From: Octopus vulgaris
Taxonomy: Eukaryota
DNA: 64,000 bases
NCBI GenBank assembly: GCA_951406725.2
Contig: OX597832.1
Span: forward strand, 23,126,001 to 23,190,000
Reading direction: 5' to 3'
A program made the translations under genes and the position numbers. Shown here piece by piece: positions 1 to 64,000 of the stretch (position 1 is its first letter; every line of letters begins with the position of its first letter). The notes under the pieces were generated by a model, which saw nothing but the letters and a program-made list of their open reading frames with translations, was not told the DNA's origin and did not search any database.

Positions 1-619
1 TCAGTTTTATACAACGTGTTCGCACTGTTTGCTTTGTCACAAGTTCTTTGTATCCTATTCTAGTCTTTGATTCTACAGCTAGGTCAGGTGCCGCTTGTAT
101 CATTACTTATAATGTTATCTAATTTCTTTCTAGCAAACCTGTATTCTCGAAACCTATCTTTCTGATGATATCCGGAGAATTTCATGCCGTTCATGAAATT
201 CTGTATATATTTTGGGGTTTCATTTCATACACACACACACACACACACACACACTCAGACATGCACACAGAATGAGACAGAGGCACGCACACACATACAT
301 AAAAGCACACAAACACAAACACGGACACGCAAACACATGAATATGCGGAATACATACATACAAATGTAACACATACATACATAAATCCATGCGTTCACAC
401 ACATGCATACATGTATGTATATGCACACACACACACACATACACTAAGCCACGCACATGCGCAGAAACAAACAAAAAAGTAATGCAGTGTGAATAATGGT
501 CAGAGCCAAAACTATTGAAAAGTTTGCAAGACGCAAATAAAGAAGGTAATGAGTTGAAATTTTACCTGTGAGTGTGTTAAAGTATAAGGCACTAAAAGAG
601 AGTGATTCTCCCCAGACAC

Positions 620-692
<73 letters not shown>

Positions 693-772
693 ATATATAC
701 ATCTACATATATGTGTATGCATATATATATATATATTTATATATTTATACGTATATATGTATGTACATATAT

Positions 773-814
<42 letters not shown>

Positions 815-888
815 ATGTATATATATACATATATATATATATGTATATATATATATTTACATATAGATGTATATATATATATATGTAT

Positions 889-939
<51 letters not shown>

Positions 940-949
940 CTATGCTTAA

Positions 950-1155
950 ACGTTAATCGCTACACATTTTGTTTCTCTACGTGACATTTTTCGCCCACTC
1001 TCGTGTTAATATTTTATCTCTCCATCCTTTCTGTGGAAGGACGTGGGCTGGAAACGTCACAGACGTTTCAGTTCCTCCCGAGCGGAACTAATACGCCTAC
1101 GTGTTGTTTCCTTGAACCGTCTTCGTCTCTTGTTTTCTGAAAACTGTACATATTT
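950..1155 (+). mobile_element. Family G unit (related to D) with degenerate HHR
   Basis: CTGTGGAAGGACGTGGGCTGGAAACGTC at 1031-1058. Homologue at 31193-31381 (-) reads CTATGGAAGAGCGTAGGCTCGAAACGTT. Both share the downstream GAGCG..TAATAC block with family D. Confidence 0.5.
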
Positions 1156-1198
1156 GAATTATATATGTATGTGTCTAAATATATATATATATATATTG

Positions 1199-1471
1199 AT
1201 AGAAATTGTAAGACAACAAAAGAATGAAAGATACCTCGATATTGTGCAAAAAAAAAAAAGGAATTTATCTGTAAATATAATATGTGACAATTATTCGGTA
1301 GCCATGATAAAACCCACGCCGCCATCACTTCAGTTATCCAGTCTCTGTAATTTTCTCCAAGAAATGAAAAGTTGCGAAGGGAACTAACTCAGAGTAACCC
1401 ATGACGTGCTGGAACAATGTTATGTTATGTTATGCGCCCTTTCTCGAATAATTGTCACATATTATATTTAC

Positions 1472-1474
<3 letters not shown>
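1199..1474. mobile_element. Rearranged copy of the 25551 PLE-end family with 30 bp inverted repeat
   Basis: TCTGTAAATATAATATGTGACAATTATTCG (1268-1297) is inverted at 1445-1474; internally deleted HHR at ~1305-1340; flanked by (TA)n. Confidence 0.6.
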
Positions 1475-1538
<64 letters not shown>

Positions 1539-1699
1539 TACATATATTTTCTTTCCCTTATACTTGTTTCACGTCCGCGCGTTGTTGTGTTTTTTCTTTG
1601 TGTTTTCATGTTTGGATTAACTTTATATATCTATGTATATATATATACATATACATATATATACATATATATATATATATATACATAAATATACATACT

Positions 1700-1805
<106 letters not shown>

Positions 1806-2851
1806 TTTGAGGGGTATATGTATGTACATAAGATATATATATATGTACATGTACGTACAAGTGTGTATCTACGTATATGTAGTGTGTTCCCTCCTTTAAT
1901 TACTAGATGTTAATCTGCAGCAGAGTAGCACATATTCTAAAATTCTGAAATACACTTCTCTTTAATTTGTTTAACAACAGAAAATAGTTTAAAGAAAGAG
2001 AGAACATAACAGTAATGATAAAAAAAAAAAACCTTCGACAAAACACTGTCGTGGCTAAAATTACTACAAGATTTTCTCCTCTGAGGATCCTATCTGGAGT
2101 TCTAGAATTGTTGGAAATCTAGTGCTAAAATGAGGACACTATCGAAGAAACTATTCTCACCTGTTGTTTACATGATGTAGTAAATGGGGGAAAAAAAAGA
2201 CGACGAAGGAAATTATAATATATATATATATGACATTTATAGCTTGAGGTTAACGGAAAAGGTGAAATACAGTGCATTCGCCTAATCACATCAAGGAAAA
2301 GGAAAAAAAGACATTTCAAACTCCTACTAATTCTGATAACGAATTCATATAAGAGGGAACGACATATTTGATTCCATGGAAGTAACTATCGGTAATTAAC
2401 AGTGAATATAGACTCGTAGTAATACATTATTAAGACACAGAAACCTGATTATTTAAAATTGAATTCTTTCTGAAAAAAAAAAACATATGTTAAACAACAG
2501 AGAATCTGACAAAGCCGATGTTTAAGATATATTATCAAAGATTAACAAATATTGGATTATTTTGGACGGAAATTTACACACTACACACACGCGCAGACAC
2601 ACACACGCACGCGTGCACACGCACACATACGCACACACCTAAACATAGACACACATGTATATATATACATACAACATATATATACACATATATATGCACA
2701 CACAACATATGCATACATATATATATATATATATATATGCATATCTTACCTATATGTATATATGTGTGTTTGTGCATGTATGTTTATACGTATATATGCA
2801 TATACATACACACGCACTCGATTATACATACATAAATATATATACATATAA

Positions 2852-2893
<42 letters not shown>

Positions 2894-3422
2894 GCAAGCA
2901 TACATATCTATACGTGTGTTCTTTTATGTTGGCGTGCGTGTGTGGGCGTGTGTGGGTGGGTGTGTGTGTTGAAGTAGCATTTCCTTTTTAAAATCCAGCT
3001 GCTGGAGTTGGAGATAAATCAGAAAATATCGATAGGAATAAATACTGTCTTCTTAGACGCCATATACATGGCTTCTACATGAAAATATTCAGATATTTCG
3101 TATGTATTAAAGTAGCCATTCTAAAGTTTATCCAAATAAAAGGAACCATTAATAATACAATGCCCCAATAAAATTCCAATTTGAATATAACAATATATTG
3201 ATGACTTCTTACTGCAAAATGGAACAGTTTCGTATGAATTACAGAAAGTAAACTAGCCAGAGATGCTCAAAGTATCAATTGCTTAGTCTTAGAAGGTTGT
3301 AATTATTTTTGTAGCATCGGATTTTCCTCGGAAAATAAACGAGTGCTTTTATATGCATATATGTGTGCCTGGGTGTATGTGCGTGAGTATTCACGCGTTC
3401 ATGTGTGTGTGTGTATGCATGA

Positions 3423-3468
<46 letters not shown>

Positions 3469-3775
3469 CTAAAAATGGTATAGAAAATAAGACAAAAAGA
3501 AAGAAAGCGACCTCGATACTATGTAAATAGAGTAATTTATCTATAAATATATATATATATTTATATATATATATAATTAATTAATAAGGGTGAGAGAATT
3601 AGATACTAATTTAATAGTATATCTATTCAACACCAAGTGGCCCAGTGCTCGAGAAACCTGGATTATTATAATATTTTATAATATATTATAATATTAGTGA
3701 GCCATATAGTGACCACTCTCTTATATTTATATATATATATATATATATATTGGCTAAACTGGCAAAATGACCACA

Positions 3776-3813
<38 letters not shown>

Positions 3814-3988
3814 GAGGGTATTGTAGTTCACTTAAAGCATTTTGAATTGTTTGCAAACAATAGTAATGAATAGTAATATAACAAAATGGACAATAATAAC
3901 TGGTGTAATTTAATTTAATCATCCATACACCTGTTATTATAGTCCATTGTTGTTATTATAGTGCATTGTTGTGCCATTCAAAACACAT

Positions 3989-4097
<109 letters not shown>

Positions 4098-4708
4098 ATT
4101 ATATGGAGGGCATTATTACACATAAATACCAGACGCTAGGAGGGACTCTTAAAGTCAAAACTACTAAAATAATTAAACACATCGTACCGAATGCAACTCT
4201 CGAAGCAAGTCATTTAAAAACAGAATTCAGCTGCAGATCACTGTGATTTCGTAATCAGTGTAGTGGTGCACTCTTTACTCATCAGTGCAAGCGTAATTCA
4301 AGATTTATAATAAATTAACAAAATCAACATACCAGACGAATAACCATCGTATCCAACGTAGTGTATAGAAATATTCACCCCTTATACATCTATGTAAATG
4401 GCGGGCTTTTTCGAATTACATTTCGGTGACGACGTGCTTATTCTGAATAAAGAGTCAGTACTGAATATACTGCTGTTAATTTTACAATTTAAAAATAGGA
4501 TAAAATCTTTATAAGAATTTATCAAGTAGTCAGCGTGAAAAACCTCATAAGAGAAAACATCCACCAATTTTTTCACTTAAATATAATTATTTATATTATA
4601 TAGAGGGCATTTTTACACACAAATTCCACTCGCTAGGAGGGACTTATGAGGTTTTTAATGCTGACTACTTGATATATTCTTATAAAGATTTTATCCTATT
4701 TTTAAATT
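4098..4708 (-). mobile_element. HHR-bearing non-coding repeat (family F), PLE/retrozyme-like
   Basis: ~497 bp unit with a ~45 bp terminal direct repeat (GAGGGCAT...GCTAGGAGGGACT at 4106 and 4603) plus an inverted copy of 4486-4550 at 4644-4708. Homologous copies at 55003-55438 (+) and 31109-31186 (partial). Confidence 0.75.
4232..4289 (-). ncRNA. Minimal type I hammerhead ribozyme, canonical core
   Basis: Minus strand reads UGCA CUGAUGA GUAA...UUAC GAA AUCAC A GUGAU C UGCA: helix I UGCA/UGCA, helix II GUAA/UUAC, near-palindromic helix III, cleavage triplet AUC. Confidence 0.8.
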
Positions 4709-5629
4709 TGGTTATCATCTGTAGTGGATGATCTGCCTGATCGCTTTTTATCAATAAAGATACAATCTCCATCTCGGAACCTTACGAACCACTTACGTAC
4801 AGTTCTTTAAAGAAACGTCGCCGTAAACTGCGCATACTTCTTTGGTTGCTTGTGAGGCATTTCTCCCTTTACGGAAAAAGAAAAGCATCAAGTGCCGAAA
4901 ATGAACTTTCTTATCTTCCATTTTAAAGGGTTACAGAATTAACACAGGTTATAGGAACATAAACCTTCATCCACTAAAAGATAGCTTAAACTGTGCTCTA
5001 AATTGAGGTGTAGTCAAATCCTATTTTATGGATTCAACCATGCTCTAAAATAAGACGAAACGTAAGCTACTATAAATAGACACGAACTTTCCAGACAATC
5101 CAATATATATATTTACTTATATATATTTATGTGTGTGTCTGTGTGCGTGTGTGTGTGTGTGTCTGTGTGTGTGTGTATTTGTGTGCTTTTTATGTTTGTG
5201 TGTGTATGTGTGTGCGACTGTGTACGTGTGAGGACGCGTGCTTCTACTTTTAGTCGGAGAGAGACGAAGACAAATACAAAGACAAAGATATGTAGAAACA
5301 CGTACAAGTAATTCTATATTGTTGTATGTGTATGTTGTCTAGGTTAATCTCCTATTCAGAGAACTGGCCTCGCATCTATGTCTTACATCTCATCAAAATC
5401 TCTGAAGAACAAAAGCGCTGATAACAAAATCTAGTTCCGAAAACAATATACAATGGATTTCATTAGAGGTGTTGATAGAAATGTCGACACTCCTACAGGT
5501 ATTTTACTTGTGAACAGGTATCGCTTACAGACGGTTGATATTTACATAATGAGCTAAGAATTGGTTTAGTTATTTGAACATCAAAGAAACAATACACCGA
5601 TTGTCTGGTAGCAACACGTTATAACCTCA

Positions 5630-5713
<84 letters not shown>

Positions 5714-5729
5714 TGTATGTATATATATG

Positions 5730-5780
<51 letters not shown>

Positions 5781-5781
5781 T

Positions 5782-5824
<43 letters not shown>

Positions 5825-5825
5825 T

Positions 5826-5857
<32 letters not shown>

Positions 5858-5884
5858 CCATATCTATCTATCTATCTATCTATC

Positions 5885-5981
<97 letters not shown>

Positions 5982-6002
5982 TAGATAGATAGATAGATAG
6001 AT

Positions 6003-6072
<70 letters not shown>

Positions 6073-6694
6073 GTGTGTGTGTTTATTTATATATGTATCC
6101 ATGTAAGAAGTTAGGTAGGTATGGTCTATTGTTAATCGTTTGGAGTCTTCCCAGAATGAAAGAGAACTCTTATAACTAAGATGCAAAGCTCCTTCATCGC
6201 CATAATTATAGCAGAAACAAATTCACTTTTTCCACGCAAGCAAACTCTTGCATATTCTTATTCCGCCAATTTGATATTGTGTTTCTATTGTCCTAATTAA
6301 TTGGTGGATTACTATCTCTGAAAAGCCTAGCTTTTCCAGTTTACCTTCTACGCAATTACAATTAGAAGTGGGACACCAATTATCAGTATAATTGTGAATT
6401 GATAATCTGTGTACTTAGAGAAGCTGAAATGTTCATAATTGTTACCCCACCTCTCTCATTCTCTCTCTCTTTCGCTCTCTCTCTCTATATATATATGTAT
6501 CTATATATATATATATCTGTCTATCTATCTTTATCTCTCTCAGTGATTTTAGAAGAATTATTCATATGTGCAAGGCTGATGACCTCTGTGACGGTACCTA
6601 CTTTTCCATGGCTGCGCCAAACAACGACGTTCGTTCTACTGCGTTTGCACTTTTGTTACAAGTGATGATGTATGCATGTATGAAAGTATATATA

Positions 6695-6852
6695 CAGGAG
6701 TGGCTGTGTGGTAAGTAGCTTGCTAACCAGCCACATAGTCCCGGGTTCAGTCCCACTGCGTGGCACCTTGGGCAAGTGTCTTCTACTATAGCCTCGAGCC
6801 GACCAAAGCCTTGTGAGTGGATTTGGTAGACGGAAACTCAAAGAAGCCCGTC

Positions 6853-6893
<41 letters not shown>

Positions 6894-7107
6894 CATGTGT
6901 CTGTGTTTGTCCCCCTAGCATTGCTTGTCAACCGATGCTGGTGTGTTTATGTCCCCGTCACTTAGCGGTTCGGCAAAAGAAACCGATAGAATAAGTACTG
7001 GGCTTATAAAGAATAAGTCCCAGGGTCGATTTGCTCGACTAAAGGCGGTGCTCCAGAATGGCCGCAGTCAAATGGCTGAAACAAGTAAAAGAGTAAAAGA
7101 GTAAAAG
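6695..7107 (+). mobile_element. tRNA-derived SINE family A
   Basis: A-box TGGCTGTGTGG, B-box GGTTCAGTCCC, CCTTGGGCAAG central motif, internal (TA)n(TG)n, (GTAAAAGA)n tail; more than 10 copies in the window. Confidence 0.9.
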
Positions 7108-7323
7108 AAAAATAGCGAAAACTATTTTCTCTACAATTTGACAGGAACCGTGGCAGAAATTCTCGGCCTTTGATCCACTTTTCTGACTTTCTTCCGATTA
7201 AAAGTATAGAATAAAATGTATCAATGTTTTCACAAATTTCCTGAACATCCTACGGAAATTTCGTGAATGACAGCCTGCGGAATAACGCAAGAAATGGTAT
7301 TGTGCATCTAAAACATGATCCAA

Positions 7324-7721
7324 TACTCTCTTTCTCTTTTACTCTTCTACATGTTTCAGCACCGCCTTTAATCGAGCAACTCGACCCCAGGACTTATTCT
7401 TTGTAAGCCCAGTACTTATTCTATCGGATCTCTGTTGCCGAACCGCTAAGTGACGGGGACATAAACACACCAGCATCGGTTGTCAACCAATGCTTGTGGG
7501 ACAAACACAGACACACAAACATACACGGACACATATACACATATATATACATATATACGACGGGCTTCTTTCAGTTTCCGTCTACCAAATCCACTCACAA
7601 GGCTTTGGTCGGCCCGAGGCTATAGTAGAAGACACTTGCCCAAGGTGCCACGCAGTGGGACTGAACCCGTAACCATGTGGCTGGTAAACAAGCTACTTAC
7701 CACACAGCCACTCCTGCGCCT
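7324..7721 (-). mobile_element. SINE family A
   Basis: Reverse-complement copy with a short deletion near the tail. Confidence 0.9.
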
Positions 7722-8563
7722 ATTTAGTAAGTATCCGTAAAAATGCGCTTCTTGAAGCAGCAAGCTCAAAAAATTTGCTGGATTTTTACCGAAGTAGAAA
7801 TCTTTCTATAGTTGGATAAAAAGAAAAACCATCGCTTTGTTTGAGATGCTCTTTCTACATATAACGTATTTTATGTGGAACAAGCAGCAGTAGAATCTGC
7901 AGTCATTTGACGCTAAGGAATGAATGTACGATAATACAACAGAAAACAGACGAATGAAATATTTGGTTGCTGAACAGATTGTTGCATTTGTGGAAGAAAA
8001 AATATTTTTTTAAATTTCTTATGGTAGATTGATTTTCAGAATAACTGTGTCTCGATGTCGAAGTCGTGTAGTTACAACATGCATATGGTTTCACCCCGGA
8101 AGTTTAATTCATCAGTTTATATGGAGCTGCGCATAATATTCTTCAGTGAATCGATTCATGGGATATTTGTCAAAGAGGTATCTCGGGTTTTACCATCATT
8201 CATGGATCGACAATCTCTGTTCGATCAGAATTTACTTGTGGCCACGAAATAACAGCAACATCGGCGGTAAAACTATCACTAAATTTTGAATATTCTAGGC
8301 CATAAATTGTCTTCGGATAAGATTGTATATTGAATAGTTTATGTCACGTAACTTCGTTGGTTTTAATAATTGACTGGGCGACTATAATGAGTATCATCTT
8401 GCTTTCTATTACATTAACTTATACGGTAGTTCTTTCATATTCTGAAGAAATTTCGATTCCATGGTAACATCGGTTGAGTTTCAAAAATAAGACATGTTCG
8501 TATTCGCTGCGTAACTTTATGCTCTGATTTACAATTTTGTCCAGCTTTTAGTTTTATTTCATA

Positions 8564-8953
8564 CTTGCAGTATCACCCGGCGTTGCTCGGGTTGTTCCGA
8601 CTCTTTAGAATTGGAATTTTTGAAAAGTAAAAACTTTGCATTATGTAGCTTGTTATTCTCTTTAAGTGAACATTTTTCTGGTTGAAATACACCGAAAAAT
8701 GGCGACACAGCAGTCAAAAAATCGTAAAAAATGGGGATTTTCATAGAAAAAAGCACCTTTTTGATGTAAATAATTTTTGGTGTTAACATGGTCCGATTTG
8801 AATTTTTTCTTCTACGGAAGGAAGAGCAAGCCTCCTTCTATCATACTCTGAATTCTGGTCAACTTGCGCCGCAGGGTCTCGGAGGAGATAGTGTTAGTTG
8901 AAGGCTACCAAACCTGCCATACACAGACAACTTCAGCTTTGTATAGAGAAAGA
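8564..8953 (-). mobile_element. Non-autonomous Helitron
   Basis: Minus strand TC start, hairpin CCCGAGCAACGCCGGG, end CAAG (CTAG variant), A|T site. Confidence 0.75.
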
Positions 8954-9474
8954 TTCTGGTGTTGGTGAAGCAAAACAGTGTCACTGTAAGAAGTTCTACT
9001 ATAAAACACGGAACCCCAGAATAAAATTAGTCCAAACACTGATACCAGTAATACAATACATAAAAAGTACATTTCATAAAAATAGTAGGAATATTCTCTA
9101 TTCTGTGTTATGGAATAAATCTTCAAAAGATGCTGAATTCTTAAGAATACCTTTTACTATCTCACCACACATAGAAAAACTCGATTCACTGGACAGATAA
9201 GCAACAGAATATAAGCAACAAAAACAAAAACAACTAGTAATATTGCAAAACTGTATAATCAATGAAAACCATAGTAAATTTCTCGATATTGGATAATTAT
9301 GATTTTGTTTAAATTATATGGAAAATCAACTTCAGAAAACGAAACTAGATTTGACTAAATCAATTAGCGTATATAACCGGTAGATACTTTCTAATCTATG
9401 AATTGTATGAAGGGCGGTTGAGGTTTGTAAACTAGAGCCAAGTGTAAGGACTGTCTACCGCGTAACGTTTCTTC

Positions 9475-9869
9475 TTTCTTTACTGCCCACAAGGGGCTAC
9501 TACACAGGGAGGGGACAAACAAGGACGGACAAACGGATTAAGTCGATTATATCGACCCCAGTGCGTAACTGGTACTTATTTAATCGACCCCGGAAGGATG
9601 AAAGGCAAAGTCGACCTCGGTGGAATTTGAACTCAGAACGTAGCGGCAGACGAAATACATATTTCTTTACTAACCACAAGGGGCTAAATACAGAGAGAAA
9701 AACAAGGACAGACAGTCGGATTAAGTCGATTATATCGACCCCAGAGCGTAACTGGTACTTATTTAATCGACCCTGAAAGTTTGAAAGGCAAAGTCGACCT
9801 CGGTGGAATTTGAACTCAGAACGTAGCGGCAGACGAAATACTGCTAACGTTTCTGCCAGCTCGCCGCCT
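9475..9869 (-). mobile_element. tRNA-derived SINE family B (Deu/Nin-like domain), tandem dimer
   Basis: Head GGCGGCGAGCTGGCAGAA, B-box GAGTTCAAATTCC, central GCCTTTCATCCTTTCGGGGTCGATAAATTAAGTACCAG resembling the Deu/Nin SINE domain; two units. Confidence 0.85.
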
Positions 9870-10825
9870 TTTTGTTTATGATCTTTGTATTTTTACGATT
9901 ATGAACGTACAAATCGCTTCATTTTAAGCATCATGTTAACCGGAGTTTCTCATTATAACGCCTAACGGCAACAAAAATTCACCTCTCCAATAATTGCAAC
10001 AACATAAACAACTCGTAGATCGTCGAGAACAGACATTTTAGAAGTGCTAAAAAAAAACACGAAGAAAAACCCACAATAAGGAAATACAAGATACTTATGA
10101 AGTTATTTACCTCCAGGCAGGTACAGATGCTAAGAGGTATGTTTTAAATCTTCTTAGTGTCATAACTAATAAAATTCTATTAGCTGCGTTCCCTGAGCAA
10201 ATTATTGGGCCGCTCCCACCCAGGTACTTTTTTTACCTTCAGATTACTGGCGCCAATTTGTAAGACGAAGTTAAATACAAGTGTTAACCAGGTCTGGATG
10301 ATTATCTGCCTTTTTTTCTGTATTTCAGCTTGTTTCCCGTTTTGTTTGTAGGTGTGTTTTCTTTTTTTAATTATATCTTTTTTTTTTCTACTTTATTTTT
10401 CTCATTTCTGTTATTACTTATATTTCACATTTCGGTGTAAATTAAGTCCTATACGCAATAGCTTTAATGTTAAAAGGATGTGTGTGTGTATGTGTATGTG
10501 TGTGTGTGTGTGTGTGGATATATATATATATATATATAAGTTTTCCTGGTAGCTTCGCAATTCTTTTTCTCTTCTTCTGATGAGCAAATTCTCCTTTATT
10601 TCTCATTTAGTATTTACTTATTTCTTTATCTATCTATTTGTACTGGGTTTTTTTTTTCTTTGTTCGAGTAATTAAAGCTGCGGCCATGCTGGTGCTACTT
10701 GCTTTGAAGTCAGATAATTACTCTGACGAATTCTCTCTTCTTTTTTGTGGGAACTAATAAATTTCCGGAACGGAACGTAAACAAATCAACAGAGTTGTCA
10801 AGATTTGAGAGACGGTTACAAATTT

Positions 10826-10878
<53 letters not shown>

Positions 10879-11080
10879 GCACACACAGTCACACACACAT
10901 GGTCTTCCACGTGCTTTCCATCGACTTAATTTATTTCCAACACATTTGTCAGAGGGAGGCTGTAGTAGAATTCGCCCATGGTGCCGTGCAATGGAACCGA
11001 ACCCGAAACCATGCGGTTGCGAAACCAACTTGTTAGCGACACCACAATAAGCCATCGCCGAGGCACTTAAATAGATTAAT

Positions 11081-11313
11081 ATTTCTTTACTGCCCACAAG
11101 GGGCTAAACGTAGAGGGGACAAACAAGGACAGCAGACAAACGGATTAAGTCGATTATATCGACCCCAATGCGTAACTGCTACTTATTTAATCGACCCCGA
11201 AAGGATGAAAGGCAAAGTCGACCTCGGCAGAATTTGAACTCAGAACGTAACGGCACACGAAATACGGCTACGCATTTCGCCCGGCGTGCTAACGTTTCTG
11301 CCAGCTCGCCGCT
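11081..11313 (-). mobile_element. SINE family B monomer with 21 bp TSD
   Basis: CGAGGCAYTTAAATAGATTAA at 11059-11079 and 11316-11336. Another copy with the alternative tail at 11564-11775. Confidence 0.9.
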
Positions 11314-13496
11314 TTCGAGGCATTTAAATAGATTAAGTCTCCCAATAAAGTAGGTAAAAAACGGGATTTGATCTCAGAAACTAAGTCGCTAGATCAAATG
11401 CCGTATGGTATCAAGCTGAGGGTTTCCGACAGTGCCATTAAATCACTGCCCCAGATGGATATATTTTTTATCGACCTCAAATGGATGAGCTGTAGATTTA
11501 ACCTTACCTGTATTTGAATTCAGAGAGCAGGTGCTTGGAAACAGTCTCTCAGCTATTCCATCCTTTTCTATTCCAGGCACAAGGCCTGAAATTTGGGTGG
11601 AGGGGTCCAGTCGATTAGATCGACCCCAATACGCAACTGGTACTTGGTTTATCGACCCGGAAAGGATGAAAGGCAAAGTCGACCTCGGCGGAATTTGAAC
11701 TCAGAACGTAGCGGCAGATGAAATACTGCTAAATATTTCGCCCGGCGTGCTAACGTTTCTGCCAGCACGCCGCCCTTCTCTCAGCTACTCCATCAAACGC
11801 TCTAACTACATCCTCAGATTGTGTTTATCAGTCAATTAGCTAAACAATAATGCAGCAACTGTGGTTGAACGGGTGACATACTTTGAACGAGACTTGCAAA
11901 ACGTTGGTGATTTACCTGGCAGACTTTAGTGTTTATAATCTGTATTAATAGATTGTATAAATGCAAATGCTTGTTTATGTAAGGAAAAGTCTGATCCAAA
12001 TATATCCTTTGAAATTTTGGCACAGAACCAGAGATTTTATGTAGAGTGGGTAAGTAGATTACATCGACTCTTGTACTAACCTGGTGCTTTATTCTACCGT
12101 TAATGGTTCTGCTAGCTCGTTGATTCTTCTAACTCAAATATATAGACACGTAACATGTCGTAAATTTTGGAAGTAATTATCATCGATCGTTCAGGCGGCG
12201 AGCTGGCAGAACCGTTAGCACGCCGAGCGAAATGCTTAGCGCTATTTCGTCTGTCTATATGTTTTGAGTTCAAATTCCGCTGAGATCAACTTAGCCTTTC
12301 ATCCTTTCGGGGTCGATAAATTAAGTACCAGTTACGTACTGGGGTCAACGTAATCGACTGGCTCCCTCCCCCAAAATTTCGGGCTATGCAGTGGGACTAA
12401 ACTGGAAGCCATGTGGTTGGGAATTAAGCTTCTTACCACACAGCCACTCAGGTGCCTGTAAATTTTTTTTTCTTAGATAATCATGGAAAATTCGTTATTG
12501 GCATCAGCAAAGACATTTAGAAATATGAAGCGAATTAGGAAGCTGGTGTTGAGGTGTTTAGACAGTTAGTTGTCACTTGTGGTATTTAAAATAAATAGAG
12601 TGACGGGTGATATAGCATTTAAATATGCAGGATGACGAATAAAATGAGAGCTTTTAAATATCGAGGATTAACTTACGAAATAATAGCTTTTTAATATGTA
12701 AAACGAGGAGAAAAATAAATTATCCTACATGCAACAGAGAAGGTTAATCAGCTGTCTTTATCTCCGTGTAAATATCTACTTATTTGCTACTTCTGATGGA
12801 ACACAAATTCGTAAGCTTTGAAAAGTGATATCGATCGTTCAGGCGGCGAGCTGGCAGAAACGTTAGCACGCCGAGCGAAATGCTTAGCGCTATTTCGTCT
12901 GTCTATATGTTTTGAGTTCAAATTCCGCTGAGATCAACTTAGCCTTTTATCCTTTCGGGGTCGATAAATTAAGTACCAGTTACGTACTGGGGTCAATGTA
13001 ATCGACTGGCTCCCTCCCCCAAAATTTCGGGCTATGCAGTGGGACTAAACTGGGAGCCATGTGGTTGGGAATTAAGCTTCTTACCACACAACCAAGTATA
13101 ATGCAAGTATAATAGACGAAAGAAAATGTTAACGTAGTGAATTGATTTATCTCTTAGGGGCAGTGAAGGACGACATGAAGATATAGAAATAAAGACCCTG
13201 AAGGCCCTAACTCCTTCATACAAAATTAAAGATTCCACAAAGCCACACACCGAATAAATAGACATTCATACGCATTCGTGTTTATGGTTATAATGTATAC
13301 ATACATACATGCATGTATTGATATATACATAGATACACACGTACATACAAACACACACACACATATATTACACATATAAATACGTATATAAACATTTATA
13401 TATACATATACCTATATATAAATAGATACACAGACACGAGTATATTTATGTATATATATATATATGTACACATACACATATCTATCTATCTATCTA

Positions 13497-13561
<65 letters not shown>

Positions 13562-13566
<5 letters not shown>

Positions 13567-13763
13567 TAATCCAAACAAGAAAGCACAAAAAACACAACAA
13601 CGCGAGGACGTGGAACAAATATAGTATTATTGGACGCTAAGGAAAGAAGGGGGGGTCTAACGTTTCGAGCGGAGCTCTTCGTCGGAAACATAGGAGAAAG
13701 AAAGATCCAGAGAAGAGAAGACAGAGGAAAAAAAAAGCGACAACGGTACACACGAGGTCACAT
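13562..13763 (-). mobile_element. Family D HHR unit
   Basis: Reverse-complement copy of 63680-63892; HHR motif at 13655-13689; TA repeats on both sides. Confidence 0.75.
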
Positions 13764-13907
13764 ATATATATAAGTAAAAGATTCAAACACTGAGGTTCCA
13801 AATCAGATGTCACTACTGTTCGTATCATCTGTGGATAAATTTTAAAATTGATGGTACCACCAGCAGTGACTTAGGTAGATCGCAGGCACAATAGCATTAA
13901 ATAGCAA

Positions 13908-13980
<73 letters not shown>

Positions 13981-14003
13981 GTATGTATGTATATATAGCA
14001 GAA

Positions 14004-14068
<65 letters not shown>

Positions 14069-14561
14069 GTGTAAATACAAATATTTTGGGCATAATTATA
14101 TACTCTAGTTTTGATATATTGAAGACAGCGAAAGATAAATTTACAGGAAACTGGTAAGAAAAATTATTTGAGTTACATTAATGTGATTACTACGGGAGTA
14201 TTTATACGATACAGAATACAGTTCAACAAGGATTAACAACGGATGACTTGTCACACTCAGCTTTCTCTGCAACCATCACCACTATTAGCAATGAATTTAA
14301 TTGGGCTCTTAGGAAATATATTCCGGTCAATTAAATATATTATCTCTTTTGTTATTGTTTTTTTGATCCTGTTTAATAGCTATTATGTTAAGGAACTTTT
14401 ATTATCACTCAAATCTCTCTCAATATATAAAGTTTTATTTATAATAAGTCTTTACTGGCTTTTCTACTGCACCGTTACATAAATTTTTCGTGAAATTATT
14501 GCCAATAAATCTTGGTTTATATCGACTTAAAATTTGACTTCGTTAATCTATTTCAGAAAAA

Positions 14562-14619
<58 letters not shown>

Positions 14620-15173
14620 TTAGTAATTTGGCAGGAATACAGCATGAATAAATTCAAGAAAATATAACAGAGTTAATGGCCCTCTCACATTAAAATTACA
14701 CGCACTTAAATGTAAAATGGTGTTTACAAAATATTGATTGTATTTTAAAATTTTTAATTTAAAGCGAAATAATATCATTTGAATTAAAAATATTGCAACA
14801 AAATCTAAATTATTCATTCGAGAGATTGTGGGTCTTCTGCTGTTCTTTACAGCTTCATTCTGTGTGCAATGAAACGAATATTCTTAGGACATACATGATC
14901 AATCAGAGTTCTAGACATTATATCTCTCCACCACCCCCCGTTCATCTTGCCTTCCTACTTCTCTGTATATCCTTCTCTCTCTGTCTCTTTGTCTCTCTCA
15001 CTCGCACACTCTATCTCTCTCACTTTCTGTATCTTTATGTATCTTGTATGTCTCACAGAAGTACCATGTGACTTTGATGTGACGGACCTAAATAGGGATC
15101 CAACGTGGTGAACATTACATAACAAGTGACAATCGTGTCGATACTTATCTTTCATCTTATATACGTTGATTGT

Positions 15174-15553
15174 GGAGGCGCAATGGCCCAGTGGTTAGGG
15201 CAGAGGAGTCGCGGTCGTAGGATCGCGGTTTCGATTCCCAGACCGGGCATCGTGAGTGTTTATTGAGCGAAAACACCTAAAGCTCCACGAGGCTTCTGCA
15301 GGGGGTGGTGGTGAACCCTGCTGTACTCTTTCACCACAACTTTCTCTCACTCTTTTTTCTTGTTTCTCTTGTACCTGTATTTCAAAGGGCCAGCCTTGTC
15401 ACACTCTGTGTCACGCTGAATCTCCTCGAGAACTACGTTAAGGGTACACGTGTCTGTAGAGTGCTCAGCCACTTGCACCTTAATTCCACGAGCAAGCTGT
15501 TTCGTTGATCATATCAGCTGGGACCCTCATCGTCGTAACCGACGGAGTGCTCC
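15174..15553 (+). mobile_element. tRNA-derived SINE family C with 16 bp TSD
   Basis: A-box TGGCCCAGTGGTTAG, B-box GTTTCGATTCC; TSD TATATACGTTGATTGT at 15158-15173 and 15558-15573. Confidence 0.85.
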
Positions 15554-15778
15554 TATATATATACGTTGATTGTTTCGGTCGTTGAATGCCTTTACGCTGA
15601 GACATCGACATCAAGTCGAAAACATCGACCTCAGTACTTACGTTTAAACTTGCTACTTCTTCTATCAATCTTATTTCCCGAACTGCTAAGTTATCAGGAC
15701 GTAAACCTAGCAACACCGGTTGTCAAGCGGCGAGGAGACAAACACAACTTGCACACGCATAGAAACAAACACACACAC

Positions 15779-15862
<84 letters not shown>

Positions 15863-16708
15863 TCATACACACATACATAAATACTTTTATTGTATTTATA
15901 TTTGTGTAACATTGTTTTTGTATGCATTTGCTGCTTTCTTCCAAGGAATCTAATGCTCTTAGCTTAGTTTTTCCTTGGGGTTGGCCAGATTGGAGCAATC
16001 TCAAGAATAATGAGCCGAAATTGCGAGGATAATCTGGTGCTTGACTGAGGAAAGAAAACCTCGAATAACCCATCCTTGTTTTCTTTGTATCATCTACCTG
16101 GATGTTTTGTTGTCCCTTTTTGTATCACTTGCGTCCTTGTCCCATTTGTGTATTATTGCCCAATAACACAACGCGTCGCCCGGTCCAGGAATCAAAACCA
16201 CAATCTTACGATCATCATGCTGATACCCTAACATCTAAGCCACGCGCCTCCACCATAAATAATGTAGACCTCATTAATCATCTGCATTTCTTTCAAGACA
16301 TTTTTCTCCCAGACTGAAGACATTTAACTTGTCATATATAAAATAGGAGCAAAATATGAGCGTTAAATATACATATGTAATAGCCGGACTCATCAATTTA
16401 TATGTTGGGAAAATATCCAAAATATCTGTCTCGACATATCTGTTAGTTAATTGGTGCAATTTTTCACTCGTGTAGCAATATTACTAACAGTTTATTTTTA
16501 CTGTTGACATTGTTTTGAACATTATGCTGTTTTGCATTTATTTTTCGAAATATTTCTCGTGCCATTGAATCAATTGTCTGTAAGAAACAGATGGCGCACG
16601 CTATTATGCACACGGATACACATACCTAGAGACAGGCACAATTACACGAAGAAACCCACGCACAGGTATACACACACGCGCAGATATATATGAGCATGTA
16701 TCTCTGAA

Positions 16709-16740
<32 letters not shown>

Positions 16741-16796
16741 CATACATATAAATGCATACATACACATACATTATCATTATAAATATATATACATAC

Positions 16797-17099
16797 ATCA
16801 CGTGACCGACCAGACCATCAGATGTTGTTACACATCGCTGGTCACAATGCGTTCGCATTGTTTTAGCCTTCGAATGTCGCCACCCCGCTGGCTAAGCGAG
16901 CAGGCCAACAGAAGAAAGAGTGGGAAAAAGAGTGGTGGAAGAGTACAGCAGGGATCACCACCCCCTGCCGGAGCCTCGTGGAGCTTTTTTAGGTGTTTTT
17001 TCTCTCAATAAACACTCGCAACGCTCGGTCTGGGAATCGAAACCGCGATCCTGCGACCGCGAGTCCGCTGCTCTAACCACTAGGCCATTGCGCCTCCAC
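16797..17099 (-). mobile_element. SINE family C, alternative 3' tail
   Basis: Shares the first ~165 nt with 15174-15553, then a different tail ending GGTCGGTCACGTGA. Degenerate head at 19874-20030. Confidence 0.8.
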
Positions 17100-17884
17100 A
17101 TATACATACATGCATACATACAAATATAGTGATTCCGCTAGGTATAGCGATCCTAATAAATAAGTATTAAAACTCGATATATTTATACTTTATCACATCA
17201 AGGGCATTATAACATTTAATAAATGGCAAAGAATAGAAATTATGTAACTATATGCAGCATCATACAGTTGCTTATTCTATCAGGAAATATTCTCTCAGAG
17301 CTGGGCGCCTATGCAGCATGTTACCACTTTTTCACCCTCATTTAAATGATGCTTTCTTTTTTGTTTAAATATTTATATTCAATTTCAAAACATCACATGG
17401 TTTAATTAACCCGAATTTCTGAATTCGTGACACACGTTTCATGCTACTGCGCTGTCGAGGCGAGAACTGTGACAAATCGGCTTTTATGACATATTAGACG
17501 GTGTATGTTTTGTCTTATATATGGGATAGTTGGTTTGCCTATCATTGAAATTGTTTGTTGTTATTCTCCTACTTCTTCATTTATTAAAGGATACGTGTTT
17601 TTAATTTGCATATTGATGTAAGATTCATCTGTTAATCTTATTCAAGCTGTTTTATCACAGGAATTCATAGGTTTTCTGAATGCATAATTTTTAGAAGTGT
17701 TTAGGTTAAATGAAACGTCAAATTAGATTAATGTGTCGGTTGAATTCTAATTTCATTTTGTGCTCGAACTTCTTAACCCATTAGCATTTATATTGGGTTA
17801 TCCACGGGCGAAATACTCTACGTGTTTTGTATTCAAACTATCCAGAAACCGTCTCTCACACCTATTCTAATATATATATATATG

Positions 17885-17936
<52 letters not shown>

Positions 17937-18741
17937 TGGATGCATATCTGTATATATTTATGCATATATGTATGTATATAACAGTATTTTCAATAAAATG
18001 GTGCGTACCATTTTGAGTGATAATTCTTGAGAGGGTGGGGCCTTGATCGAAATGAAGCGTTTTTTTTTCACTTACTACCTCTTCAATAGATGTATCGTGA
18101 TTTGTAAAGGAAAATTTCTTTCGTTTTTCCTAACGTTTTTGTTTTTTTTCGTATATTTCTTTGCGCTATCTTTCTTATCGATGGGAGAAAATAAAGGGAA
18201 TACTACAATACTGGGATTAGTACAATATTGTAATGCAATTACATTTTTGAATTATTTAAGCTCATTAGCATGACTTTGAAGATATCGTTTTATGCGATAT
18301 TGTTGTCATGTTATAGCGATTTGGAATTTGGAGTAGAGCTCATTAATTTTCTGTAAATGAGCTCGCGAAGCTAATGAGAAATATGTAGCCAAGATTTACA
18401 AAATTATTTGAAGAGAATTAATTTTATTTCTCCAGACAGTAATGAGAGAGTTCTAGTGATTGTTGTGTGACAAGACATTTGAAAATAATGCAAGGAAGCC
18501 TTCGAAGATCCAAACCAAAATGTTAGGTTCCATTATGAAAAGAAGAATTATATTCGCAATTTTAAGACGTTAAAATAAATGTTTTGAAATCGTCTAATCT
18601 TAGCAGGTTTCCTCAAGTCACCATCTCATGCTGACACCGAAAGGTGAATGAAGATATCAAATAACATTCTTATATCATAAGATTAACAACTAAAAAAAAA
18701 ATGATACCACATTTAAGGGGTATTATTATACAAGCTCTATA

Positions 18742-19325
18742 AGGCGGTTAGTTGACGGAATCGTCTGCACGCAGGATAAAATGCTTAGCGGTATTTCGTC
18801 TGCCGCTACGTTCGGAGTTCAAATTCCGCCGAGGTCGACTTTGCCTTTCATCCTTTCGGGGTCGATAAATTAAATACCAGTTACGCACTGGTGTCGATGT
18901 AATCGACTTAATCCGTCTGTCTGTCCTTGTTTGTCCCCTCTGTGTTTAGCTCCTTGTGGGTAATAAAGAAACAGGTATTTCGTCTGCCGCTACCTTCTGA
19001 GTTCTAATTCTGCCGAGGTCGACTTTGCCTTTCATCCTTTCGGAGTCGATAAATTAAGTACCAGTTACGCACTGGAGTCGATGTAATTGACTTAATCCGT
19101 CTGTCTGTCCTTGTTTGTCCCCTCTGTGTTTAGCCCCTTGTGGGTAATAAAGAAACAGGTATTTCATCCGGTTTTACGTTCTGAGTTCATATACTACTGC
19201 GGTTGACTTTGTCTTTCGTTCTTTTAGGGTTCATGAAATAAGTATCAGTCGAACACGGGGGTCGATATAATTCATTATCCTCCTCCCCCAAAATTTCAGA
19301 CTTTGTGTCTATGGCAGAAAGAAAT
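18742..19325 (+). mobile_element. SINE family B tandem trimer
   Basis: GGTATTTC recurs at 18790, 18974 and 19158 (period 184); the last unit is more diverged and has the alternative tail. Confidence 0.85.
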
Positions 19326-20416
19326 ATTATACTAGTCATATAGAATATCATAAAAACTGTAAGGAACATGGACACCAGAGTAATTTCATAATATTATTCA
19401 TCTTTGTAGAAATACTTCATACAGCCGTATTCAAGAGAAGACAATAGACTTTGGAAATATCATAATTCCAGATCTTCAAACACATAACGGTTTTATCCTT
19501 GCAGAAAAATCTACGCTGGCAACATCCGTAATTTACATAAAATGTGTAATATACTTTGGTACGTTTCATACGCTATGATGATTTTCTCTTTGCCAAATAT
19601 ACAAGAGTGATATAAGGAATGCAGTACAATTAGCTGAATATAATTCTCCTATGGTGTAGGCAGAAAATATTATGTAACTCAAGTGTACCTCAAGCGAAGC
19701 ATGCGTAATTTTTTATTCAAATTTCTTAGTTCTCTTTTCCTTAAAAAATTATTTTGTACAACATTCTGTAAAATACATTTTTATTGATTATTCTACATCC
19801 ACTGCTTTCTCTCATTTTAATTACCTCCCTTGTTTATCACGTTTTTGAGTTTATATGTGTGCGTGTATGTGTGTGTGGAGGCACAGTGACATACTGGTTA
19901 GAGCAGCCGATTTGCAGTCCCAGAATATCTGCTTCGAACTCCAGACCGGGCGTTGTGAGTGTTTATTGAGCGAAAATACCTAAATCCCCACAAGACTCTG
20001 GCAGGGGATGATAAAGAACCCTGTTGCACACTGGGGGCGATGTAATCGACTTAATCCCTTTGTCTGTCCTTGTTTGTCCCTTCTGTGTTTAGCCCCTTGA
20101 GGGTAATAAACAAATAGGTATTTCGTCTGTCTTTACGTTCTGAGTTCAAATTCCGCCGAGGTCGACTTTGCCTTTCATCCTTTCGGGGTTGATAAATTAA
20201 GTACCAGTTGCCAGTACCAGTACTGGGGTCGCTCTAATCGACTGGCCCCCTCCCCCAAAATTTCGGGCCTTGTGACTAGAGTAGAAACGGATATTTCTTC
20301 TGTCTGTACTTTGCCACTCATATTTTCGGGGTCGATAAAATAAGAACCAGCCAAGCACTTAATGTAATCGACTTAACCTAACCCTTCCCTCGAAATCTGA
20401 AACCAGTTGCAAATGA

Positions 20417-20448
<32 letters not shown>

Positions 20449-22049
20449 ACAAACACACACACACACACAGGTACATACATGTGTTTAAGCAGTGGTTTGG
20501 AAATGTTACACAGAAAGCTTCAGAACACCACGAAAACTCTTTCTATTTATGTGTGTTCCACCACAGTTGATACATGATTGAGCGACAGAATACAATGCTA
20601 TTATAACTGAATTAATTTAGTTTCCAAAACCATGGCTTTTCCCATCTTTGTGTATTCTGCATAAACTCTTTCATAACATGAAACTATCTCGCCATAAAAC
20701 CAAGTCGCCTCTTTTTATCTCTGTAATACGTTACTTCAAATTTCCTTTTCTAATCCATTATTATGTATATCTGATATTCCCTTTTGCGGTTCCAATATTC
20801 TATTAGTGGCTTTTCTTTAAAATTTAACACAGGTTTTGTGCGCAGATGTGAAGATTAATTTCCTTTGCACAACTATTTAAAAATTGTATGATGAAATGGT
20901 TGAAAATCATGTGTGTTGTGTACTTCCGTATGTTGAGTTGTCAACATGCATGCATTACATGAAGTGAATGGAAAGCTCTGGTGAAAAATAAAACACGACA
21001 TTTTTATCAGTAACACTATACGAATGTCCCTCTTATATGTGCTTAAAACGAACTGTAATGCAGTTGGAAGATATAATTGTATAGTAAAACGACAACCGAC
21101 TGTAGCATTTAATCACCGCATATCAAAATTGTGAGACACTAAAATCCCAGATAAATAATACATAATAAGGAGTATATAATCAACTACACCGTTCGCTTTC
21201 TGATCTGGTGATTTTTAAGGCTTTATTTATATTCTTGAATGAAGTATTTCCCATTTCCATTATTCACTCTAGGAAAGTTCTCTGTATTTTGAAGGAATAA
21301 TGTTTTCGAATCCAGCTCAGAAAATGAATTTTTCTCTCCATCAATCACTAACTTTTTTCTTCGTTCTTCATGATACATATTGAATATTTCTTTCACTTAA
21401 CAACAAAGCCCATACGCAGCCTGCCATACTTTGATTGTATCATATCAGTCATAACTCCTTTCAATGTCCTTTATCAAGCTTCCACATTTCGAATACATAA
21501 AAATTTCTTTTACTTTTTGCCAATGTAACTCTTCCATTGCGACGGTCATATTTCAAAATGTTTCTCTTTTGTGTTGCCTCTGCTGTCGGAACTGGAAATA
21601 CTGATTACTGAGCAGATATTTTGAGAAATGCTACCTCAAGTAGACTTGATATTTTCTTGCAATTTATTATTATCTTTCATTCTACTGCTCTAAGCTATTT
21701 TCTTTCCACATTCATGTAGTAAAGGATCGAAATTGCTCCGAACGTATACTTTCACAAATAACCTTCGCAAATGCTTCATATTGTGCGCTGAAAAATTCAT
21801 GATACACTCTCGTCTTCAAATACTTTTCAAATATCTAGCACATTAGCAATTGGTGCAGTAATCTTCTTGTCTTTTACTACTGCCGCATTCATCAATTCAT
21901 TGGGTCACGATCTTTATCGGATCCACTTAACTCAATATCCGAAAAACCTGTTGTCTTTTTTTTCTTTCTTTTATGACATACCGTTTGACATGGGAGACAA
22001 ACACACGAACACTCACGATATAAAAAGCACTCAGGCCATCTAGGTTTGC

Positions 22050-22091
<42 letters not shown>

Positions 22092-22153
22092 TATCATATA
22101 TCATATATATATGCACACACACACACGCATGCACATATATATAAATTTACATG

Positions 22154-22206
<53 letters not shown>

Positions 22207-22331
22207 TATATTTATATATGTGTATATACATATAAATACACACACGCACGCACGTACACACAAACATATATATAGACAGAGAGAGAGGTAAATAGATAGA
22301 TAGATAGATACATACATACATACATAAATAC

Positions 22332-22410
<79 letters not shown>

Positions 22411-22556
22411 TGTTTCTTTATTAGCCACACAGGGCTGCACACAGATAGAACAAATTACAAGGTAGAGCTTTTCTTTTGAAGGTTTTAAAAAAAAAAAAAA
22501 AAGGAAGGGGGAGTTTCGATCAAAAGGGATCGTAACTCCCCCTTCCTTTTTTTTTT
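22411..22556 (-). mobile_element. Retroelement 3' end inserted in (GATA)n, with terminal hairpin
   Basis: Ends GCCCTGTGTGGCTAATAAAGAAAC, similar to the SINE B tail; the other end is a 23 bp fold-back (22493-22515 / 22534-22556). Confidence 0.55.
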
Positions 22557-22582
22557 AGATAGATAGATAGATAGATAGATAT

Positions 22583-22635
<53 letters not shown>

Positions 22636-24854
22636 AAAGTCCTATTTTTAATTTAGAGTAAATTTTGACCGGTCACCTCTTCGTAGCAAGGTTGTGAAAG
22701 AAAGCATCTTCTTCTATCCAATGTCCTTTAAACCTCAAGGTCTTGCAGTTTTGTATAGTCCCAAATATCCTGATCATTTGTAGCATAAGAATAAAGAATT
22801 TGCGTTTTGTATGTATGTATGTATGTATGTATGCATGCATGCATGTATATATGCTTTTATGTATGCATATATGTATTTATATATGTATGTATTATTTCTA
22901 TTTGAGGAACAAGTGACAGAGAGATTGAAGTGTGTTTCGTTGTATTACAATAACTGGTATTCGAATGCTTGAAATGTATATTTGACTTCACGATTTCCAT
23001 AACACAAATACAAAGATAAATTGGTAAAATCGTCAAAGTGATGGACAGGATGCCCCAAGATATCGCTTTCGAACATCGGTAGTTCAAGATAAAACCTTGT
23101 TGAGGTCAGCTTCGCTTCCTTTTATCCATTTGTATCGATGAAATTGTACCAATCCATAATAAGAGAAATAGGAAGCAATACCCCAAGGAATTTCATCTGT
23201 CATTCTAACGGTTTTGCCAAAACACTCATATTATTTCCAATAATGAAAAGTATTTCTGTAACTTTCTTCCAATTTGTTACGAGTGTATGTTTGATTTTCC
23301 CCACAAGTATTAAAAACATTCGTGTTTGCGAAACTCGATAGTGGTAGAGATTTATTACTGTATTTTACTTTTCACAAGAAATATCATGTTGAACCAAGAA
23401 GAGGGTGGAATATTAGTGGAATATTCTTGGTATCGAATCGGACACAAATACATTCTCATTAAAGATGAATTCCCGATTGGAGAGAGAAGCTATTGATTGC
23501 TATCATCAATTAAATGATTAAACCACACTACAATGTTATAATGAAATTACATTACAATCTTACAACTAATTTGTGTACCAACTGGCTTGCTATTTTTACT
23601 AATTGAAAGTCAACCACAGTCGTAATGTTTCAAATCAAATCGTTAGAAACTGCAAACCTATTTTCTAGTGAGAGAGGTGCTGTTTCAATGTAGGCATGTT
23701 GTTTCAAAATAGGCATTTTCAGAATGTCTTAGAATACTTTTAAGAAATTAAATCAACTTGGCTGTTAAATGAATGTTTTACAGTTCAATCTCGTTGCCAC
23801 TAAAAAAAAAATTGTAAATTTGATTTCCATTACTTTAGCCTAAATCTATGGAGTATTTTGGTTATCACATTTGCAGCCTTAAGTTTATATTAATATTTAC
23901 AAATTTTTTAGGGGTAACCAGATTTGAAGTTACTTAAATAATGATTGTAACTCGTATATTATGGGAGGGAGAATTTAGTGAATCGAGAGAAATCATTAAT
24001 ATAAAGAAAACACGTATTAAATATTGTTCTCGATGAGCTAAGCAATATTATTATTTACGAATTGAGGGACGATACATAGTGCATATCCAAAACCTACCAA
24101 TAGTTTCAGAAGTAACAAGCAACATTGTTGTAATAAGAATACAATTTATAAACTATACAACACTATATTAATGTCCTGTTATTGTTATTGTATTTTCGTA
24201 TTTATATTCGTGTAACACCGACGAATTTTGGTTGGAAACTGTACCGAAAATAGTTGAATTTCGTTGACTTCCGTGGTCTACTGATGCATTTCATTCAGCT
24301 ATTCCTTGCGGAGGTTATGTTACCTTAATTACCCACATAAGGATTAACGCTTGTAACTTATCATTTATGCATAAGCCGCATTACACTGAGCTACATAACG
24401 AAGCGTATAGAGATTATGAAAAGTATAATATCTATACTCAATGACCAGTATAGATATTATGCTATACATAAATATAATGCAACTTTTGCTATCCAGATGC
24501 ATAAACTCATCCTATTACGGATAACCTTATCTTAAAGTAACAGTTTACACAAACACAAGCACACGTACATATATGTGACTTCTTGTACCGTAGTCTAGAA
24601 AGGTTGAATGCATTTTAAATCATATGCACACTCTAGTGTTTGCTTAGAAGGATATCAATTGATGTGGTAGACGGAAACTGCAAGAAATCTGTTGTGTATG
24701 TACATAATTACTCGAAATGCGGAGTACAACTGATGAAGGGTGGTTCTCTTTGTCAATTGTCCTGTTTTCCATTTGTTTCTATCGCTGTTCGCAAAAAACG
24801 TTCGTATTCCATGTTTTCGTATTTCATGTTGTATATATTGAAGGTCACCTCGGG

Positions 24855-25150
24855 TGAGTAGGGGGTTGTGAACCAGATGGTTTTCCTATTCCTATGTTTC
24901 CTCTTCTTTATCATTGGGCTGGTGACAGGTGTATAGGTTATTTCCTCGCTAAAACCACTATCTTTTAGAGCTTTATTATATACTGGGGCAAGGCTATTAA
25001 AAATGTCCTTATCGGAGGAGAGGCTAGGAATTCTCTTCTTAATGTTATTAACTAAATTTGTAAACAAAATAGGAGGATGGCAGGAACCTTAATAATATAA
25101 CTAAGTACATCATTGGGCTTCCTATAAAGCATATAAATGTTCTTATTTAG
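24855..25150 (-). pseudogene. Penelope-like element reverse transcriptase C-terminal/linker fragment (Neptune-like), frameshifted
   Basis: Translation LNKNIYMLYRKPNDVLSYI/(fs)/SCHPPILFTNLVNNIKKRIPSLSSDKDIFNSLAPVYNKALKDSGF...RNRKTIWFTTPYS matches PLE motifs YRKPN, SxHPP, YxxALKxSG and RxRxIIWFNPPYS. Confidence 0.85.
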
Positions 25151-25234
25151 TACCCTTAGCCCTGTTTTCAATTGTTTGTGCGTATATAGACATATGTATG
25201 AAACCTTTTTGGTGCGTATATGTGTGGGTTTGTA

Positions 25235-25280
<46 letters not shown>

Positions 25281-25550
25281 CGAATGGTGCGGGTGAGTTT
25301 GTGTGCGTTTCAAGTGAGGGCGGATGAGTGTATACTTTTAGGCGCATGCACGTGGGTGTGTGGGCGCACATGTGTATGTATGAGCATGTGTGCTTACGCG
25401 AATACTATGAACATTTTTACCCCCTTACTTTTACCCCCTCCCCTCACTTAGCGGTCATTCGAATAGCTCTTTTGTCTTAATACCGGTCAATCACACAGTA
25501 ATTTCCCTTTGTATAACGGACATTTTTCATAGCATTTTTTTCGATGGCCG

Positions 25551-25611
25551 GATAACTGAAGAGATGGCGGTGTGGATTTCTACCTCGGCATCCGAAACTC
25601 GGAGCTTTATC
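25551..25611 (+). ncRNA. Type I HHR in presumed PLE 3'UTR/pseudo-LTR
   Basis: GAUAA CUGAAGA GAUG...CAUC C GAA ACUC G GAG(C)U UUAUC: helix I GAUAA/UUAUC, long helix II. U16.1 is mutated here, but the related deleted copy at ~1268-1340 (-) keeps GUU UUAUC. Confidence 0.7.
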
Positions 25612-25647
25612 ATGGCTACCGAATAATTGTCACATATTACATTTACA

Positions 25648-25758
<111 letters not shown>

Positions 25759-26353
25759 GCTCTTGAAGTAGTCGCTGCGCCATGTGATCAAATACAGAAC
25801 TGGCGCGAAACACTTTCCTCTTAACCACAGACACTTAGATGATATATGCGTTACATATTTTAGCTCCTGCGATGTACTGGAAACATCTTCTAAAGGTTTA
25901 GTAGATCGATATAAGTGAATCAGAACTTTAACATTCTTAAGATTTCTGAAAACCAACTTTAATATTTTATCTCCCTGAGTCTGATAATATTTTAGATTGA
26001 AAGATATGAAGATATAGAGTTCCTAATTGATCAGAAGAAGGAAGCGGTGTCGCATCTCTACGAAACGCTTAGAATACTTGTACATTATTTACAAGGTTAT
26101 GACACGTACGTAACAAACTGAATATATATTTTTAATGTCCCCTAAGTAACGGAAGAGGATAAAGCAGAACGAAATAACAATGGATTCAAGCTTAAAAGTT
26201 TATCTTTGGAATGTTAGCAATAGTTAAAATATCTCTTCTTCATTTACTGGTTTCAATCGTTGAAATATATGCAGAGATGTCAAAAGTAAACGCGAAGGCA
26301 CATAGACTCGCACAAATGCGTGCACACACACACACCCAGAAATACGCATATAC

Positions 26354-26579
26354 ATCGCAAACGGTACACACGAGGTCACATTTTGAGAGTTAATCCAAAC
26401 AAGAAAGCACAAAAAAACACAACAGCGCGAAGACGTGGAACAAATATAGTATTATTGGACGCTCAGGAAAGAAAGAACCAAGGAGGGTTTAACGCTTCGA
26501 GCGGAGCTCATCGTCGGAAACATAGGAAAAGGAAAGATTCAGAGAAGGGAAGACAGAGGAAAAATATCGCCAACGGTAC
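26354..26579 (-). mobile_element. Family D HHR unit, circularly permuted
   Basis: Contains the end-to-start junction GGATTAACTC|TCAAAATGTGACC; ACGGTAC recurs at 26361 and 26573 (period 212). HHR at 26487-26521 has GAAA mutated to GAAG. Confidence 0.7.
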
Positions 26580-26589
26580 GTGTGTACTT

Positions 26590-26654
<65 letters not shown>

Positions 26655-26947
26655 GTGTCTGTGTGTGTGTATATATATGCATATATATATATTTTTTTCC
26701 TTTTTAAATACTTATATATATATTTTAATACTTTTTGATAGTTATATATATTTAATATAACAAAAAAACAACAACAAAAAAATTATCAATATAAATTAAT
26801 TTTAATTTTAAATTTATATAATTTAAATTTTTTAATTTTATATTTTATATATTTTGTATATTATATTAATCATTTTTATTTTTATGTTTTGGTTTATGTT
26901 TCTCATTGTTTGATTTGCCTAATAGTCGTTTTATCTCTAATTTAATT

Positions 26948-27001
<54 letters not shown>

Positions 27002-27002
27002 T

Positions 27003-27058
<56 letters not shown>

Positions 27059-27061
27059 GTT

Positions 27062-27325
27062 TAAATATTTGTTGTGCAAGATTTTTTATGTGAATTCGTG
27101 TGTTGAAACAGATATTGTTATATTTCGGAATGGTCATTTTGCCAGTTTAGCCAATAAAAACACACGCACTATATATTTGGTGTTATTTTGCTTCAGTGTT
27201 ATTTATTTTTTACATTAATCTTAATCTTATTTCGACCAGAGTTCTTTCGTCACACTCCTGTGACCGCATCAGTGGTCCTTTGTTTTCTTCTTACTAACCG
27301 TTACTGAGGGTTAGTAAGGAGAGAC
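27062..27325 (-). mobile_element. HHR-bearing unit (family E)
   Basis: HHR at 27234-27277: GACCA CUGAUGC G GUCACA GGAG UGUGAC GAA AG AA CU C UGGUC. Perfect helices I and II, triplet CUC, A9C core variant. Confidence 0.7.
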
Positions 27326-27348
27326 ACAAAACTGGAAGAAGCCCGTCG

Positions 27349-27379
<31 letters not shown>

Positions 27380-28313
27380 ATGTGTGTGTGTGTGTTTTGT
27401 GTCTGTATTTATCCCCCCACCATCGCTTGTCAATCGATGTTAGTGTGTTTACGGGACCGTAACTAGCGGTTCGACAAAATAGACCGATATAATATGTACT
27501 AGGCTTACGAACAATAAGTCCTGGGGTCGATTGTTTCTGCTAAAATGACTGAAACAAATATAAGAATAAAAGAAAAGAATATGTGTACTCAAATGTGTGT
27601 ATATATATATATATTATATGTATGAATGGATGCATAGATCGATGTATGTATGTATATGTTTCATAACATGATCGTATATTTTTTTAATCGTTATCTTTCA
27701 CACCGCCATAATAAGATATTGTTCTGTCTGTGGCTCGCGATTTTATATTATTCCCATGATCAAAGAAAAATTTCTATACGCGATTTCTCTAATCAAGGCA
27801 TATACTAATTTGACACTAGCTTACAAGAAAAAAAATACAAAAAACTCGTACACGAAATTGCATTAAACATCAGATATAACATCAGGTTTCCCCAGAACTG
27901 TGCCAAAGTTGAAGTCGATGAAGAATACTAACCCAATAAATATCGATTGAGCGAAAACAATGAGCTAATCACATCTAAGGGAAAAACAGAGGGAAAATAT
28001 AATTGTGATGGCGTCCGTATTTTCGGTCGTTGTTAGTGGGTTTGTAGGAACATAAGTGTAATTAAAATACGTGTTGGGCTGTAAGCTATATATAATGCAA
28101 AGCGAGAACATGCCCTTTATGCGTAGCCGCACGCAGGCTGTAGTGAAGAAGCACGCTTTGCAGCTGCGTGGTTTTCGGTTCACTCCCAATACGTGGCACC
28201 TTGGTCAACTGTTTCTTTCTAGTCTCGGGGCGACTTGTGCCTTGGGAGTGTATTAGGTCGACGGAAACTCTGAGGAAGTCCATCACATCTATATATATGC
28301 ATGTGTGTTTATA

Positions 28314-28357
<44 letters not shown>

Positions 28358-28367
<10 letters not shown>

Positions 28368-28623
28368 GAAATGAGGTACTCAGAAATTCGGATGGTTTTA
28401 TATTTACAGATATTTATTTGTATATTACATGTTTTTATACATCATGTATTAGCGCTTTCTCCCATTCTAGTGGGGTTTTCAAATTTGAAAACCCCGCTCG
28501 AATGGGAGAAAGCGCTAATACATGATATAAGTTATATGATGTATAAAAATATGTAATATACAAATAAATATCTGTAAATATAAAACCATCCGAATTTCTG
28601 AGTACCTCATTTCTTCTAATATA
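28358..28623. repeat. Fold-back palindrome with HHR-like motif in each arm
   Basis: Near-perfect ~125-140 bp arms with no spacer (axis 28483/28484) and one ~14 bp indel. Right arm: UUGAAAA C CCC...GGG A GAA AGCGCU A. Confidence 0.8.
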
Positions 28624-28686
28624 AAATACCTGTACATCATCTCCAAACCTTCCGATATACATATATATATATATATATATATAATG

Positions 28687-28777
28687 TGTAAACACATCTG
28701 AACATCTTTGTAAAAACATCTGAAGAGCCTTGTAAACACATCTGAACAGCCTTGTAAACACATTTGAACAGCCTTGT
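28687..28777. repeat. 22 bp minisatellite, 4 copies
   Basis: TGTAAACACATCTGAACAGCCT units starting at 28687, 28709, 28731 and 28753. Confidence 0.9.
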
Positions 28778-29569
28778 TTAAGGCTCACGCTGTAATGGCT
28801 GCACACGCCTGAAGTACTGAAGTACACTCAATGTGTATTAATATAAATGATCACTCTAAAATATAACACTCTAAAGGAAAAAATTATCTTCGTTTTAGGA
28901 GTTAATTGCCATACAAAATAGAAACAGCGAATTAGTGATTCGCTGTTTCAAAAAATACCTTGCGAAATTACTGGCGGTTCTTTACGATTTAATTAACTTC
29001 GATTTCTATCTCTTCTGGGTGCAGAATACAATACCAACCAAGAATAGAAATTGATGTTAGGGGTCGAAACCTTTCCTTTAAATTTATTGCCGTTGTCTAC
29101 CTAAATTACATAGTATTTTTGGGGAGCAACCAGGTGTTAATTTTCCGAAACGCTATCTACTAGTTAATGCATAGAAAGGCACTTGAAATAGAATATTTTA
29201 TTGAATAGAATACTAAATTTATTAAAAAAAAAATTACCAGAGAAACACTAATGCTTGGAAATATTCATATATTTCTGTGATAAATAAATAAATTTTCGTG
29301 TATTCAAGAAAATGTTTGAAAGAAGAATATTTGTAGAAAATTATCTTCAAAAGAGTTTAAAAGAAAATATAAGCAGAAACGCTAAAGCTTTACAAGAAAT
29401 CATAGAAAACAATATCCAAATATAGAGACATACACATAAAAACACAAACACATGTATATATGCATATATATATATATATATATATTAATATTATCCGTAA
29501 ATATACAATCACACAAACATACACATATACATATATATGTATATATATATGTATATATATATATATGTA

Positions 29570-29692
<123 letters not shown>

Positions 29693-29870
29693 TTTGTATA
29701 TATGGTTGTATGTATATATGTATATGCGAAACTTATACAAAATAAAATATCATTCGACATGTTTATATTTTAATATATAAACATATTTATCAGTCCATAA
29801 ATAACAAAACACCCATAAAGAACAGCAGCCGAAAAACACATACTACATACTGACAGACAAATTCCTATGC

Positions 29871-29924
<54 letters not shown>

Positions 29925-30114
29925 ATATATATATCATATCTTATATATATACATATAATATTTTATATATATATTATATTATATATATTAATATAATCAC
30001 ACACACACACACACACACACACATACAATGTACATATATGTATGTATGTATGTATGTATGTACGATTGCATGTATGAATATATTTAGATATATATACAGG
30101 TATATTAAGATATG

Positions 30115-30166
<52 letters not shown>

Positions 30167-30233
30167 CGTACACATATTCTTATATAGGAATTGAAGATCT
30201 TGGTAGTGTGTATATAGAATCATGGCATCATAG

Positions 30234-30279
<46 letters not shown>

Positions 30280-30383
30280 TGGCGTCGATTTTCCTTCTTC
30301 GATGAAACTATGTCGTTATATATGAGTGTAAGAGAAGTTTGTCTCATTCAAATCATACGTACATACATACATACATACATACA

Positions 30384-30414
<31 letters not shown>

Positions 30415-31052
30415 GTATACACGTACATACACGTACATTTATATCTACACATATATTATGTATTTATATATATACACGCACAGCTACAGCATGCAACATG
30501 TAGTTATTTTGTGTATATGTTATCCATCAAATTAAAAATTAAATCTCTCAGAAGAGATAAATATTAATATTCATGAATTTACAAAGATTTAAAAGTATAT
30601 ATTTTTGTACTTAACAAATCAGACCCGGTAGGTGTCCCTTTGTTCTTCACTTGCACTTGATACACCATCTCAAGGACGAAATTCTTGGAACTACGTAGTA
30701 ATAGATATGCTTTCCGTAACAGGGATAGCCTTATAGCCCGTCTAATATTTGCAAACTGTTTTTAAGAAGTCCCTACACATTCATAAATTATGTTTGTATG
30801 TAGGCAGTTGTTGCTCAAGTTTCACTCCGTAGGTCTTCTGAAATTACTCCTCAGGACCTTATATGTACCAGAGATCGGTGGGAGATTTAGACCAACTAGA
30901 GACTGAAACGGCCTGTGTAGGACTATAATATGCTGTACCTCCGGTGTAGACGTTGTTGTGAGCTTATTACTGATGAGGGACTGGAGATTATATTAGCTAG
31001 CACGTTCTCAAGAAACATAATGAGTTCAAGATCTCCTATATGTATGTATATG

Positions 31053-31108
<56 letters not shown>

Positions 31109-31379
31109 ATTAAAAATAGGATAAATTCTTTACAAGAATTTATCAAGTACTTAGCATGAAAATCCTCATAAAGGAAAAATCCTTATATATATAGGGAGAA
31201 TTCACAAAAAAATAAAGGACGAAGACAGGTGATGTAGACAACAAATAGATGTGTTAGTATAACGCACGAGGATTAAAAAATTCTTTAACGTTTCGAGCCT
31301 ACGCTCTTCCATAGATAGAAAATAATGAGAGAAAATAAAGACTTTGTAGTGGCTAGCGATCTATCATGGCGAATGCCGG

Positions 31380-31419
<40 letters not shown>

Positions 31420-31467
31420 CAGGCAGGAAACTTGCTAGCTAGCTGGATAACTAGACAGAGATACAGG

Positions 31468-31568
<101 letters not shown>

Positions 31569-33233
31569 GTACGATAACCTTCCGGAAAATTTCCGTCTTC
31601 CAAATTCACAATCAAGTCTTGCCCAAGATTCTGACCGGATGAACAGAACCTGAAATCACGTGGTTGTTAAAGGAGCCAAAGTTAATTTACATCATTTTCT
31701 ATATCTTGATTTCCGTTTCCACGTAGAGCAGACAAGCCAGCTTATCAGGTCTTAAATTCGGATATAACATAAATAATTACTATCAACTGAAATTTTACTA
31801 TTTGAGATTTAAGGAGGTTAGAATTTTATCGCTTCGTGGACACCTTTGATTTAGTTCTTCAGAACCGCGGCATTTCTATAACAGATAATTTCAGAATCTT
31901 TCATCTTTCTAATCCTGATTTGTGTAAAGTGATACAAATACGCAACAGTAAGTCTATTTGAATATTTAGAATCAGACATGACTGGTTGATTACGAAGTTC
32001 GTTTGCCAATGACGTGTCTCCAGCTTTAGTCCCATAGCGCAGCAAAATTGGCGAGTAAGTTCTACTTGAGCTCCAGTTAGACAATGGCCTTATGATAAAA
32101 TTTGCTAAACAGAAACTGCAGAGAAGCTCTTTGTGTATATGTTTTATGGAATTGATAAAATATGTAAACCTCATTGCTTTTATATAGTTCTGTAGGTAAT
32201 TTTCTCTTCCGAATAGGTCATCTCTTACTAGAATTCAAAATATTTCGCGAAAATATTAATCACTATTTCTGAAATCACTTGTAAACGTATAAATATTTAA
32301 ATAGCACAGTGTATACCCTAGAACACAGAAGGTTTCTTAAGCATTCGCTTGGTACAAATTTCCAGCTAAGTGGACTAGAGGTACGTTTTAGGAAGTACCA
32401 TGATCAAGTTCGCAATGCTACACAGTATTAAAGAATCAAACACACGAGTTAACGATCGCGCCCAAAATCCTCAACCATTGGGAACCCGCCGTCTATGCGT
32501 GCCAGAACAACGCAATCAACAGTACACTTATAAATATCTGAGTACTGAGCTCATGATTGAAAGCATTTCAATAGAATCGCATATACGTGAGGCCGCTTAC
32601 GTGAAAGACACAGGATTTAGTTTCTTCGGTTCAAAAACTCAATTTGTTTAACTTATGGAATTGGTGAAATGTGTAAACCTAACTTCTTTTACATAGTTCT
32701 GTGGACAATTTCCTCTTCTGAATAAATTTTGGAATCTCCAAAATTACAAGTTCTCTCTTATAAGAATTCAAAACATTTCGATTATTTCGAAAATATTTCT
32801 TTCCGATACCACTTATAAACGTATAAATATTTTAGTAGCGCAGTGTATAAGCTAGGACAAAGAAGGTCAAACATATGCGAGCTATTATTGTTTTTTACAG
32901 TCTCTTTTCAGGTACAGTAAACATAAAACTACCTCAGGAAACTGTCTTTTATTGTATAAGAAATTTCTACGTAGGATTTTTGTTCTGAAAGGAGACAAAA
33001 TATACAAATGAAAAAAACATTTAATAAAACATCGGGCATTTGTATTACAGCAGTATGCAAAGACCCCAAAACGTCACATAAAATTTTTATATATACATAT
33101 ATATGTATATAAGAGTATATATGTATGTATGTATATGTGTATGTAAGAATATATATGTATGTATATATGTATTTAAGTATATATGTGTGCATCTGTATAT
33201 ATATATATATGTGTGTGTGTGTATGTATATATG

Positions 33234-33279
<46 letters not shown>

Positions 33280-33304
33280 TATATGTATATATTATATATA
33301 TGTA

Positions 33305-33348
<44 letters not shown>

Positions 33349-33731
33349 CATATATATATGTATATATATGTGTGTATTTATAGTCGTACAGACACGCACG
33401 CATACACACACGCAAGCACACACACACACACATATATATATATGTATATGGAAACACACTTGCACACACGAGTGTCAAAGGATATTTCAATAAATGTCAA
33501 AAAAATAAATGCACATTTTTGCAAAGGATTTGATAAACGTCATTCTAGTAATCCAGCCACCCTGAAACATTTCTTTTACATTATAATCCACATATGCAAG
33601 AAATATATTTTTGCTGTGAAAATGCTTTCTGCACACAACAAGAAAAGGTAGTGGAAGGTTAAGAACCGATAATAAAAACAACATATATGCAAAACGATCG
33701 ATCTACACAAGCATGTTTCTGCCTATGCCAC

Positions 33732-33796
<65 letters not shown>

Positions 33797-33984
33797 GAGG
33801 AAAATAAGGGAAATTGGAATAGATTGCCCAGTTACAATAATTACTATTAAAAATGTTTTGCCTCCTTGGTACAGCCAGATTAATTAGGTAAGTACTGGCT
33901 ATCAGGGTACCGTAGGTTGCAAGTAGCAAGCCTCCTACGAATGCAAGACTACAGGAGTTCCACCAAAATTTGTGATGAAAAGAA
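33797..33984 (+). mobile_element. Second Dong-like 3' end, decayed
   Basis: Frameshifted IREIGIDCPV...CLLGTARLIR*VL, flanked by (TAA)n. Confidence 0.65.
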
Positions 33985-33991
33985 AATAATG

Positions 33992-34066
<75 letters not shown>

Positions 34067-34067
<1 letters not shown>

Positions 34068-34130
34068 CCAAGGCACACAGAGCTGCACTCGGTAGTGAAG
34101 TGAAAGCATGCTATAAAAATAAAACTACTG
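34067..34130 (+). mobile_element. Probable third Dong-like 3'UTR stub
   Basis: 64 bp unique insert between two (TAA)n tracts; no coding sequence left to confirm the family. Confidence 0.4.
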
Positions 34131-34466
34131 AATAATAATAATAATAAAGATGAGTAGGAGGAGGAGGAGGGGGAGGAGGGGGAGGAGGAGGAGCAGGATT
34201 ACAATGATCTTTATAGGTTTGAACAAGTAATAAATTCATCGCGATTTACACCAAATATTAAAAAAAAAAGCAAGATGAGTGAAAGTACTAGAAACGTATA
34301 CGGAAATAATGAAATAAATTATCTTCCAGCATTGTTTTCTTGTTGTTTGTGGCAAAATAAAATTAATAAATCCATTGACATTCACTCCAAGATATTCCCC
34401 AGAGCGATCAATATGGAAATCGATTCCTTTCACACACAAACACACACAAACATACACACATGTATT

Positions 34467-34510
<44 letters not shown>

Positions 34511-35096
34511 CTTATATATATATATATATCTTATATATATTAGCTGAGAATTAATTTTTAGCTTGTATATTCCAATATTCCAACGTAAGTGTAAATAGTA
34601 TTCCGTTATCCTTTAGGTCTTCTTGACCTAATTCTCCTATTCTCGAAAACAATCTCTCAATAATAACCTGCTCGAAAAATTCTTTATATACAGATGCTAA
34701 TCCTTTACAATTGTATCTAATGCTCGGCTTCATGTTGAGTCTTCAGCGTTTTCGTTGTTATTGTTGTGTATAGCGTTGCTGTTGTTGTTGTTAGTGGTAG
34801 TGGTGATGACGGTAGTGATAGTGGTTGTGGTGGTGGTGGCGAAGAAAACAGAGCTCTTGTTTTAAGTGCTCCAATAACTCCGCTAATTTGACGACACTGG
34901 ATCTGCTTTTATTATTGGAAATTGTATAAAATTTATCCTTAGTTTTCACATATTCTAAGTCATTTATTTTTATTTAATTTTTTTTTCTCTCTGAGACGCA
35001 AATCAGGCTTTTAGAATTGTGATCTCTTTGACATGGTAAATATATATCTGCATCTCGTGAAATATGTGTGTGCCTGTGTATGCATAAATATTTATA

Positions 35097-35149
<53 letters not shown>

Positions 35150-35239
35150 AAATTCCTCTACATATCATTCTTTTGTTGTTTTACCATTCTTATCAATATC
35201 TATATGTATAACTATATATATATATTCATGTGTGTGAGA

Positions 35240-35277
<38 letters not shown>

Positions 35278-35290
35278 TTATATATATACA

Positions 35291-35485
35291 CTTTTACTCT
35301 TTTACTTGTTTCAGTCATTTGACTGCGGCCATGCCTCGGCACCGCCTTTAAGTCGTGGAAATCGACCCCAGAACTTATTCTACCGGTCTCTTTTGCCGAA
35401 CCACTAAGTAACACATCAGCATCGGTTGTCAAGCGATGTGGAGGGGAGAAACACAGACACATAAACGTATATATACACACACATG

Positions 35486-35517
<32 letters not shown>

Positions 35518-35678
35518 CGACGGGGTTCTTTCAGTTTCCGTCTACCAAATCCACTCAAGGCTTTGGTCGGCCCGAGGCTATAGTATAAGACACTTACTCG
35601 AGGTGCCACGCAGTGGGACTGAACCCGGATCTATGTGGTTAGTAAGCAAGATACTTACCACACACCCACTCCTACGCC

Positions 35679-35679
<1 letters not shown>
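35291..35679 (-). mobile_element. SINE family A
   Basis: Full-span copy with small internal deletions. Confidence 0.85.
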
Positions 35680-35709
<30 letters not shown>

Positions 35710-36368
35710 ATGTACATATACATACATACAGTCATACATACATGCATACATACATAGATACATACATACATACTTATATACATATTTGCCCTTAGAGTAC
35801 CGGATGAAAGGCTTCAGACTTTGCGCTACTAGTTCATATTCTAACGAAGTTAAGTTTGTCTTTAAAAATTTCATTGTTGATAAAACAGTTATATTCTTAA
35901 GATTAGGGTTCTCGGACATTTTACAAGGCAGAGTGCGTTTTCCTACACAGTGTTTTCTCGCCTTTTGCCTCTTGGCAGCTATGTATGCGATAACAACGTG
36001 ACTAAGTTGTATTAGCCGCTTGTTTTTTGACTTTGGTAGAAGTTACGCATAAAGTTTGGCTTATGTCTGACTACTACCCTCCAGACAATCTTTGTCCAGA
36101 TCTGGACATTGGAAAACATATGTCCAGATGCAGACTGTTGTGCCCAAGCAAAACGAAATGGGTGCTCTAGACAAATATCCCAGCTATATAAATGTATGTT
36201 TACAGATGATATATTTTCCATATAAAACTAGTGTACATTTAAACACAAAAAGGCGACCCTTAACAGGTACCCTTACATGCTAAAAGGAGCAGTCAAGACC
36301 GCCAAAACCACATTTAAGAGCAATTTTGAACGGAATAAAATACATAAAAAATTTGCCTTGTTTTTAAC

Positions 36369-36439
36369 AGCCATATCTAGGTTTCGAACTCTAATTAGCA
36401 AATAGAATAATTTGGCAGGCGAAGTTATCATCAGTGGCT
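36369..36439 (-). ncRNA. Type I hammerhead ribozyme, near intact
   Basis: AGCCA CUGAUGA U AACU...AGUU C GAA ACCUAGAU A UGGCU: helix I AGCCA/UGGCU; helix III is one mismatch from the palindrome ACCUAGGU. Confidence 0.7.
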
Positions 36440-36566
36440 ATGCCGACATACTAACATATGATTTAGAGATTGAATAACACGTACTTATCATTATATATTA
36501 TAATCATTCAAATTCACCGCGCAGGCGCGGTTTCAATCGGTAGCGAAGATGAAATATTGCCGTATG

Positions 36567-37092
<526 letters not shown>

Positions 37093-37524
37093 ATACTCTC
37101 CATTCTGCGGGCGTCAAGCTAATACATCTGTTGATGTATATGTCGTTGCAATTATGTTGAAATGTCACCTGTCCAAATATGGCTAAATGTCTTTATTTTT
37201 CTTTCAATATTTATTTTTGCAACAATAGCCAGTTCCTTTGGTCAAACTATCGTATCTTCAGCTGCGTCATATGCCAAGATATCGAAAAGTGTCAAAGTGT
37301 ACTACAATGGCTTTGCTATGGAATGGTGAATCTATTTCTTCGTTTTCTGAAAAAGCAATTATTTGTACTCACGACACTTTTGTATAATAGCAATGATATA
37401 CATTTATGGCGGTAAGAGGTATGTATAATTATATATGCGCACATACATATTTAGCTATATATGCATACATATAAGTATATATATATATGTATATATATAT
37501 TCATAAAAGTGTTTTCGTGCGCGT

Positions 37525-37943
37525 ATTTGTGGGATGTTTGTGTATTTTTGTGAGTATGTGTTTGTGTGTGCATGTGCGTATGCGTGTGTGAGTGTGTGTG
37601 TGTGTGAGCGTGTGTGTGTGCATGTGCGTGTATGTGTGTGTGTGCGTGTGTGTGGGGGGGTTGTTTGTGTATTTTTGTGAGTGTGTGTTTGTGTGTGCAT
37701 GTGCGTATGCGCGTGTTTGTGTGTGTGTGTGTGTGTGCATGTGCGTGTGTGTGTTTGTGTGTGTGTGCATGTGCGTGTCTGTGTGTGCGTGTGTGTGTGT
37801 GCATGTGCGTGTATGTGTGTGTGTGTGTGTGTGTGTGGGGGATGTTTGTGTATTTTTGTGAGTGTGTGTTTGTGTGTGTGCATGTGTGTATGCGTGTGTG
37901 CGTGTGTGTGTGTGTGAGTGTGTGTGTGCGCGTGTGTGTGTGC

Positions 37944-37978
<35 letters not shown>

Positions 37979-37999
37979 TGCGTGTGTGTGTGTGTGTGT
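37525..37999. repeat. Higher-order (TG)-based repeat
   Basis: Block GGG(A/T)TGTTTGTGTATTTTTGTGAGT recurs three times (~37531, ~37658, ~37839) within degenerate (TG)n. Confidence 0.8.
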
Positions 38000-38115
38000 C
38001 TTGCGTCCAGTATCTACATTCCGGTTCAGCAATACCTCAGAATCTTTTGTTATCTTCTCTTCACACTTTCACCTCTTCAGTTTCACTTTTTCTACCCACT
38101 TTTTTTGCTCTCTCC

Positions 38116-38177
<62 letters not shown>

Positions 38178-38361
38178 ACCTCTCTCTCTATATATATGTC
38201 TCTTTCACCCTGTGTCCCCAAAATATATAGGTACACAAAAACGCATGCCTGCTGTAATTCAGTTACTTATTTTAAAGGAGACAATAACACTGATAACGAG
38301 AACCCACTTGCTACAATTCTACACATAGATTAAATTACATCTCCAATAATTTCTATTTATA

Positions 38362-38980
38362 TACGTTGAGGTGCCGAAAAGTTTCTCGCTTTAAGGGTAA
38401 TGCGAAAGGACTGGTTGGGGGCCTAGCCTTCCGAGTTCTTTTACAGGGCTTACAAAAACAGAAAGATCGTTGCAATGAGTGTGTGAATCCGAGAGGCGAA
38501 TATCTTTATATATAAAAGTCAAGTTGTGTATCTGTCTCCTATGATTTAGATTCCTAACTACTCCCACATTTTGCGATGCAGTGTAACCAAAACCGGGTAT
38601 CTTATAGTCGTGATTCATATCGAGCCCTTCTGGGTATTAGCGCGCGTCTACGATGAGTCTACGATTTAAAAAAAAATTTACCATCATTGTTTCCCATTTT
38701 AATGCATTTTTTTCGCTATTATATAAGGGAAGTAACTCTCTAAAAATGTCTACGATCAGTCAACGATTTTTAAAAAAACTTACCATCATTTTTTTTTATA
38801 TTTTTAATGCATTTTTTTGCTATTTTTTGGCTATAACTCTCTAAAAATGCTTATATAGTTATTTCCCTTACAAACCCGAGCAACGCCGGGCGATACTGCT
38901 AGTTCAATATAAAATCATAATTAACTGATCTTCCTGTATTTTCTTTTACGCAAAGCCAGGAACTTTTCAGCACCTCCTTA
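38362..38980 (+). mobile_element. Internally deleted mariner element hosting the Helitron
   Basis: TIRs TA..GAGGTGCCGAAAAGTTTCTCGCTTT / AAAGCCAGGAACTTTTCAGCACCTC..TA; residual transposase C-terminus DRCNECVNPRGEY. Confidence 0.75.
38503..38902 (+). mobile_element. Non-autonomous Helitron
   Basis: 5'-TC start, subterminal hairpin CCCGAGCAACGCCGGG, CTAG-3' end, inserted between A and T without TSD; internal tandem duplication. Confidence 0.85.
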
Positions 38981-40213
38981 CAGTTATAGTATTATTCTAT
39001 ACATGTAGTTGTATGTTCGTCTACTTGTTTTCATTCTCTCTTCAATTTCTCCCCGTATTTCTGTCTTTCATTAAAATATATGGCAGCTAATTCAATTGAG
39101 TGCATGAATGACGTCAAAGCTGTAGATATTTTCATAGCAATATTCCCAAGCTGTTGATTATTACTTAAGAACTCAGATGTTCTATGATTAAGCAAAGACG
39201 TAACACATTTATTCATGTCGACGTGCTTGCATTGCAGTCGCCATTTTGCTATTAATCGTTGTAAGTATTTACAGAGTACAGAAACGGAGATGTTACATTA
39301 ATATGTAATAATACGAGACGGCAAGCATGTAGAATTGTTTGTAGGATATAATGCTTAGCTACATTTCTTCCGATTCATTATTTTCTGATTTCAGATCCCA
39401 CCGAGGTTGACTTTATCTTTCATCCTTTTGGGGTCGATCGATAAAATAAGTACCAGTTGAGATTACATTGACTAAATATCTTCCATCGAACTTGTTGGAC
39501 TTGTGCCAAATTTTGAAACGAATATATATATAAAAATACGGAAGTTAATTATTTCGTTAAGTTAATGAGTCATAATATCATACGAGCCAAACATATGCAG
39601 TGTATTCGTGGAATTGGTAGAACTTTAAATAGAATGTCTTAAGGTGGCGGGCTGGCAGAGTCGTTAGCACGCCGGGCGAAATCTTAGAGGTATTTCTTGC
39701 CCCCACGTTCTTAGTTCAAATTCCTCCGAGGTCTACTTTGTTTTCATCCTTTCGGGGTCGATAAATTAAGTAGCAGTTACGCACTGGAGTCGATATAACT
39801 GCTACGAAATTATTTACATTATTTCAATTGTTATGTATTTATTTAAATTATTCCAATCGCCATCACTTTGAATCACCGAGATCGCTTTTAACTTCTATCA
39901 TTCCAGGGTGGATAACACAACATTCTATGTCCTACTCAGGTGCTGGTGCAGGTGATATCAACTAAAAACTTTAAGTTAGAACCGATGATCTCGAATCAAA
40001 TTGGGAACCACATAAATACCCTACCTCTCGTTATGAGTTCGCTTCTTTCTGTTATGAGTCCATCACATTCCATATTCAGCTTTACCTTTCGTCGAAGCGA
40101 GGCTGATAAAAGGAAAGTGCAAAACAAGTACCAAGTACAGTTTAATAGACTATATACCCGCTTATCTGAAATGTGTATCATTTTGTCAATGTTCAAAAAT
40201 CAATATTAATATC

Positions 40214-40606
40214 TTACTCTCTTTTACTCTTTTACTTGTTTCAGTCATTTGACTGCGGCCATGCTGGAGCACCGCCTTTTATCGAGCAACTCGACCCCGG
40301 GACTTATTCTTTTGTAAGCCCAGTACTTATTCTATCGGTCTCTTTTGCCGAACCGCTAAGTAACGGGGACATAAACACACCAGCATCGGTTGTCAAGCAA
40401 TGCTAGGGGGACAAACACAGACACACGCATATATATATATATATATATATGTGACGGGCTTCTTTTCAGTTTCCGTCTACCAAATCCACTCACAAGGCAT
40501 TGGTCGGCCCGGGGCTATAGCAGAAGACACTTGCCCAAGATGCCACGCAGTGGGACTGAACCCGGAACCATGTGGCTGGTTAGCAAGCTACTTACCACAC
40601 AACCAC
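40214..40606 (-). mobile_element. SINE family A
   Basis: Near-complete copy; candidate TSD AAATCAATATT at 40197-40207 and 40610-40620. Confidence 0.9.
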
Positions 40607-41487
40607 AACAAATCAATATTGTACAGCTCATTTCTTTTCACACTTCTGATTATATGTATCGGAGATGGATTGTCTTGATAGCAATAATACCATTCAGCAG
40701 TTTTATTAATTCGATTTTATAATTCAATAGAGATTTAAATGGTTACGACGATCTGGTTGCTGCATTGGCGAAAGGCAAGAATTTACAGATTTACTAATAT
40801 TAATTATTTCCTATTTTTGATATGTTCAGAGTCCATCCATCATATGTGTGACTCCTCCAGAGACCTTAAGGCACTATCGATCATCGATCTGAAAATTCGA
40901 TGAAAATGCTGAAATGTGAATATTGTCGTTGACCATTGAACTGGAGGTGAATATTATACACTGAGGTGTCAATATATTCTTGTGCAATGCATAAATATCA
41001 TAAATGGTGACATTGTGAATAGTTCATTGGTTACGGAACCGATGAGCAAGATAATATCTCGTTGCAATTACAACCTCGTGTTAATATCTAATATATTTAA
41101 ATGTCGAGTACACGTAATTTAGAACATGTTTAGGCATGGGTCAAATCGAGTAGCAGAGTAATTCTAAAGGACACAGAAAAATCTCATATATTTGGAATGA
41201 TTAATAAAATGAGATAATTTCACAAATGAAAATATCTTTCTCCACATAAGTTATCTAATCGCCATATAGTAAAGTTACAAGGACAAAATTGATTCCAATT
41301 AACTTCTATTTTAATGACTGGCAGAAAATTTGAATTCAGAACGTTAGAGACAGTCCGGGGAAATTGAAGAGTTTTGTATGAAATTCTAAAGACAGTGCAA
41401 TGTATCAACTGCAGATTATTTTACGTATATTAAATAGTAAGTGGAAGAAAGTTTCTCAAAGACAGAAATATTACTGATTCAGTATGC

Positions 41488-41577
<90 letters not shown>

Positions 41578-41693
41578 GTCTGCATATATATATACACATA
41601 TATATACACGTATATATATATACATACATATATTTATACATATATATGTGTGTGTATATATATACATATATATGTATATATATATATTGTATG

Positions 41694-41738
<45 letters not shown>

Positions 41739-41834
41739 GCGTGTATGTGTGTGTGTCTCTCTGTGTCTGTATTTCTGAGTATGTATATCCATAAAGTGTG
41801 GGTATATGTAAACATATATAGATGGATGTATATA

Positions 41835-41868
<34 letters not shown>

Positions 41869-42570
41869 ATGTGTGCGTGTGTATGCCCCTCTATACTTAT
41901 ATAAGAGAACAAATAAAGCACAGGAAAACATTATCACTATATGTAGCCAGGTAGACAGACAGACAAACAGACAGACAGAGAGATATTTGATCAAGGAAGG
42001 ATGTATGAGCGCGAAAAATTTCAAGCTGATAAGTAAACAGAATATGTTCAGAAAGATTAATATTTAAATTAGAAATATTTCTTCGAAACTATATCTATAT
42101 AACCAAGGAATTAGACCCATATCCCATAGCATTATACAGATTTATACAATATTACGTATGATAATCTTATAAGTAGATAGAAGTATATGCTATGTGATAT
42201 ACGTTATAAAATATGCAGACCAAGGCATGAGTAACGTGTTAAAGCATGGTGAAGATAAAGAAAATTCTAATCCGTCGATGATAAATTGGTGTGTGGCCTG
42301 ACATATTCGTTAAGTGAATAACGTATTGCTTTAGATACACATACCTATAACTGTATGTATGGATATAATAAGGACCCGAATTCAATTTGATTTAAAAAGT
42401 AGCGCTGTAGCCTTCAATTAAATAACAACACAGGAAGCTTGTTTGAATTGGTTCACTTTGAAAACGTCGTGAGTGATGGAGCCTTGATGACATTGCAGCG
42501 ACCAGGATGCATGATGGCTGCAATTGAAACTTATATTGTTTATTGTTATATATGTATATGCTTTAATTAC

Positions 42571-42616
<46 letters not shown>

Positions 42617-42642
42617 TAATAATAATAATAATAATAATAATA

Positions 42643-43015
42643 GAAATCAGCAAAATGTGGAAGCTGAAGACTAAAACAATACCTGTTGTCATAGGTGTCC
42701 TGGGAATGATAGCGAAAGGGACGGATTGCTACCTAACTCAGATACCAGGAAACCCCAAAATGTCAGAAATTCAAAAGATAGTGCTCATGGGAACTGCTCA
42801 TATCCTACGCAAAATACTCTCTATGTAATCCCAAGGTTTAAAACAAACTTTTTATTTATTTATTTATTTATTTATTTTTTTATGTATTAGACATTCACTA
42901 GTACAAAAAAAAAAAACAACTATATGGCACAGAACTTCCAACCTGTTGTCTCTTGAGGTCTCTGGGTGAGACTTGGAGCCAACTTGTACAGACATAAAGC
43001 AAAAGTCAAACATAG
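42643..43015 (+). mobile_element. R4/Dong-clade non-LTR retrotransposon 3' end in (TAA)n
   Basis: EISKMWKLKTKTIPVVIGVLGMI...IQKIVLMGTAHILRKILSM* (stop at 42828) matches the C-terminus of RLE-type R4/Dong ORFs. (TAA)n, the known Dong target, on both sides. Confidence 0.85.
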
Positions 43016-43030
43016 AATAATAATAATAAT

Positions 43031-43331
43031 ATATTTGTTTTGCAAGATTTTTGACGTGAAATCGCGTGTTGAAACAGATGTTGTATTTAAGAATGGTCAT
43101 TTTGCCAGTTTAGCCAATAAAAACACACGCACTCCGTTAGTATGGAGAGACACACAAATAACAAAGAAGAAAGCAAAGGACCACTGATGCGGTCACAGGA
43201 GTGTGACGAAAGAACTCTGGCCGAAATAAGATTAAGATTAACGTAAAAAATAAATAACGCTGAAGCAAAGTAACACCAAATTTATAGTGCCTGTGTTTTA
43301 TTGGCTAAACTGGCAAAATGAACATTCCTAA
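43031..43331. mobile_element. Family E unit with inverted partial duplication
   Basis: HHR at 43179-43222 (+); 43031-43133 is an inverted copy of the 3' end. Flanked by (TAA)n and (CAA)n(TAA)n. Diverged relative at ~56736-56890 (-) and fragment at ~3750-3778. Confidence 0.7.
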
Positions 43332-43365
43332 ATACAACAACAACAACAACAACAGCAACAACAAC

Positions 43366-43416
<51 letters not shown>

Positions 43417-44037
43417 TTGATTTTGCCTGTCTTTAAAACGGGCTATAAGTATTGTTTGGTTGGTTAAATAAATAAGAGCCATATTATATTAGTAGATATA
43501 AATTTTCTCGACCATCACTAAAATTTTTTTTTTAAATATCCCTCAGCTCGATAAACGTCTCATTTCAATGACACTAACATGTAACGTAGGAAATAGTAAA
43601 ACGTTGACAATGCAAGAAAGGTATGTTATTCAAAATGAATCCATGAGTTTCTTCAAGCTGCTAAGAGAGCGAGAGAGAAGCTGAAGAATTCAAGGATAAA
43701 GATGAAAATAAATCCGGGAGCCTAAATAATTATAAAATGTATATTGGGAATTTTTTCAAAATACTTCTAAAAAATTATTATTCTAAAATTTTGGAAGTAA
43801 AAAATGGGGAACTTTTCAAAATACTTCTAAAATTAATTATTGTTGAAGTCCTACGATCTGCTTCGAAGTTTTATGAAACCGGTCGCATGATCGAACAATT
43901 TCACACGAAGGCCTTATATTGAAACTGAAACAACTACAGCGCATGAGATCCCATGTAACTGAGGCCGTGGATGTAGTAGAAACAGCAGCCACGTTGTGTA
44001 CATCATTGTGCTGCAATAAAACTAGCTTTTTCTGTTA

Positions 44038-44664
44038 CAGTAATCACTCATCATGTCGCATTTCACCTATCGCGGTTCACCTATCGCGGTTTATTATTTA
44101 AGCGTACGGTCGATTCCTCCGTGGTTCTGTTTCGCATTTATAATGAAACTAATATATACATATTATACTCTTTTACTCTTTTACTTGTTTGAGTCATTTG
44201 ACTGTGGCCATGCTGGAGCACCGCCTTTAATCCAGCAAATCGACTAATACTTACACTATCGGTCTTTTTTGTCGAACCGCTAAGTTACGGGGACTTAAAC
44301 ACACCAGCATCGGTTGTCAAGCGATATTGGGGGGGGGACAGACACACAAACACATACACTCACACACATATACATACATATATACGACGACCTTCTTTCA
44401 GTTTCCGTCTACCAAATCCACTCACAGGACTTTTGTCTGCCCGAGGTTATAGTAGTAGAAGATAATTTCCCAAGGTGGCACGCAGTGGGAATGAACCCGT
44501 AACCATGTGGTTGGTAAGCAAGCTACTTACCACACAGCCACCCCTACACCTATATACATAATTTTTAAAATATACAGCACAGTACTGTTTCTACTTCACG
44601 AATTTTCACCTATCGCGGGGTGTGGATGTTGAACGTAGCACCCGTGATAGTCGAGGGATTGCTG
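44038..44664. mobile_element. Tigger/pogo-like MITE interrupted by a SINE
   Basis: TA|CAGTAATCACTC ... GAGGGATTGCTG|TA ends and repeated subterminal TTCACCTATCGCGG; SINE A at 44166-44551 inside. Confidence 0.6.
44166..44551 (-). mobile_element. SINE family A
   Basis: Diverged full-span copy. Confidence 0.85.
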
Positions 44665-46091
44665 TATACCAGTAATGCAACGAACATTCTCAAAATCCTC
44701 ATTGTAAACAATTCCTAAATGGGAGAAGATGATTATTTTGCTTGCCAAGATGTGAGATTTAACGACAGAAGGAGCATCTGGCTGTAAACTATCTACCACA
44801 ACCAATTTCTCTTCTTCCAGACAAGCATGGAAGCGTAGATACTGAACCGATAAAGATGACCATTTTAATTTACATATGTGAAATTTGAATAGTGGGATTT
44901 TAGCGTAATTTCGTAAAGATTTCTTCTTTTTTTTCCACTTATAAAACGAAAGTTGTAAACAAGTCATATACAATATGGTTGACATGTAAAGGATGTACAT
45001 ACGAGTGCTAAAGCAAGTAGGTAAAAAAACTATTATCCATTATCTTCTTCGGTTTAAAATAAAACAAATCAAAAATAAGATACTTAGTAACTCAAACCTG
45101 TAAAAAACGATAAATCTTTCTTAAATTACGCCATTGCACCTATAAAAGCGAAGGGCACGTTGTAGTATATTGTGTTAGATACAGAGATATTAGATACACC
45201 TGGAATGCTTTTGATAAGAATTGTTCTCGATAAGAGCTGGCAATAAACAACAACAACAAGAAGAAAAAACAATGAAAACTGCAATATCCTCCTGTTGAGA
45301 ATCACTTCATGAAATGTAACAAATCGATTAACAATATAGGTGCAAATCACACCTAGGAAATACGATTGAATTTTGACAGCTAATATCTTAAACTAAGGCA
45401 GCTGCAAATTTCATTCCTTTCTCTTGTAGTAAATCATTTTGAGATTTTCTCAGAAATAATGGCTCTTAATGACTCCAACAGCTATGTACATTTTATCTGT
45501 TATTTATGTAAATTAACATCTACGTTGGCTTAAAATGTAATATCTACAAACTTAATGCTGGTTGTGTGGACGTATGTATTTACCTAGATTTAACCGGCAT
45601 GCGATGATGACGTAACATCGTGTACCATGTTTTAGCAAAATCATTTGTTTGCCTATGTAAAGGTGAGATAACACAGGGACGCTTTGGTCCCTCCACTGCT
45701 TGGCTGGGTGTTATATTAATGATGTGTGCGATAGTTGGACAGAAGGCTTCGCCAGCACTCGATTGATTCAAGTTTCTAGCTAAGTGAACTAGAGGTACGG
45801 TTTATGAAGTACCTTGCTCAAGGTCACAATGCTATGCCCGGTCAACGAATCGAGCCCACGACCTAGTGATCCCGAGTTCAAAATCTTCGTTGACTAGGAC
45901 CCCGCCACACACACACACAAACACACCAGCCTAGATGTCTTTCATCAAATTTACTTGGAATTGCATTGCTTCTAGTTTCACAAACGAAGAAAATATCCTG
46001 CTCTTCCAACATTTCATTCTGAGTGGTTACATAGGCCCAGTCGGAGCGCCCAATGGTGAAAGACATCGTCGTATGCGACGGAGTGCCAGTT

Positions 46092-46176
<85 letters not shown>

Positions 46177-46255
46177 AATATTAGGGAATAAATCCAAATT
46201 TACAGGGAAAAAATCAGATTTAGGATTAAATCCAATTTTATAGTAAAATATTAAA

Positions 46256-46563
46256 TAATATTAATTAGAGACAAAACCACTATTTTGCAAAACAAACAAG
46301 GAAAGACTTAATCAATACATAAAATTTTAATAAAAAGTAAAAAAACCGCCACTACAATTGTTTCATGTCTAATGACAATCTTCAGGTGGACTTCCGATTT
46401 TCAAATCAAATCAGTTTCAATTTATAGGAAATCCACCTGAAGATTGTCATTAGACATGAAACAATTGTAGTGGCGGTTTTTTTACTTTTTATTAAAATTT
46501 TATGTATTGATTAAGTCTTTCCTTGTTTGTTTTGCAAAATAGTGGTTTTGTCTCTAATTAATA

Positions 46564-46566
<3 letters not shown>
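46256..46566. repeat. 135 bp inverted repeat with an intact HHR on each strand
   Basis: Arms 46256-46390 and 46432-46566, identical by eye. HHR (+) at 46433-46473: CCAC CUGAAGA U UGUC AUUA GACA U GAA ACAAUUGU A GUGG; mirror (-) at 46349-46389. Confidence 0.9.
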
Positions 46567-46623
<57 letters not shown>

Positions 46624-46624
46624 T

Positions 46625-47089
46625 TTATAAAAAAAGAAGTTTGAAAACGCCACTATATAAGATAAATTTTAATTTTCTCAGAGGTTTTACATAGTTCGGT
46701 TCTTCCTGAAAAAACGAATCTTATCAAAAATATTTTAAACGGTTAAGTGTAATAAAAAAAAGTTCATAATTGTTTCTTACTAGTCTGAACAGAGTCCACG
46801 TGGTGCTATTTCGTGGTGGGGACTATTACGGCCAACTGTCACTTTCACGATTACAGCCAACGATTCTAGTCAACTACAAGACGTCCATTATGCTCCCACC
46901 AACAAAACGCCACCACGTTGACTCTGTTGAGACTAGTAAGAAACAATTATGAACTTTTTTATTACACTTCACTTTTAAAAATATTTTTGATAAGGTTCGT
47001 TTTTTCCAAGAAGAACCGAAACATGTAAAATCTGTGAGAAAATTAAAATTTATCTTATATAGTGGCGTTTTCAAACTTCTTTTTTATAA
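46625..47089. repeat. ~180-200 bp diverged inverted repeat with U3:A8 HHR variant
   Basis: Arms ~46625-46805 and ~46909-47089. HHR (+) at 46983-47031: AUUU UUGAUAA GGUUC...GAACC GAA ACAUGU A AAAU; the left arm carries the same UUGAUAA core. Confidence 0.8.
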
Positions 47090-47506
47090 CTATATACCCA
47101 CTCGTATGAAAACCACACTTTTTATAAACATATATATATATCTATATGTGTTTTTTTTATGTATGTATATAAATACATACGCATATTTGTTTCTTCTAGC
47201 ACTGGCGTTTTCTTGTAAGTTATAGTTGTACTATTCTCAACGGGAAGTAGAAATGAATTAGTAACACGAGAAGGGAAAACAAAGAATATATTTGTATTTG
47301 AATAGCAGCGACTTTACACCTACGCAACACATGAATATATTCAGTATAAATATATTCAGCATAAATACTACAATGTCTCTATAATATGATGACAACAATA
47401 TTTATTGTGATTTAATGTAATATTTTGTATAAATGTTAATATAATGTTTGTCATTATAAACCTCTTCTAAGAATAAACATGGAACAATTACAGCTGGTGT
47501 CACTAT

Positions 47507-47923
47507 AGGCGCAGGAGTGGCTGTGTGGTAAGTAGCTTCCTAACCAACCACATGGTTCTGGGTTCAGTCCCACTGTGTGGCACCTTGGGCAAGTGTCTTC
47601 TGCTATAGCCCCGGGCTGACCAATGCCTTGTGAGTGGATTTGGTAGATGGAAACTGAAAGAAGCCTGTCGTATATATATATATATATGTATGTATGTATG
47701 TGTGTGTGTTTGTGTGTCTGTGTTTGTCCCCCTAGCATTGCTTGGCAACCAATGCTGGTGTGTATTCGTCCCCGTCACTTAGCGGTTCGGCAAAAGAAAC
47801 CGATATAATAAGTACTGGGCTTACAAAGAATAAGTCCCGGGGTCGATTTGCTCGACTAAAGGCGGTGCTCCAGCATGGCCGCAGTCAAATGACTGAAACA
47901 AGTAAATGAGAAATGAGAATGAG
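47507..47923 (+). mobile_element. SINE family A
   Basis: Complete copy from AGGCGCAGGAG to a variant (AATGAGA)n tail. Confidence 0.9.
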
Positions 47924-48348
47924 ATACAAATATTAAATCGAATTTATTGTGAAGATGTAGTTGTTTGAGATTTATAAATATGGCCGTGAGATTAAACGTT
48001 TCTTTGCAAGCCTTGTGGTGTCAGGTTCATTTCAACTGTGCGGGCACCCTGCGTCTTTTGATAATTTTCCCCGGTTGACTTACGCCTTGTAAGTGAATTT
48101 AAATCAATAGAAACTAACAGATGGAAAATAACAAATGTCAAGTGGCATAGACCTAACGTCGAAAAAGCAAAGGGCGAGTCGTAAATACCCTCAGATCCTT
48201 TATACCATCCTTGACCTGAGCAGTCACCTTATGCATTGTCGCTCTCTGCACTCATCAAGATGAAAAGGCTCAATCAATGACTACATATCTAATAGACATC
48301 AAATATTTAGATACGTGCTAATGCCGATTTGAACAAAAGATATATATA

Positions 48349-48504
<156 letters not shown>

Positions 48505-48542
48505 TATATATATACGTTTATATATATATACATATATATATG

Positions 48543-48614
<72 letters not shown>

Positions 48615-48617
48615 TGT

Positions 48618-48795
48618 ATTTTTTCCCTCTGTCCTCCCTTCTCTGGATCTTACCTTCTCCTATGTTTCCGACGAAGAGCTCCGCTCGAAACGTTAAACCC
48701 TCCTTCTTCCCTTTCTTCCTGAGCGTCCAATAATACTATATTAGTTCCACGTCCTCACGTTGTTGTGTTTTTTTGTGCTTTCTTGTTTCGATTAA

Positions 48796-48797
<2 letters not shown>
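48618..48797 (+). mobile_element. Family D HHR unit, 5' truncated
   Basis: HHR at 48664-48698 identical to 63758-63792; embedded in long (TA)n. Confidence 0.75.
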
Positions 48798-48863
<66 letters not shown>

Positions 48864-49501
48864 ATACACGCATACATGCAGCATACATACAGACATATAT
48901 ATATATATACATATGTGCATGTGTCTGTGTTTTGTCTCCAACGCTTGATAGCCGCCGTTGACTTGTTTATGTGTTCGTAAATGAACGGTTCGGCAAAAGA
49001 AAATAAGGGCTTAGTTACAATAAATTAGTAGTGGCATTCTGTCGAGGCGATGCGGAGGATAGCTGTAATCCAATGATTAAAACAAGTAAACTATATATAA
49101 GGCAACCATTACGAAACAGAAACAGATAGGTTTACTGCACAACGGCGATTAGAAAATAGAAATAATGCAGAAATTGATTGAAGAAAACAACTCGAATGTA
49201 AACTAAAAAGGAGATTAGAAAATGATACGCTAAGAAAGGCATTAACAAGAAAAACTTGTTGAGGGATTAAGCACAATGTAAGAGATCAAAGAAACTTGTG
49301 AAAAATACCTGGGAAGCTTTGAGAAGTACCAGAGACAACTAAGGAATTAAAATGAATGCAGGTGAATATAAAAACGCATGTTCAGAATATGTTGACGGTG
49401 TGAAGAGGAAATCAACGTCATTGTCTCTGGCCTGTCAGAAATAGAGGGACGGATCGCCTTGCGTTAGTTCTCTCCCGTGATAGACATTAATGCGACTGTC
49501 A

Positions 49502-50486
49502 AGGCGGCGAGCTGGCAGAAACGTTAGCACGCCGGGCGAAATGAGTAGCGGTTTTACGTCTGCCGTTACGTTCTGAGTTCAAATTCCGCCGAGGTCGACT
49601 TTGCCTTTCATCCTTTCAGGGTCGATAAATTAAGTACCAGTTGCGCACTGAGGTCGATGTAATCGACTTAATCCGTTTGCCTGTCCTCGTTTGTCCCCTC
49701 TGTGTTTAGCCCCTTGTGGGTAATAAAGAAATAGGTATTACGTCTGCCGCTACGTTCTGAGTTCAAATTCCGCCGAGGTCGACTTTGCCTTTCATCCTTT
49801 CGGGGTCGATAAATTAAGTACCAGTTGCGCACTGGTGTCGATGTAATCGACTTAATCCATTTGTTTGTCCTCTTTGTCCTCTCTGTGTTTAGCCCCTTCT
49901 GGGTAGTAAAGAAATAGGTATTTCAAATTGAATCCCCGAGATTTTTCATGTCGGTCAAATAGTTTTTAGTCCAGGGTCTTAATCTAAAATTGTCCAAATA
50001 GGTCTGTGATGCAACAACATGCAGAATAGTGTTTTATATATTGTCAATCAATATCTTGAATAATTCATGACTTGAAATTGTTACGGATAAAGTAACAAAT
50101 ATTCTTTTCTACTCTAGGCACAAGGACCGAAATTTTGGAAGAGGGGTCTAGTCGATTAGTGCAACTGGCACTTAATTTATCGACCCGAAAGGATGAAAGG
50201 CAAAGTCGACTTCTGTGGAATTTGAACTCAGAACGCAAAGACAGACGAAATACCTATTTCTTTACTACCCACAAGGATTAAACACAGAGAGGACAAACAA
50301 GGACAGACAAACGGTATAAGTCGATTATATCGACCCCAGTGCGTAACTGGTACTTAATTTATCGACCCTGAAAGGATGAAAGGCAAAGTCGACCTCGGCG
50401 GAATTTGAACTCAGAACGTAACGGCGGACGAAATACCACAAAGCATTTCGCCCGGCGTACTAATGTCTCTGCCAGCTCGCCGCCTT
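49502..50486. mobile_element. Two SINE family B dimers in inverted orientation
   Basis: 49502-49923 (+) and 50103-50486 (-). Confidence 0.85.
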
Positions 50487-51306
50487 GGGTAGGTAACAAA
50501 TATTGTTTTCCTGACTGCAACACTTTATTCAGCACATCAAACATAAATACACACACGCACACACACATATTCTCTCTTACATACAAAGCATACATACATA
50601 AACACACAAACATTCATTGTATTGTTTTACACTCGCTTCATTCAGTGTTCAGACATGAGCAGAATATTGGTTAGTTGAAATATATTTCTTAGATATTTCA
50701 ACTGCTAAAATGCAAACACAACAGCAGTTACTGTAGGGAATATATCTCTCTTATGGTAAGAAGGGGTGAAAACACCCGGTTCGTGAAAACACCTCCTAAC
50801 CATAATAGAGATATATTTTACCATAAGGAAGATATATTCAGCAAGGAAACTGCAGCGCATTAGCCTTTTTATCAGTTGAAATATATGACAAATATGTTCC
50901 AACTTATCTAAATTCTCTTCATGCCTAAACACCGCTTAGCACTAACACTTCGTAATTTTCCTTGAACGGGTGATCTTCTAGCGCAAATGAATCAACGTTT
51001 TGACCAAATCATATATAAAGCTATGGCTTTATAATTTCGTTCAGAGTTGCTTCTCTTAGGTATATCTCATCGACAACTGAGAAGAAGCTTGAGACATCGA
51101 TGTCTGGGATTCCTCTTAGATAGCGACACTGAACGAACCGGGTGTTTTCACACATTTTTTACTATAAAGCGTATATATATTCTCCATGGCAATTGTAGTG
51201 TGTTTGCTTTTTAGCAGTTAAAATATGCCACGAACATTTTAACAGACGTAAATTCTGCTCGTATATGTGTGAATGTGTATGTGTGTGTATGTATAGATAT
51301 ATATAT

Positions 51307-51727
51307 AGACGCTGGAGTGGCTGTGTGGTAAGTAGCATGTTTACCAACCACATGGTTCCGGGTTCAGTCTACGTGGTACATTGGGCAAGTGTCTTCTACT
51401 ATAGCCTCGGGCCGACCAAAGCCTTGTGAGTGGATTTGGTAGACGGAAACTGAAAGAAGTCCTTCGTATATATGTCTATATATATATATGTATGCGTGTG
51501 TGTGTTTGTATGTTTGTGTTTGTCCCCCTAGCATTGCTTGACAACCGATGCTGGTGTGTTTATATCCCCGTTACTTAGCGGTTCGGCAAAAGAGACGACC
51601 GATAGAATAAGTACTGGGCTTACAAAAGAATAAGTCCCGGGGTCGAGTTGCTCGATTGAAAGGCGGTGCTCCAGCATGGCCGCAGTCAAATGACTGAAAC
51701 AAGTAAAAAAGTAAAAGAGAAAAGAGA
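51307..51727 (+). mobile_element. SINE family A
   Basis: Complete copy. Further partial or degenerate copies at 53354-53624, 27330-27575, 28130-28285, 54845-54965 and 58310-58475. Confidence 0.9.
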
Positions 51728-52119
51728 GAGTTAGATGTGTGTGTGTGTTCAAAAATGGTGACAGGTTGGATCCACATGGGCTTTTATTTCTCAATTTTTT
51801 TAATCTCCGTTCTTTTATATCCTTGTCTCTCCTCTTAAGAAGAGGAATAAATGTTCGAAATATAAAAGACGTTTCCCTAATTTTTGTCCCTGTATCTGTT
51901 TTTTTTTCTCTTTTCCATCTTTGTCTTGTATCATTACAACAGACACACTCGCCCGCTTACACTTTTCCGGGAGCGCGCTGACACACAGGCCCACACACAC
52001 ACACACATATATAAATGTATATAAATATATAACTCTGTGTATATGTATATGTATGCTCATACATGTACATACCTACACACACAAATGCCTATACATATAT
52101 ACATATATATCTATATCTA

Positions 52120-52164
<45 letters not shown>

Positions 52165-52207
52165 GTATATATATACAAATATGATATGTATATACATGTA
52201 TGTACGA

Positions 52208-52270
<63 letters not shown>

Positions 52271-53571
52271 CATATGTATATATATATACATATATATATA
52301 TATACATACACATATATGTACAATGTATATATATATATATAGTGGAAGAAGTAAGAAGAATTTGATAACAATGCCTATGCCATACAAACACCACGTTTTT
52401 GTAAGCCGTATACCCCTGCTAACCCCTACACAATAAGTATGCGTGTATGTGCGCGCATGTGTGTGTCCGCGCATGTGTGTATCCGCGCATGTGTGTGTCC
52501 GCGCGTGTGTGTGTGTGTGTGTGCGCGTGTGTGTTTGTGTACGTCGGTGTTTAATGCAGCACAATATAGAATGTATGAATTAATTAAGAGGATATCTCTA
52601 GATCTGCAGTAAAGGAATTTCTTATTAAATTCTTTACAGAAAGAATTTTGGTCACACAATAATGAGATCGCGAACTTGACCCACCCTTGCCCTAAGAACT
52701 ACGGTCCTGTCAAAACAAACCGTGATCGCCTATGGAGACAATCTATATGTCAATCAATAAGTAGAAGAAAAAAATATGCAATGTATAATTATTTCGAGTA
52801 AACTTAAGAATATTTCCGACGAGGTCGGTCATACGAAACAAACAAGAATACAGACAGACAGGCAGACAGACAAGCGGGAAAGGCAGACGGGCGTATACAT
52901 ACATACACAAAGTATATATATATATAGGTTAAAAACCCACATAAACAGACGCTCAAAGTGGTAGACACACACACATAGAGAGGCGGACACAGAGAGACAG
53001 ATACACAGAGTAAACGTACAGAAAGAGAGAGAGAGAGAGAGGCTGACGATGCACATATATAGCAAACACACACAGACACTCACACACATATACACACATA
53101 ACCAAACGGTAGCCACAAATAGTCAGACACAGGCACAGTGTCACACACACACACGCGCGCGCCGCACACACTAATCCGTATATATTATTATATTATTTTA
53201 GTATATCATTTGAATGTTTTGCAGCATTGTATAATTGGCGCGCTGCCTTCTAGGGTTTTACTTAAACCTAGAAAGATAGACAGTGATTGATAGATCCCTT
53301 GATAGATAGAGAGATGTAAATATATACATACATATGTATATGTATATATATATACTCTTTTACTCTTTTACTCTTTTACTTGTTTCAGTCATTTGACTGC
53401 GGCCATACTGGAGCACCGCCTTTAGTCGAGCAAATCGACCCCGGGATTTATTCTTTGTAAGCCCAGTACTTATTCTATCGGTCTCTTTTGCCGAACCGCT
53501 AAATGACGGGGACGTAAACACACCAGCATCGGTTGTCAAGCAATGCTAGGGGGACAAACACAGACACACAA

Positions 53572-53602
<31 letters not shown>

Positions 53603-53806
53603 CATATACATATACGACAGGCTTATTAGTATGTCTGCAGATGTCTGACTAGCAAGGTGAAGCGGCTGACCACCCCTGTTCGAAGGTTGTAATGGACGCA
53701 AGTTCGCGTGTCATATAGCTAGCTAGAGGCGGTGGCCTCTTGGAGCTAATCAGCGACAGCTTTAGTCTTATATTTACAGACTGCCATATTAGTATGGCGA
53801 TAACTA

Positions 53807-53883
<77 letters not shown>

Positions 53884-53933
53884 ATGGTATTATCAAAATA
53901 CCATCACAAGTGGGAAGCGAATTATCATATATA

Positions 53934-54315
53934 TCTCTCTATATATAAACGGCAGTTTGTCTGTGCGTTTTCTGTGTGTCTGTTTTCTCGTACCCTCACT
54001 CTGACCACGGCTTTCAACCGATTCTGATGAAACTTGACACACATATAGCCCAATGTCATAATTCAAAACTAACGCAGCGAAAATTTTGAAAAGTTCCCCC
54101 AGTTCTGAAAAAATCGATAAATTCGACATGGGGTCGAGAATCAGAAACCCAAACCACAGACCGTCTAGGGGACGCAACTCCACCTTTTTTAACTCTAAAA
54201 AAAAATTTACCATCATTTTTTTTCCATTTTTTTGCTATTTTCTGGCTATAACTCTCTAAAAATGCTTTATAGTTATTTCCCTTACAAACCTGAGCAACGC
54301 CGGGCGATACTGCTA

Positions 54316-54316
<1 letters not shown>
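53934..54316 (+). mobile_element. Non-autonomous Helitron
   Basis: TC...CTAG termini, same 3' ~130 bp and hairpin as 38503-38902, different 5' half. Confidence 0.85.
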
Positions 54317-54353
<37 letters not shown>

Positions 54354-55002
54354 GCACATACATATTTGTGAATGGATGCAAGCATGTATATATGCAGATA
54401 TGAAGAGCTCGTTTGTTGTAGAGATCAGAGAAATATAAAAAATTGAATTACAATTGAAAATTCAGTGTATGTTGTACTGGTATATATATATATGTTACGC
54501 TGGAAATCAATGATTCGTGTGAACTCAATTTTAAGAGAGTAATGAAATTACTCTTCAGGTTCATATGCGCTTCAGTCTGTGTTCGCTGAGTAGTATGTAT
54601 GCATATCTATATAATAATCATTTCATGTGAATGTGTTTGTGCGTGTGGTGCGAGTGTGTGTGTGTGTTTGTTTGTGTGCTTGTGTGTGTGTTCGTGTGTA
54701 TGCTCCTGTGCGCGTAGGTATGTATTGAGAGATTGCTATTTCAAATATTCGCACTTTATAGCATAACGGTTAATCGATGCTTGGAATGTTTATCCAAATT
54801 CCAATTGAATAACTCTTCCCTTCTATTTTGGAATTTTATGCATACAGGCACCAGCGTGGTATTTTGGTAACACGTTTCCGGATTTCGTCCCGCTGCGTGG
54901 CACCTTTGGCAAGTGTCTTCTTCTACAAAGGCTTGTGAGTGGATTTAGTAAACGGAAATTCAAAGGAAACATTCAAAACTACTAAAAAAAATAAACACGG
55001 TA

Positions 55003-55438
55003 GATTTGACTTTAAGAGTCCCTCCTAGCGTGTCGTATTCATGTATAGGAATACCATCAATATAAATAAGTATATTTAAGAAGAAAAATTCATGGATTTT
55101 TCCCTTATGAGGTTTTTCACGCTAACTAATTGATAAATTCTTATAAAGATTTTATCCTATTTTTAAATTGTAAATTTAACCGGAATATATTCAGTGCTGA
55201 ATTTATTTCGAATAAACACGTTGTACCGAGATGCAATTCGAAAAAGCCCGCCTTTTACATAGATGTGTAACGGTTGAACAATTCTATATGCTACGCTGGT
55301 ATGGTGATTTTTGTTCCTTTTTTTATATATCTTGAATTATGCTTACACTGAAGATTAAAAAGTGCATTTGTGCACTAATTATGAAATCATATATGCAGCT
55401 GAATTCTGTTTTTAAAATGCTTGCTTCGAGAGTTGCAT
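55003..55438 (+). mobile_element. Second, diverged copy of family F with degenerate HHR
   Basis: Colinear with the reverse complement of 4106-4645; CTGAAGA at 55348-55354 and GAAA at 55383-55386; 3' end cut by a SINE at 55441. Confidence 0.7.
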
Positions 55439-56120
55439 AGATATTTCGTCTATCTTTAATTCCTTTCTCTGTCCTTGTTTGTCCTCTCTGTGTTTAGCCC
55501 CTTGTGGGTAGTAAAGAAATAGGTATTTCGTCTGCCGTTACGTTCTGAGTTCAAATTCTGCCGAAGTCGACTTTGCCTTTCATTCTTTCGGGGTCGATAA
55601 ATCAAGTACCAGTTCCGCACTGGGGTTGATGTAATCAATTTAATCCATTTATCTGTCCTTGTTTGTCCTCTCTATGTTTATCCCCTTGTGGGTAATAAAG
55701 AAATTAGATATTACGATACGATATGAATCAGAACAATGCAACAGGCTAACACACGAGTTTCGATCTATATCGTTCGGTAAACAACAGAGACGTTGATGTT
55801 AGTCTCGAGAATAAGAAGGCCAGGTGCTTTACTGCTCTTTTCCTTGAACTGGCTTTTAAATGTGTATCAGAATAAATATCAAGGAAAGGCTATAATGTAT
55901 AAAATTAACTTCTGACATCCACACTTCTAAATGTGTTAAGCGTTGAAATAATGATTGAGTATGAAAAACAAAACTAAAATTAAATATTTATGTGAAAAAC
56001 AAAACGTGTTGATAAATGATTGGAGGAGACTGCAATCACCTGGACACAACGACATCTTAATACATTGTTTGAGAATAATTCATTGTCTGTAGTATTATTT
56101 CTTCGGTATATATATATATA

Positions 56121-56352
56121 AGGCGGCGAGCTGGCAGAAACGTTAGCACGCCGGGCGAAATGCTTAGCGGTATTTCGTCTGCCGTTACGTTGTGAGTTCA
56201 AATTCCGCCGAGGTCGACTTTGCCTTTCATCCTTTCGGGGTCGATAAATTAAGTACCAGTTACGCACTGGGGTCGATGTAATCGACTTAATACCTATGTC
56301 TGTCCTTGTTTGTCCCCTCTGTGTTTAGCCCCTTGTGGGTAATAATGAAATA
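56121..56352 (+). mobile_element. SINE family B monomer
   Basis: Flanked by GGTATATATATATAT on both sides. Other copies at 55441-55705, 20030-20290, 39642-39797, 12193-12383 and 12841-13031. Confidence 0.9.
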
Positions 56353-56354
56353 GG

Positions 56355-56387
<33 letters not shown>

Positions 56388-56628
56388 AAGTATGAGTATG
56401 TGTGTGTTCGTGAGTGTGAGTGTCTGTGTTGTTTGTATATGTCTGTTTACATATCGTTCTGTATTAATTCACACGTCTATGTGCCAGACAGCGATCTGTT
56501 TACGATTCTTCCATTTCTTTTCAGCTTTTTCAATTTACTATTCTCACTGTACTGTTAGCACATCGCGGTAAAGTCACATGCGCTAGCGTACAATCAACGT
56601 ATACGCACATCTCTACCCCTCTCTCTCT

Positions 56629-56685
<57 letters not shown>

Positions 56686-57562
56686 TGTAAGTATAAATAC
56701 ATATATATACATACATTAGTACACACATACACATGTATTGTTATATTTCGGGACGGTCATATATTTTTGCCAAATAAACACACGCACTATATATTGGTTC
56801 TTAACTTCAGGTATATTATTGTTCTTATTTTATGTCCTTTGTCTGGAAATCTTTCATCCCACATCTTGTGACCTCTTCGGCGGCTCTCCATCTCACGTCT
56901 CTTCACCTGTTCTTCTTTGTTCATTCTGTCTTTCTTTGGTGTGTATCATTATGTATATAAAGAAGAAGAGAGAGAAAGGAAGAAAAAAGGGAGAGAGATT
57001 ATAAATAAGGGCAATATTTTAGGTGGATTAGGGGAAACAGATTGACGAAGGAGCGGGCGGTAAAACTGATGATAGGAACATCATAAATTGTTTTTCATCA
57101 ACAATTTTCTTTTTCTTGCTTGCCATACATTTTGTTACATGTGTTTAGCTGTAAAACTAATCTGCTAAACATGTCGGTGGTACTTAAGCGTATGAGGAGG
57201 TGAGGGATTCAAAGAAGAAAACGTAGATGTTGTGTTTTTAAACGGTGATGATGGGGGTATGTTCCTCTTTGAAGTCAGTACCAAAACTTGACTTCACAGA
57301 AATTGTTTTTCGATACTGTTTTTTTTTTTTTAGAACAAATTTATGTGTTGGAGAAAAGACATCAGTTTTCGAGAGCAAAATATTAAAGTTGTAATTGAGA
57401 AAAAGTTAGCTGTCCTGAAGCACTGGAAGCCATTCTGAATATTAGAAAAAAAGTTACCTGTGTCATGAGAATTCGCGCCGGTAATCAAAATACCGACAAC
57501 ATGACTGTGACATGTAGGTATGTATGTATGTCACATACATATTGATATATACATCTATATAC

Positions 57563-57636
<74 letters not shown>

Positions 57637-57756
57637 CATTATATGAATCTATGGATTTGGAGATAAATATTAGAGAAACAGTTAGAAAAATAAATATAGA
57701 AAAAAATTATCACAAATATACTCTAAATAAATTATTTGTTTTTATCTCTGAACATT

Positions 57757-57866
57757 GTAAGGGCTGTAAAGGATGTCCCACGTATCAAAACATCCAAATT
57801 CCCCCAAATTGTGATGATTCTTGAGTGTGTCTCAAGTAAGGGTGATGCCATGCCGCCCCAAATTTC
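57757..57866 (+). pseudogene. Tc1/mariner superfamily (maT/DD37D-like) transposase fragment
   Basis: KDVPRIKTSKFPQIVMILECVSSKGDAMPP resembles the KFPxxVMVxGxVSSEGDVMPP motif. Confidence 0.65.
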
Positions 57867-57884
57867 CAAACAGCTCAATTCAAC

Positions 57885-58210
57885 AAAACATAACACCACA
57901 CATCATCTCAAAGCACTACTGTTTATATCAGCACACAACCCCAGTAACAGTGAGGCATCCAATACCGTTGTGCAAAATCTCCAGTGATCCAAAAATGAAC
58001 GACATCAAAATGCTATTAAATATTTTGTTGCAACCAGCATTAACAGGCTTCGCGGTGCAAGGCAAAGGAGGAAGGCGGCTGCAAATATGCCATTTACACT
58101 GACCTGTAATCTTCTTCGTTCCAGGATCTGTGGCCTTCTCTCCGAATCGTTGGCGGAACTTAAATGTCACGTTCAACATCAGCATTATGACTGACAAAGA
58201 AAGAGTACGT
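57885..58210 (-). pseudogene. Decayed class A GPCR fragment (TM5-TM7)
   Basis: LSLSVIMLMLNVTFKFRQR /fs/ ERRRLQVSVNGIFAAAFLLCLAPRSLLMLV ... LLGLCADINSSALR*: FxxCxxP TM6-like and INS TM7-like motifs in the correct order, with stops. Confidence 0.45.
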
Positions 58211-58253
58211 TGTTGGAGCATCATACGTCGAAACTGACTGAAGAGGCCATTAA

Positions 58254-58311
<58 letters not shown>

Positions 58312-58489
58312 TTATACGGCGAGCTTCTTTGCGTTTCTGTCTACCAAATTTACTTACAAAGACTTTGTCCGGCTCGAGGCTATAATAGAAGACAATTGGC
58401 CAAGGTGTCATTCCATGCAGTGGAACTAAACTCTTGACCTTTTAGTTAGGAAGCAAGCTTCTTTCCATACAGTCATGTATAAATATAGG

Positions 58490-58532
<43 letters not shown>

Positions 58533-58599
58533 GTAGAGATATTTACAAATACAAATATATATGTGCATACATACATACATACATACATACATACATACA

Positions 58600-58660
<61 letters not shown>

Positions 58661-59318
58661 ACAAACAACACAAACACACACACTCATTGCAATTGAAATC
58701 GCATTCTGCATTCTAACCCAAAGATCGCCCACACGATTTTTCGTACCCCGCAGGAACACTTTTCTTCGGTGCTATGTGTCATTTAATATTTTAGCTTATG
58801 ACAAGTGTTCTTGCCTTCGTACTAAATAATAAATGTGATATCAAAACTCGAGAATCTAAATATACAAGATGCTGTTTGCTTCAACATTAGAGATAAGCGA
58901 TCGGAATGAGAGAGCTCGCTTCAAACAAGCTACGTACACGTATATACGCACGCACATTAATACATGAAAGTATAAACTTATATATACTTACATATGTGTG
59001 CGTGTTTGTATGTGTGTATGTGCATTTATGTATATATTCAGTAATTACCTTTTTCATGCAGGTTATCAACCAGGAAGGCATATTCGTAGCAGTAGGGGTG
59101 CAAGGCAATAAATTTATTTATGTCTAAATGCATCCGCTACATGCATGCGTACGCATATACAAACAACAACGCACCTGTGTATATGGGTGAGTGCGAGCAC
59201 GAGTATTTGTGAGTCTGAATGTGTGTGTCACTATCTATAATTCTACTCTCACATTATCTCAATGCGTACACACACACACAAACACAAATATATGAATGTA
59301 TACATATATGTGTGTGTG

Positions 59319-59355
<37 letters not shown>

Positions 59356-59420
59356 GTATATAACGAGTGAAAGAGAGGGGTGAGCGAGTGAAAGAGAGGT
59401 AGATATGTATATATACGTAT

Positions 59421-59480
<60 letters not shown>

Positions 59481-59963
59481 ATATATATATATTATATATA
59501 TATACGCAAATACACATTTAGATAGATAGATAGGTAGATAACCATACAAATGCATATATGTATACACGTGTGTGAGGGTGTGTAATATGTGTGCCTTCGT
59601 GTGTGTGCGTCTGTGTATGTGTACACATAGGCAGATAGTTATATAAACGCAAAGGTATATCGATAGGTTCATAGGTAGATAGGTAACTAGATAGATAAAG
59701 TATATATGTATGTATGTGGGGAAGTAGGGAGGTAGGTAGATATGTATGCATGTATGCATGTATGTATGTATGTATGTATGTATGTATGTAGGTAGGTAGG
59801 TAGGTAGGTAGGTAGGTAGGTAGGTAGGTAGGTAGGTAGGTAGGTAGGTAGGTAGGTAGGGTGCAACGCAGAAAAAACAGATAGGCTTATATGGAATGTA
59901 TGAATGTATGTATACATTTATGCATACACGCACACATATAGACACACACATAAATAAATACAC

Positions 59964-60002
<39 letters not shown>

Positions 60003-60089
60003 CATAGATATATATATATATAGAAATATATGCATAGATATATATATATATAGAAATAAATATACACATATATATATATATATATAAAT

Positions 60090-60186
<97 letters not shown>

Positions 60187-60529
60187 GTGACAGGTATCTG
60201 TGATAGAATTCGTAGAAGAAAATTTCAAAGCATTTCTATAAAACCTAGAGGAAAAAGCCTGAACTCTAAAGCTTGTCTTAAAACTGCATGGGATTCTGCT
60301 TATCAATATTTCTGAGTGGTAAATCACTGTGATACGTGAGATGTGTAAAGGCCTTTGGGGATTATCAACTGCATCACATCAGTTCTTCAATTAAAATATA
60401 ATCCATCAAAGTGTATCTCGGAGATAAAAACAAATCATTTATTTACAGTATATTTGTGTAATTTTTTCTATATTTGTTTTTCTACCTGTTTCTCTAATAC
60501 TTATCTCCAAATCCATAGTTTCATATATA

Positions 60530-60582
<53 letters not shown>

Positions 60583-60622
60583 TATACATATATGGATATA
60601 CATATATATATCTATATATAAA

Positions 60623-60684
<62 letters not shown>

Positions 60685-60921
60685 CATATATATGTATGAG
60701 AGAGAGAGAGATGTCTATGCCTGAGTATTCATAGATTCGGTGTTACAAACGTGAGGATTTGATTTCGAATCTGGCGAACCAAGCTGTGTTCTGGTGCGAA
60801 ACACTATTACGCGTTTATCCATCTCACTGCTCGTGCCTGGGGGTTGTGTCTCGAAATAGATCTTTCTAAGTGAAATTCCATGAGTGTTCGTGCCCGAAAT
60901 AGGTCCTTACCTTGAGCTGAG

Positions 60922-61243
60922 AACCCCTTCGGTCACGACTGACCATGGGATTGCACCTAGAAAGTTACCCTCCTAGGCACAAGTCCGGGCAAGGTTGTTT
61001 ATGAAAGACCAGCAGTTGCCCTAGCATGCCGCCCTCCCACCAATGTTATCCTTGGGAAAGGAAAAGGCCGATACAGCTTGGCACTTATGACATCGCAACT
61101 CATTTCAACAGCTGAGTTAAGTGGAGCAACGTGAAATATAGTGCCTTGGTCAAGAACACAACACGCAGCTGGGTCCGGGATTCGAACTCAGAACATCACA
61201 ATCGTAAGTTCGACACTCTAACCGCTGAGCCATGCAACTTCGC
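60922..61243 (-). mobile_element. Fourth tRNA-derived SINE family
   Basis: TGGCTCAGCGGTTAGAG / GAGTTCGAATCCC boxes followed by TTGACCAAGGCACT...CTCAGCTG. Degenerate heads at ~45775-45905, ~32360-32500 and ~16155-16253. Confidence 0.7.
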
Positions 61244-61246
61244 TTC

Positions 61247-61292
<46 letters not shown>

Positions 61293-61307
61293 TATATACA
61301 TACATAC

Positions 61308-61340
<33 letters not shown>

Positions 61341-61401
61341 CTATATACATATATATATACAATAATGGCCGAAACCTATCAAAGTATCAAAGTATCAAAG
61401 T

Positions 61402-61436
<35 letters not shown>

Positions 61437-61467
61437 TATATACATATCTATACACATATACATACAT

Positions 61468-61520
<53 letters not shown>

Positions 61521-61799
61521 TATAAAAACACATAATCCCATATATAGAAATAGAGAATTGTAGCAATATGTATATATATGCGTTCATATGTTCGTTTATA
61601 TACACATTCTTTATCTTCCTACCAATTTATATAGTTTTTATACACATGCAAATAAATACATGTATACACGTATACCTGTACATATACATACAGGCATTTA
61701 TGTAAACTTAAAACACACCCATATATATATACGCCAGTACATATCTACTCACATTGAACATACATTACCGTATATAGGTATGTTTATATATACATGCCT

Positions 61800-61867
<68 letters not shown>

Positions 61868-61968
61868 GCAGTTATTTATATAATATATATATATATATAT
61901 ATATACATATTCACTTATACGTAGGCAGTTATCCACATATATATGTCATGATATCATATATATGATAT

Positions 61969-62022
<54 letters not shown>

Positions 62023-62746
62023 AACAAATGTGTGCGATTACTCATGGATGCGTTCATGCGTATGTTTGTTTGTGCGTTACCCTTTTAACAAGGCGAATAA
62101 GTGTGTTTTCTTTCTTTATATTCAGGAAGAAGAATAGAAGAGAATTAGGCAATAACAAAACATTAAAAATTCAAACAAGCTGCGGAATGAAAAGAAGAAC
62201 ATAAACTTATTTATGTTGATTCAACCAGAGTGTGTAAGGTAATGCAATGTGACAGAGTCTTTCATAGCTTATATGAAGGAACTACAAATTTTCACCGCTT
62301 TTTTGGTTTTTATATAACATTTCCAATTGTATATTGTCTTATAGTGCGGATTTACAACGTGTTTGCAAAAGCTCTGTGTGACATCTGAATCAGTTCTCAA
62401 AAGAAACATAGTACCTATTTTCGTTCTCAAGTTAGTTTAAATCTCGGGTGGGGAAAAGAATTGGTGTTCGTTCGGTAGATTTCAGTGATACTTCTGATCA
62501 ATTGGTTGGCCCGCTTTTGGGGCGTAGGCAGAGATAATTGTAGCTGTGCTGTTCTGCAGGACTAGCCTAAGCTTAATCACTCTATCACATACCCTGATAA
62601 ACTCTATGATGTTTATCTACCCATGAGATAAGACAGAGAGACAAAATAAACTAGCAATATGGCGCGATATAAACATTTAAGGTGGTTCTTGGAGTCGGGG
62701 TCTTGACTGCTATTTCGGCATGGTGGTATCTCTCAGATACCACCAT

Positions 62747-62977
62747 GGCGGCGAGCTGGCAGAAACGTTAGCACGCCGGGCGAAATGCGCAGCCGTATTT
62801 CGTCTGCCGTTACGTTGTGAGTTCAAATTCCGCCGAGGTCGACTTTGCCTTTCATCCTTTCGGGGTCGATAAATAAAGTACCAGTTACGCACTGGGGTCG
62901 ATGTAATCGACTTAATACCTATGTCTGTCCTTGTTTTTCCTTTCTATGTTTAGCCCCTTGTGGGTAATAAAGAAATA
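62747..62977 (+). mobile_element. SINE family B monomer with 17 bp TSD
   Basis: GGTATCTCTCAGATACC at 62725-62741 and 62978-62994; the empty site is visible in the paralogous unit at ~63475-63491. Confidence 0.9.
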
Positions 62978-63298
62978 GGTATCTCTCAGATACCCTTATT
63001 TATAGTTTTAAATAATTATTACCTTTGTATGGCACTTATTCCCATGCTGGCCACTTGATAAGATCGATATTTAAATATCGATATTAACCTTATTTATAAA
63101 TTTATATAATTCGTCAATGTATTCACTGCGGTGTTTACTTTTGACCATATAGCGCTTGTGAGGTGGTTGGCAGACATTTTGGACTGGTCCTGTACATACG
63201 TGCATATATATGTATGTAAGGACGTTCGTATATGTAAGTATAACGTGTGTTCTGTATATATATATATATATATTTGTATTTATGTACCCATCTAGTAT

Positions 63299-63357
63299 AT
63301 TCAACTGACGAAGGCAGAGCTTATTAGAAGCAAAGTCAGAAATCCAGGATCTTGAAT
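63299..63357 (+). ncRNA. Type I hammerhead ribozyme, canonical core
   Basis: AUUCAA CUGACGA A GGC..GCUU AUUAG AAGC..GUC A GAA AUCC A GGAU C UUGAAU: 6-bp helix I, triplet AUC. Lies in a ~230 bp unit (63273-63503) between (TA)n tracts; partial rearranged copy at 62621-63008. Confidence 0.8.
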
Positions 63358-63621
63358 TATCCAGTAAAATCTTTTTTGCTGTTTTATTTTGTCTCTCTGT
63401 CTTATCTCATGGTGCGATATGAACATTTAAGGTGGTTTTTGGAGTCGAGGTATTGACTGCTATTTCGGCATAGTGGTATCTCTCAGATACCTTTATTTAT
63501 AGTTATATATATATATTTATATATATATGGAGAAGCTTCTTTCAGTATCCGTCAATCAAATACAGTCACAAAGATGTCACACATTGGGACTCAATCAGGA
63601 ACTATGCGATTAGGAACCATG

Positions 63622-63679
<58 letters not shown>

Positions 63680-63683
<4 letters not shown>

Positions 63684-63892
63684 AATGTGACCGCCTGTGT
63701 ACCGTTGGCGATTTTTTTTCCTCTGTCTTCCCTTCTCTAGATCTTTCCTTTTCCTATGTTTCCGACGAAGAGCTCCGCTCGAAACGTTAAACCCTCCTTC
63801 TTTCCTTCTTTCCTGAGCGTCCAATAATACTATATTTGTTCCACGTCCTCGCGTTGTTGTGTTTTTTTGTACTTTTTTGTTTGGATTAACTT
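63680..63892 (+). mobile_element. ~212 bp HHR-bearing unit (family D), full monomer in (TA)n
   Basis: HHR at 63758-63792: GUUU CCGACGA A GAGC UCC GCUC GAA ACGU U AAAC (helix I GUUU/AAAC, helix II GAGC/GCUC, palindromic helix III ACGU, U4C core variant). (TA)n on both sides. Confidence 0.75.
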
Positions 63893-64000
63893 TATATTTA
63901 TATATATATATATATATATATACAGACACACATATATATTCTTTTATCCTTTTACTTGTTTCAGTCATTTAAGTGTGGCCATAGTCGAGTGATCGGACTC

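Follow-up and report, generated by a model that had tools for sequence, protein, structure and literature searches.

Head-to-head leader copies of a Penelope-like element, probably made from spliced RNA, as the source of a ribozyme-bearing inverted repeat in Octopus vulgaris

Inverted ends of Penelope-like elements (PLEs) have been published, and so have pairs of hammerhead ribozymes (HHRs) on opposite strands, which lie 100-700 bp apart in Schistosoma (PMC4209133). The hairpin described here is therefore known in kind. How such structures arise is less settled in the sections of the literature that we cite here and below. A leader intron near the start site has been described (PMC2377424), and the cited section of PMC3846280 takes the head-to-head palindromes together with intron retention to point to an antisense template. 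The question is left open there, with the statement that more experimental work is needed to choose between an antisense and an unspliced sense template. Both the keeping of introns by PLEs and their head-to-head inversion are called open in the relevant passages of PMC3846280 and PMC8557442. For another PLE, internal starts of reverse transcription have been shown in vitro, according to the cited part of PMC11167929. Our literature search returned no report of spliced genomic PLE copies, and older papers and supplements outside its scope may mention intron-less copies. The precise splice junction in the hairpin loop was found in no paper and is, as far as the searched literature goes, the new element of the present case.

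The hairpin is located in a stretch of Octopus vulgaris DNA of 64 kb, which is referred to as the window. It was produced when a young Hydra-clade PLE inserted into a (TA)n tract, and it is not unique (Table 1). A first-pass annotation made from the sequence had described a perfect inverted repeat of 135 bp, and this is borne out by the complementarity of the two perfect arms. All 135 bp are paired across a spacer of 41 nt, and a single mismatch (46391/46431) is followed by 4 further paired bases. The extent given in that annotation (46256..46566) was too short, however, as the whole insertion covers 46171-46566. The 85-nt tail, which extends one of the arms and makes the insertion asymmetric, had been overlooked. 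The window copy is probably without a promoter of its own, since its sequence begins 5 nt downstream of the predicted start site, so that the upstream region is missing, as is the intron.

Table 1. Parts of the hairpin insertion and its flanks, in window positions.
Feature	Position	Strand	Basis or remark
Left (TA)n target microsatellite	46092..46170		sequence; TA/TAT repeats end 89 of 90 family tails
85-nt PLE tail, single arm	46171..46255	-	present on a single side in 18 of 18 hairpins
Tailed arm, exon 2 of the PLE 5' leader	46256..46398	-	perfect arm is 46256-46390
Type-I hammerhead motif, tailed arm	46349..46389	-	predicted cut between 46353 and 46352
Splice junction of exons 1 and 2	46398..46399	-	parents have a 1006-1130-nt GTATGT...TTTTAG intron at the same point
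Exon 1 remnant	46399..46425	-	from +6 of the predicted transcript; private 5-nt duplication
Head-to-head junction	46426		one base that matches the template of neither arm; parent copies compared
Tailless arm: exon 2, beginning with its 4th base and reaching the upstream fixed 3' end	46427..46566	+	perfect arm is 46432-46566
Type-I hammerhead motif, tailless arm	46433..46473	+	predicted cut after 46469
Right (TA)n target microsatellite	46567..46619		sequence

The parent element is represented by two near-full copies (L112, L113), in which the leader is followed by an ORF, by about 1.7 kb of non-coding DNA and by the leader again. This single ORF contains reverse transcriptase and then C-terminal GIY-YIG motifs, and is broken by stops or frameshifts in both copies. 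The motifs RIKWK, SDKTRN, CTCRDKSKC, CYLC and CRH were read by eye. Compared with the Hydra-clade list in the cited section of PMC8557442, RWK, DKT, CxCX5C, CxxC and CxH are present and CCHH is absent. A Pfam scan of three parent ORF pieces gave no relevant match, and the Atlas neighbours of one parent ORF piece are HTH_animal and RVT_1 clusters. Other features of EN+ Hydra-clade elements are found as well, namely the (TA)n target, the inverted copy, the one-sided tail and an HHR in the pseudo-LTR (pLTR). Judged by these motifs and structural features, the parent is an EN+ PLE of the Hydra clade. The initial reading of the repeat as a young inverted PLE pLTR agrees with the finding of a parent with reverse transcriptase and GIY-YIG ORF, but it did not recognize the spliced 5' leader as the source of the arms. 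In full-length parents, the 85-nt tail runs on into the 5' UTR, with the ATG about 57 nt beyond the tail, and each arm of the hairpin has its own fixed 3' end point, the two points being separated by 85 nt and located a short way upstream of the ORF start.

Some observations on long copies may be added. The ORFs of L112 and L113 have an asparagine-rich linker between reverse transcriptase and nuclease, and a similar linker in rotifer Penelope ORFs is described in the cited part of PMC3846280. In L114 and L115 (G000:C4:78.73 Mb; C16:22.0 Mb), the block of promoter, exon 1 and intron is tandemly duplicated inside long copies, with a period of about 1.02 kb. In L052 (G000:C1:129.72 Mb), the arms of the inverted repeat reach 3.2 kb and the intron measures about 1.8 kb; this locus represents the long-arm version of the insertion type.

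When the genome was searched with the hairpin, 1786 first-look candidates were obtained, and nearly the whole query was covered in all 40 matches that were scored. At 18 fetched loci, the centres vary from copy to copy while the outer ends are fixed, and the 85-nt tail is present on one arm only. A 42-base pattern from the tail has 816 exact matches genome-wide (control: 0). Ninety tailed copies from among the first 100 listed of these matches (first 30, then 60) were sampled, leaving out two tandem matches on C1 and the last 8 listed. Nearly all of the sampled copies (89) terminate in TA/TAT repeats; both strands carry an HHR in 20, the spliced junction occurs in 29 and an unspliced acceptor in 15. 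An inverted arm is found within 690 nt in 56 of the 90 copies, and there is none within this distance in 34. Arms were classified by motif and anchored alignment; BLAST-based arm calls over-extended in AT-rich DNA, and from these the HHR counts alone were kept. Copies are single or head-to-head, with partial tandems in a few long or tail copies.

The splice junction became evident from a comparison of long copies and hairpins. The HHR exon is directly preceded by TTTTAG in long copies, but by a different leader of 27 nt in hairpins. The prediction that this leader, followed by GT, exists elsewhere in the genome was tested and gave 26 matches, 25 of which belong to the family. In 18 of the 26 cases, an acceptor and the HHR follow 1006-1130 nt downstream, always with GTATGT...TTTTAG, which corresponds to a GT-AG intron of about 1.03 kb. 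The other matches have variant letters or a longer spacing, or are truncated. The window copy has a clean exon-exon junction at this point. Exact counts for one subfamily are 83 spliced junctions versus 73 unspliced acceptors, and for a second subfamily 312 spliced junctions (the first 100 listed all have the spliced form) versus 293 unspliced acceptors; the unit of these counts is arms, not insertions, and the reversed-pattern controls gave 0. Altogether, there are roughly 390 exactly intron-less genomic matches. The intron is retained in long genomic copies and absent from short leader copies.

Intron loss by DNA deletion would be allowed by a direct repeat at donor and acceptor, but none was seen. 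In the parent L052, two donors lie in tandem at a distance of 4 nt, and the splice products of both are present as genomic copies, which DNA deletion would not give. Nearly all spliced arms (29 of 30, from 26 insertions) end at most 28 nt from the donor, at an initiator-like TCACTTC, while one goes further upstream; L097 and L166 are spliced, yet reach upstream of the common start. Exact intron-less copies, the use of two donors and the common stop together make it likely that spliced sense RNA has been reverse-transcribed. We are quite confident of a spliced sense template; the short copies would be cDNAs of this transcript which ran off its 5' end, both the start site and the splicing being read from genomic copies. 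A spliced sense template would go against the published idea that intron retention reflects an antisense template.

We consider it probable that two intron-less copies of the PLE 5' leader, generated by reverse transcription of spliced sense RNA, were inserted head to head and so formed the hairpin. The GIY-YIG nuclease of the element would cut (TA)n, and reverse transcription would start inside the RNA at two fixed points, one for each DNA end. Each cDNA would be only about 170-260 nt long and would run to the 5' end of the RNA, and the two cDNA ends would be united by end-joining, which would create the copy-specific centre. The HHR on both strands would be a by-product, and the copy, being probably promoterless, would be inert unless read through. 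As a tentative generalization, which we put forward as somewhat short of likely, PLEs may prime two cDNAs, one per cut DNA end, at two fixed internal sites of the sense RNA. Priming in the 5' leader would lead to short run-offs similar to retroviral strong-stop DNA, and priming in the 3' repeat to long intron-bearing copies. If this is true, run-off cDNAs would record in the genome the start of the spliced transcript and possibly the in-vivo hammerhead cut, and a single scheme would account for the tail, the head-to-head inversion and the apparent retention of introns.

With respect to the origin of the second arm, we lean towards two RNA-primed cDNAs as the main route. According to the alternative, a tail-primed cDNA of spliced RNA reaches the 5' end, folds and copies itself (snap-back), and then jumps to (TA)n at an internal TATA stretch. 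Self-priming has already been proposed, in the cited section of PMC3846280, and exon 1 is partly self-complementary. Within an insertion, the arms show 1.2 differences on average, versus 7.5 for arms of different insertions (43 insertions whose arms are both full, 903 pairs), and loop II is identical between arms in 38 of 40 cases, where 14% is expected by chance. This near-identity indicates that both arms are derived from one source, which is also expected from snap-back or from later gene conversion. A recurrent junction at +1 (28 matches, control 2) is found in several subfamilies. Of 11 family loci, 9 have the tail on the arm that reaches +1, as snap-back of a tail-primed cDNA would have it; it is absent in one, and in another (L199) the polarity is reversed, which is at odds with snap-back. 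A twelfth locus with this junction is unrelated to the family. It is speculation that the recurrent +1 junction gains a base pair if the reverse transcriptase adds a C opposite the cap.

There are also insertions that are difficult to explain by snap-back. In L111, a spliced tailed arm is joined to a 2.9-kb unspliced tailless arm, so that the arms differ by a whole intron. This chimera, the only one of its kind examined, favours two RNA-primed cDNAs. Among 46 two-armed insertions, the tailed arm is longer in 14, the arms are similar in 18, and the tailless arm is longer in 14, which include the tail-only partners L020, L082, and L091. A longer tailless arm speaks against self-copying, but could be a false appearance caused by central deletions in palindromes. 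In addition, the arms of the window copy diverge 5 nt from the junction. We consider snap-back the less likely main route, and both routes may operate. Long unspliced copies terminate at either of the two fixed points, which again speaks for two cDNAs, as do the in-vitro results on another PLE (PMC11167929), where two internal starts bound the tail and both strands are extended. A target-site duplication is unreadable within (TA)n.

A pattern scan for type-I HHRs on both strands of the whole window gave 2 matches, both in the hairpin. CUGAAGA occurs at 46437 (+) and 46385 (-), with a 4-bp stem I and a 4-bp stem II, together with GAAA, the palindromic ACAAUUGU and the triplet GUA. By pattern, the type-I core CUGANGA/GAAA/NUH with helices I-III and a palindromic loop 3 is present. 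The claim of an intact HHR on both strands holds for the motif and the core letters in each arm, but not for the usual G10.1-C11.1 position, which is called highly conserved in the cited part of PMC4209133. This position, which adjoins the core, is U.U in the window copy and U-A or A-U in other subfamilies, the G10.1-C11.1 pair being absent from all that were compared. An Rfam search of the window gave no family at gathering score, and the hammerhead model is absent from the 12 matches to E 10 in 45500-47500. Matches to miRNA models were below threshold and were rejected, as any long hairpin would give such matches. Across family copies, there is almost no variation in stems I and II or in the core, loop II is variable, and the dimer helix is kept through G.U pairs in a loop-3 variant; the underlying counts include overlapping loci. 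Little or no monomer activity is reported for motifs of such kind in the cited section of PMC4209133. A lone arm is predicted to favour another hairpin (-9.4 vs -3.9 kcal/mol). The sequestration of the ribozyme in the rod, which had been suggested initially, follows from the predicted fold of the hairpin RNA (-218 kcal/mol), if the locus is transcribed.

The 5' ends of 115 non-intron arms are bimodal, with one cluster at the start site and a second one 1-26 nt behind the cut site. For the longer arm of 46 insertions, 26 ends are at the start, 14 at +1 to +25, 5 in between, and 1 beyond. Only one arm end is within 1 nt behind the predicted HHR cut. The second cluster fits HHR-cut RNA as a template, and stalling of the reverse transcriptase where the alternative hairpin begins, or else at an AT palindrome, fits equally well.

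Three other readings of the hairpin have to be considered. With its fixed outer ends, hundreds of copies and some recurring centre spacings, the hairpin might itself be mobile, similar to a MITE or a retrozyme, and amplified from a master hairpin. This is improbable, as the centre differs from copy to copy, the arms follow their own subfamily rather than a single master, and tandem monomers are absent. Moreover, long unspliced copies use the same two outer ends, and 34 of the 90 sampled tailed copies are without an inverted arm within 690 nt. Even less probable is that the hairpin has been selected as an ambisense, viroid-like ribozyme RNA or that it functions as a substrate of Dicer or ADAR. 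Such a role would be in line with the HHR on both strands and with the high predicted stability of the rod, but just 20 of the 90 sampled copies have kept both HHRs, the promoter region is absent, and the mode of insertion explains the symmetry. By prediction, the rod blocks both ribozymes, and even a lone arm favours the other hairpin. A function of the hairpin as RNA is unsupported. That the resemblance to viroids is superficial had already been stated in the first-pass annotation, and is confirmed: one HHR is inverted, there is no tandem monomer and no sign of a circular unit, and the hairpin is a routine insertion product of its family.

An artefact of the assembly or of long-read fold-back is the least probable of these readings. 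The arms are unequal due to the tail, show a one-base difference and are flanked by different DNA. The proposed check of the junction in independent reads gave cross-arm joints at other positions in short-read contigs of other runs (mostly in rows of X4, some in X2 and X3), but among the contig pieces listed none spans the junction of the window copy. This, and the mirrored flanks of L086/L194, would be compatible with an artefact. For the hairpin class as a whole an artefact is unlikely, because all 40 scored matches are near-full hairpins with differing centres and because contigs join across the arms.

The L086/L194 locus (G000:C2:203.128 Mb) has two tailless arms within a larger palindrome that includes the flanking DNA, and L092 and L104 are each followed by flanking DNA similar to it. 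In the window, a second and older fold-back of another repeat family, with arms of about 185 nt that are about 88% alike, is found at 46623-47090. Its family has 1304 first-look candidates, many of which begin at the same point, and includes hairpin copies with differing centres and a degenerate hammerhead-like motif. The process described here may thus have acted in a different PLE family as well. A further short repeat, a putative PLE end fragment, adjoins (TA)n in several copies, at 26290-26760, 36990-37122, and 63591-63968. At 49500-50487, two dispersed repeats of 209 nt lie in inverted orientation at a distance of 570 nt and are 91% complementary. The window has 49 ORFs of at least 120 aa, most of which appear repeat-derived by eye.

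The hairpin itself is ordinary, and its worth is that of a record of mechanism. For the octopus family, hundreds of precisely spliced copies with their ends at the start site provide direct evidence from the genome that spliced sense RNA is a template, and the two-cDNA model can be tested by counting chimeric insertions. The family also scatters many perfect inverted repeats as a by-product, and these would yield double-stranded RNA if read through.

Ambisense viroid-like RNAs are circular replicons with a distinct ribozyme in each polarity, whereas the octopus hairpin is a chromosomal insertion in which one ribozyme sequence is inverted. Non-LTR retrozymes, as characterized in the cited section of 10.64898/2026.07.22.740005, are likewise small, non-coding, HHR-bearing and related to PLEs, but are defined by HHR tandem monomers, which the hairpin family does not have. 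With the minimal type-I HHRs of PLEs (Cervera and de la Pena 2014, PMC4209133, cited in part), the octopus motif shares the 4-bp helix I, the tiny palindromic helix III and the dimer-type design, but it differs in having U.U, U-A or A-U instead of G10.1-C11.1 and a helix II of 4 bp only. Poseidon PAc of Anolis (Frangieh et al. 2024) is similar in having two internal starts of reverse transcription that bound the tail, in the cutting and extension of both DNA strands, in a predicted dimer and in uncleaved HHR RNA as template. It differs in that the work was done in vitro and that reverse transcription starts inside the ORF; in the cited part of that paper (PMC11167929), an intron or a spliced leader is not discussed and RNA ends at the HHR cut were not seen.

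The closest relatives are the Hydra-clade EN+ PLEs (Craig et al. 2021), for which the cited section of PMC8557442 gives the same RWK-like, DKT, CxCX5C, CxxC and CxH motifs, the lack of CCHH, a canonical HHR, the (TA)n target, the inverted 5'-truncated copy and the one-sided tail. The tail is longer in the octopus family (85 nt versus 30-40 nt), and the octopus element, with about 5 kb, a leader intron of about 1 kb and a long non-coding 3' region, exceeds the size of these PLEs, which are generally below 3 kb. Intron retention is reported for them in that section, while spliced copies are found here. Penelope from Drosophila virilis and Adineta vaga, in the cited parts of PMC2377424 and PMC3846280, also has the start site in the pLTR with an initiator-like TCACT motif, a short exon 1 followed by an intron in the 5' UTR, and head-to-head inverted pLTRs with palindromic junctions. 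These passages stress intron retention and an antisense or unspliced template, whereas in octopus the intron-less copies are about as common as the intron-bearing acceptors.
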